DNA of 64,000 nt from Centroscyllium fabricii (lineage: Eukaryota): the NCBI GenBank assembly GCA_051313645.2, contig JBNRSN020000016.1:58776001-58840000 (forward strand). The letters are read 5' to 3'. The notes under the pieces were generated by a model. The model searched no databases, was not told the origin of the DNA, and was given only the letters and a program-made list of their open reading frames with translations. Numbering within the stretch: the first letter of the stretch is position 1; the number at the start of each line of letters is the position of its first letter. Position numbers and translations under genes: made by a program. Shown here piece by piece: positions 1 to 64,000 of this stretch.

Positions 1-2110
1 TGGCAGATAGAAAACAGAGAGTTGGGATAAACGGGTCGTTTTCTGATTGGCGGGCAGAGACTAGTGGGGTACCACAGGGGTCAGTACTGGGACCCCAGCT
101 GTTCACAATATATATTAATGACCTGGATGAGGGAATTGGATGTAACATCTCCAAATTCGCAGATGACACTAAGCTTGGAGGGGGAGTATGCTCTGAGGAG
201 GATGTCGGGAAGCTCCAGAGCGACCTGGACAGATTGGGGGATTGGGCGAACACATGGCAAATGCACTATAATGTGGATAAATGTGAGGTTATCCACTTTG
301 GTAGCAAAAACAGAAAGGCAGAGTATTATTTGAACGGCAATAGATTGGGAGATGGGGAAGTGCAAAGAGATCTGGGTGTTCTTGTGCACCAGTCACTGAA
401 GGTGAGCATGCAGGTGCAGCAGGCGGTCAAAAAGGCAAATGGTATGTTGGCCTTTATATCAAGAGGGTTTGAGTATAGGAATAGGGATGTCTTGCTGCAG
501 CTGGACAGGGTCTTGGTGAGGCCACACCTTGAGTATTGTGTGCAGTTTTGGTCGCCGCATCTGAGGAAGGATGTTCTTGCCATGGAGGGAGTACAGCGAC
601 GATTCACCAGGCTGATACCTGGGATGGCAGGAATGACTTATGAGGAGAGATTGTGTAGTCTGGGCTTATACTCGCTGGAGTTTAGAAGATTAAGAGGGGA
701 TCTCATCGAGACTTATAAAATTCTGTCAGGCGTGGACAGGTTAGATGCAGAAAGGATGTTTCCGATGGCCGGGGAGTCGAGAACCAGGGGGCATAGTCTA
801 AGGATAAGGGGTAAGCCTTGTAGGACTGAGATGAGGAGGAGATTCTTCACACAGAGTGGTGAACCTGTGGAATTCCTTGCCACAGAGGGCGGTGGAGGCC
901 GGTTCATTGAATATATTCAAGAGGGAACTAGATATATTTCTTCAGGCGGCTTACGGCTGATATGAACATCCTGTCAAGCTACCTGACAAACTGGCGCCTT
1001 AAGCTCTCCGTGGCCAAGACCATGTCTTCCGCATACCATCTAAACAACCGAGAGGCAAGCCACGAGCTCAACATCATGGTTGACAACAACAGACTCCAGT
1101 TCCAGGCTGCCCCGACGTACCTCGGGGTCAAGCTTGACCGCACGCTGACGTTTCGCCAACACCTGGAAAACTTGTCCGCCAAGACATCGGCCCGCGTCGC
1201 CCTAATACGCCGCCTAGCTGGTACCACCTGGGGTGCCTCGACCAAGACACTGCGCATCTCCACCCAGGCATTGGTCTTCTCCGCCGCCGAGTACTGCTCC
1301 CCAGTCTGGTGCAGGAGCTCCCACACCAAGAAGCTGGACACAACGCTCAACACCGCCTTACGCACAGTCTCTGGCTGCCTGCGCGCCACGCCGGTCAACC
1401 AACTACCGATACTCGCTGGCATCGCACCACCAACCCTGCGCCGTGAAGCAGCTGTCCTTGCACTGTCCCGAAAAGCCACCAACGATGAGGACCACCTTCT
1501 CCACAAGTTCGTCACAGAGATCCCTCCACGAGCTCGCCTGAAGTCACGACGCCCATTCGCGGAGCACGCCCACCAGCTCCTGCATTCAACACCCGGTGAT
1601 GTCACAAAACGAACCTGGCTCAAACGCCGCTGGACGAAGGAATGGCAGGCAGCAGATCAATCAAGGCTGCACAGATTTGTGGAGGAGCCGGATGAACTAC
1701 TGGGCATGGACCTCCCTCGCCGGCAGTGGACAATGCTCAACCGCCTCAGGACTGGTGTCGGCCGTTTCGCCGCGACCATGAAAGGATGGGGACTCAGGGA
1801 CTCGGCTGTCTGCGACTGTGGTCACCCTGAACAGACAGTCGATCACATCATCGAGTCATGTCTAAAACATCGACCACCCAACGGCGAAGCCGGCATAGCT
1901 GCTCTAGACGACGAAACGCTAGCATGGCTTTCCTCAACCGAGCTGGTGATCTGACAACGGGATACTGAAGCAAACGAAAGAAGAAGGCTTAAGGGATATG
2001 GGGAGAAGGCAGGGACTGGGTACTGAACGTGTAAGATCAGCCATGATCTTGTTGAATGGCGGAGCAGGCTCGAGGGGCCGAATGGCCTACTCCTGCTCCT
2101 ATCTTCTATG
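1..2110 (+). mobile_element. CR1 (HER1-like) LINE, ORF2 RT/C-terminal part plus 3' tail, interrupted at 954-1985 by a Vingi-like LINE
   Basis: SGVPQGSVLGP, FADD and [11 protein letters not shown] motifs; closely similar to the CR1 at 24795-27828; sequence resumes at 1986 with the CR1 3' end (GATCAGCCATGATC...CTATG). Confidence 0.93.
954..1985 (+). mobile_element. 5'-truncated Vingi/Ingi-clade non-LTR retrotransposon (RT thumb to C-terminal CCHC zinc finger)
   Basis: Open 330-aa ORF 962-1954 with YLGVKLDRTLTF, LAGTTWGAS, AEYCSPVW and CDCGHPEQTVDHIIESC; no RNase H; GAAAGAAGAA tail; flanking GGCTTA duplication (948-953 / 1986-1991). Confidence 0.75.
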
Positions 2111-2912
2111 ATTATCTTCTCCGAAATCCAGCTGCACTAACATCACATTCCGAGATGTTTTGGAATCTGTGGAGCTGGGGACTAAGTCTAGCAGGGTTGC
2201 TATGGAAATACTGGGTAGCAATGGCCAAGTTTTATAGTTTTGTCCCAGCAACCATTGCTGCCAGTTAAAAATGTTACATATACCCTTATACAGGTTGTGC
2301 ACCATTAATCCGCCACGGGCGGGACCAGGCCCATGCCGGGAAACTAAAAAAACCGGGAGAATGAAGTTGGACAATGTGCATGCGCGCACCATTCAAAATG
2401 GCTGCTCGCATGCGCACAACATTGGAAATGGCTGCCGACCGGCGAGCGCATGCGCAGATCATGCAATAATGGCCGCCGCGAAGTTTTTTGACGGGCTCAG
2501 GCTTTTGTGGCGTTCCGTTTAGCTTTTAGGGCTGTCGGGCAGCAGTGAAAGGCCGGTCTTGCAGGGGGGGGAAGGGAGGGTTGTGCGGGCGCAGGTCGGG
2601 TCCAGTAGGTCCGCCCTCCCTCGCCATGCGCAGGCCAGTCGGGGATCGCGGAGGAGAAATGGCCGCCTGCAGTGGGCGGCGGTTCGTGTCTCTCCATTGG
2701 GTGACTCTCTCCCTGGTCTCCGGGTCATTGAGGAGGGTTTACTGATCTGTGAGACAGTCGTTTTTCACAAACAAAAAAAAATCATCTTTGTTGATGATTG
2801 CTACAGGGAGTGAACAGGAGAAAAAAAGAAAACACAAAAATGCAGAGAATTTATGACGTAACATTCCTTCAGGGTCAGGCAATTTATCAAATCGCCTGTT
2901 CTGGTTTCAATT

Positions 2913-3115
2913 GTAAGAAGTCACACGGCGCCAGGTTGTAGTCCAACAGTTTTAGTTGGGGTCACGGGCTTTCGGAGCGCTGCTCTTTTGTCAGGTGATG
3001 GGGGAGCAGCGCACCGAAAGCTTGTGATTTCGAGTGGGACTTTTGGTCTATAGCCTGGTGTTGTGTGGCTTCTGACAATTGTCCACCCCAGTCCAACACC
3101 AGCATCTCCAGATCA
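2913..3115. mobile_element. Penelope-like element terminal fragment in fold-back (inverted) arrangement with degenerate hammerhead motifs
   Basis: Inverted arms around ~2997 (CTTTCGGAGCGCTGCTC / GAGCAGCGCACCGAAAG); 11-bp direct repeat TGGTTTCAATT at 2902-2912 and 3116-3126. Confidence 0.65.
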
Positions 3116-3130
3116 TGGTTTCAATTACAC

Positions 3131-3477
3131 CAGCGGTCCCCACCCTTTTTTGGACCGCGGACCATTTTGGGCTAGTCAATTTTTTCGCGGACCGGGTGGG
3201 GTGCTGGCGGAGTTTTTTTCACTGACCGGGGGGGGGTGCTGGCGGAGTTTCTTTCAATGACCGGGGGGGCTGCTGGCGGAGGTTTTTTCACTGACCGGGG
3301 GGGGGTGCTGCCGGAGTTTTTTTTCACTGAGCGGGGGGTTGCTGGCGAGGGTTTTTTGACAGTTAAACGGCTTCCGTCTGTGCCTCGTTAAACGTCAAAA
3401 GCGTTGTTTTAAACGAGGCACAGACTCTTCCGCGGACCGGTAAAAATGTCCCGCGGACCGGCGGTTGGGGACCGCTG
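3131..3477. mobile_element. hAT (Charlie-type) MITE
   Basis: TIRs CAGCGGTCCCCA / TGGGGACCGCTG; 8-bp TSD AATTACAC (3123-3130, 3478-3485); internal ~34-bp tandem repeats. Confidence 0.88.
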
Positions 3478-3849
3478 AATTACACAGCTATCGAGAAAAT
3501 AACCGCCGGCCGTTTTGAATGATCTGCGCATGCGCTCGCCGTCCGGCAACGCATGCGCAGATGATTCAAAACACCCGGCAGCCGTTTTGAATGATCTGCG
3601 CATGCGCAGATCATTCGCCGAAGCCGCGATCGCGGCTGCCATCTTGCGCATGCGCAGTGCAGTCGGGGCAATTTGTTCCGGCAGACTGAAGCTGCCGGCG
3701 TTTCGGGTCACGGATTTTCGGTGCACAACCTGTAATATATATATGCATGTCTCTTATGACTGAAACTACTCATCCTGTAAGTATGATTCCTAATGTTATA
3801 GTCCTACAGCTTTGGTTACTGTACTTAGAGACTGGATAGATTCAAGCTT

Positions 3850-4286
3850 TAGTTCAGACATTTTTTTGTGATCCAACAACCTTCCTTGCATCAATTTAGA
3901 AGAATCTATGGGGGCTGCACTCTCCGCTCTTTCCCTGGGTCTCTCCATTGTTCTTTCTAGCAGATTTGATGTACAGGTCTCTCTAGGCTGCGATTCAAGG
4001 CTGCAATGAGCAGGGTGTGGATGGAGAGCAAGAGCGACCCTCCCCTTTAAGAACTGGCCGGCGCCAGTGTGTCTGTGTTCCATTGCTGACTGACATCACG
4101 TGAGCTTCGCCAGCGCTCTGAGGTAGCACCTCTCTCCTCGGCATTGGCGCCTGATTTAGCAGTCGAATCACCTTCAGGGGCGATAGAAGCCAAGTTTGCA
4201 GTTGGAGGAGATAATTAGCACCAGGTGCTAAACTTTGCGCCAGGCCGATAATTGCGCCCCAATCGGGCGAGACTGAATTTCTCCCC
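3850..4286 (-). mobile_element. Partial copy of the MITE family also present at 55189-55984
   Basis: Reverse-complement similarity to 55300-55740 (e.g. GATGTCAGTCAGCAATGGAACACAGACAC). Confidence 0.6.
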
Positions 4287-4449
4287 AAAGGAGCATCCTG
4301 ATTCTTGGCTAATTTAAATTGGAATTGTCTCCTTTGATACTTAGTCTGTAGTACCTCATCTTTCACAGGTGAAAAGAAAAATAACTTTCATTTACATAGC
4401 ACTTTATCATACCTCTCAACATCTTAAAAGTGCTTGAAGTGCAGTCCGT

Positions 4450-5290
4450 GTCCATATGTGCAAGACCTGGACAACATTCAGACTTGGGCTGACAAGTGGC
4501 AAGTAACATTCGCACCACACAAATGCCAGGCAATGACCATCTCCAACAAGCGAGACTCTAACCATCTCCCCATGACATTCAATGGCATTATCATCGCTGA
4601 ATCCCCCACCATCAACATCCTGGGGGGTTACCATTGATCGGAAACTGAACTGGACCAACCATATAAATACTGTGGCTGCAAGAGCAGGCCAGAGGCTGGG
4701 AATTCTGCGGAAAGTGTCTCACCTCCTGACTCCCCAAAGCCTTTCCACCATCTACAAGGCACAAGTCAGGAGTGTGATGGAATACTCTCCACTTGCCTGG
4801 ATGAGTGCAGCTCCAACAACACTCAAGAAGCTCAACACCATTCAGGATAAAGCAGGCCGTTTGATTGGCACTCCATCCACCACCTTCAACATTCACTCCC
4901 TCCATCACCAGCGCACTGTGGCTGCAGTGTGTACCATCTACAAGATGCACTGCAGCAAATCGCCAAAGCTCCTTCAACAGCACCTTCCAAACCCGCGACC
5001 TCTACCACTTAGAAGGACAAGGGCAGCAGGCGCATGGGAACAGCACCACCTACAAGTCCCCCTCCAAGCCACACACCATCCTGACTTGGACCTGTATCGC
5101 CGCTCCTTCACTGTCGCTGGGCCAAAATCCTGGAACTCCCTTCCTAACAACATTGTGGGTGTACCTACACCATATGGACTGCAGCGGTTCAAGAAGGCGG
5201 CTCACCACCATCTTCTCAAGGGCAATTAGGGATGGGGACTAAATGCAGGCCTAGCCAGCCAGCGATGCCCACATCCCATCAATGGATGAA
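4450..5290 (+). mobile_element. 5'-truncated LINE of a second CR1/L2-group family
   Basis: ORFs 4434-4637 and 4582-5229 (WADKWQVTF, YKAQVRSVMEYSPLAW, AGPKSWNSLP), frameshifted; shared 3' tail. Confidence 0.85.
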
Positions 5291-5730
5291 AACAAAAATT
5301 GTTATGTAAGCAAATCTGGCAACCATTGTTTGGACAGTAAAATCCCAGAACCAGAGATCAGATGAACTGCAATGAATCATTTTTTTGGTGGCATTGTAAC
5401 TGTTGACAACTGGTTTAAAAAAATAAAAAAAATTCTTGCAAAAGGATTTATGGTGACGATATTAAAATTAATGCAAAAATGTGTAACTACCACACTGTCA
5501 CATGATGTGTAACATATGCCTGTCCCCTTTGATCACATCCACAATGTATTTGGCTCATCAAAGATAGTAGCAAAACATTATGTTGAATTTAGTAAGTGAG
5601 ACATGAAAAGCTAGATGTTGAATTGCATTTACTGTAAAGGCAATATTTCAAACCTATAACCGATGGATGAAACATTAACCTAATTAAGCTCCCTAATTTC
5701 TAATAAGTGAACCGTTTTTTTTGTTTCTAG

Positions 5731-5848
5731 AAACACATAAAAGAACATCATGAGGAGGTGCGTGAGCGACCCTGTCCCCACCCAGGATGTAACAAGGTGT
5801 TTCTGATTGATCGCTATCTGCAGCGCCACGTAAAACTTATTCACACAG
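5731..5848 (+). CDS. ZNF276: ZNF276 internal coding exon (KHIKEHHEEVRERPCPHPGCNKVFLIDRYLQRHVKLIHT)
   Basis: tttctag acceptor, GTAAGT donor; C2H2 finger nearly identical to recalled vertebrate ZNF276; phase 1 joins the next exon. Confidence 0.93.
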
Positions 5849-6049
5849 GTAAGTAAGTGACCTGCCAACGGTAGTATCATGTAAACATTTGGATTGTATT
5901 GTCACCACATTTCCTCTCGTATCTCACTTAGTTACGAGTGACCGTGTTCTGCGATCTGGTGGGTATTCTGAGCAAGGTGATTGTTCCCATGATTTCTTTG
6001 CTGCTGCATATATTGCTGGGCTGAAAACAGGTAAAAAAACTGGTCCATT

Positions 6050-6678
6050 TAAGAACATAAGAAATAGGAGCAGGAATAGGCCACTCGGCCCCTCGAGCCT
6101 GCAATAAGATCATGGCTGATCTTGGGCTCAAAGCCACTTCCCCACCCGCTCCCCATAACCCTTCACTCTCTTGCAAAAATCTGTCTATTTCCACCTTAAA
6201 TGTAATTAATGACCCGGCCTCCACGGCTCTCTGGGGCAGAGAATTCCACAGATTTACGACCCTCCGAGAAGAAATTTCTCATCTCAGTTCTAAAAGGGCG
6301 ATCCTTTATTCTGAAACTGTGCCCCCGAGTTCTAGATTTCCCCATGAGGGGAAACATCCTCTCTGCAGCTACCTTGTCGAGCCCCCTCAGTATCTGCAGC
6401 TACCTTGTCGAGCCCCCTCCGTTTCTTTATATGTTTCAACAAGATCACCTCTCATTCTTCTAAATTCCAATGGGTACAGGCCCAACTTGCTCAACCTTTC
6501 TTCATAAGCCAACTCCCTCATCTCTGGAATTAACCTAGTGAATCATCTCTGAACTGCCTCCAATGCAAGTATATCCCTCCTTAAATGAGACCAAAACTGT
6601 ACGCAGTACTCCAGGTGTGGTCTGACCAATACCCTGTACAGTTGTAGCAGGACTTCCCTGCTTTTATACTCCAACCCT
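6050..6678 (-). mobile_element. 5'-truncated CR1 LINE
   Basis: Reverse complement of the CR1 ORF2 end and TTCTTATG tail; small internal duplication at ~6363-6419. Confidence 0.85.
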
Positions 6679-7610
6679 CAGCTGAGATGCCAGCTGAGCC
6701 TCTGGTTGCATCTAGTGCCCAGTTCAATAGATTACTGATGCACTGCAGTTAAAATCGGTTGTTACCATAAATGTTCGAGCTTATAGGGTAGAAATTCCAC
6801 AGGGGTTCTCTTGACATTTCGCCGTAAATTTGGAGAAAGATTGTCGCAATTCCCAGAGAAATGGCCGTTTATGCTTACGGTGGAAATTCCAGGTGCATAA
6901 CTATCTTAATGTTTTCACGTTACCATCATAAATGTAAGATTTTTGTACTTTTAAGTGCATTTGTTGGAGAGTTACTCAACTTATACTGTAATTTTATTTT
7001 TCCTGCCTTTCTACACCAACTTGGAAAATTACATAACAGGACAAGGTATAAACTAATAAAAGGGCAAGTTCAGGACCGATATTAGCAAATGTTCTTCAGA
7101 GTGATCAATACCTGAAAGGATCTTCTGAGTTGGGTAGTGGAGGCAACAACTCTTAAGTCAAGAGGCAGTCGATGATGTGATGGGGAAACTATAGGTTTCT
7201 ATGGCAGGATTATATAGATGGGCCTCCTTAATCACATCCTTCATCTGTGAAGTAAAGATAATTCTGTTCAATTCCACAAGTACAATTAAAGTATGCCTAC
7301 TGCACTGCAATGTCTGTTCAGTCTCTGAAGGGCCTTGGAATGGTTTCTACATTAACGTTGTCTTATAAATGCAAGTTAGTATGATCCTGAGGCATAAAAT
7401 ACACCCATTTGCATCGTACAACAATTGTGGAAATTAAAGTCGATTGATGAAGTGTTCTAATGTCTTCATAAAATATTTGTACATTTTACATCTGCCTTTT
7501 AATTTTTGTGAAATTAAGCATTTCACCTGAAAGAGCTCCGCTTACTGCAAGTTACATTCTGTTGTGGTTTCAAATCTATATGAAGACATTTTTTTTGTTT
7601 TACTTTGCAG

Positions 7611-7710
7611 AAGAAAGAAACTATATTTGTGATGAGTGTGGACAAACTTTCAAACAAGGGAAGCACCTATCAGTTCACCAAATGCGTCATTCTGGAGCAA
7701 AACCTCTACA
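7611..7710 (+). CDS. ZNF276: ZNF276 coding exon (EERNYICDECGQTFKQGKHLSVHQMRHSGAKPLQ)
   Basis: ttgcag acceptor, GTAAGT donor; C2H2 finger; phases 1 and 2 fit the neighbouring exons. Confidence 0.95.
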
Positions 7711-7852
7711 GTAAGTAACCAGCAGAACTCCAAATGTTAAACTTCACAATAGCAAGATGACACAGAGTCAGAGTGATACAGCACAGAAAGAGGCCCTTCA
7801 GCCCATCGCGCCCGTGCCGACCATCAATCCCAGTCTATACTAGTCCCATTTT

Positions 7853-8238
7853 ACATAGAAACTAGGAGGAGTAGGCCATTCGGCCCTTCGAGCCTGCTCC
7901 GCCATTCAATGAGATCATGGCTGATCATCCAAACACAGCACCCTATCCCTGCCCTCTCCCCATATCCCTCGATCCCTATCGAGCCTCCATCGACACATAT
8001 CCCACCCTATCCCCGTAACCCCACATATTTAATCCCCTTAACACTAAGGGTCAATTTATCATGGCCAATCAACCTAACCCGCACATCTTTGGACTGTGGG
8101 AAGGAAACCGGAGCACCCGGAGGAAACCCACGCAGACACGGGGAGAATGTGCAAACTCCACACAGATAGTACCCGAGGCTGGATTTGAACCCGGGTCTCC
8201 AGTGCTGTGAGGCAACAATGCTAACCACCGTGCCGCCC
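7853..8238 (-). mobile_element. HE1-like V-SINE (tRNA head, V domain, CR1-derived tail)
   Basis: Pol III A/B-box head (GGTTCAAATCC), V-domain TGCGTGGGTTTCCTCCGGGTGCTCCGG, 3' tail shared with the CR1s. Confidence 0.88.
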
Positions 8239-8488
8239 TGTTTTCCCGCATTTGGTCCGTAGCCTTGTATGCTGCGGCATTTCAAGTGCTCATCCAAATG
8301 CTTTTTGAATGTTGTGAGGGTTCCCACCTCTACCACCCTCTCAGGCAGTGAGTTCCAGACTCCAACCACCCTCTGGGTGAAAAAGTTCTTCCTCACATCC
8401 CCAAGATACCTCCTGCCCCTTACCCTGAAATTATGCCCCCTCGTTATTGACCCCTCAACCAAGGGAAAAAGTTCCACTCCATCCACCC

Positions 8489-8746
8489 TGTAACCTTCAA
8501 TAACGTCCACGGAGTCGTGTAGTAGATTAGAACAATCAGGCTTTTATTGACTACAGTAAGAATGCACACCAGCAAGCTGACTGTCCCCTAGAATGACATG
8601 GGGGATGGGGGCAGTCACTTATATACTCCCTCCAGCGGGGGAGTCGTGGGCGGAGCCAGGTATGCTCCATGTATCACAGTGGAATGCATTACAGGTATGG
8701 GTTACATGGTGATTAACTATATACAGTGATATACACGTTTATCACA
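8489..8746 (-). repeat. Gypsy 3' LTR (258 bp)
   Basis: Direct repeat of 14639-14897; TATA and AATAAA on the - strand. Confidence 0.95.
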
Positions 8747-9080
8747 TTCACCCCTTCTTTAAGAACGAAAATACAGCGGGGTGAAGGACTAACAATTACA
8801 AAGGTGATCAGAAAAATATATATATATACAAACGCAGTTCTTATGATTACAAGTTTAATCTATCAGGCGCTCCCCCAGCCGAGTCTTTCAGGTGGTTTGG
8901 TTGTCCGCGTCGATCTTCGCACCGCTGGTGGTGCCTGTGGTGTTCGTGGTCGTGGAGCGGCTGGTTGTGTCTGTTGCTCCATTGATGCCGGTCGACTAGT
9001 GGTGGTTATGTTACTTCTGGGTGGCGGTGGTGCCCTTATTCTGACAGCAGGGGGCGCGTTCTCTCCTTCGTCCTCTGACT

Positions 9081-10982
9081 CTAGGGGGCGCGCGCTGTGG
9101 ATCCAAGCTTGGGGCCAGGTCGTGCTGCTCGCAGGTGCCTTGAGCATACTGGGGCCACGTGTCGGGGAGCGTACTTCGGCTTCGGCGGCATGGGGCGCGT
9201 CACAGGACATTTTGGGTGCGCGACCTGCTGGGCGGGGCTTCTTGGGGGCTCGGGCTGCCTGGCGGGGCTGGGCTTTGGGACTCCTGCTGGGGCTAGGTCC
9301 TTTATGGACACGGTGTCCTCCCTCCCATCTGGGAACGCTATGTAAGCGTACTGGGGATTTGCGTGCAGGAGGTGGACCCGTTCGACTAGGGGATCTGCCT
9401 TGTGTCCCCTCACATGCTTCCGAAGCAGGACCGGTCCCGGAGATAGTAGCCACGATGGTAGCGAGGTCCCGGAAGCCGACTTCCTGGGGAAGGCAAAAAG
9501 TCGTTCGTGAGGGGTGGCATTGGTGGCAGTACAGAGGAGGGACCGAATAGAGTGGAGGGCTTCGGGGAGGACGTCCTGCCATCGGGTGACTGGGAGATCT
9601 TTAGACCGTAGGGCTAACTGGATGGCTTTCCAGACAGTGGCGTTCTCTCTCTCTACCTGCCCGTTCCCCCGGGGGTTGTAGCTGGTAGTCCTGCTAGTCG
9701 CGATGCCTTTCGCTAGCAGGAACTGGCGCAGCTCGTCGCTCATAAAAGAGGTCCCCCGGTCACTATGGATATAGTTGGGGTACCCGAACAGGGAGAAAAT
9801 GCTATTGAGAGCCTTGGTGACGGTGGCGGAGGTCATGTCCTGGCAGGGAATAGCGAAGGGGAAGCGGGAGTACTCATCTATCACGTTAAGGAAGTACACA
9901 TTCCTATTAGATGAGGGAAGGGGCCCTTTAAAATCGACACTGAGTCGTTCAAAGGGGCGAGTGGCCTTGATCAAGTGCGCCCGGTCTGGCCGGTAGAAGT
10001 GCGGCTTGCACTCCGCGCAGACCTGGCAGTTGCTGGTCATGGTCTTGACCTCCTCGATGGAGATGGGGAGGTTGCGGGACATCACAAAGTGAACCAACCT
10101 GGTGACCCCCGGGTGGCAGAGGTCATTGTGGAGAGTTTGGAGATGGTCAGCCTGTGCGCTGGCACAGGTACCGCGGGATAGGGCATCTGGGGGTTCGTTA
10201 AATATCCCGGGCCGGTACAAGATATCATAACTGAACGCAGATAGTTCAATTCTCCACCTTAATATCTTGTCGTTCTTTATTTTACCCCGTTCTTTGTTAT
10301 TAAACATGAATGCGACTGATCGTTGGTCAGTCAACAGGGTAAAACGTTTGCCGGCCAGGTAGTGCTTCCAGTGCCGCACTGCTTCAACGATGGCCTGGGC
10401 CTCCTTCTCGACTGAGGAATGGCGGGTTTCGGGGCCTTGGAGGGTACGTGAAAAGAAGGCCACGGGTCTGCCCGCCTGGTTAAGGGTGGCGGCCAGGGCG
10501 AAGTCCGATGCATCGCTTTCCACTTGGAATGGGACGGACTCATCTACCGCGTGCATCGTGGCTTTGGCAATGTCGTTTTTAATTCTGCAGAATGCCGAGT
10601 TGGCTTCTGCAGAAAGGGGGAAAGAGGTCGATTTAAGTAGTGGGCGAGCTTTGTCCGCATAATTGGGGACCCACTGGGCGTAATAAGCAAAAAATCCCAA
10701 ACACCGTTTAAGAGCTTTGGGGGAGTGGGGGAGGGGAAGCTCCATGAGGGGGCGCATGCGGTCCGGGTCTGGACCGATGACTCCATTCTCCACCACGCTG
10801 CCGAGGATGGCCAGGCGGGTGGTACTAAACACACATTTCTCCTTGTTATATGTTAGGTTCAGGGTTTTGGCCGTGTGGAGAAATTTTTCGAGATTGGCGT
10901 TATGGTCCTGCTGATCATGGCCGCAGATGGTCACATTATCAAGGTACGGGAAGGTCGCTCGCAGCCCGTACCGATCAACCAT
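9081..10982 (-). pseudogene. Gypsy pol, 3' part (RT C-terminus, RNase H, integrase)
   Basis: 633-aa ORF; the typical RRSTR..PPERL end lies in another frame (8863-9582), implying a late frameshift. Confidence 0.9.
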
Positions 10983-10983
10983 T

Positions 10984-12786
10984 CATAGAAACATAGAAAC
11001 ATAGAAAATAGGTGCAGGAGTAGACCATTCGGTCCGTCGAGCCTGCACCGCCATTCAATACGTTCATGGCTGAACACAAGAACACAACACAATAGCACAA
11101 GAACAGAAGACACAAGAACACAGGAACACAAGAACACTAGAACCCCAGAAATAGGAGCAGGAGTAGGCCATCGGCCCCCCGAACCCGCCCCCTCCCCATC
11201 AAGATCGTTGCTGATCCTACCTAACCTTCGTACCACTATCACCCTTCTCCCACCCAAAGAACCGTGTGATCTCCTGGGAGAGGCGAAAAACCGGATAAAA
11301 ACCCAGGTCCAATTTGGGAAAATAAATCCGGGAAATTCCTCTCCGACCCCAGTCCAGGCGATCGAAACTTGTCCAGGAGATCACTCAGGTCTTACTATAC
11401 TAACCATAACTCAGGTCCACTTCCCTGCCCGCTCCCCGTAACCCTTAATTCCCTTGTCAGCTAAAAAACAGTCTATTTCGGTTTTAAATTTATTTAATGT
11501 TCCCGCTTCCACAGCTCCCTGGGGCAGTGAATTCCATAGATTAACCACCCTCTGGGTGAAGAAGTTTCTCCTCATCTCGGTTTTAAAAGAGCCCCCCCTT
11601 ATTCTAAGACTATGCCCCCTAGTTCTGGTCTCCCCGATCATTGGAAACATCCTTGGCGCATCCACCCGATCAAGGCCCCTCACGATCTTATACGTTTCAA
11701 TAAGATCGCCTCTCATTCTTCTGAACTCTAAAGAGTAGAGTCCCAACCTACTTAACCTTTCCTCATATGTCAACCCCCTCATCGCTGGAATTAACCGTGT
11801 AAACCTTCTCTGCACTGCCTCCAGGGCAAGTACATCCTTTCTTAAGTATGGACACCAAAACTGCACACAGTATTCCAAATGCGGTCTCACCAATACTGTG
11901 TACAGCTGCAGCAAGACCTCCCTGTTTTTATACTCTATCCCCCTAGCAATAAAGGCTAAGACTCCATTGGCCTTCCTAATCACTTGCTGCACCTGCATAC
12001 TAACTTTTTGTGATTCATGCACTAATACCCCCAGGTCCCTTTGCGCTGTATTACAACGCAGCTCCTCCCCATTTAGAAAATAACTTGCCCTATGATTTTT
12101 TTTTCCAAAGTGTATAACTTCACATTTGTCAGTATTAAATTTCATCTGCCAGGTTGCTGCCCAATCACCTAGCTTATCTATATCCTTTTGCAGGCTTTTT
12201 CTGTCCTCCTCACTCCCTGCTTTTCCTCCCATTTTTGTGTCATCTGCAAACTTTGATATATTACACTTGGTCCCCTCCTCCAAATCATTTATATAGATTG
12301 TAAACAGCTGGGGTCCCAGCACCGACCCCTGCGGAACACCGCTAGTCACCGATTGCCATCCCGAGTATGAACCATTTATCCCAACTCTCTGCTTCCTGTT
12401 TGAAAGCCAATCCTCTACCCATGCTAATATATTTCCCCCAATCCCATAATTTTTATTTTAAGCAAAAGTCTCTTATGTGGCACCTTGTCAAAAGCCTTTT
12501 GGAAGTCCAAGTATACCACATCCATCGGTTCCCCTTTATCGACCCGAGATGTTACTTCCTCAAAGAATTCGAGCAAATTAGTTAAACATGACTTCCCCTT
12601 CGTAAAACCATGCTGACTCTGTCCGATTAAGTCATGTTTATCCAAGTGCCCCGTCAGTGTTTCTTTAATAATGGTCTCTAACATTTTACCCACCACAGAT
12701 GTTAGACTAACCGGTCTATAGTTACCAGCCTTCTGTCTACTTCCCTTTTTAAATATAGGTGTTACATTAGCCATTTTCCAATCCAC
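10984..12786 (-). mobile_element. 5'-truncated CR1 inserted in the Gypsy RT, with a doubled 3' tail
   Basis: CR1 RT motifs (DWKMANVTPIFKKG ... ERAGKWT), 3'UTR, TTCTTGTG-type tail followed by a second tail ending (TTTCTATG)n. Confidence 0.93.
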
Positions 12787-14619
12787 CGAGACCCCGTTTG
12801 TGACGCCAAACGGCACCCTAAGGAAGTGGTAGAGGCGACCGTCAGCCTCAAAGGCTGTATAAAGACGGTCCTCTGGGCGGATGGGAAGCTGGTGATAAGC
12901 CGATTTTAAATCTATTGTGGAGTACACTTTAAATTGGGCAATTTGGTTCACCATGTCTGCTATCCGGGGGAGGGGGGAGGCATCTAGTTGGGTGAACCGG
13001 TTTATGGTCTGGCTGTAATCCACTACCATCCTATTCTTCTCTCCGGTTTTTACTACCACTACCTGTGCTCTCCAGGGGCTATTACTGGCCTCTATGACCC
13101 CCTCTTTTAGGAGGCGCTGCACCTCAGATTTTATAAATACCATGTCCCCAGCACTGTAGCACCTACTTTTGGTGGCGACGGGCTTACAGTCTGGGGTGAG
13201 GTTGGCAAAGAGAGATGGAGGGGCAACCTTAAGGGTTGAGAGGCCACAGGTAGTGTACTGGGGGTACCGCCTTGAGCCGCGGTTTCTGACCGTGAGTGAG
13301 GGAAGGGGTCTGCCAAATGCCATAGTAACGCTCTGAAGGTGGCACTGGAAGTCCAGTCCCAGGAGTAGGGGGGCGCAGAGCTGCGGCAGCACGTAAAAAC
13401 TAAAGTCATTAAACATTGCGCCCTGTACTTTAAGCGTTACAATACAGCGCCCGGTGACGTCAGCGGATTCTGACTTGGACGCCATAGATATTCTCTGGCG
13501 CGCAGGGATTACTTTAAGGGAGAGGCGCTTTACGGTATTTCGGTGAACAAAACTTACTGTGCTCCCACTGTCGAACAGGCACACCACCTCTTCACCGTTA
13601 ACCGGCATCATCGATTTCTCCAGTGGTTGAATCTTCCTCTGGTCTAGGCTCGTCGATGCTAGCACAGGGTCCTCCGAGTTATCGTGATCCGGAGAATAGT
13701 CCTCCAAGTCTGCTCCCCAAAATGGCTGCCGCCATGTGTTGGGCTGTGGAGGCTGAGTCAAAGATGGCCGCTGTTGCTGCGGCTGCCACGAGGGCTGCTG
13801 AGTGGGGGATGGGTGAGTCCAATGTGGCTGCTCCCCTGTTCCACACGCAGCGCTGCCCAGTTTAGATTTAAAGTTAGTGTTTTTACAGACCTTTGAATAA
13901 TGTCCCTTCTGGTCGCATTTTGAGCAGGTCGCTTCTCTAGCAGGGCAGCTGCGTCTTGTGTGTTGAGGTTGCCCACAAAAGTAGCATCTAGCTTTAGCGT
14001 GGGCAGCGGTGAGTAGTTCTTCTGCCGGTCGTTGCGCCAGCGCTGTCCAAGCTTGCGGGGCTGGGCCCGTATAATTACTTGAATATGACGATAAGTCCGT
14101 TGATGCGCTATCCAGCGCGTGTCCCAAGTCTGTGGTCGCCTGTAAGTCCTGGCCGTTCTGCTCCAGCAGTCTCTGTCTGGCATAGTCCGATTTTAGACCA
14201 GTTACATAGGCGTCTCTGATGAGGCTCTCCATATGAACTTGAGCCGTTTGCGCTCTGCAGTCACAGTCCCGTGCCAGCACTCTGAGGGCTCTTAGGAACT
14301 GCACACTCAATTCGTTATTTTGCTGCTTTCTAGTAGCGAGTATGTGTCTCGCGTGGACTATGTTCGGTGCCCGCTTATATTCCGCCTCGAGGAGCCTGAT
14401 GGCCTCTTGGAACGATGGGGCGTCCACTGTCATGGAGTACACTTGAGGGCCCACCCGGGCGTTGAAGAGTCGCCGTTTTTGCTCCTCGGTTACTATGACC
14501 GCCGCGTTGGCTCTGATGTACCCTTCGAGCACGTTTCGCCAGTGTGAGAAGGCGTTTGCTGCTCCTGAAGATCGGGGGTCAACTTCGAACACTGCTGGTT
14601 TAATCATTGAGGTATCCAT
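12787..14619 (-). pseudogene. Gypsy gag-protease-RT 5' part
   Basis: ORF 12424-14619 begins MDTSMIKP, contains CYFCGQPQH / CSKCDQKGH knuckles, DSGS and RT motifs, then runs in frame into the inserted CR1. Confidence 0.9.
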
Positions 14620-14638
14620 TTCTAGTAGTCAATAAAAT

Positions 14639-14897
14639 TGTAACCTTCAATAACGTCCACGGAGTCGTGTAGTAGATTAGAACAATCAGGCTTTTATTGA
14701 CTACAGTAAGAATGCACACCAGCAAGCTGACTGTCCCCTAGAATGACATGGGGGATGGGGGCAGTCACTTATATACTCCCTCCAGCGGGGGAGGAGTTGT
14801 GGGCGGAGCCAGGTATGTTCCAGGTATCAGTGGAATGCATTACAGGTATGGGTTACATGGTGATTAACTATATACAGTGATATACACGTTTATCACA
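14639..14897 (-). repeat. Gypsy 5' LTR (259 bp)
   Basis: Direct repeat of 8489-8746. Confidence 0.95.
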
Positions 14898-17221
14898 CAC
14901 CCTATCTATTCCCCTCATAATTTTGTACACCTCAATCAGGTCTCCCCTCAGCCTCCTCTGCTCCAAGGAAAACAACCCCAGCCTCTTCAGTCTCTCTTCA
15001 TAGCTGAAGTTCACCAGCCCAGGCAGCATCCTGGTGAATCTCCTCTGCACCCTCTCCAAAGCTATTACATCCTTCCTATAGTGTGGCGACCAGAACTGCA
15101 CACAGTACTCCAGCTGTGGTCTTACCAGCGTTTTGTACAGCTCCATCATAACCTCCCTGCTCTTATATTCTATGCCTCGGCTAATGATGGCAAGTATCTT
15201 GTATGCCTTTTCAACCACCTTTTCCACCTGCCCTGCTGCCTTCAGGGACCTATGTACCTGCACACCAAGGTTCCTCTGTCCTCCCTTGCCATGTTAGACC
15301 TACTGAAATGCATCACCCTCACACTTTTCAGGATTAAATTCCTTTTGCCACTGTTCCTCCCATCTTACCAACTCATCTATGTCGTCCTGCATGTTGCGGA
15401 TTTCCTCCTCGTTATTTACCAACCCCCCAACTTTTGTGTCATCTGCAAACTTACTGATCATGCCTTTTACATTAATATCTAAATCATTTAATATAGACTA
15501 TAAAGAGCAAGGGACCCAACACCGATCCCTGCGGTACCCCACTGGACACAGGCTTCCAGTCACAAAAACAACCTTCGACCATCACCCTCCTGTCACTAAG
15601 CCAGTTTTGGATCCACTGTGCCAAGGTGCCCTGGATCCCATGGGCTCTTACCTTCTTGACCAGTCTCCTATGCGGGACCTTATCAAAAGCCTTACTAAAA
15701 TCCATGTATACCACATCCACTGCACTTCCCTCATCCACAACCTGGTCACCCCCTCAAAAAATTCAATAAAATTAGTCAGAAATGATCTTCCCTTGACGAA
15801 GCCATGTTGACTATCCTTAATTAATCCTTGCCTCTCCAAGTGGAGACTAATTCTGTCCCTCAGGATTTTTTCTAGTAATTTCCTCACCACTGATGTCAGG
15901 CTCACCGGCCTGTAATTCCCTGGTTTCTCCCTACTACCTTTCTTGAATAATGGCACTACATTGGCCATTCTCCAGTCCTCGGGCACATCCCCTGTGGCCA
16001 GAGAGGTTCTGAAAATTTGTGTCGGAGGCCCCTGCAATCTCTCCTTAGCCTCACCCAGCAGCCTGGGATACATCTCGTCAGGGCCTGGAGACTTATCCAC
16101 TTTTAAGCCTGCTGAAACAGCTTGTACCTCCTCCCCGTCAATACTAATATGATCAAGTGTATCGCATTCCTCCTGTCTTATTTCTATGTCCACATCGCCC
16201 TTCTCCACAGTGAACACAGATGCAAAAAATTCATTCAAAGCCCCATCTACACCCTCAGGCTCTACCAGATTACCACGTTGGTCCCTAATGGGCCCCACCC
16301 TTTCCCTCATTATCCTCTTGCCTTTCATATACTTATAAAACATCTTAGGATTTTGTTTTATTTTGCCGCCAGGGTTATCTCATGGCCCCCTCTTCCTCTC
16401 CTAATCTTTTTTAAGTAACCCCCTGCATCTTCTATACTCCTCTAGAGCCTCCTCTGTCTTTAGTTCTTTGTCTGCCGAAAGCCCCCCTTTTTTTCCAAAT
16501 CAATTCACATATATCCCTTGACATCCAAGGTTCCCTGGGCTTATTGGTCCCACCCTTGACCTTCAGGGGAACATGTTTCCCTTGTACTTTCTCAATTTCC
16601 CTTCTGAACGCCTCCCACTGTTCTGATGCGGACTTTCCTTTGAGTAGCTGGTCCCAGTCCACTTGGGCCAGCTCCTGCCTTATATTAAAATCGGCCTTGC
16701 CCCAATTTAGAACCTTTATTTCTGGTCCATCGTTGTCCTTTTCCTCACTGTCCCCAAAGTGCTCTGCTACTGACACTTTTCCCTTGCCCGTCCTCATTTC
16801 CCAGAATTAAGTCTAATACCACCGCCCCCTCCTTGTAGGACTACCTACATACTGGATCAAAAAAACTTCTTGTAGTAGAGGTTAAAATGTTAATTGGGAT
16901 AGATTTTGTAAACTCGGTAGGTGACTTTGCAGCAAGGAAAATGTTAGGTAATTCGCCTTCCACTGCAGTGAATTGTGGCTGTGAGCCATCAATAAACATA
17001 AGGAGTGAACAACTTCAATACTTAAAGCAAGAGAGAAATGCTGATTTTTCACTGCCTGCCTCTTTCCCCACCATAATTTCCCCTGGTGGTTCCATCAACA
17101 CTCTGAGTTTTTGCACAATGGCCATTCTTCATGTGAGCCTGGACAACAAAAACTACTTCAATTCATGGGAAACAATTCCAAGGCGCTGCTCCATTGGTAG
17201 GATCATGCATACAGTAGATGT

Positions 17222-17900
17222 CACAGTCATAACGGCACAGAAAGAGGCCATTCGGCCCCTCGAGTCTGCGCCGGCTCTCCAGAGCAATCCAGTCAGTCCC
17301 ATTCCCCCGCTCTATCCCCGTAGCCCAGCACATTTATTTCCCTCAAGTGCCTATCCAGTCTCCCTTGAAAATATTGAGTGTCTCCACTTCCACCACTTCC
17401 GTCAGCAGCGAGTTCCAGGTCCACACCACTTGCTGCGTAAAAAAGTTTTTCCTCACATCCCCCCCCCTGTATCTCTTGCCCAAAACCTTAAATCGCTGTC
17501 CCCTAGTCCTTGTACCATCAACTAGTGGGAACAGCCTTTCCCCACCAGTCATAATCTTGTACACCTCTACCAAATCACCCCTCAACCTGCTTTGCTCTAA
17601 TGAAAACAAATCCAGCTTCTCCAACCTGCCCTTGTAGCTAAGATCCCCCCATCCCCAGAACCATTCTGGTAAATCTCCTCTGCACCCTCTCAAGGCCCTT
17701 CACATCCTTCCTAAAGTGGGTGACCAGGATTGGACACAATATTCCAGTTGTGGCCTAATCAGTGCTTTAGAAAGATTCAGCATAACTTCTCTACTTTTGC
17801 ACTCAATACCTCTATTTATGAAACCCAAGATCCCCTATGCTTTGCTAACCAGTCTCTCAATATGTCCTGCCACCATCCGGGACCTATGCACATCAACTCC
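17222..17900 (-). mobile_element. Decayed CR1 3' fragment
   Basis: LFSLEQSRLRGDL and NFFTQQVV..WNSL motifs; CR1 tail. Confidence 0.8.
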
Positions 17901-19042
17901 CAGTTATCAGAAAATTGCAGGCAATTCCCCAATTCACGATTTTTCATTTTCTGAAATCAATTTGTGCCGGGTCACAGCCAATTTTGACCTTTACAGTGTT
18001 CCATATATCACAACAAAGAGGGCAATTGGGGAAGGAGGCTGAAGAGTTGGTAAAGATTTTGAAAGAAAGGAGGAGATAAGATGGAAAGATTTAGGAGAGG
18101 AGTTCCAGAGGGCAGGAGCAGGTAGCTGAGAGTGGCTAGCAACGGTAGGAGCATAGAGGGCGAAGCACAGAGGATGGGGAACAATGAGTAAACCCATTTC
18201 AGAGGAACTAAGGGTGAGTACGAATATATAACTGAGGGAGGTCACTGATGTGGTGAGACTAGAGTTTAAGGTAAGGACTAGGATTTTGAAACTAATAGGA
18301 ACAGCACTGAGAAGTGAGTACTGGGACTATAGAAGTGAAGGGTTTTGAGCAGATAAGGTTGTGGTTAATGGCATTTTGAATGAGTTGCATTTGATGGAGC
18401 AGTGTTGTCCAGTAGAAATTGCTGACTAGCCACAATGGTGGTTACGGTGACACCATTTTAGCCACACACCATTCAGTCACCAAGGAAGTAAACCACTCAA
18501 TAATCAATAAACACTAGCACACTGCGTTTTATCTTACAAAAATCATACAAAAAGATTAAAGTACATGTGCATCAAGGGGTATGGGAAGAGAGCAGAATAT
18601 GCTATTGAGATAGAGGATCAGCCATTGAATGGCGGAGCAGGCTCGAAGGGCCGAATGGAATATGAGTATTGAAATCATATGCCCAATGACTGTCCATTAC
18701 TCATTTTTTAAATTTACTAATCAGACATGCAGTTAGCCAAATCTGGATTCCCAATGAATCAGAGGTGGCAAGTGGCATGCAGGTTAGGTGAATTAGAAAT
18801 ACTAAAATAAATTGCCCATTAGTATGTGTGTGAGATATAGTTCTTGGAGTTGGGGAACTTGGGGGTGTCGGGGGATATGGGGTAGGAGAGAGGGTGCTGG
18901 GTTTTCGATGATCAGCCATGATCTCATCGAATGGCGGAGCAGGCTCGAAGGGCCTACTCCTGCTCCTATCTTCTGTGTCTAACGTATTGGTCAAGACTGG
19001 AGGGTGGAGGGGGGAGGGAGGGGAGAGGGAGAGAGAGGGGAG

Positions 19043-19242
19043 NNNNNNNNNNNNNNNNNNNNNNNNNNNNNNNNNNNNNNNNNNNNNNNNNNNNNNNNNN
19101 NNNNNNNNNNNNNNNNNNNNNNNNNNNNNNNNNNNNNNNNNNNNNNNNNNNNNNNNNNNNNNNNNNNNNNNNNNNNNNNNNNNNNNNNNNNNNNNNNNNN
19201 NNNNNNNNNNNNNNNNNNNNNNNNNNNNNNNNNNNNNNNNNN
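19043..19242. other. Assembly gap (200 N)
   Basis: Run of N after a GA/G-rich simple repeat. Confidence 0.99.
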
Positions 19243-19383
19243 TATACACAATTAAGAGGGGACTGAGGATAAGTTTCTAGCAGGACTCACGGTTACATTA
19301 TATGAATGTTCGTCTGTGATAGCAAAAGAACAGCCACCTCTTTGGGAGCCTAATTTAGTTTCTGTTTTTTCTTCTGCCTGTAG

Positions 19384-19641
19384 GTGTGAAATTTGTGGTT
19401 TCCAGTGTAGACAGAGGGCATCCCTGAAATATCATATGACGAAGCACAAGGCAGAAGCTGAACTGGACTTTGCTTGTGACCAATGTGGAAGCGGTTTGAG
19501 AAGGCCCACAATTTGAATGTTCATATGTCCATGGTTCATCCCTTGACCCAGAACACAGATAAAAACAAACCAGCTGAGACTGTTGAAACAGAACCAAACC
19601 AACTAACCATGGAGACATTCATTGAGCAGGAACTCAGTTAA
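19384..19641 (+). CDS. ZNF276: ZNF276 terminal coding exon (two C2H2 fingers), with apparent 1-bp deletion at ~19489
   Basis: tgtag acceptor; CEICGFQCRQRASLKYHMTKH...FACDQCG, then (K)RFEKAHNLNVHMSMVHPLTQ in the shifted frame; TAA at 19639-19641. Confidence 0.9.
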
Positions 19642-20995
19642 TATTCAGCTCCTCAACTGCTCGCAGAGTCAAATGAATGGGATATATAAATTTGCACCTT
19701 TTGTCTTCAGTGTTAGCAAACTCTTCACCTGAACAGAGGATGATGAATCAGTGTGGCTTTTTGCTTATTTGGCAAGAAGCAAACAAAGGTTTAATCATGT
19801 GAAAATATTAAAGATACATCTCTATTACACTGCTTTCCTTTTAAATATGAAGCTTACTTGCATACCTATTCATCTTGGAAAAAATGTGCCAAATACTTCT
19901 AACGTGCTATGGGCTGAACTTATGAAACCTTGAAATGTATATTGATAAAGTCTTGTGTAGCGCATAAGCACTGCTAAACAGACAAGTATATGATGATTGA
20001 ATGGGATGGATGAAGACATTGTTGGTAATTATATTGAGTGATAGAGATTTACAGTGATCCAGCTTTAAATGCTTAATGAGAGTACGGAGGTAGTTCGGCT
20101 GATTGCTCCTGATGGCCCTTCAATGAATGCAATTTAAGCTTGAATAAAGACTATTTTCTTAGGTTACTGCATATTGGGGTTCTTCTGTTGTTTTGCAAAG
20201 TGGGTGGGAAGCCCTCAAATACACAACAATAACCAACAGTGAATTTTAAAAGGAGGAAGGAAGATTAAAAAAATCTCCTCCACTCTACTTGTTTTTGAAT
20301 GTGGACTCTTGTATCCAACATTACTAATCACAGTTGAATCTAAACTCTTCACAAATAAAGTAAATCATACAATTTTCATTTAGTTACTGGCCCATCAGCA
20401 CAACTCCATTGCATTTCAGAAAAGTTTAGGCATTCAGCCTTGTGCTACTTAGTTAGTGATTTCACATCTGCAGAAAACTTGCCGATTAGTGCAATGTCAG
20501 CAAAGATATTTCACCCATTTCTGTACAACAGTTTGCATTGTGCAACCTCGAGTGGTTGTGTATATGGAACTAATTTAGAGGTTACTTTTATATTTAATTC
20601 ATATGTCACAATACTACTGGGTAGTAATGAACATAATTTAATTTAATGCTGTTACATTCTAATGGGGATAATGACAAATGATCATTTCTAATGTAGGTAA
20701 TCTAACAACTGAAAATAAATTCTATAGAATAGTTTATTAGTGGACAAATTTGCAATATCTGGAAAATACAATTAGCAGTTCCTGACAGTACCTTCTGCAG
20801 CACTAAGTTTAACTACCTTATCTACCACGTCTAAAACAGAACTAGGCAGAAATTCTAGAAATCATGAAAATCTATGACTGTTTACAGTATAAGGTTCACC
20901 ATTTTGCAGTCACTTTGGGTAATTAAATATTTTGTTCATTTTAATTCAACATATAAATTTAAACAAAAGTAGTTCAATGGTTTAATTTAGGAAAG

Positions 20996-21410
20996 TCATA
21001 CGAGGAGAGGTTGAGGGAGCTGGGACTCTTCTCCCTGGAACGGAGAAGGAAGAGGGGGGACTTGATAGAGATGTTTAAAATGATGAAGGGGATCGATAGA
21101 GTAAACGTGCAAAGACTGTTTCCCCGGGCGGGAAGAACGTCAACAAGAGGACACGAGCACAAGATTCAAGGAGGAAGATTCAGAAAGGATGGCAGGGGCA
21201 GGTTCTTTACACAGAGAGTGGTCGGGGAATGGAATAGGCTACCATCTGAAATAGTGGATGCGGACAGTCTGGGTGCTTTTAAAAGGATGATAGACAGGTA
21301 CATGGAGGGGAAGGAATAGTAGGGGGGACAGGAAAAATCAGAGATGGACTAAGGGCGGCACTACATTGAGGGCCCAAGGGCCTGTACAGTGCTGTATGTT
21401 CTATGTTCTA
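20996..21410 (+). mobile_element. CR1 3' fragment between the two 3' ends
   Basis: LFSLERRRKRGDL, FFTQRVV; (TTCTATG)n tail. Confidence 0.85.
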
Positions 21411-22458
21411 TCTGCAATAGGTATGCTTAACATGTTGAACAAAGCCATGCCATTTTTTTAGCTAGTCAATCCAGCAACTCTGAAACTAAAGACCAAAAAT
21501 ATACATGATTGCTGCCTGTACAGTAACTAAAAACCATTACTGTAGGACAAAATCTGACTAACCAAAGTAACTGTGGACAGTACTCACCCGCTCAATGATG
21601 AGACTAATAGTTTTTACATTTATGATTAAAATGTGTTCAGTTCCTTGTTGCATGAAGTTTTAAAAATACCATTGTACTATATGTTGCAATTTTAAGTCCA
21701 CACCAGGAACTGAACCAGTACATAGTCAAACAGAAACACCAAAATCAGTTGTACAAAGGTAAAATTATCCTCAAGCCAGTTACTCTACCTCAGATTTTCA
21801 AAACTGGAGAAAATCAGATTCTGTTCATTAAATGACACAATGACCATTCTGCAGACTGCACTACCAGTTACTGCTGGAACCTTATCTTTCACTGACGTTT
21901 GTTATGCAATAGAGTGGTTGATGAAGTTGACTGCAGTCGCAAGATTGACTTTTAGCTTTACAGGAATAATGTGGCTGGAGCATTGAAACTGCGTTCCATA
22001 GTGTGTTCCATAGATGCAGTTAAAGAGGCAGTGTTTAATAAAGCAGCCACGTTTTAATGATTGGCTAATGTTATTGCACATAGTACTTTGAACAGGTTAT
22101 CTGCATATTTCAAAATAAGGCCACAATACGTTCCCTATTTTAATAAAGTTCCTTCAAGAAAATTCTGCAGTGCTTTTGTGTGTTCATTAAACTGAGAAAT
22201 CATGTAGAATGGCAAACTGATATTTTACCATTATTGGCAAATAATGCAAATCTAAAAGTGTTCAGTTTACAATCCAGAATCTACAAGGCAAGTTCTAGGC
22301 CTGTACTTGTTTTGTTCATCGCAGGCAGTAAACATTGAGAGCTTTTCACTTTTGTACAAATGCTGAAATATATATCCTCTTGGTGGTTACTCATTTTCAG
22401 CACCATGGGGAGCAACCAGGTAAACCTGCTAAATGTGTGTGTCCGTCAGTCTCATGCT

Positions 22459-22566
22459 TTATAGAATAGTGGGTTCAGAATAGAGTCCATCACCATTGCA
22501 GAGCTGCAGATGGTGGTCAAGTGCAGCTTTCAGCTCTGGGTCAATGTCCTTGCAAGCAGCCTGTAA
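22459..22566 (-). CDS. FANCA: FANCA terminal coding exon (~exon 43): LQAACKDIDPELKAALDHHLQLCNGDGLYSEPTIL*
   Basis: ctttag acceptor; resembles the recalled human C-terminus (DCDPEVSAAL...EPHLF); 108 nt with TAA. Confidence 0.85.
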   Translation of the reverse strand, partial: LQAACKDIDPELKAALDHHLQLCNGDGLYSEPTIL

Positions 22567-23218
22567 CTAAAGAAAGCAATTATTTTTCATTAAATCTTAC
22601 TGTTTGGTAAAGTGCATGTTATAAAAGGAATATGACTACCAGGTGCCAGCAAGAAAAATTAGGGTTAACAGTATTTTAACAATTATTCAGTCTTGCCTTT
22701 AATATACAGCAAAGCATCATACAATTTAGGCCAGTCGCTTTTAAATCTGCGGGGAAACCTCGTGCAAATATCAATATACTGCTAGTGATCCCTTGTCATG
22801 GCAGCAGCAGCAATAGCTACTACAGCCAGGGCCATCTGCCTCCTTCCAAAAACAGTAGCCAGAAGGTTCCCCAGTACCGAACCCTGGCCTGCAGCGGCTG
22901 TTGGGGAATGAGACTCTATCATTCCAGTCTTTGTTTGCGCTGTCTGTCCCTTTATACTGAACCAGAAGGGCTGGGGGGGGCCAAGAAACATACCCTCCAA
23001 CCTCCTGAAAAACAACTAGCCCTAGCTTTGTATCTGTTGCAGGTAGAGGCAATCCACCACCCCTTGGAAGTGCTGGAAATCTCAGGGAAACAAAGGTAGC
23101 AGAGACTCAGCGCCTCTACCCCCTTTTCCTCTGCTTTGTACCAGAGAAGTAAATGTTCACTCGGCATAAAATCAGCCCCGTAGTATGCTCACAAAACGAG
23201 GCATCTCAGTTTGAAATA

Positions 23219-24190
23219 AGAACATAAGAAATAGGAGCAGGAGCAGGCCAATCGGCCCCTCGAGCCCGCTCCGCCATTCAACAAGATCATGGCTGATCTG
23301 ATCCCAACCTCAATTTTATTTTAACTCTCCACCCCACCCAAACCCATGTGATCACCCGGGAGAGGCGAAAAACCAGATAAAAAACCCAGTAGCCAATTTG
23401 GGAGAAAAAATCTGGGAAATTCCTCTCCAACCCATCTAGGCGATTGAAAACTGGTCCAGGAGATCACATGGCCGATCTGAACCTATCCTCACGTCCACTT
23501 GCCTGCCCGCTCACCATAACCCCTAATTCCCTTTTCTTCCAGGAAACTGTCTATCTCTGTTTTAAAATTATTCAAAGTAGTAGCTTCCACAGCTCTCTGG
23601 GGCAGCAAATTCCACAGCCCCACCACCCTCTGGCTGAAGAAATTCCTCCTCATCTCCGTCCCAAATGAGTCACCCCTTATCCTTAGACTATGACCCCTGG
23701 TTCTGGACTCTCCTACCATCGGGAACATTCTTCCTGCATCAAGTCTGTCCAGACCAGTTAGAATTTTATACGTTTCGATGAGATCCCCTCTCAATCTTCT
23801 AAACTCCAGAGAGTACAAACCCAGTCTACCCAGTCTCTCCCCATACGTCAATCCTGCCATCCCAGGTATCAGCCTGGTGAATCTCCTCTGCACTCCCTCC
23901 ATTGCTAGAACGTCCTTCCTTAGATAAGGACACCAAAACTGCACACAGTACTCAAGGCTTGGTCTCACCAAGGCCCTGTACAACTGCAGCAAGACCTCCC
24001 TATTCCTGTACTCAAAAACCTCTCGCTATGAAGGCCAACATACCATTTGCCTTCTTAACCGCCTGCTGCACCTGCATGCTCACCCTTAGCGACCGGTGCA
24101 CCAGGACACCCAGGTCTCGTTGTACTTCCCTTTCTCCTAATCTATTGCCATTCAGATAATAGTCGGCATTTCTATTTTTTCCCCCAAATC
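23219..24190 (-). mobile_element. 5'-truncated CR1 with long 3'UTR
   Basis: ORFs 23489-23992 and 24012-24190 with CR1 motifs; tail. Confidence 0.88.
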
Positions 24191-24794
24191 TGTGATGTTG
24201 GCTGATACTCCAGTGCCCTATATAGGGGAAGTGCTGCGTTTTGGATGAGATGTTCAACCAAGGCCCATTCTGCTTACTGTGGTTTGGGTAGCCAGCAAAA
24301 TATTTCCTAACCAGATCTGAAGAGGACCAGGGAGTGCTTTTCAGTGCCTTGGTCAATATTCATACCTGCCTCTCTCAAGCAACAAAAATTTGAGCAAGTT
24401 AAAAATGGTTATGATCCATTACTACACCGACCTTTTTATTTTAGTTGATCTATGGATTTGCTCATGCAAAATTGAACAGAAAACTGGAATAGAGTAGGCT
24501 GCAAACTATTAAGCAGGTTTGCACAGGGCTGCTATATAATCCATTTCTGCAGGCCTCCGACTGCTTGTAGTCACATTTTAAGTTAGAACTTTTAAATGTT
24601 TAATTAGCTTAACATAAAATTTGTTCTAAATTTTAAAAAAATGGCTGAGTTATTTCAGCTTAACTTCTTTTTCTGTTTTTGGTGTGTAATTGTCTTGTTT
24701 GTTGCCCTGAAGACTTGTTTTAAAAATGCCAGTAGTAATTTCAAAGCTATCACAGGTGTGACTTCTGCTGTGAATTATTTTCCACTGTGGGATA

Positions 24795-27700
24795 GGTAGT
24801 GGAAAAGAGGGAGGTCATAGGAAGCCAGAAACAAATGGTAGGAAGGTGAGAAACAATAAGCAAGGGAGAGAAACACAAAGGGCCAAACAAATTCATAATA
24901 GTGTGATCAAAACAAGCCTAAAGGCTTTGTATCTTAATGCAAGAAGCATTAGGAACAAGGTGGATGAACTAGCTGTGGAAATAGAGGTAAGCAAATATGA
25001 GTTGATTGGAATTACGGAAACATGGCTGCAGGGGGGGCAAGGCTGGGAACTCAACATCCCGGGGTATACAACATTCAGAAAGGATCGGCACAAAAGAAAG
25101 GGAGGTGGGGTGGCATTGCTGGTGAAAGAGGGGATAAATGCAATTGAAAGGAAGGATATTAACTCAGATGATACGGAATCTATATGGGTAGAACTAAGAA
25201 ATAGTAAAGGGCGGAAAACATTAGTGGGAGTTATATACACAGGCCTCCAAATAGTAATATGGAGGTGGGGGACGGCATAAAAAGGGAAATTAGAGAAGCT
25301 TGCAATAAGGGCACAGCTGTCGTCATGGGCGACTTTAATCTACATATTGATTGGACTAGCCAAGTTAGTAAAAATACTGAGGAGGAGGAATTCCTAGAAT
25401 GTCTACGGGATGGGCATCTGGACCAATATGTCGAGGAACCAACTCGGGATCAGGCCATCTTAGACTGGGTATTGTGCAATGAGAAGGGACTAATTAACAA
25501 TCTCGTTGTACGAGGCCCCTTGGGTCGGAGCGATCATAATATGATCGAATTCTCAGTTGAGATGGAAAGTGAAAAGATCAACTCAGAGACTAAGGTCCTG
25601 AATTTAAATAAAGGGAATTATGAAGGTATGAGAAGGGAATTAAGCAAGATAGATTGGGCAGTGTTCCTGGGGGGATTGAATGTGGATAGACAATGGCAAG
25701 CATTCAAGTATAGGATGGAAGAAATACAGAACTCGTTCATACCGGTTTGGCATAAGAATAAACCTAGAAAGGTGACTCAACCGTGGATAACAAGGGAAAT
25801 AAGGGACAACATTAAATCCAAAAAATGGGCATATCAATTGGCCCAAAAAAGTACTAGGCCGGAAGATTGGGAGCAGTTCAGGATACAGCAAAGGAAGACA
25901 AAGGGATTAATCAGGAGGGGGAAGATAGATTATGAATGTAAGCTTGCGGCAAACATAAAAACTGACTGCAAAAGCTTTTATAGGTACATCAAGAGGAAAA
26001 GATTGGTAAAATCCCAAGTCGGTCCCTTGCAGTCCGATTCAGGGGAATATATAATGGGGAATAAAGAAATGGCAGACCAACTAAATTCATATTTTGGTAC
26101 TGTCTTCACAAAGGAGGACACAAGCAACCTCCCAGGGATAGCAGCGAACATAGGGTCCAATGCAAGGGAGGAGCTGACAGATATCAGTATTTCTAGGGAG
26201 ATGGTTTTGGGGAAGTTGAAGGGATTGAAGGCCGACAAATCCCCAGGGCCTGATAATCTACATCCTAGGGTACTTAAAGAGGTAGCCCCGGAAATAGAGG
26301 GTGCATTAAGGATCATTTTCCAGAACTCAATAGACTCTGGATCAGTACCCACGGATTGGAGGGTGGCTAATGTTACCCCACTATTTAAAAAGGGGGGCAG
26401 AGAGAAAGCAGGGAATTATAGACCAGTAAGCCTTACATCAGTAGTGGGCAAAATGCTCGAGTCCATCATCAAGGATGTAATCTCGGAGCATTTGACAAGT
26501 AGGGATGAGATCGGACAGAGTCAACATGGGTTTACAAAAGGTATATCATGTTTAACTAATCTATTGGAATTCTTTGAGGAAGTAACTCGGAAAATAGATG
26601 GGGGAGAGCCAGTAGATGTGGTGTACCTTGACTTCCAGAAAGCTTTCGATAAGGTTCCACATAAAAGATTAGCATGTAAAATTAAGGCTCATGGGATTGG
26701 GGGCAAAGTTTTGATGTGGATAGAGAACTGGTTGGCAGACAGAAAACAGAGAGTTGGAATTAACGGCTCGTTTTCTGGGTGGCAGCCGGTGACTAGTGGA
26801 GTACCGCAGGGGTCTGTCCTGGGACCTCAGCTGTTTACAATATATATTAATGATCTGGATCAGGGAATTGAATGTAATATCTCCAAATTCGCGGACGACA
26901 CCAAACTAGGAGGGGGGGCAGGCTCTGAAGAGGGTGTCAGGAAGTTACAGGGCGATTTGGATAAGTTGGGGGACTGGGCAGATAGATGGCAGATGCACTA
27001 TAATGTGGATAAATGTGAGGTTATCCACTTTGGGGGCAAAAACAGGAGGGCAGATTACTACTTAAATGGCAATAGATTGGGAGATGGGGAGGTGCAGAGA
27101 GACCTGGGTGTTCTTGTGCACCAGTCGCTGAAGGCGAGCACGCAGGTGCAGCAGGCGGTTAGGAAGGCAAATGGTATGTTGGCCTTCATATCAAGAGGGT
27201 TCGAGTATCGGAATAAGGATACCTTACTGCAGCTGTACAAGGCACTGGTGAGACCACACCTCGAGTACTGTGTACAGTTCTGGTCGCCTCGCCTGAGGAA
27301 GGATGTTCTTTCCATGGAAGGAGTGCAGCGGCGTTTCACCAGGCTGATTCCTGGAATGGCAGGAATGACCTACGAGGAGAGATTGTGTAGTCTGGGCTTG
27401 TACTCGTTGGAGTTTAGAAGATTGAGAGGCGATCTCATTGAGACGTATAAAATTCTGAAAGGTCTGGACAGGTTAGATTCAGAGAGAATGTTTCCAATGG
27501 CGGGGGAGTCCAGAACCAGGGGCCACAGTCTAAGGATAAGGGGTAAACCATTTAGGACAGACATGAGGAAGAATTTCTTCACTCAGAGAGTGGTGGGCCT
27601 GTGGAATTCCCTGCCACAGAGGGCGGTGGAGGCCAGTTCATTAAACATATTCAAGAGGGAATTGGATATATTTCTTCAAGCTAAAGGGATTAAAGGTTAT

Positions 27701-27828
27701 GGAGAAAAGGCGGGGACGGGGTACTAGCTTGCTAAAGATCAGCCATGATCTCATTGAATGGCGGAGCAGGCTCGAAGGGCTGAATGGCCTACTCCTGCTC
27801 CTATCTTCTATGATTCTATGATTCTATG
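24795..27828 (+). mobile_element. Near-intact CR1 ORF2 (APE endonuclease + RT) with 3' tail, antisense in the last FANCA intron
   Basis: NARS, ITETWL, GDFN and SDH endonuclease motifs; 822-aa open RT ORF 25259-27727; one frameshift at ~25238; (ATTCTATG)n tail. Confidence 0.95.
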
Positions 27829-28229
27829 TGCAGTCATATGTCCACCTCTAGATAAAAGCATAGTTCCTTTTTGGCAAGAAGCATTTTCTGTGTGTGCCAC
27901 GGAGTAATGGAGCTATTTTATTTCACTTGTCATTCAGAGAAGCATGAGAAAAACAATCTGAATAAAGCCACTGGTTTTAATTTTTTTTAAATAAGCTTTG
28001 CTATTCTCTATTGTTAGCTACGTTAACAATAATCTCACATTGTTAGCATGGAACAAGCAGGAGGAAAACAGGTACCTTGCATTCTCACATGCAAGAGATT
28101 AGCACCAGTTATTTTACCTTAAATAATCAAGTGAAATAAGTGCATCAAATAAAGAGGGTTTGAGTGACTCAGTGATGGAATTATCGTTTGCTTGCATTGC
28201 AGTTAATTTTGTCAGAAGCGCTTACTTAC

Positions 28230-28322
28230 TTTGTTGTGCTGTGAAATTGTCTGAGCAGGACACCATGGAATTGTACGAAGTAGGAACTGATGCCCTCGCG
28301 TTATTAAACCCAAAGGGTCAGG
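28230..28322 (-). CDS. FANCA: FANCA ~exon 42: PDPLGLITRGHQFLLRTIPWCPAQTISQHNK
   Basis: AG/GT sites, 93 nt, phase 0-0; resembles recalled human [22 protein letters not shown]. Confidence 0.88.
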
Positions 28323-28583
28323 CTGAGAAGAGAAGCATAGCTCATTAAAAAAAATTGAAGCCAGTGGCTTTATTCAGAGTGGTTTACTTCTCTGAATGAC
28401 AACATTTTGTCACCCAGCACATTTTTGCACATCTGCAGTAGCTGTTGCCAATTTAGTGCCATATATGGGAATTGGGTCAACACTATCCAAACTCATTTTA
28501 CTCCAGACACTTACAGCTAACGGAGAACAAGGACTAGATTTGAACTTGGGACCCAAAAGGTGAAAGCACAGTGCATTTAACCC

Positions 28584-30394
28584 CAGGGCGTGACAAGCCC
28601 GCTTGCCCGGTGCAAGCAAAATGCGGCGAAGGGCAAGTAAATCAAAATCTCAATTGCCCGATCGGGCAAGTGCGATGCAGAGCCTCCCAGCGCCTGCGCA
28701 GTGGCCAGGTCCGCTGGAGAGGTGTGCGCGCGCAGCCAGGCGCCGATGAAGAGGCAGGTCGCAGGGTGAAGCCGCGCTCTCCGGCTAGGCGCCGCTGTCG
28801 AATGGCGGGCCCCAGTTGGGCCCGGGGGTTGGCGCTGCTCCACTAGCGGGCCCTGATGGTGGCGTGGAGCTGCTGTTGCTGCTCGGGGAGGGTGTGTTGG
28901 GGCCCAGCTCGCCACAACTACTCGCAGCACGTTTGCAGCCGGTCGGCTCCAGGCGCAGCGCTCCGAGCTCAGATGCAGTCCATTTGTACAGTCATGTCGC
29001 CAGCATGGGGATCTGCCTCCCCTCTCGCTGGACAACATCCAGGATCATGTGGTGTACATGTTTAAAACTGTACGACAAAATTAATCCCGACAAGCTTGGA
29101 GGAAGTGTGGAGGCTGATCGGTGAGGGCCGGGCCTGGCACACTATAGGGGGCTTATAGTACATGTGGAAAATCTTTACTATATACACTAATTAAAACCTT
29201 AAATGTTTTAAACATTTTTATTGAACTTATACAGTAGAATAATATGACTTATTAACCAGTGAAGACATTGATTTGTTCGATATACTCTCTGAACCCTCAA
29301 TTCATCCCCATTTCTTTAGTGGGCAAAGTACACTTTAAACTAAATTGAAATTAGCTTTATCACACGATATTTCTGCATGCAGTAGCCAGGGTCTCAATTC
29401 AGTTTTCCTTTGTTTTCAGGGCTAGCCGTAGGGTTTACTGCTCCTTTTTGAGACAGCACACTCATTAAAAAAGGGTGGCACGGTGGCATAGTGGTTAACA
29501 CTGTTGCCTCACAGCACTGGAGACCCGGGTTCAAATCCAGCCTCGGGTACTATCTGTGAGGAGTTTGCACATTCTCCCCGTGTCTGCGTGGGTTTCCTCC
29601 GGGTGCTCCGGTTTCCTCCCACAGTCCAAAGATGTGCGGGTTAGGTTGATTGGCCATGATAAATTGACCCTTAGTGTTAGGGGGATTGAATATGTGGGGT
29701 TACGGGGATAGGGTGTGATATGTGTCGGTGCAGGCTCGATAGGGATCGAGGGATATGGGGAGAGGGCAGGGTACTGGGTTTGGATGATCAGCCATGATCT
29801 CATTGATTGGCGGAGCATTCTCGAAGTCCGAATGGCCTACTCCTGCTCCCATCTTCTATGTTTCTATGATTGTAGCGATGCTTTGTGTTGTTGACATTTT
29901 AAAATTTCCCTTCTAAAAATAACTTTTTGTTCCCGGGGTCAATGAGCGTGGAGGAAGTGTGGAGGCTGATCGGTGAGTGACGGGCCGGGCACACCATAGG
30001 CAGCCAGCCAGCCAGCAGCGCAGCCCCGCCGGAGTACTTTCTGTCCTGGGTCACAGTGGCTTCCTCCTCACCAAGGCCGTCGGCACCGGATGAAATAGTG
30101 GGTGTGCACACGGGGAGCCATCAGTCGGTGCCACTGGTGATTTTTCCACTTTTAAAGGTGGAATAGGATGGAGAGGCCAATAGTTTTAGGGAGAGAGGGG
30201 CAGAAACCGGGCCAATGCAACTAAAGGCACAATCACAATCTGTGGCTTTATATTGAAATATTTTAATAAAAATGTGAAATCTTTATTTATTTCTTTAAAA
30301 ATTTCAGGCAAGTGAAATTTGTGTTCGGGTAAGTGTTTTAGAAAATCCACTTGCCCGACTGGGCAAGTGAAAAAAAAAATTTTGTAGCACCCTG
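28584..30394. mobile_element. Non-autonomous DNA transposon with CAGGG termini and GGGCAAG/CTTGCCC subterminal repeats; contains a SINE
   Basis: Imperfect TIRs CAGGGCGTGACAA / TTGTAGCACCCTG; a related left end occurs at 62932. Confidence 0.65.
29473..29868 (+). mobile_element. HE1-like V-SINE, full length
   Basis: tRNA-like head with A/B boxes, V domain, CR1 tail. Confidence 0.9.
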
Positions 30395-30823
30395 AACCAC
30401 AGGGATACTGGTCTACATACATGCAAAAGTCAGAGACAAGTCCAGTACCAATTGTGCACACCAGTCAGAATTAATCAATGGCAGAATGTGGTGGAGGTCT
30501 TGAATCTGGCTGCTGCCATTGTCTAAAAGTAGTGATGGGCTGATTGCAGGGGGCATCAACAGTTAATTTGAAAATCAATCTTATTTCAAAGTTAGAACTT
30601 GACATTGTGTTGAAATAGTGTCACCTAGCACTAGTGCAACAAAGAAAGCCTCTAAGCTACTCGAACATTATCATGAAAGAAATTAATATTAATGGGGCTG
30701 AACTGTATAACAAGATTAGTTATTTTCTTTCACCAAACTACAAATTAGAAAACAGCAACTTGAGAGAAAGTGATTTAACATTTCTTTTCATCATTTATGA
30801 AGTTCTGCATTAACCATGTTTAC

Positions 30824-30986
30824 CTGCTTGAAGCTTTGTAAATCACACTGATCTGAGGCTGAGATTATATCTTCTCCATCAAGGAAGAGCTTGACCATTG
30901 CTGTATACAAAGCGATCGCCACTGCCAGGAAATCTGGGTGTTTGATGACAGAAGAAAGCAGCTTTTGATCCAGACCAGGAATAAGG
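30824..30986 (-). CDS. FANCA: FANCA ~exon 41: (S)LIPGLDQKLLSSVIKHPDFLAVAIALYTAMVKLFLDGED...FKQ
   Basis: AG/GT sites, 163 nt, phase 2-0; resembles recalled human [21 protein letters not shown]. Confidence 0.9.
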
Positions 30987-32165
30987 CTATTGGAAAATTG
31001 AGAAATATTAAAGACTTGAAAACAATTACAAATATGCAAAATACACATCAGAATCACTTCTGATTTCCTGCATAATAGGCATGATTTTGCCAGCCCCGGG
31101 GAGGCAGGTCTGCCAGGAAAATGGCAGAATCTGGGGGCAGGTACTCATCCCGCCTCTCTGCCATCTTCCCAGGAGGCGGGTACCTGGCCTGGGTCCCATC
31201 TCCTGGAGGTGGGATTAAGAGGATTGTCCCCATTTTTCCATCATAGGTGCAGGCTTCCCAACATTGGGAAACCTCGCCAGGGTCAGCGGGGTCCAAAAGT
31301 GCACGGTGGAGGTGATGCATGTGTGGAGAGGTAAATATGTGAGGTGAGTGAAGTGATCCTTACCTTTATTTCTTCCTGCGGGCTTCAATCGTTGGGGATG
31401 CGGAGGCTCCGCCCTCTCAATTGCAGAGGTGACAGAATGGCTGCTGCATTCTCCGATGCAACAGCCATCCGCTTTTGCTCACCAAATAGGTTTTGGTGAG
31501 CCTTGAGTACAAGAACTCACCAAACATCAGTGTTTGACAGCTTCTGAAAGCTGTCAATTGATGACAATTCATCTGTCAAAAGCTGACAGATGAAGCGCCA
31601 TACGCCGACTGGCTTCCCCTTAATTGGCCTGCTGAGCCCGGTGGGTGGGCTTAACAAGGTCAATCAAGGGAAAACAGCGTGGGTTGGCCACAAGTCAATT
31701 GAGGGGGGACTAAAACCCAACAAGCAGCAGTCCCGCCTCCAGTGCGCCCCCATTGACAAAATTCACCCCCAAAGTGTGTGAACTGTTAGAAATCAGTATC
31801 CCTTAAAAGGAGTTCAAGAAAGCCTTTCTTTAAGAGTTGAGGACAGAAGGCAGCCTTGCATTTTGCACTTTTGATGCTGCATTGGCTGGTGTCGCTAATC
31901 AATTCCTTACATTCATCAAGGCACAAATGCTGCCGGCTGCTTAGAAAGGCACATTTACACAGATGTAAATTCACATTTACTTCACTTGTACAGCAATTGC
32001 AAAATAAAATTCAATTTAAATCTCTCCCCTCCTCAGAAACGACTTGGGAGAAAACAGATTTAAAATCAAGTCACTTGGGACTACATACATCTCTTAACAC
32101 ATCCCATTTCTTAAATGTAAGCTACTGATGAAACGGTCTTAATTTTTTTAAGTTACATATTGTAC

Positions 32166-32241
32166 CTGTAGAAAGCAACAGGAAGAAGTTTAATTTCCAT
32201 AGCAGAGATCATGCTGTACAGGATCTGGTGCGGCCCACGAT
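32166..32241 (-). CDS. FANCA: FANCA ~exon 40: (D)RGPHQILYSMISAMEIKLLPVAFY(S)
   Basis: 76 nt, AG/GT, LLPxAFYS motif. Confidence 0.9.
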
Positions 32242-32809
32242 CTGTTGTGAAGGGGAGGGAAAAAAAGCACTGAGGGCCCAATATTCAGATGTCTTTTGTG
32301 GCACTACATTGTGGCCACACACATGCACACAAATAAATAGATTAATCATTTCTGGAGGACAATAAGATTTATGTTAAAGACAAATTAAAATAATTATTCA
32401 TCATGCATTAGATGATAAAACACCCACTCCAATCATGCTCGCTACTCACTGAAACTTTAGAATGTGTTTAGCAGGCTCCCAACTGCTTTGCTGATGTGGA
32501 ACTTATTCATCTCGTTCTTTCATTTTAAAATTCTCATCCTGGTTTTCAAATCCCTCCATGGCCTCGCCCCCCACAAACCTCCAGCCCACAACCCTCCGAG
32601 ATCTCGGAGCTCCTCCAATTCTGGCAGCTTGTGCTTCCAGATTTTAAGCGCTGCACAATTGGCAGCCATGCCTTCAGCTAACTAGGCCCCAAGGTCTGGA
32701 ATTCCCCCTTAAACCTCTCCGCCTTTCTACTTCCCTCTCTTTATCCCAATATCTTATGTGGCTTGGTGTCAAATTTTGTTTGATAACACACCTCTAAAGC
32801 GCCTCTAAA

Positions 32810-33083
32810 GCGTGGGTTTCCTCCGGGTGCTCCGGTTTCCTCCCACAGTCCAAAGATGTGCGGGTTAGGTTGATTGGCCAGGATAAATTGACCCTTAGTG
32901 TTAGGGGGATTGAACATGTGGGGTTACGGGGATAGGGTGGGATATGTGTCGGTGCAGGCTCGATAGGGATATGTGGAGAGGGCAGGGGCGGGGTTTGGAT
33001 GATCAGCCATGATCTCATTGAATGGCGGAGCAGGCTCAAATGCCGAATGGCCTGCTCCTGCTCCTATCTTCTATGTTTCTATG
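32810..33083 (+). mobile_element. 5'-truncated HE1-like V-SINE
   Basis: V domain and CR1 tail matching 29473-29868. Confidence 0.85.
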
Positions 33084-33286
33084 TCTTGGGAAATTTTACT
33101 ACGTTAAAGGTGCCATTAAAATACAAGTTGTTGTAGTAATGCTATTAAAAGAAATGGAGGGACCAACACTTATTTGGCACATTTCCAGTTTTGGGATAAT
33201 ATGTAATAGTGTGTGGTTCAGGTAGTGGCTGGACAGTATTTGATGTACTGCTTAAAAATAAATCAGGACAAGGTGAAACAACTTAC

Positions 33287-33392
33287 CCTTGTTCACCACC
33301 AAAAATATATTCAGCCAGGATTTGTTCTGCTCCTCCAAAACCATGATCACCGCAGCACATGTTTTTAATGCAACAGTTAAGCCGGAGGCTTC
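33287..33392 (-). CDS. FANCA: FANCA ~exon 39: EASGLTVALKTCAAVIMVLEEQNKSWLNIFLVVNK
   Basis: 106 nt, AG/GT, CAA.I..LE....SWL motif. Confidence 0.9.
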
Positions 33393-33991
33393 CTTTTCAA
33401 ATAAAAACAATGAAATTGTCAGACTCGCAGCAATGTGGGAGAACCACATTCAAGCAGTTTCAAAGCAAATTATAGATCATCTATTTAAATGGAATGCACA
33501 CATTAAAAAATGACCCAAAAATTATTTATTTGTGCAAAAGATGCGTAATGGTTATGGAGTGAAATACTTCAAAGATCGAAGAGCTCCCGAAGGTACAGGT
33601 GAGTTCAACAAGTCATCCTCCACTAAATAAATGTGTACATGTACATTATTTCACACTTGGACATTACACTTTCCAGTTGTACTACAACTGTGCAGATGTG
33701 TTAATCAAGTACCTGTAGTAATTTTAATTATTGACCTTTCCTTATTTCAAGCATGGAAAGAAGTTTGCTTTATGATGATGTGCTGCATCACTAAAGTTAC
33801 TGTGCTCCGAGAAGAGAATAATAGTTTCCCCATGCACAGTAAAACATCTGTTTATATTTAACACAAAAAAAAAAATCACCCTTGAGATGCAGCTTCTTGG
33901 CTGTCCAGGTATAAAAGCATTACTAGGAAACTGTACACTGACTCGGCTTGCTATTTGTATGAATGGAAAGTGTACTCCTGCCAACAACGTA

Positions 33992-34509
33992 CAGGAAAAT
34001 CTATTATCCGGCACCTAAATATCCGGAATTCTCTACTAACCAGCAAAATTCTCGCTCCAAAAACAACCTCAATAACCGGCAATGTTGACGAGTCCGAGAC
34101 CGAGTCTCCTACGGTGGCCGAGTCAGTCAATCAGGGTAGTTCTCCAAACTGCCACTGCTCGGATTCTTGGCGCTGTCTGAAGACCTCAAAAACCCTGCAA
34201 CAGAAGCCTGACTCTCCCACGCTGCCAGTAGCTTCTTCTGATCGGCCATTTTACAGGGGTACAGTACTGTGCGTCTCCCGTGCTGCTGGTAGTCAATGCA
34301 TTGCATTATGGAAATCCCAAAAGTTGGTCCAAGCAAAACATTCTGTAGGTGAGTGCACAATTACTGTATACTGCACATTTCTTGATTAAAAAAAATAATT
34401 CTTTGTTTAAAAAAAAAGCCTCAGTAGATAACGCTCTCTGTTATCCGGAAATTTTGATAAACCGGCAACACGCCGGTCCCGTCTGTGCCGGATAATAAAG
34501 AATTTCCTG
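33992..34509. mobile_element. Tigger/pogo-like MITE
   Basis: Imperfect TIRs CAGGAAAAT..TTATCCGGCAC / GTGCCGGATAA..ATTTCCTG flanked by TA. Confidence 0.72.
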
Positions 34510-34592
34510 TATACTAAAATAAGTAAAGCATCTTTGGCTTCAATCTGTACCTGAAGCAAACCTTTGTAGGGATGAAAGCAACACATATTTAC

Positions 34593-34655
34593 CTTTGGTT
34601 GCAATAGGGATGAGATCAGGTCCATCAAACTGAGATACAGCACAGAAACCTGGAG
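34593..34655 (-). CDS. FANCA: FANCA ~exon 38: LQVSVLYLSLMDLISSLLQPK
   Basis: 63 nt, AG/GT, SLM.L.SS motif. Confidence 0.88.
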
Positions 34656-36742
34656 CTGAAATAAAGATTAAATTATGGACCAATTTTCATGAATCTAGAG
34701 GTTTTGATACCACTAACAAAAGTGAAAAATCTCTACTTTATTCTACACAATGTTGTTTCATGCAATAGTCTAAACTGGGTCTATGTTTTTCTTTATAGTC
34801 AAATTCAAAACTATTACATAAACAAATACATAAATCTTTACTGTAGAACACAAGGGTAGTACAGGATTGGAAAGGAGAAGTTTTAAAAATGTGAAAGCAA
34901 AAGGTTCACAAGTTTATATCAAAAGCTTGGAGGGGATACTTTCACTGTGATCTTGCATATCAGACACACCCCACCCCCTATTATTACAGTTATTACATTT
35001 CCTCAGTTACAAGATAACTGCATCTTAGGTCTTTTGATAATCGTCATGGTATTTTTGCTAGGCTTTGGGATGTTGACCATGAGATATAACTCAAAATGCT
35101 CAGCTCTCAAGAACCATGAAAGGGCAGTAGATTTCTATTTGTTCTCCACATTTCCCAAAACATATAAAAAAATAAGACCATGGCTTGTTTGTAGCGTCAC
35201 CTTTTCGAACCAACTCTCATGATTTTAAAATAATGGAAAACAGCAAGAGGAAAATAATGAAAATGAGAAAGGAAAACAAGGAACAGGCAGATCACATAAC
35301 AATATGTATCGTCACGTGCAGGAAGATAACTCAAAGCACTTAGAATTAGAAGGAAAAACAGCAAATGTCGAGCAGGAGGGGGAAAAGTGAAAATTGGAGG
35401 GGACCAAAGGCACAGTTAAAGAGAAAAGGTCACAGGAATGTTAGACTTTGTAAAGACAAGGACATGGGCTGAAGTGTTTTGAATGAGTTGAAGCTTGTGG
35501 AGGGTTGAGGCAAAGAAGCCATCTGGGAGCATGTTAGAAGTCAAGCCTGAAGGTAATGAAGGACGAGACTATGATTTAAGTGGGAAAGGTAGGGTGGAGG
35601 CAGGCAATGTTGTGGCGCTGAGCACTGTTGGGGATGTGGAATAAAGTAGCTCAGTTAACAGAGTGGATCTGCGGGAGCTTGAAGTTCAGCAGTATACAAA
35701 GGGTCTGGACTTTCTGACTCAGTCCAATAGGTGGCAGCCACGGAGGTTGACCGAGACCCAACAAAAAACAAAAAAAGTGTTGGTTTTGCTGGAGGAAATG
35801 TTGGCTTATCCAGGTCTTGATATTAGCTTTCTGATCGATGGAGGTGGTGCTGGGTGTGTTTAGCATATAAGTGGAACCTGACCATATGCTTCCTGATGAT
35901 ATGGCCAATGGTAAAGTAGTCATAGTAGTTTCCATATGCAACAGATATTTATGGTATTTCACTTATAGTGGAAGGCTAGATCATGAACGCTACAGATAAA
36001 TTTGGTAAAGTTAGCATAACTAATTAATAGCCGATCTAATAGCATCAACAAATGCAACCCCCAGATTGGGTTCCCTTCTCCCCTTCCCAGAGGTAAGTCA
36101 CCTTTCCCTAACTAAGTGTGGTCAAACAACCTTCTCCCAGCCTCTGCTAGTTGCTGGGAGTTGCACGGGAACAGCTTAGTGTGAAATTCTCTCTCGCATA
36201 ACTATGTGCAATAAATATTCCATAACACACAGCTCAGTAGCAATTAAGCAATCACAATTACAGAGAGCATCTCTGAGTGCAAGTGAACTCTGCAAATCGG
36301 AAAAGTCCATCCTTAATGTTGGTATGAGTTACAAACAATAGGTCTTCCATTCTTCACCACTGGATGAGAAACACATTACAGTACATACACAGAATAAGGA
36401 GCCAGGGCTAATGTGTACCAATGGGTTCAGTGCCCCCACGCTACCTTGCATCTACAATCAAACTAGTTGTTGCAATGTAACCTTTCCAGAGTCAGTGTCT
36501 AATTTATCTATAGACTAGAAACAGAACTAGGGTTAAATAAAGTGGATAGTCGCTTTGATACTGTAAACATTAAATTAATATGACAGCACATCATACTGAG
36601 TTCATCAGCACACCTTGCTGTCTGGATTTTGTTCAATGTATTTTTAAGATTCATCTTTATATGTATTGGCCTCTTGCCATCTTATTTCTAAGAGGTGTAT
36701 ACTGTCAGGTTGAAAGAAAGAGACAATAAAGAATACATTTAC

Positions 36743-36884
36743 CAGCTCATTGTCAGCACAGATCTTTCTCATTACTGTCTGAAGTATTCTCAGCCCATTT
36801 TCCCTTCGCAGAGTAAAGTATAAAAAGGCACCAAGAACCCAGGGAATATCAGTTGGAGGATTTTCCATTTCCCCCGAAAGTACC
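36743..36884 (-). CDS. FANCA: FANCA ~exon 37: (R)VLSGEMENPPTDIPWVLGAFLYFTLRRENGLRILQTVMRKICADNEL
   Basis: 142 nt, AG/GT, phase 2-0 fits neighbours. Confidence 0.82.
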
Positions 36885-38139
36885 CTGCAACAATTTAAGA
36901 AAAAATGGAATATATAAATCTCCCTTTATCAAGTCTTGTATTTCAACTTGTAACTGCAGTTTGTACAAGGGGAACAACCTCAGACTGCTCAAACCGGTTA
37001 TTTTTGCAGCGTCAAACTTTTTATTCATGTACTCCCAAAATTTATCTGACCATATAAAGAAAAGAAGCTTCAAAAATAAACTTATTGACCAGAATCACAA
37101 GGAAAAAAGGAAACAAGGTAATGTATTTGGATAGCTCTTATTGGACACTTTGATATCCAGTTGAGCTTCCGTTATCAGAATTATTAAATTGAGGTCTTTC
37201 TTACTGCAGTTTTCTCCCTTCCTCTCCTGAAGATGCAGACTCCTCCTGGAGCTCTGATTTCATGGTTTGCAGTTGCCTTTCAGTACCTTCCCCAAGTGCT
37301 ATTATTCAGTGTTGATGAGTGTCTGCAGACTATTTGACACTAGGGGGCAGCACAGTGAACTGATCGTTTCTTCACCCAGCATCCACACTTTAAGTAATAA
37401 GAAGCAGGATCCCGTCTATTTTAATCACCCAGGAGTGCTGAAACCAATTGGAGCACCCCGACAGCTGCTCCACACAAGATTAGGACTGACTAAGGGACCA
37501 AACCTTCTGGCCTGTATGGGTCAGCTAATCACTGATAAACTCAGAGCTTTTGGGGGAAGCAATATATTGATGTTACCTTGAATCAGCAAGTCTGAGCCCA
37601 ATCAGCTTTTATTTGTTTACTGCATTTTAGTTATTCTAGAGAGGAAGAACTTCATTACACTCCACAAATTTATCATTTTTGAATGGGGCCCAAGCCCAGC
37701 TCTTGGGCTCCTCAGCTAGAAGTTTGAGGAAAAACCACCCCCCTTTTGTATTTAATTTTTTTGTGCTAATGAGAGGTATTTCAAAGGGGGTTTAGTAATT
37801 CCACGATGAGCACTTGGGGAAAAAAAGGCTGACTTTGCACTGTGTGCATTTTTAACGCACTGTAATTTGGATGAAAAAGCTCATTCCCATGGGCCAGTAA
37901 TGAGGCCATGAGCAGACTTTGATACATGGATCCCACAGAATTGATGATAATGGTGCAGCAACTTCCTTTGCAGTTGGTCTTCCAATTTCTCATTTAGACT
38001 TTCACATAACCTCAAAGAGCCTTTTCGTGGTAACTTAATGGTGCCTTGCACATCAATCTCTTCAATCAATGCCTGCTCAAACACGACCACTGTATTAGCC
38101 CGTGTTTCACGTCCAATTTACTTTAAACAAACAGGCATT

Positions 38140-39019
38140 GGGCCCTGTTTTCCTGTGCTCCAGAAGAACTGCACCCCCACGAAGGGGGGTCAGAAATGCC
38201 TCGTGGGGGTGCAGCTCGGGTGATTACCAGAAACGTGAATTTCCTGTGCTGATGGGCAAGGGGCTTCAGCTTCCTACCCAGGAAGACTTTGAGCTGCCGA
38301 TTTCCTGTGGCAGCTGCTCAAAATGCGTGTGTATCACGTGGGCAAGTCTCTCTTCAGCTGCACATTTAAAAAGCAGTCTTAGAGGTGCTGCAGCAGCTTT
38401 GAGAAGTGGAGAAACACATTTAAAGATAAGTTTTTTTTTGATTCCTTTGCAGATATTTGTCTGTGGTCTTTCAGCTTTTAAATGGGTGGGGTTGTTTTTT
38501 TGGTGAAAGTGAAAAAAAAACGGGTTTTTAACGCGATGTCAGCAGCTCTGATGGCCATCACTGATAGCTGCTTAATTCGTGTTAAAAACCCGGGTTTTTT
38601 TCACTTTCACCAAAAAAAAAACCCCTATCCATTTAAAAGCTGAAAGACCACAGGCAAATATCTGCAAAGGAATCAAAAAAAAAAACTTACCTTTAAATGT
38701 GTTTTTTTCACTTCCACCAAAAAAAAACAAGGTGCTTCCTAGAAACTAAAAAACAAGGTGCTTCCTACCTGATATTCCTTGTCCCGAGGCCGATTCTGTG
38801 CTTTGTGCGGGGGGAAAGCCAACCTCAGTGGGCGTGGCCTGCTCACAACCTACGCACAAAGCACCTCGCACCAAAAAAAAAAGACCCCTACGCAGGAAAA
38901 AAAAAAATGGCATTTTCCCCAGGAAATTGCCGTCAGAAAAAAAAAAATTACGTGCGCGTGCGCCGCGGGTGCACGTGAGCGCGCACCCGCAGCAATTGGG
39001 CCACAGGAAAACAGGGCCC
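38140..39019. mobile_element. PIF/Harbinger-type MITE with a long internal palindrome
   Basis: 18-bp TIRs GGGCCCTGTTTTCCTGTG / CACAGGAAAACAGGGCCC; 3-bp ATT duplication. Confidence 0.78.
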
Positions 39020-39478
39020 ATTATGTTGATGTCCACTGTCTAATTATCAACAGTGCAGCAACAAGCCATGTGTTCTGATCTGCAGTGGAAAGCGAGAACA
39101 ATCACAGATGTGACCTGTAAATAATACATTGTAGTAAAAGCTATGTTCCAGGGTGGGATTTCCTGAAGGGCGTTCTTCACTGGCAGGAACATCCTCACAA
39201 GGGACTGCATCCCCATAAAGGAAAAAGCATTAAGAGTCACAGAAAAACTGATTTTTAATGTGTTTGCGGTGGCATTCTGGCAGGACTTGAAGAGCGTGTT
39301 TCAAACAGAGTAACTATTGTGTATTGCAGCTCTAAATAGCACCTGCATTTAGCTCCACAGAGATGAAGTTACAGGAGGAGCTAGTGTTCGGTTTCACTCT
39401 GTAAATAAACCTGTCCTGTCCTTACTTGGCCTTCATTTCTCAGGCAGTCATGATTTATCCACCTTTTTCCTGGATTAC

Positions 39479-39591
39479 CTGTTGGCCCAACACTGGTTGT
39501 CTGCCATCCTCTGTAGTTCTCTGGGAAGCGAAGCGTTACTAAACCGTTTCCACTGTGTGAACAGCACAGGCTCCAGTCTCAGCCACCAATA
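39479..39591 (-). CDS. FANCA: FANCA ~exon 36: YWWLRLEPVLFTQWKRFSNASLPRELQRMADNQCWAN(R)
   Basis: 113 nt, AG/GT, WW..LEPVL...W and LPRELQ motifs. Confidence 0.93.
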
Positions 39592-39627
39592 CTTCATGAA
39601 CAAGACACAACAGGTTGACATTAATAA

Positions 39628-40335
39628 GATAGCAAAATACTGCAGATGCTGGAAATCCGAAAATAACAACAGAAAACGCTGGAAAAACTCAGCAGGCCAG
39701 GCAACATCCGTGGAGAGAGAAATAGAGTCAACGTTTCGGGTCGAAAGCCTTCTACAGCAGTGGTCCCCAACCGCCGGTCCGCGGACCGATACCGGTCCGC
39801 GGTAGGTTCTGTGAATCGGCACATGCGTAGATCATTCGCTGACGGTCCGCGGCAGGGTCTGTGAATCGGCGCATGCGCAGATCAATTGCCGACGGGCCGC
39901 GGCAGGGTCTGTGAATCGGCGCATGCGCCGATCATTCGCCGACGGAAGACGACACCCCCGCCGGTCAGTCAAAAAAACTCCGCCACAAGGCTATTTGGGG
40001 CCTGGGAAATGCAGGAGGGGATGGAAGAAGAGACCTTAAGAGATATTCAAGGTGAGACGAGATAGTGATCGACAGGTAAAGAAACAAACACTGGCTCTAG
40101 ATGAAGTGTGAAATGTGCTTGCAGAGTGAGAGACCACTGCCATGTGGTTAACAAGGCTTAGTAGTTTCATGGTCAACACTTTTTCTGGGATAAGCAAAAT
40201 ATGACTTTTGTAACTTATTAAGGTTAAATTGTGGTCGACCCAAATAGATCTATAGCAGACAACAGTTACATTAACTGTGTTTCTCTCCACCGATGCTGCC
40301 TGAACTGCTGAGTTTTTCCAGCATGTTCTGTTGTT
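39628..40335. mobile_element. Penelope-type terminal fragments in inverted arrangement with a partial hAT MITE inserted at 39758
   Basis: Penelope-like tail (GATGCTGCC..CTGCTGAGTTTTTCCAGC) on both strands; CAGTGGTCCCCAACC terminus with ~45-bp repeats. Confidence 0.6.
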
Positions 40336-40816
40336 GAGTTACATTAAAGTTGTGGGACAAGGTTACACATAGAGTCATAGAGTAATACAGCACAGAAAGA
40401 GGCCCTTCGGCCCATCGCGTCCGTGACGCCCATCAATCCCACGCTGGAGAAATATAAATCTCTATTGTTTGGATTGCTGAACCTGAAGAAATTCCTAAAT
40501 AATTCATTTTTGAAAACACAACAGACAACATTCAGCAACAAAACTTGCAACTAAATACCCTGAAGTTGTAGTTCCTTTTTATTTGGCTGTACAGGTCATC
40601 TGAAATCAGTATATACAATATTCAGAAATAATTTAATAGATTTGAACAGAGAAATTAGATCGTTTTATAGTTAAATCTTTTGAGCTCAAATTTTTTCATT
40701 TTTTCTTTTACCCCCCACCATGGCACTATTTTGAAGAGGAGCAGGAGAGTTATCCCCGGTGTCCTGGTCAATATTTATCCCTCAAACACAACAAAAAACA
40801 GATTATCTGGTCATTA

Positions 40817-41546
40817 TTGGGAAATGTTGATGTACAGAGGGACCTGGGTGTCCTTGTACACCAGTCACTGAAAGCAAACATGCAGGTGCAGCAAGCAGTT
40901 AGGAAGGCAAATGGTATGTTGGCCTTCATTGCAAGAGGATTGGAGTACAGGAGCAAGGATGTCTTGCTGCAGTTGTACAGGGCCTTGGGTGAGACCACAC
41001 CTGGAGTACTGGGTGCAGCTTTGGTCTCCTTACCTAAGAAAGGATATACTTGCCATAGAGGGAGTGCAGCGAAGGCTCACCAGAATGATTCCTGGGATGG
41101 CAGGACTGTCAGACGAGGAGAGATTGGGTCGACTAGGCCTGTATTCACTAGAGTTTAGAAGAATGAGAGGGGATCTCATTGAAGCCTATAAAATTCTGAC
41201 AGGGCTAGACTGGATGCAGGGAGGATGTTTCTCCTGGCTGGGGGGGGGGGGGGGGGGGGGGGTCTAGAACAAGGGGGTCACAGTCTCAGGATAAGGGGTA
41301 GGACATTTAGGACTGAGGTGAGGAGAAATTTCTTCACTCAGAGGGGGGTGAACCTGTGGAATTCTCTACCACAGAAGGCTGTGGAGGCCAAGTCACTGAA
41401 TATATTTAAGTAGGAGATAGATAGATTTCTAGACACAAAAGGCGTCAAGGGGTATGGGGAGAGAGCAGGAGTATGGTATTGAGATAGAGGATCAGCCATG
41501 ATCATAGTGAATGGCCGAGGCCTGCTCCTATTTTTCTATGTTTCTA
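40817..41546 (+). mobile_element. 5'-truncated CR1 inserted in a Deu-type SINE (~40710-41700)
   Basis: CR1 ORF2 end motifs; SINE sequence on both flanks is contiguous once the CR1 is removed. Confidence 0.8.
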
Positions 41547-42108
41547 TTATCACATTGCTGGTTGTGGGAGCTTGTGCGCAAATTGACTGCCGCGTTTCCT
41601 ACATTACAACAGTGACTCCACTTCAAAGGGTACTTAATTGGCTGTAAAGCACTTTGAGACGTCTGGTGGTCATGAAAGGCGCTATATAAATGCAAGTCTT
41701 TTTTGGGGGTGACCAGTACCCAATTGTAATGCACAAGTTGTTATTTGACCATGCAAGTTTATAAGAACAGCCAATTTTATGTTGACATAGCTCAGCTATT
41801 CTAACAACCAGTAGATATGTACAGTATATTATTAATTATTATTATATATTATATTATATTATATTATATTAACCAGTAGATATGCTAACATACATACAGT
41901 ACACCGGTTAATGGCTAATTAGGTTGTGATAATAAATGTGCTTTGATTGAATGTATTGGCCGGAGACTTCAGCATCTATTCCCCAAAGGAACAGCTTATG
42001 AACTCATGGGAAATGACAAACAAAAGTCATTGCTGAGTCAAACACAAACAAATAAAGAGAACTGCTATGTTTGCACACAAATATTACGACACAGAAAGCT
42101 GTATTTAC

Positions 42109-42213
42109 CGCTGCAGATAATAAAAGCAGAGGACATCGTGCTCTGCCATCGTTCAGAATACCAGCAACGACACAATCAGGTTCTTCACAGTCGACACAAG
42201 CATTAAGCAAACC
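42109..42213 (-). CDS. FANCA: FANCA ~exon 35: GLLNACVDCEEPDCVVAGILNDGRARCPLLLLSAA
   Basis: 105 nt, AG/GT, GLLNAC and CPL.L.SA motifs. Confidence 0.93.
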
Positions 42214-42499
42214 CTGAAACATACAGAACTAGTTGCATATTAATTATATCACCAATGTCCATTGATTTTACTTCAGAATATAAACATAAAAGCATTTCCT
42301 TATAGGGTGGCAACATTTTTTATTTTGGGGTAGCTGGGGCCAGGTCTCCTTAATAAGGAGTCAGGATATAGTTCAATGACGTGGATATGAATCGGACTTC
42401 AGGTCTTTTTAATATCCCTGCTCACTTCCACAGCACCAACAAACAAGGGGATGAGAACGAGTTTTAATTTAAGATGGGAGAATATTTTTTATTTTTTTA

Positions 42500-42830
42500 T
42501 TTTTAATTCATTTATGGGATCTGGGCATCGCTGGCAATGCCAGCATTTACTGCCCATCCCTAGTTGCCCTTGAGAAGGTGATGGTGAGCCGCCTTCTTGA
42601 GCTGCTGCAGTCCGTGTGGTGAAGGTACTCCCACAGTGCTGTTAGGTAGGCAGTTCCAGGATTTTGACCCAGCGACGTTGAAGGATCAGCGATATACTTC
42701 CAAGTCAGAATGGTGTGTGACTTGGAGGGGAACTTGGAGGTGGTGGTGTTCCCATGAGCCTGCTGCCCTTGTCCTTCTAGGTGGAAGAGGTCACGGGTTT
42801 TGGGAGGTGCTGCCGAAGAAGCCTTGGCGA
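42500..42830 (-). mobile_element. 3' fragment of the second LINE family (as 4450-5290)
   Basis: Reverse-complement similarity to 4980-5280. Confidence 0.8.
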
Positions 42831-43440
42831 TACATGTAGATTATATGTAATGGTATACCACACAGATATTTGCCACCTCTGATCCCATGCATAGTAACTG
42901 CTTGCACAAGCAGTCTGATCTGCACTGCCACAATGTAATGATGCCATCAGTAATGGCCCAGATTTTGCTGTTAAAACAATGGTGAGGCTAATGGCACTTG
43001 CCGTTATTTACGTGCAAGCGATACAGCAACTTCAGGCGAGGGGCAGATGCACGGTTAAACGCGGATATGCAAACGTTGCTGTCCGAGTTGCATCGCTGCG
43101 CCTCTTATGGAAAAGATTCCTTTTTCTTACTAAGGATTTGGCTTAAGTAACCATGTGTAATGAAATCTGTTGCCTGTATGTGTTCCTTTTGTACTCATGT
43201 ATATTACCCTCCCCCACTGTGTATAGTTTCACTTCCTGTTTCCTGACTAAACCTGGGAGATTCCAGGAATTGACTTTGGTTCCACCCCTGGCTCACCTTA
43301 CATAAAGATTCAGGATCTGTGTAACTCATTCCTGTGAGACAGCCGGCCCATTGAGATGTGAGCTCTAATTCTTAGTAATTAAAAGCCTTTCTGTTTAAGT
43401 CTATAACTTCTAGTTTTGTAGTTATTGAAGGCACATCATG

Positions 43441-45210
43441 GTTTCATCATCCTACCAATATTCAGCACCTTGCACTGATCTGCATTGAATTTCATCTGCT
43501 ACTGATTTCCCAATTGCTGATTGTATCCCAACTGCTTTTGCAGGTCACTGGCTGTGTTGTCAGTCTCAACAACTCACCCCCATCTCATTTGACGTCACAG
43601 TTGAATTCTTGGCACTTGCATATGGAGAAGAGCAGAAGGACTGAGGATTTTTTTGAAGTCACCAAATATTTCTAGGCAGGAATTTTTTTACTGTTTTTTT
43701 TTAAACTTACAAATGTGGGTCTCTGTGAATTTATGCTCGAGTGTGAACATGTTTTTATGCTTGTAAGAGAGTACAAGAGTGAGTTTCTGCTGGGATCAGA
43801 GTGGGTTTGCTAGTGCGAGTTACAGGAACAGTCTTCCCCAGCCCCAAGTCTACTCCCTCCACCCGTGTACATGGCCCCCATCATGGAAATCATACACTTG
43901 AGTTATTGAATTTTACTAATAACGAAAACAAAAAACTGATAGTTATGTCAGTTTATAATACGTTATATATCTAAGATTGTAACTCTGCAGCAAGCCTGTG
44001 ACATTGCTGAGGGGTTTATGCTAATCAACATGAACCAATTATGGTTCCATGTGCCAATTACATCCTCAAGAATACACAAGGTAACATTGATTATGCTGCT
44101 TAATTTTAGCTTTTTTAAAAAAAAGTTATCTTTAGTTTTTCCTCTCATGCAACAAGGCCCCAACCCACTTATCTTGTCGCTGCTGCTTGATAGGAATCGT
44201 TGTCTGTTCCTGCTCTTCCTATTGCCAGGAAATGCTGCCAATTCTTTTTCACAAGACAGATAGATATATAGTCAACCTATCTGAGCTTATCCATCCAGAA
44301 TATTCCACCCATCACATCATCTTACTCTCTCAAGTTTAAGATTTTTGTTTGCCCTGAACTTTCCTTTCACCAGTTTTTGAGCATTGCCCCTTTGTTCTCA
44401 TATATTGACACACATTGAAATAGAGCTCGAGATTAACCTCATCAATGCCTTTTAATGACTTATATACTTCTGCAAGGGGGAAGGAGTCCCTTTTCAGTCT
44501 CCGCCTTTCGAGACTGCAGCGTTCCATTTTCCCCAGTCCTTACTCACAATTTAGTCCTTTGACGCCAGTCTTGTCGCTCTTCTCTATAGCCTCACCACGG
44601 CTTGAGTGCTTCCCTTAGACTTGGTGACTAAAACTGAACTCAGGGTGCATTCTGACCAGGGCTCTACTATAATTAGGCACTCTATTCACTTTATTATACT
44701 GCTCTGCAGCAATTTGACACATTAAATGTCAAATCTGCCATCACATTCCTACCTCTCTGTGCTTAAGCTTTACCCGTTTCATCATCCTACCAATATTCAG
44801 CACCTTACACTGATCTGCATTGAATTTCATCTGCTACTGATTTCCCAATTGCAGACTGTATCCCAACTCCTTTTGTAGGTCACTGGCTGTGTTGTCAGTC
44901 TCAACAACTCACCCCCATCTCATTTGACGTCACAGTTGAATTCTTGGCACTTGCATACGGAGAAGAGCAGAAGGACTGAGGATTTTTTTTGAAATCACCA
45001 AATATTTCTAGGCAGGAATTTTTTTTTTTTTTAAACTTACAAATGTGGGTCTCTCTGTGAATTTATGCTCGAGTGTGAACATGTTTATATGCTTGTAAGA
45101 GAGTACAAGAGTGAGTTTCTGCTGGGGTCAGAGTGGGTTTGCTAGTGCGAGTTACAGGAACAGTCTTCCCCAGCCCCAAGTCTACTCCCTCCACCCGTGT
45201 ACATGGCCCC
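43441..45210 (+). repeat. ~435-bp direct duplication (43441-43878 and 44776-45210)
   Basis: Two near-identical copies ~1.3 kb apart. Confidence 0.9.
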
Positions 45211-46311
45211 CACCCCCACCTCCCATTACCTCCTTAGCAAACAGGAGAAGCAATATCATTTCTACAGTTAACATGGGGTTGAGTTTGGGTCCAGAACTCT
45301 GACCGAGTTGAAAAGAAAAGGGGAAAAAATCCTTTTAAAGGGGGCTACGGGAGAATTGGACATAAAAAGGTCGAGGAGAAACAAAGAGGAGAAACTGAGA
45401 AAACAGTTGCGGATAAGCAAAGAAATACAATAGACAGTATGAGCACGGCAGAGAGAGAAGAAGTAAAATTGTTCAAGAACAAAAGACAAATGGTGAGAAG
45501 TCAACAAAGAATTAAGAGAGTAGGAGCCAATCAGACAGAGAGTCACTAGAACAGCGAGACGGGTATTTTTTTCTCTCCCTGAGGATTGCAAGAGATCAGC
45601 TGCCACATTATAAAAATTAGTAAATGCACAATCTCAGGGTTCAGATGGCAGTTTTAATTTACTCAATATTTACTCACACTATTTAGGAATGCCTATAAAG
45701 AAAAGCGAGCAATTAGAAAAGTGAAAAACAAAACAGCATAAGTGCACGAAAGGCTAGGAACAAGAGAGCAGTCCACACCAGTGAGATCATAGCTTTTGAT
45801 ACAGTGCCTTGCAGACTGACATGATTTTGTTTAGTATCACCCCTGTGGATGATGGAACAGCGGAACAGTTGAACCAAAATCTAGAAATAAAAAGCTGGTA
45901 TCAGTAAAAAAAAAGTGACCATGAAGCCATCAGATTGCCATAAAAACCCAACTGGTTTGCTAATGTCCTTTAATGAACAAAACCGGTTGCCCTTACCTGG
46001 TCTGGCCTATATGTGACTTCAGTCTCACACCAATGTGGTTGCTTTTTAACTGCCCTCTGAAGTGGCCCAGCAAGACACTTCGCTATATCAAACTTTACAG
46101 GGTATCTCAGGATGGGCAATACTTGGTGGCCTTGGCAGTGATGTCCACATCCCAAGAATTAATTTAAATGTAAAATGTAAGTTATCAGAACGGAAAATTA
46201 TGCAACGGTCTTGCAATTTGTTCCAACTGTATGTTAAAGAATGTGACGTTGTGCAGCACACATTTTACTCATACTGAACAGGAGAGTAATAATCAGAACT
46301 GGATTGCTTAC

Positions 46312-46371
46312 TCTGAAGAAGTGCAAGGTAATGCCAAAGGGAATCACAATTTCCTTGGAGTAGCCGTTCCG
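46312..46371 (-). CDS. FANCA: FANCA ~exon 34: RNGYSKEIVIPFGITLHFFR
   Basis: 60 nt, AG/GT, IT.HFFR motif. Confidence 0.9.
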
Positions 46372-47235
46372 CTGTAAACAGATAAAGAAACGGTAAGAGA
46401 GTTTAGAGCCCTCAATCAATGGGAATTGCAACAAACAAAGGTAGTTAGTATGAACACCATATTTATTACTCCCATGACCTGGAACCTAAAAATCTCTTGA
46501 CAAAGCCACAATGCAGATTGCAATAGAGTAATGGCCCACCTTAAAAGGTACTCTACAAATTACCATAACTATACAAATTACCATAACTATACAAATTACC
46601 ATAACTATACAAATATGACCATCAATTCCATAAATAAAAAGCAATTTATTTAAAAAGTTGCATATTTTCAATTAAATGCCACAAACCCTACTCTACCTGT
46701 ACATATACTGGGCATTATCTATTAATTATATTTGGACAGAATGAATGTAATTAAAGGGCAAGAAAAGTCTGAGGGATAGTACTTTTTGTTCAAATGTACT
46801 TATAAAAAACATAGAAAAAATATCCCTTGAAACTTAAGCAAGACAAATGGTTCAACCCCTCAGGTCAGGTCTCCCAGTTGCTCTGGTGATGTCATCATCA
46901 GGGATGGGTGACATCACTGAGAGGAGCCAAGTGTATCCCAGAGCAACTTCAACGGAGTGACGGCTGCCAATGGCCAGAAGCTGCTGTCAACGGCCGGAAG
47001 CTGCGCAGAAGCGTTCTGCACATAAATATGTGGGAAGTATGAACATATAATAGTCAGATCGCATGCCTAAATCTATGGAGGGTTGGTTTAATAATGTATA
47101 ATAATAGCGCAGGTTGGTTTAAAGTATTAATGTATGATATTTTCTTTGGGGGGGGGGGGGCGGTGGGGGGAGGATTGCGGAGATTTATTTGTACGGTGCA
47201 CAAGTTCCGTGATGGGAAAGGAGAAGAAAAATAAT

Positions 47236-47887
47236 GGCCCAGAAATTCGGGTCCTAATGCGTGAGTACGCACTGGGTACTCACGCGGAGGCCCAACGAAA
47301 GTGCCGGTTTCGTGCATGCGCGGGAAACCGGAACTTCCGTTCCCCTGAAAGAAGGGGTTCAGAGGTGGAACGCGTGCGCGGGAGAGGCAGCGCGTGCGCA
47401 TCGAACTTATGTTGTTTTTTTTTTTATATACAGGTTTTTCCGGGAGGGTACGCCTCCAGAAGTTAGACATGTAAAAAGCAGGCATAAGGCCTGCTTTTAA
47501 CAAGTTAAGTGGTGAATTAATTAAAATTAAAACATTTTTTCCACAGGTTTAATATTTTTAATTACTTTAAAGAAAAGTAAGTCTATTTTTAGCCCCGTTA
47601 GAGAATGTAATTAATTTTTTCAAAATTGAAATTATTGTTTAAAATAGTTATTTCATGTAATTTATAGTTATTTTAAAAATGTGATTTTTTAAAAATGTAT
47701 TTGAAATTTTAGGGATGTTATGGGGCTTATAGTATTTATAGGTTTGACAGCACTTCCTGTGCCGGCAGTTGGAGCAGGCCCAGGATCGCAGTTCCACGCG
47801 GGCCCACAGTTCAATGGCCGGCGCGCTAGGCAAGTGCAGGTTGGAGGCTTACACCCGCGGGAAGCCTCCGACCTGAATTTCTGGGCC
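47236..47887. mobile_element. PIF/Harbinger-type MITE
   Basis: TIRs GGCCCAGAAATTCGGGTC / GACCTGAATTTCTGGGCC; AAT duplication; AT-rich palindromic core. Confidence 0.72.
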
Positions 47888-48346
47888 AATAAAAATGGAC
47901 GTTTACGGTGTTTTGCTGCTGCAGGTTTTCTTTTCCTGATGCGGCTCTGTTCGGCAGTCACGATCTCTTTTCCCCACCGCCCCCCCCCCCTTTCTCTCTG
48001 GAAATGTTTTCTTTGTAATGGTGACAATATTTTCTTTTCAGTTGGCGAACAACCGAAAAAAAAGCACTGAAACTGCGCCTGGGAAACTCCTTCAACTTCA
48101 TTGGCAGCAGCCATATCCCAACTTCAATCAGTGCGATGAGGGAGCCACTACTTCAATCGGAGCTACGCAAGCTCTCTCTACACCAGGAAAACATGCGACC
48201 AGCTGGTTTAGGAATCATCTATTATCATATTAAAACTGACATCGCCATGCACTTCCTGTCAACTTTCTCGATTATAAATTGCTATACCTGTACCACATTT
48301 ATAATGGAAGCTGCCCATGTGAACTTGTCACACTGTAATGAAATAC

Positions 48347-48815
48347 TGGGGGAGGCGGTGGCGAAGTGGTTATGTCACTAGACTCGTAAGCCAGAAGCTC
48401 AGTCAAATGCTCTGAGGATATGGGTTCAAATCCCACCACGGCAGCTGGTGGAATTTTAATTCAATTCAATTTAATTCTGGAATTAAATGTTAGTTTTAGT
48501 AATGGCGACCATGATACCATTGTCGATTGTTGCAAAAACCCATCTGGTTCACTAATGTCCTTTAGGGAAGGAAATCTGCCGTCCTTACCGGGTCTGGCCT
48601 ACATGTGACTCCAGACCCACAGCAATGTGGTTGACTCTTAATGCCCTCTGAAATGGCCTAGCAAGCCACTCAGTTGTAAACAACCGCTACGCAACATCGT
48701 GGGTGTACCTACACCATATGGACTGCAGCGGTTCAAGGCGGCGGCTCACCACCATCTTCTCAAGGGCAATTAGGGATGGGCACTAAATGCAGGCCTAGCC
48801 CACATCCCATCAACG
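48347..48815 (+). mobile_element. tRNA-derived SINE whose 3' tail matches the LINE at 4450-5290
   Basis: A box TGGCGAAGTGG, B box GGTTCAAATCC; 48700-48812 nearly identical to 5155-5282. Confidence 0.82.
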
Positions 48816-49696
48816 AATAATTTAAAAAAATTACACTCTCCCGCCAGTGGCGTCACTGGTGCACCACAGTTTACGAGTCTCCCAGCTCCTCAGCCTGCAT
48901 TGCAGACAACTCCTATGCTCCAACTAACTCTGCCGCTCTGTTTCCCAAAGTGCTGTACGTTTTGCTATTAAACTATAAAATGAGATAAAATGAAGGCATT
49001 ATATAAAAGTATGGACAGAATGTATGACTTTAAAATGGGTGCCAAATTACTTCTGCACATCAGTACTCCTGCTTCTCCTGGCTCGACATTAATCCTTAAA
49101 AATAAATGTACCTACCTTTTTGATGGCGGCCAGTTGCTAGGCTGTATCCACGCTCAGGGCAGCCCAATTCTTCAGAAAGGACCTGGGACAGGCAATAGGC
49201 CCCTCATTAGCATATGAAAGGGGCCGAATGTCTGTTTTAGGCAGCCGCCCTGGATGCCTGAAAATCGTCTGAGACTGTGATAGTGTCTTGACAATTATTC
49301 AGGTGTCTTTGGGGCACAGTGCAGAGCCCTGCAAAATTGGTCATTGTTGCCCTTGTTTTTTTATCTGAAACAGGCACAACAATGACCAATTTCTACCCCA
49401 AAGACTGGAAGCCTTTACTTCAATAACTACCAATTGAAACCCATTCACTGCAATCCTCTGATAAAAATAAAATAGTTTTATCCACACAGATTAAAACACA
49501 CAAAGAACTGACTGGCACTTAAAAAAGAAAATCTCCAGTCAATGAATGATTCCTTTTAAACACATTTCCACTGATTGCCATCAAGTGTACTTCATTAGCT
49601 GAACAGTCTCTTGGGTCTAAGTATGCGTATATTTATTAGTTAGCATAATTGACGAGATTTACCTCATTACAATGTAATTCCCAACACCAGACTTAC

Positions 49697-49802
49697 CAGT
49701 TCTGTATTTGTAAAGTGAAAGAACGCCTCACATTCCAAGGTTGTCTTTAATCGGTCTTTACGAGCTCTGAACAGCACACTAGGAGGAAGTGCCACGAGAA
49801 TT
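49697..49802 (-). CDS. FANCA: FANCA ~exon 33: (R)ILVALPPSVLFRARKDRLKTTLECEAFFHFTNTEL
   Basis: 106 nt, AG/GT, IL..LP.SVL and CE.FFH..N.E motifs. Confidence 0.92.
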
Positions 49803-50421
49803 CTAACCATGTCAAAAAAGGAGGCAAATACTTGTATGAAAGTCAATAGTGAAATCAACAGCTTGCAACATTCAGTACATGAACGCTATTATATAATATA
49901 CATTAAAAAGGCCGTTTTCTCAATGTCACAGCTGGTAAATTTTGCTGCCCAGTATTAAACTAGGCAATGCAGAATAGAAAGATCCCAGGGTCTATCCCAG
50001 TGTTTGTATAGTTAGCTTCTTTCAGTTGGGGCAATTGCTGATCTCAGAGCCCCTGGGTTCTGGAGGGCAAAATGTAACAGGATTCCCACTCCTACTTGCT
50101 GCCGAGTGCCCTTCACTGTAAAGTGCACATGTATCAATGTCAGGTGAAGCCAGGATCTGGTTCTGCTGTTATGCTTCCACAGTTGAACACCTGTTGAAAC
50201 ACCGTCTAGGCTCAAGTGTGCAGAAGCACCATTTGGGGGTACGAGAGATCAGCTGGCACCTGTAGCACTATATCCAGCATTGAGCACCTTCATTATGGGA
50301 TATTCCGGGGGGAAAAAAAAAAGTCTTACAACCGCAGTATTTCATTAAACAATTGTGTAGTATTAACAATGATTATTCTATCATTGCATTTTTTCCCTAG
50401 AATTTTCTTTCTTGCTCTTAC

Positions 50422-50591
50422 CGGACGAATGCTTGCAATTCAATCTGCTGCTCCAACTGCTTGCTCATGATTGGCGATTCCAGCCCTGCCAGTCTGTCTT
50501 CAAACACATCCAGGAGAAAATGGCCACTTTCAAGTGATGGGCTTTTACCTCGTGCCTTTGTCCATACTCGTTCCAGATCAAACACCATCTC
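50422..50591 (-). CDS. FANCA: FANCA ~exon 32: EMVFDLERVW...GHFLLDVFEDRL...QIELQAFV(R)
   Basis: 170 nt, AG/GT, EMV.DLE and HFL motifs. Confidence 0.9.
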
Positions 50592-51161
50592 CTGTAATCA
50601 ATCAAAACAAACTTAACGTACTAAAGAAAGATCTCTTCCAAATGTTCCTAAAGACTAAAAATTTAATTTATAAAAGACATAAAATCAAATTCAAATTACT
50701 GCCTAATCTTCTTAAAGATGTATCGCAAACTGATTTATGAAATATGGTAAATAGTGGACAGTTGATGATGAGCTGTTAAATGCAGAATGCACATTTTGAG
50801 AGGGGAGGCCCGAGTGCATTAATTGCAAGTCCAGCACATTCAATCTTTGGCTTCGATCAGCATTGTGACAACTTAATGTGCAACTTTCATATCATTATCT
50901 AAGGAAGTTCTGGGCACTGGGTGAGAATTCTAGTCCACTTACCCGAAAAGCAAATTAACCACACAACGAAACGCTATTTCAGAAACAAACAGCGCATGTA
51001 ACACAAAATTTAATGTTATAATTTAAGGCAAGTGAAAAGTAAAATATTTGATTACATTTTAGAACCGTACAGAATCAGAATTGAATTTAAATTAATCATC
51101 AGTGTTTGTGGGAACTTCCACATGAACAGATCATTCTTTCTTTTTAAGTGAGGTATGTTAC

Positions 51162-51252
51162 CTGCAGTCGGCAAATAATGTTTTCATAGCACGATCTACT
51201 GAATGAAGGAAGTTCTGAACAGTCAGACTCTTTACAGTACTGCACCTTAGCT
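51162..51252 (-). CDS. FANCA: FANCA ~exon 31: (R)AKVQYCKESDCSELPSFSRSCYENIICRLQ
   Basis: 91 nt, AG/GT, II.RLQ end. Confidence 0.88.
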
Positions 51253-52011
51253 CTGTAAATGACCATAAAACTAAAATCAATAATGAAAATACATCCCATT
51301 TCCAAGCCCATTGAAGGACCTGCACTTAGTAATGACTTTTGCTGTAATCACTGCATACAAGAGGTAGGTGGATGTTCGGTGATGTACCTCGCGGTCACGG
51401 TTATTCCCCGAGACCAGTTTTTGATTGCCTTCAGGAGTCAAAGAGGAAACTCCCAGAAATCTCTCTTCCCTCAATTGGCGGAGGAATTTAAAAAATCTGT
51501 TTTGCCTTTCCCAGGAGACTGGTGGGTGGGACGTACTGGGGATGATGTTGCCTAGTTGCAGCACGGTTGAGTGGGACAGACCTGATGGACCAGCTGGTCT
51601 TATTCCATCTGTCTCTTTTGTATGTCGTATAAAAGCCCTCTTGGATCTAATACGAGACATAACCTAATCTCACTGGAGCTCCACTGACGCCACCTTGGCA
51701 GGGGTGGTGGGGGCGGAGAATAGTGAGAAGCAGAAAAATAAATAAACCACGCTTCATAAAATTGTGGCTAGGAGTGTGAACCCTAGTTACCATAATCTGC
51801 TGGTCACAAATGTGAACTTTACCAGGTTCCGAGATAGTAACCCTTGTATCTCGGAATAGTGACACTTGACCGCGAGGGTTGGCCTGCAGCCAAGTTTGTT
51901 GGGGGAATGAGAGTAAGGGAGAAAGTGAAAGGGAAAAAGTTGTGACTGCATTTATCGACACCATATTGTGAATGCAGAGCAATCACTTCAAAAAAAAAGT
52001 TGGAAATGTAC

Positions 52012-52140
52012 CTTTTATTGAAATCCATCAATGAATTAATAATAATCCGACATGCAATGACTAAATCCCCTCCACATCCTCCTGCAGCAAGGGGAGATGG
52101 CAGGTAATGTTGGTAACAGGCCCAATGCTGATAATCCTGT
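52012..52140 (-). CDS. FANCA: FANCA ~exon 30: (R)QDYQHWACYQHYLPSPLAAGGCGGDLVIACRIIINSLMDFNK
   Basis: 129 nt, AG/GT, GGC.GDL..AC motif. Confidence 0.94.
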
Positions 52141-52492
52141 CTGTAATTGAAGCATAGAACAGTTCATCATTTCAAACTCATTCAAATAAGTCCACTGTAC
52201 TTAATGGCTAACACTCACAGGACAAGTCAAACACACCAATTGCCATCTTCCAGTGTAATTCTTACACCTACCATATTCTAGAGGTAAATGATCACTTTAG
52301 TATTTAACAGACAACCAGAAACTACTTTCAACCTGGAAGTAGGTGACATTTAAAATCTATTGATCATTGTAAAATCAGGCTTGGGATTATCATAATAACA
52401 AGTAAGGCTATAACAATGGGTAGTTTCTTTCTTTAAAAAAAAAAGGAATCTATAAAACCACGGTACTCTATTAAAAGTTAAAACATGGTCTC

Positions 52493-53210
52493 GAGTCATA
52501 GAGTTATGCAGCACAGAAAGAGGCCCTTCAGCCCATCGCGTCCGTGCCGGTCATCAAGCCCGGTCTATTCTAATTCCATTTTCCAGCACTTGGTCCGTAG
52601 CCTTGTATGTTATGGCATTTCAAGTGCTCATCTAAATGCTTCTTGAATGTTGTGCGTGTTCCTGCCTCTACCACCCTTCCAGGAAGTGAGTTCCAGATTC
52701 CAACCACCCTCTGGGTGAAAAAGTTCCTCCTCAAATCCCCTCTAAACCTCCTGCCCCTTACCTTGAAGCTATGCCCCCTGGTTATTGACCCCTCTACCAA
52801 GGGAAAAAGTTCCTTTCTATCTACCCTATCTATGCCCCTCATAATTTTGTACACCTCAATGAGGTCCCCACTCAGCCTACTCTGCTCCAAGGAAAACAAC
52901 CCCAGCCTCTCCAGTCTCTCTTCATAGCTGAAGCACTCCAGCCCAGGTAACATCCAGGTGAATCTCCTCTGCACTCTCTCCAAAGCAATCACATCCCTCC
53001 TTTCGTGTGGTGACCAGAACTGCACACGGTACTCCAGCTGTGGCCTTACCAGCGTTTTGTACAGCTCCATCATAACCTCCCTGCTCTTATATTGTATGCC
53101 TCGTCTAATGAAGGCAAGTATCCCATATGACTTTTTAAACCACCTGTCCTGCTGCCTTCAGGGATCTATGTACATGCACACCAAGGTCCCTCTGATCCTC
53201 TGTCTTTCCT
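52493..53210 (-). mobile_element. 5'-truncated CR1
   Basis: ORF 52570-53073 with CR1 C-terminal motifs; tail. Confidence 0.88.
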
Positions 53211-53414
53211 AGGGTCTTATTCATTTTGGGTGGAGACGGATTACTGCATTCTTTGAATAGTTCATTTCATTTCCAAAACAAACAGAGTTGTTTTTTAATT
53301 TAGCTTCTGCAGCTGGTATTGGTTCAGGTATTTCGTATTCAATATACTGGGGGGGGGGGGGGGGGTAGGGGCACCATCTTCCATGTTTACTTTAGAGTCA
53401 ATGAGGATATTTAC

Positions 53415-53488
53415 CTGTCTAGGTCAGATAGTATATCTTTGTCTGGTTGGATGGCCAGTTCAGACATCAACCAATCATGGAACGTTAG
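53415..53488 (-). CDS. FANCA: FANCA ~exon 29: LTFHDWLMSELAIQPDKDILSDLD(R)
   Basis: 74 nt, AG/GT, LT..DWL..EL.IQP motif. Confidence 0.94.
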
Positions 53489-53922
53489 CTAGAAAAGGAG
53501 ATGCAATGAGTCCAAAGAGTTGGGTAGGACTTTTCCTTTTAAACTCAATACACACATCTAGCTTCTTGATATATAGTAAAATATGTATCTACACAGGCTA
53601 TATTTTGAACTTCTCAACACATGATTAGGCATCAATTTTAGAGCAACAGACATTAATTTCATCAGCAGCACATAAATCCAGAAACACATGAAAAGCACCG
53701 CCTGCAACAAAGCTTTAGTCAGGTGACTGATGACTGTCTCTACCATTTTCTGAAGTTGATTGAACTTTCTTCCCCTGATGCTGTTAGTTAAATTTTCTCC
53801 AGAGTTCACTTTGCTCAATAGCATAGAAACATGTGGTAATAATATTGCATCCATCACATGACACCATGGGGTATGAATTAATCTTGGTCTGTCATGGACT
53901 AGGGCCGGGGTCACTGGCAAGG

Positions 53923-54175
53923 CTTGGAAGCTAAGCAGAGCCAGGCCTGGTTAGTACTTGGATGGGTGGCCACCAGGGAATACCAGGAGCAGAAGGTCAC
54001 GAAAGGAGCCCCGGGGAGGGGCGGTTGGCTGAAGATTGTCAGAATGATGGAAAGATGGAATGGCAGCGCGCACAAACGCAGCGGCTTTGCTGGACTCTTG
54101 GAAGCTTGCAAGATCACATTTCATTGTTCATGTACTTGGACATTGTATAATGACAATAAAGTTGAATTATTATTA
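53923..54175 (+). mobile_element. 5S rRNA-derived element (SINE3-like or 5S pseudogene chimera)
   Basis: 53923-53997 matches the 3' two-thirds of 5S rRNA (GGAAGCTAAGCAG...GCCTGGTTAGTACTTGGATGGG...GGGAATACC); followed by a unique body ending ATGACAATAAA...(ATT)n. Confidence 0.7.
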
Positions 54176-54436
54176 TGCGATAGTGAATTGGGAGCCTTCT
54201 CTCCGATTTTCTTTTTGATTGAAGTAAATTGGACAGAAGGCAAAACGGACCATCATGTTGCTGTCACCTGCTTTGTACGACAGTCCAAGATGAATTTAAA
54301 CTCTTATGTTTTCAGTTTAAAACATCACAATTCAATCTACAGATGAATGTTGGTTTAATTGCAGATCGAGTCTATTTTACCGATTAATCCAATATCCCCA
54401 ATCAAACTCAGTCTGCAGAGCTACATATTCAGTTAC

Positions 54437-54607
54437 CTGGTAATCTCTCAGCCTCACAAGCTCTTTGAATGTACGGTGTTTAAATACTGAAAACGCTGCA
54501 GTGGTCCAATTTGAATGAAGACCAACAAGATTATTCCATGTAGATTCCACTACATCTCCCTGTTCTTGCCGAGACTTTGGAATTAGTCGTGGAATTAGAT
54601 ACAGTAG
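54437..54607 (-). CDS. FANCA: FANCA ~exon 28: LLYLIPRLIPKSRQ...WTTAAFSVFKHRTFKELVRLRDYQ
   Basis: 171 nt, AG/GT, W..AA.S...HRTF.E motif. Confidence 0.92.
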
Positions 54608-55188
54608 CTAAAAGACAAAAATAAATAAATAATGCTGCTGTGAAAGTGGATTTTGCAATAGGAATAATGGTGAGGCTATCAGCACCCACCGTTATTATGG
54701 AGTAAATCGGACAGCAACTTACGGCGCAGTTAAATGTGAAAATCTAGAAGTTGCTGTCCAAGTTGTCCTTCTCCTCCACAAACTTTGCTACAATGGTGCC
54801 AAGCCAATAGATTTGGCACTAAAATAAATGAAGGGCATGAAGTTGCGGTACTTCCCCACTAGTTACCCATTAAACATGCCAGAAAAAGTTAGGGTTAGTG
54901 CATTCAGGTGAAAGTAAATTTTTAACAGCATGGTAAGTCTTAATTACTTCCAACCTCTTTGGCCCTGAAAGGTTAATTTTACAAGTGTGGAGTCTCATTC
55001 CTTCAGAATTTAATTATTGTTGGAGATTTCAAAAAATTAAAACTTTTTTTAAAACTTTTTCTTTCTGTCTCTTTAATCTCTCTCTTAATCCCATCTTTCT
55101 TTCCCTCACTTACTTTATTTTGCTTTCTGTACATGATTTTACATTGAATTAAATATTCTAATTTATAGTTCTTGGTTCAGACTCTGTA

Positions 55189-55984
55189 GGGGCAAAATTC
55201 GGTATCACCCCATTTAGGGCGCAAAACTCGGCCGTGCGCTACATATAACGCCTGCGCTAATTATTGCCTCCAACTGCAAACTTGGCTTTTTTCATCCCTG
55301 GAGGTGATTGGAGCGCTAAATCAGGCGCTACATATCCTCTCTGAAGGGGCAAAGGCTGAGGAGCGAGGCGTTACCTCAGAGCGCTGGCAAAGCTCATGTG
55401 ATGTCAGTCAGCAATGGAACACAGACACTGGCAACGTCCAATTCTTAAAGGAGAGTTCTGACGAATGGTCATCGACCTGAAACGTTAACTCTGTTTCTCT
55501 CTTCACAGATGCTGCTTGACCTGCTGAGTTTCTCCTGCATTTTCAGTTTTTATCTTAAAGGGGAGGGTCGATCTCGCTCTCCATCCACATCCTGCTCATT
55601 GCAGCCTTGAATCTCGGCCTGGAGAGACAGGTACATCAAATCTGCTGGGAAGAACAATGGAGACCCCCCAGGGAAAGAGCGGAGAGTGCAGCCCCCACAT
55701 TCTCTTCTAAATCGATACAAGGAAGGGCAAATCAAAATGAACCTGCAAAGTACTGCTCAGTACCCAAAACTCCTTCACAGTGTTGAATCCTTCCAGAAGT
55801 CTCTCGCTCACTCTCTCAGAATGCATGGTGCAAAATGTCACCAACAAAAAAAGGCAGGAAGCAGTCACCTTTAAATAGCGCTCCCCCAGCTAAACTCGCC
55901 GCGCCCGGGCGCTAGTTGCTTTGCACCCCCATTAGCGCCCTCCTAAGGCGCTAACGGGAGGCGCAACCAACAGAATTTTGCCCC
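55189..55984. mobile_element. MITE (GGGGCAAAATTC TIRs), nested in an older element (~54645-56202)
   Basis: TIRs GGGGCAAAATTC / GAATTTTGCCCC; paralogue at 3850-4286. Confidence 0.68.
55453..55491 (+). ncRNA. Minimal type I hammerhead ribozyme motif in a Penelope-type mini-insertion (55452-55552)
   Basis: GAGTT-CTGACGA-AT-GGTC-ATC-GACC-T-GAAA-CGTT-AACTC: stem I, catalytic core, stem II and palindromic stem III; flanking TCTTAAAGG duplication. Confidence 0.7.
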
Positions 55985-56455
55985 ATGTGTCTCAGTGAAG
56001 ATTCTTCAATCTGATTGGTTGAAAAGACATGCTGTTGATTTTCCTGCTCACACACCCCACAGATCCCCTGTAGAGGGCACCGTGCTGAAAAGGATCTCTC
56101 TAATTACCATAAGTTGCCGCTCCACAAAAAAATCTGTGGGCAGCTGTAAACGTGATGAATGGTGCGCAAAATTCCTTTGCCACTGACCGCAAAATCTGGG
56201 CCGATGTGTTCACTTTAGAGCCGTTACAAAACGAGTTTTGACATTACTAGAAGTAGTCATGGCAACGGTCAGGAGTTAGAAGTCTGGCTGAGACAATACA
56301 GCAATTGGGTCTCGTCATGGTTGTATATAGTTTTAAAGGGATCAATCAAAATTAACTCTGTACCAGATTTCCAAACCAGAGGAAGGCAGTCATTGCCTTG
56401 TAAAGTAGATCAAAGAACTAAGTACAGCCATATAATTGCTGACAAAATACTTCAC

Positions 56456-56552
56456 CTTTTGCACGAACCCAGAAGGAACAGACTGTTTTATATCAATTGA
56501 TGATGCAGATGATGATAAGCAGACTGCGTAAGCAACTGCTGCTGTACAAAAC
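56456..56552 (-). CDS. FANCA: FANCA ~exon 27: (R)FCTAAVAYAVCLSSSASSIDIKQSVPSGFVQK
   Basis: 97 nt, AG/GT, FCTAA..Y..C motif. Confidence 0.93.
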
Positions 56553-57374
56553 CTGCCAGAAAAAAGCATTATTAACAGATCATAAAAGGGACACGTACCT
56601 GATTTTTCATACACATATATACACAGATTGTGCAGAGTGGTAAGGCAAGGGCAGGTACCCTGTACTATAAAATCCAGTGTAAATGCTGCACTTTCATCCA
56701 GCTTTAAATTACTTTCAAACCAGGGGGAAAGGGGTGGTTTATAAGCCTCTTGCCATTGCTGGGATTAAAATCAAGTGCTGATTGCTAGGTCAGTGGAAAC
56801 AATAATGCCACTCTCAGTGCATCTTCCAAGTGGTGTTCAACATGGAGGAGTGCGGATATGGCCGCCTAAAGGTTGTGGCAAGAAGTTTGACAAGGATGTG
56901 CTGAGAGGCAATGAAGGAAGGCGAACACCAAGAGAATGCTTTATTACAGGCAGTTAAAATGCCAATTATTTAAAAAACATGGACAGGAACATCCTCCAAT
57001 TCAAATCAAAACTTGGTAAGTTTAAAGCATGTTCTGGGGGCTCCTTATGCACTTTTCAAACCAGTTAAACTGAGGTTAACATTCCATAAACCCAATTGCA
57101 GCAAGTCTATGTCTGCCACAAGACATCTGGTTGGGGGCCATCTCCAAAGGTATACCACAACTTCACAGCAATGATAAAGCTACTGTATAAATACTCCCTG
57201 AAAAATTTCCAGCAAGTTGCCCCTTGATGTTTGAGAAAAGTGCCAGGATATGCAATTGTTCTTCATAGCTCAGTCCTCTAAATTTTGCTACTAATCGCAT
57301 GACCCTTGCTAAATCCTTTTCCCAATAATATAATATCCCTTTTGAAGTTGGAGAACAAAAATAGACATTTTTAA

Positions 57375-58350
57375 TTTTATTTGTTCATTCATGAGATGTG
57401 GGCATCGCTGGTGAGGCCAGCATTTATTGCTCATCCTTCATTTCCTTTGAGAAGGTGGTGGTGAGCTGCTTTCTTGAACCGCTGCAATCCGTGTGGTGAA
57501 GGTACTCCCACAGTGCTGTTTGGTAGGGAGTTCCAGGAATTTGACCCAGCGAAAATGAAGGAATGGCTATGGCGATATATTTCCAAGTCAGGATGGTGTG
57601 TGACTTGGAGGGGAACTTGGAGGTGGTGGTGTTCCCATGTACCTGCTGCCCTTGCCCTTCCAGGTGGAAGAGGTCGAGAGTTTGGGAGATGCTGTTGAAG
57701 CCTTGGTGAGTTGCTGCAGTGCATCTTGTAGATGGCACACACTTCAGCCACGGTACGCCAGTGGTGGAGGGAGTGAATGTTTAAGGTGGTAGATAGGGTG
57801 GCAATCAAGCGGGCTGTTTTGTCCTGGATGGTGTCGAGCTTCTGGGGTGTTGTTGCAGCTGCACTCATCCAGGCAAGTGGAGAGTATTCCATTACACTCC
57901 AGACTTGTGGAAAGGCTTTGGGGAGTTAGGTGGTGAATACCCAAGGTACGGGTGAATACGCAGAATACCCAAACTCGGACCTTGGTGCCACACTCGGTCA
58001 AATGCTGCCTTGATGTCAAGGGCAGTCACTCTCACCTCACCTCTGAAATTCAGCTCTTTTGTGCATATTTGGACCAAGCTGTAATGAGGTCTGGAGCCGA
58101 GTAGGCGGAAGCCAAACTCAGCATCATGAGTAGATTATTGGTGAGTAAGTGCCGCTTGATAGCACTGTCGACGACTCCTGCCATCACTTTGCTGATAATT
58201 AAGAGTAAGCTGATGGGGAGGTAATTGGCCGGATTGGATTTGTCCCGATTTTTGTGGACATGACATACTTTGGCAATTTCCCACTTTACCGGGTAGATGT
58301 CAGTGTTGGCGCTGTACTGGAACAGCTTGGCTAGAGGCGGGGCTAGTTCT
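57375..58350 (-). mobile_element. Internally deleted copy of the second LINE family
   Basis: ALDIKAAFDRVWHQG and MEYSPLAWMSAA ORF pieces; shared tail. Confidence 0.85.
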
Positions 58351-58668
58351 GCCAGGTAGGTTCTCTCTTACACCACATGCAATTTTAAAATCATCCTTTT
58401 TGATTTATAGGTTGTATCTTTTTCTATGTAAACCAACATTAGTTTGCTTAATTTACCTCATGGGAACACTGGGCAGATGGTGTTAGTGGCCTGTCCATCG
58501 ATATCTCTCCTCCTCTGATAGTTTCAGTATATTCCTACTGAGTACTTATAGTTAGTTATTACTTTTTCTCTTGCCAAATTTCATGGCTTTGCATTTCTTC
58601 TTCATTGATCGTTGTGCCTAACACTTTAAACCAGGCCTGTCTCTGCACAACACACATTCTTCACTTAC

Positions 58669-58856
58669 CTCATACAGAATGTTGAAGATTCTCCAGTCCT
58701 ACAGGGGAGGAACTGGTTTAAGTGCTCAGCAAAGGAAACTCCTTTACTGGCTGATTCCGCCAAATGTACACCAGAGGTCACCAGTGAAAGGGAGATGTGT
58801 AGGTGAACTGTGAAAGCAGCCAGTCCTAAAATGTGGACATCACTCAGAGAAGAACC
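58669..58856 (-). CDS. FANCA: FANCA ~exon 26: GSSLSDVHILGLAAFTVHL...LPCRTGESSTFCM(R)
   Basis: 188 nt, AG/GT, H.LGLAA..VHL and CRT motifs. Confidence 0.93.
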
Positions 58857-59407
58857 CTTATGAAAAATAAAACAAACAGATTTTAACTGTGCAAAAACTT
58901 CTCCTGTATAGATTCAGAGGTCAAATGAGAAGATAATTAGGATTTTTATGCCAATTATTAATAAAGTAAGTTTTGAAGTTTGAATAAGCATTAGAGACCA
59001 ACAGGTTATTTTGGACTGCTAAAATGGACATAACATCTCTAAAATAGCTCAAACAGCAAGCACTTTCATTTTGTCTGGTAGAAATAATTAATATTAAACT
59101 TAAAAATAATATTCTGTTATTATTCTTTATTGTGGTATTCCTAAGTGCAGGAAACAGAATCTCCAGTTGCCACCTCCACCAGCAAGAAAACAAACCCCTT
59201 TTAATCTCCTGCCTTAACACTGCAGAGCTCGTCTGGTGTTTACACACAGAAACACAGGATAGGAGCAGGAGTCGGCCATTCGGCCCGTCGAGCCTGCTCC
59301 GCCATTTTGATGAGATCATGGCTGATCATCCAAACCCAGCACCCCCCTCCTACCCTCTCCCCATATCCCCCGACACCCCCAACTTTAACGATGTGCTGTT
59401 CTCTTAC

Positions 59408-59507
59408 CTGGTGACTGGTCAGGTGCAGGACTCGGGTAAGAACTGCATGTAAAAGTCTTGTGTGACCACACAACATTTTCACAAACAGAGAGGCCCATTC
59501 GCCTTGT
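59408..59507 (-). CDS. FANCA: FANCA ~exon 25: (R)QGEWASLFVKMLCGHTRLLHAVLTRVLHLTSHQ
   Basis: 100 nt, AG/GT, QG.WA.LFV..CG motif. Confidence 0.93.
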
Positions 59508-59762
59508 CTGTAAAAAACAAACACATATGTACAAGAGGCAGAAATAAAAAGGTCAGCATTTGAAAAGTGAAATGCTAGATTGTTTTGGGTAGAACCCTAT
59601 GGGACACCTCAGATGAAGAGTGTGTACCCAAAATGTTAACCCATTTTTCTCTCTTCAAATGCTGATGTATCCGTTATGTATTTTCAGAAGTGTGTTTTTC
59701 ATTTCACATTTTCAGCATTTGTAGTTTTTCTTCTCGTTACCTCTAATGTATGAAGAGTATTT

Positions 59763-60449
59763 AAGAACATAAGAAATAGGAGCAGCAGTAGGCGAATCGG
59801 CCCCTCGAGCCTGCTCCGCCATTCAACAAGATCATGGCTGATCTGATCCTAACCTCTTTTTACTCTCCATCACACCCAAACCCATGTGATCACCTGGGAG
59901 AGGCGAAAAACCAGATAAAAAAAAACAGTGGCCAATTTGGGAGAAAAAATCTGGGAAATTCCTCTCCGACCCATCTAGGCGATCGAAAATTGGTCCAGGA
60001 GATCACATGGCCGATCTGAACCTAGCCTCACGTCCACTTACCAGCCCGCTCACCATAACCCCTAATTCCCTTTACTTCCAGGAAACTGTCTATCTCGGTT
60101 TTAAATTTATTCAATGTAGTAGCTTCCACAGCTCTCTGGGGCAGTAAATTCCACAGCCCCACCACCCTCTGAGTGAAGAAGTTTCTCCTCATCTCAGTTT
60201 TGAAATGGCAGCCCCTTATTTTAAGATTATGCCCCCTAGTCCTAGTTTCACCCACCATTGGGAACATCCTCACTGCATCCACCCGATCAAGCCCTCTCAC
60301 AATCTTATATATTTCAATACGATCGCCTCTCATTCTTCTGAACTCCAATGAGTAGAGGCCCAATCTACTCAGCCTCTCGTCATATGTCAGCCCCCTCATC
60401 TCCGGAATTAACCGAGTGAACCTTCTTTGCACTGCCTCGAGAGCAAGTA
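59763..60449 (-). mobile_element. 5'-truncated CR1 with long 3'UTR
   Basis: ORF 60028-60495 motifs; 3'UTR similar to 23219-23490. Confidence 0.88.
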
Positions 60450-60541
60450 TCAGAATCAGCTCAGAATCAAAACTACTGCACCTCGTATTACACAAGAGAG
60501 CAATAGGTAACCAGGGATAATTACAAGGCAGTACAATTTCT

Positions 60542-60807
60542 TGTGATGAACCTTTTGGTGTGGTTCACACTGTACGGTTATTGTATATCGTTTTGTTTAA
60601 TGTGTTTGTTATATATCTGTTAATATCTGTACCTTGCTGTAAGGACCTGTACCGGCTGACCCCGCCTCTGGGTACTAGTATAAAGGAGAATGCTCCGCCC
60701 ACTTATCTCTCATTCCGGGCGGGCTCATCGGGGACACGGTTCTGTTCCTTGTTAATAAAAGCCACTTATTTAAGAACTCGCTGCCGTCTTGGATTTGAGG
60801 CATCTCA
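60542..60807 (+). mobile_element. Solo LTR
   Basis: TG...CA ends, 5-bp TSD TTTCT, internal TATAAA and AATAAA. Confidence 0.75.
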
Positions 60808-60854
60808 TTTCTCTAGATCTATCTGTACCTAATTAATCATTAAGGTTTACAGCC

Positions 60855-61603
60855 CATTTTGAAGTGTAGTCAGTTTGACACACAGCAGCCAATTTGCGCA
60901 CAGCAAGGATAATGACCAGATAATTCGTTTGGTTTTTTAAGTGATGTTGGTTGAGGGATAAATATTGGCCGGGACACCAGGGAGAACTTCAGATCATAAC
61001 TTTGGCCCCCTTTATATTTTTACTTATTTTTTATCCGCACCTTAGTTTTTGCCCTCTTCCCCCCCTTTTTTTCTCTCCCACATGGCAGCTGTTTCCCATT
61101 CTGCCAGCACATTTCACATCTAATCTAGAGCCGTCTTCTGTCTCCACTAGTCCTATCACCATCTCGCCTCGTTTTGAATACCTCTTAATGTCTCTTCTCT
61201 TTGTTCTCTCCCAGCCCCCTACTGGCCTTCTAATCTGTTTCATTTCCTTGCTTCTTCAGTCTTGATAAAGAGTCCCGACCCGAAACGTTGACTCTATTTC
61301 TCTCTTCACGGATGTTGCCTGGCCTGCTGAGCTTTTTCCAGCATTTTCTGTGCTTATACCAGGGAGAACTCCCCTGCTCTTGTCCGAAATAATGCCATGG
61401 GAACTTTTACGACCATCTGAGGACGACAGACGGGGCCTCGGTTTAACATCTCATCTGAAAGACGGCACCTCCGACAGTGCAGCACTACCTCGGTACTGCA
61501 CTGGAGCGTCGGTCTAGATTTTGTACTCAAGGCTCCGAGTCGGAAGGCTGTGGGTTTCAAGTCCCACACCAGAGGTGAGAGTGCTATCCACAGAGCCACG
61601 GCT
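60855..61603 (-). mobile_element. Deu-domain (SacSINE1/AmnSINE-like) SINE split by a Penelope-type fragment (60989-61357)
   Basis: Deu-domain core (GTGCTGCACTGTCGGAGGTGCCGTCTTTC on - strand); 13-bp duplication ACCAGGGAGAACT at 60976-60988 and 61358-61370. Confidence 0.75.
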
Positions 61604-62148
61604 CAGTCAATTACAGAAACAGCTCCAGATACCTTGTGGAGTAGCAGATATCTAAGAGAAGGTTGTCTTTTGGGCTAGGAAACTATACTTAATCTGGGGG
61701 AGAGGAAGCCAACAGGAAAGTGTCAGCTTTGAAAGCATTTAAAAAAAAATAATCAAATATAATGCAAAGGAATCAGATTGTATTCGCAAGCTAAAATAAA
61801 CAAGATGTTGTTCAGAACTCGGATTTGTACATTAGGATCTCCTACAATAAAACAGATCCTGTCTGAAACAGTTAGAAGTGGATTTTTGTTCAAATCTCTG
61901 CACAAGTACATATTTATATTTCCAAATAATTGTTTTCAGTTAGAGAGGACAGATATTCACAGACAGATAGCACTACTCAGTGAACAGGTTTTAGGCCGTT
62001 TGCTGCTTTTTTTAAAACCACATATGACAACAGGTTGAGTTTGATGCAGAGACCAATACCCATTTCCTAATGAGTAGCAGAAGTGGTGTTTTTCCTGCCA
62101 TTCATTTTACCTGTGCTCATTGCTGCTTCATTCACAACAGTGTCTTAC

Positions 62149-62219
62149 CTTGGTGGTGGGTTGAAGTTTGAAGTTGTAAGAAATGTCTGACAAAAGCTCT
62201 TCAACAAGAGGTCTCTGAC
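62149..62219 (-). CDS. FANCA: FANCA ~exon 24: VRDLLLKSFCQTFLTTSNFNPPP(R)
   Basis: 71 nt, AG/GT, DLLL.SFCQ motif. Confidence 0.92.
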
Positions 62220-62439
62220 CTGCAAGTATAAACGCATAGTTACAGCACAGACTGAAATAGATTAGTTATCCTTTTCCAAAGCTGTTTTGGCATCTGTTAG
62301 AAGCACAAATTACAACAATTATGTAGTCTTATGACTCTAGAAATAATCAGTATTTTCAACCTTACCAGTGTACAGTCAAATAGACTTCCAGGACGGTAAA
62401 GATTCGAAACGCATTGTGGCTTGCTGGGCACCTTAAAGG

Positions 62440-62763
62440 GGCATGTTTCCCCTGGCTGGGGAGTCCAGAACTAGGGGTCAGTCTCAGAATAAGGGGTCGG
62501 CCATTTAGGACTGAGTTGAGGAGAAATTTCTTCACTCAAAGGGTTGTGAATCTTTGGAATTCTCTACCCAAGAGGGTTGTTGTAGATACTCAGTCATTGA
62601 GTATATTCAAGACAGAGATGAATAGATTTTTGGGCACTAAGGGAATTAAGCAAAATGGGGATAGTGCAGGAAAGTGGTGTTGAGGTAGATCAGCCATGAT
62701 CTTATTGAATAGCAGAGCAGGCTCGAAGGACCGAATGGCCTACTCCTGCACCTATTTCTTATG
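62440..62763 (+). mobile_element. CR1 3' fragment
   Basis: NFFTQRVVNLWNSLP; tail. Confidence 0.85.
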
Positions 62764-63430
62764 AAACACAATCTGGAGTAATACAATTTTTATTTTCACT
62801 AACGACAGAATATAATTTATGAGAAAAAAAAAATCAAACTTAGAATGAGAACAGGCCAATGGGCTCATCAAACCGCTCAGTCCATAGTCCATGCATGACT
62901 ATCTTAATCATGACTCTTTTACTTTTTCCACCAGGGCGCGACAAAAACCGCTTGCCCGGGGCAAGTAAAATGCGCCATCGGGCAAGCAGAAGAAAATTTC
63001 ACTTGCCCGACCGGGCAAGTGCAATCATGATCGAGGCCATGGGAACGGGTGGTTGGATCCCGCCCTGGAGGCGGCTGCGGATGGGCCGGGCGCGCTTCGG
63101 CCGATGGGTTTGGAACTCTGCCCGAGCTCATCCAATCACAGCACAGCAGTTTTCTCATGCTCCCGCGGTTTTGAAGCGCTGCGCCCCACCCCCTGCCCAT
63201 GCTCGGCCAATCATAGAGCACTCCGGCTGCCCACCCGCCGCTCGGCGCTGCAGCAGCTCGAACCGAGCAGGAAAGCGAGGGTGATTAGCAAAATATTGCA
63301 GATGCTGGAAATCCGAAATAACAACAGAAAATGCTGGAAAAACTCAGGCAGCATCGATGGAGAGAAACATAGAGTCGATAGAAAAATATAGAAGCCCCGC
63401 TTCGTCCTGCTGCCCCCCCCCCCCCCCCCC

Positions 63431-64000
63431 GGGGAGTGTCCTACCGCGCGCTCCGGGCCCCGGGGAGTGTCCTACCGCGCGCTCCGGGCCCCGGGGAGTG
63501 TCCTACCGCGCGCTCCGGGCCCCGGGGAGTGTCCTACCGCGCGCTCCGGGCCCCGGGGAGTGTCCTACCGCGCGCTCCGGGCCCCGGGGAGTGTCCTACC
63601 GCGCGCTCCGGGCCCCGGGGAGTGTCCTACCGCGCGCTCCGGGCCCCGGGGAGTGTCCTACCGCGCGCTCCGGGCCCCGGGGAGTGTCCTACCGCGCGCT
63701 CCGGGCCCCGGGGAGTGTCCTACCGCGCGCTCCGGGCCCCGGGGAGTGTCCTACCGCGCGCTCCGGGCCCCGGGGAGTGTCCTACCGCGCGCTCCGGGCC
63801 CCGGGGAGTGTCCTACCGCGCGCTCCGGGCCCCGGGGAGTGTTCTACCGCGCGCTCCGGGCCGCGGGGAGTGTTCTACCGCGCGCTCCGGGCCCCGGGGA
63901 GTGTTCTACCGCGCGCTCCGGGCCCCGGGGAGTGTTCTACCGCGCGCTCCGGGCCCCGGGGAGTGTTCTACCGCGCGCTCCGGGCCCCGGGGAGTGTTCT
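63431..64000 (+). repeat. 31-bp GC/CpG-rich minisatellite (GGGGAGTGTCCTACCGCGCGCTCCGGGCCCC)n, ~18 copies, running off the window
   Basis: Head-to-tail units with no spacers. Confidence 0.97.

Follow-up and report, generated by a model that had tools for sequence, protein, structure and literature searches.

Covarying complementarity between the LTR and the primer-binding position points to tRNA-independent self-priming in a Mag-like Ty3/Gypsy clade

A Ty3/Gypsy element in the window analysed here (the whole stretch of 64,000 nt) very probably primes its reverse transcription without a tRNA, by self-priming of some form. At the primer-binding position (PBS) the element carries the reverse complement of a 13-nt segment, or arm, of its own LTR. 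Judged from the sequences compared, this self-priming signature is real, clade-wide and strongly covarying. The form that we favour, and that is probably correct, is self-priming by an internal primer, a capped RNA of ~53 nt with 13 paired bases that would be cut directly after the arm. LTR elements are generally held to prime with a tRNA, and the exception that has been tested is that of the Tf1-like chromoviruses. If our reading is right, a widespread animal clade with relatives in a ray, a sea anemone, an isopod and a nematode represents a further origin of self-priming. Such a clade would be missed by annotation that seeks tRNA sites, and it might escape control by tRNA 3' fragments.

Structure of the element

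The element occupies the minus strand from 14897 to 8489 (Table 1) and belongs to a young, Mag-like family. It has the features of a Ty3/Gypsy LTR retrotransposon, namely LTRs with TG..CA ends, a target-site duplication, a polypurine tract and the domain order PR-RT-RH-IN. A sequence-only reading of the same DNA had ended the 5' LTR at 14639, which is borne out by comparison with the 3' LTR and by the GGGTG duplication that both flanks share. It had also placed the gag ATG 20 nt from the LTR, and the ATG is indeed found at 14619, behind a leader of 19 nt. The element inserted into an older CR1-like LINE, since the sequence on either side of it matches the CR1-like copy at 52579-53122. The window copy is not intact; its RT is broken by another CR1-like LINE. 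The catalytic motif of the RT reads YLDN (10945-10934, minus strand), and YxDN replaces YxDD in 68 of 129 proteins of relatives. Young copies of this family number in the thousands.

Table 1. Features of the element and its flanks in the window
Feature	Position	Strand	Basis
Target-site duplication GGGTG, 5 bp	14898..14902, twin 8484-8488	-	Sequence; flanks both LTRs
5' LTR, 259 nt, TG..CA	14639..14897	-	Repeats 8489-8746 directly, 96.9% alike, 3 mismatches and 2 gaps
TATA-like box TATATAA, predicted promoter	14769..14775	-	Sequence
Motif TCATTC, which we take to be initiator-like; A at 14744 is the predicted transcription start	14741..14746	-	31 nt past TATA
13-nt LTR arm, candidate self-primer; AATAAA at 14698-14693; predicted cut after 14692	14692..14704	-	Pairing and covariation
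53-nt loop, remaining R and U5; opens with conserved RCC, able to close a short stem	14639..14691	-	
Lone unpaired A separating LTR end from PBS	14638	-	Invariant in 23/23 rows of alignment A2
PBS, reverse complement of the arm, without TGG	14625..14637	-	Exact match
gag (double zinc knuckle), protease and initial part of RT, single frame	12785..14619	-	Translation, domain scan
CR1-like LINE interrupting RT	10984..12784, limits approximate	-	Repeat comparison, translation
Remainder of RT (YLDN motif), RNase H, integrase; no chromodomain hit	9081..10983	-	Domain scan
Polypurine tract	8747..8760	-	Sequence
3' LTR, 258 nt, with second copy of the arm at 8554-8542	8489..8746	-	Direct-repeat comparison

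Pairing of the LTR arm with the PBS in the window copy

The sequence-only reading had claimed that the 13 nt beginning 1 nt past the LTR are a perfect complement of 14704-14692. We found the match to be exact over 14637-14625, with the two segments 54 nt apart, and the PBS is complementary to the copy of the arm in the 3' LTR as well. The same reading was right that a tRNA-type PBS is absent, as no TGG was found in the 19-nt leader, and that the LTR arm contains an AATAAA. It had further proposed a TATA at ~14770, ~65 nt upstream of the paired segment; a TATA-like box is present there, and only its place needs correction, to a start at 14775, 71 nt upstream of the arm.

In a chance control, the longest complement to the leader found among 5,000 dinucleotide shuffles of the LTR was 11 nt (2/5,000), and 13 nt was never reached. 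The 13-bp duplex is present in both the MFE and the centroid folds of 14770-14600 (z = -2.89), and 2 of 200 shuffled sequences were equally stable. Assembled contigs from four read sets (X1-X3 and X5) span this region, with PBS variants at 14630. Two apparent ends, that of an X5 contig starting 3 nt ahead of the arm and that of a locus (L038) starting at the arm, were considered as transcript starts and rejected, because repeat-related assembly breaks can mimic such ends.

Copies and subfamilies in the host genome

A two-motif pattern matched 4,489 5'-LTR junctions in the 7.2-Gb host genome, while the control gave 0. The best 30 copies, that of the window included, do not differ from one another in either arm. 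We read 89 of 100 listed junction places, omitting 8 tandem neighbours and 3 overlapping hits from the earlier copy search; the 89 copies are the first listed on one contig and thus a non-random draw. Since the pattern fixed pairs 1-7, only pairs 8-13 were free to vary among them. Pairing was complete (13/13) in 83 copies, 2 had one G-U and 4 had mismatches. At pair 8, C/G was found in 25 copies and G/C in 64, with no crossed combination, and in the window family this swap looks like a single event.

Both LTRs could be compared with the PBS in some copies. Among 20 longer stretches, that of L247/L271 has a variant of pair 13 that is alike in the 5' LTR, the 3' LTR and the PBS, its LTRs being 99.65% alike; L247 represents a distinct haplotype, perhaps a small subfamily. 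Unmatched variants were present in one place only in L273, L274 and L277, the only three copies with a mismatch or a G-U in which both LTRs belonging to the copy could be read. Searches with the gag of two relatives revealed two further host families with the same design and more letter variants. In an older host family the pairing has decayed, with 19 of 30 copies keeping at least 12 bp, 6 keeping 8-10 bp and 5 broken or crossed. The arm and the PBS come from different subtypes in L112 and L172.

At least nine different PBS 13-mers occur within this one host, each tracking its own LTR. This result, like the lack of TGG in the leader, argues against priming by a host tRNA fragment or other small RNA with the LTR match incidental, a reading that we consider very improbable. 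Half-tRNA primers do exist in Ty1/copia lineages, according to the available part of PMC6317226. The host tRNA set was barely sampled, and the 11 distinct genes sampled (Lys and Cys only) match the PBS by at most 4 nt. A search of Rfam gave no match near the cut-off, the sole match, with E 0.78, being far under it.

Other irregularities were seen among the host copies. In L123, an older copy, an inversion of ~28 nt, identified by eye, flips the LTR end and the PBS around the gag start. The 5' and 3' LTRs of L287 are from two subfamilies and 89% alike, probably through recombination between copies. Just inside the gag of a window-family copy (L276), a further subfamily is nested whose own arm and PBS pair perfectly. 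On one host contig, copies lie in tandem at ~4.36-kb spacing (100032674-100045816), and a cluster of copies at ~50-100-kb spacing shares one U5 variant (111739002-112042111). These tandem and clustered copies are tandem arrays or segmental duplications.

Covariation across the clade

A search for relatives gave 904 proteins at E 0.001 among 8,000 candidates, not all of them of this clade. Named relatives are from a ray (the nearest named protein relative), a sea anemone, an isopod and a nematode; with a ray as the source of the nearest, the host is probably a cartilaginous fish. The cross-species DNA compared here comes from metagenome contigs. Of 70 metagenome loci, we examined 30 that reach the gag start and saw the pairing in 24. 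Upstream sequence is replaced or broken in two of the other six (L035, L064), and the contig starts too near gag in four (L054, L061, L062, L071); for L054 and L062 a match was found at the opposite contig end. By eye, a pyrimidine tract followed by CAG, resembling a splice or trans-splice acceptor, is present 15-60 nt before the arm in several non-host families (L054, L062, L065, L076 and L077).

Families and subfamilies were aligned in 23 rows (alignment A2), 11 from host-genome subfamilies and 12 from other hosts, related rows not being independent. The sequence-only reading had proposed covariation as a check of the pairing, and the outcome was positive: 295 of 299 cells pair (98.7%), and two-sided changes are seen at 9 of the 13 pairs and in 61 cells. 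Neither the paired share nor the covariation score of A2 was reached by any of 500 shuffles, and slid controls paired at 25-50%. RNAalifold returned the same 13 pairs and no others. Of the 299 cells, a single one holds a G-U pair, and swaps by transversion are frequent, a combination that would fit templated copying better than stepwise evolution of a stem. Twenty different PBS 13-mers are present in 22 families. They pair with their own LTR at 12-13 of 13 positions (mean 12.8), compared with 9.1 on average for the LTRs of other families, where 13 was reached in 3 of 462 comparisons; the PBS start and the loop length were chosen to maximise pairing, and the arms are thus located by it. The LTR end was fixed independently through the 3' LTR in 13 metagenome loci, and the two placements agree within 0-3 nt.

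The register of the pairing is the same in all 23 rows. The 3' end of the arm (AAA) stands opposite base 1 of the PBS, which is T in every row, and the LTR-CA, the A and the TTT are invariant. Conservation extends to the register, a G-C at pair 10 and RCC directly after the arm, but not to the poly(A) hexamer. In a scan of 290 loci that did not require RCC, this motif directly followed the arm in 210 of 215 hits (a hand count, duplicates included). A U5-IR-like stem beside the primer duplex is a feature of the Tf1/sushi group. Here, a stem from the RCC after the cut would have at least 4 bp in 13 of 23 rows, compared with 6.1 expected, and is weak and absent from the consensus fold. The self-priming class is recognised in the available part of PMC6317226 by a covarying LTR complement of at least 10 bp that starts 0-5 nt after the LTR. 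The complement described here, which covaries and extends over 13 bp after a single A, fits this signature.

The poly(A) signal in the arm

The sequence-only reading had also suggested that the duplex masks the promoter-proximal poly(A) signal, and this suggestion stands in part. In each of the 11 host-genome subfamilies of A2 the arm retains AATAAA or ATTAAA, and where one of these has replaced the other the PBS shows the matching change (L132, L135). However, 6 of 23 rows, all of them from the 12 families of other hosts, have an arm without the canonical hexamer, and two of these, L033 and L034, carry it in the unpaired loop instead. Masking would thus be at most secondary. We believe that hiding of the AATAAA at the 5' LTR is a plausible, if rather doubtful, by-product in this host and not the core function.

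It is improbable that the duplex merely hides this signal or controls gag translation while priming takes another route. The retained hexamers and the mirrored switch agree with such a role, as does the fact that the duplex can form locally only at the 5' LTR. The arms without a hexamer argue against it, and neither a register fixed to the LTR end nor the near-absence of G-U would be needed. Moreover, 13 of the 19 leader bases are used by the pairing, which leaves no other primer site.

Predicted course of self-priming

We propose that the PBS is bound by the 13-nt LTR arm and that a cut right after the final AAA of the arm would yield a 3'-OH primer. As the 3' end of a primer must adjoin the LTR end, the AAA of the arm suits this role, and it is so placed in every family. 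Because the arm is internal to the LTR a cut would be required, as it is for Tf1, and it would presumably be made by the element's own RT/RNase H, as in Tf1. With an internal primer, RT or another nuclease must pick the cut within an RNA duplex junction (AAA, then RCC). Transcription would start near 14744, so that the arm forms approximately nt 41-53 of the RNA and the primer has a 40-nt unpaired 5' tail. The start, cut and poly(A) sites are predictions from sequence. Since the TATA-like box and the initiator-like motif predict a start at 14744, a 53-nt capped primer is favoured over a 5'-terminal one or a copy from the 3' R.

Minus-strand strong-stop DNA of 54 nt would then jump to the 3' R through the sequence between the cut and the poly(A) site, a predicted overlap that is short, ~20 nt in the model. 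The point of strand transfer could not be placed from marker linkage in 88 sequences. Plus-strand synthesis would copy the primer back into the PBS and so keep both arms letter-matched. Plus-strand DNA that ends in the PBS might fold back on the arm and be extended, giving rise to palindromic by-products.

The sequence-only reading had doubted a strict Tf1 geometry, and the doubt holds, as the predicted start is ~40 nt upstream of the arm. Under that geometry the packaged RNA would start at the arm and its first 13 nt would be the primer. Such a design is proven for Tf1, in which the primer consists of the transcript's initial 11 bases and is freed by an RNase H cut (PMC7175516, available part), and the sharp halt of pairing past 13-14 nt in most families is consistent with it. 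In Schizosaccharomyces pombe, Tf2 uses alternative start sites (PMC5341516, in the portion available), so promoter prediction can miss the relevant start. Nevertheless, the distance from TATA to the arm is 71-73 nt in 6 host subfamilies and 90-92 nt in 2 others, the initiator-like motif follows the TATA at the spacing given in Table 1, and a scan of 22 families showed no TATA-like motif ~30 nt ahead of the arm. We consider a start at the arm unlikely.

Fold-back copies

Two host copies carry inverted LTR sequence attached to the PBS. In one (L210/L270), a full-length copy with a target duplication, the PBS runs on for 84 nt as inverted LTR up to the TATA box, after which the normal leader follows. 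The other (L225) consists of the LTR, the A, the PBS and inverted R-U3 comprising everything upstream of the arm, to base 1 of U3, and has no gag-pol. This palindrome measures 522 bp, has TG..CA ends and is flanked by a 5-bp target duplication, GAAAG. The exact LTR ends and the target duplication of L225 indicate integrase, and the palindrome is therefore likely to predate insertion. Its structure points to extension of the arm-PBS pairing by reverse transcriptase before integration. By the simplest route, plus-strand strong-stop DNA ending in the PBS would fold onto its own arm and be extended by RT. The inverted copies reach beyond the predicted start, into the TATA box and into U3, and so could not arise simply by copying a 5' primer; an extra fold-back step would be needed. 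These copies support a primer of arm sequence and an RT that extends the arm-PBS duplex, the priming that they record being at the DNA level and not at the RNA level. Fold-back insertions offer a signature that needs DNA only and can be tallied for any genome.

The frequency of such copies rests on 2 of 89, from one contig. Both belong to one sublineage, as 2 of its 3 sampled copies, the third (L263) being normal. As the sublineage is shared, L210 and L225 may have one origin, and L225 may descend from an L210-like template.

The inverted parts of both copies hold the TATA box and U3, which are present only at the 3' end of the RNA. They are thus also in keeping with priming from the 3' copy of the arm, in which the RNA would be cut after the AAA of the 3' R, lose its poly(A) tail and pair by its new end with the PBS on a circularised genome. 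The 3' LTR bears an identical arm, and this route would leave 40 nt of upstream R for strand transfer instead of ~20 nt. On the other hand, the local partner, only 54 nt away, would be expected to pair first during transcription, and both ends of L225 coincide exactly with the start of U3, as would follow directly from fold-back of plus-strand DNA. Subfamily mosaics failed to separate the 5'-primer and 3'-copy models. We judge the 3'-copy route unlikely too, by a shade more than a start at the arm.

The internal primer can be set in a wider picture, which we offer as a tentative possibility. A large animal Gypsy clade unrelated to Tf1/sushi may have evolved self-priming independently, with its poly(A)-signal segment as the internal primer. 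The 13-bp switch would silence the 5' poly(A) site, mark the cut and be rewritten into the PBS in each cycle, leaving fold-back fossils, and the de-tailed 3' end of a circularised genome might possibly be involved.

Relation to known elements

Tf1 and Tf2 of S. pombe, Tj1 of S. japonicus and the Tf1/sushi chromoviruses are likewise Ty3/Gypsy elements in which the PBS complements their own R and a cut is needed for the 3'-OH, as described in the available parts of PMC7175516, PMC4600332 and PMC5341516. In contrast, the window clade has an arm of 13 nt with a poly(A)-signal-like AAA at its end, and the predicted place of this arm is internal instead of at the 5' end. The window clade also differs in its Mag-like gag and its integrated fold-back copies. 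Neither the domain scan of the window nor the precomputed domain annotation of the 120 best relatives showed a chromodomain. The element appears to work like Tf1, while membership in Tf1/sushi is not established by the RT tree, which gives only a separate long branch. Self-priming has also been predicted for Tcn1 chromoviruses and for TAR elements (Houba, Osr-1) of the Ty1/copia group, from at least 10 bp of LTR complementarity just past the 5' LTR. These belong to plant and fungal lineages, TAR is Ty1/copia, and the available part of PMC6317226, from which both points are taken, gives no link to a poly(A) signal. The fungal GalEa Copia elements (Conserved Hairpin Site) similarly have a conserved complementary pair at the PBS position and no tRNA PBS. 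However, the LTR lies upstream of both of their arms and was found to hold no complement, according to the portion of PMC5445492 available.

A profile of the clade (A1) could be aligned from gag to integrase, over 1,047 columns that include the double zinc knuckle, with a K02A2.6-like protein of a starfish (28% identity). The Atlas neighbours of the element's proteins are K02A2.6-like clusters, which we take to be Mag. The double zinc knuckle in gag is a feature of the Mag lineage, and its pattern is present in 118 of 129 proteins of relatives. The single gag-pol frame is also shared with that lineage (A, B and C/SURL clades, MolGy3, MolGy11). The window clade differs from its Mag relatives in an RT with PFG(V/I)TNG, and often YxDN, and in its long separate branch. 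That branch was seen against three long-branch outgroups in a tree that kept 16 of 21 chosen proteins, from which the K02A2.6-like protein was dropped and which held no labelled Tf1/sushi or Mag references. By its proteins the element appears Mag-like.

In the available text of Gypsy surveys of molluscs and annelids (PMC6238403, PMC8556966) the words PBS and primer are absent, and a term search of 5 of the 6 supplements of PMC6238403 came back blank. Within the portions of the open literature available, self-priming was found only for Tf1/sushi, Tj1, Tcn1 and TAR and not for this lineage, although an earlier description may exist in subscription papers, Repbase Reports or GyDB. A search of viral contigs gave no relative.

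Other repeats in the window

Direct repeats at 43441-43880 and 44776-45212, 1.33 kb apart, are 97-99% alike and represent either a small LTR-like element or a young duplication. A 31-bp tandem array is located at 63286-64000 and a G-rich repeat of 34-35 bp at 3180-3351. The DNA of an 839-aa open frame at 25208-27727 resembles the CR1-like repeats of the window.
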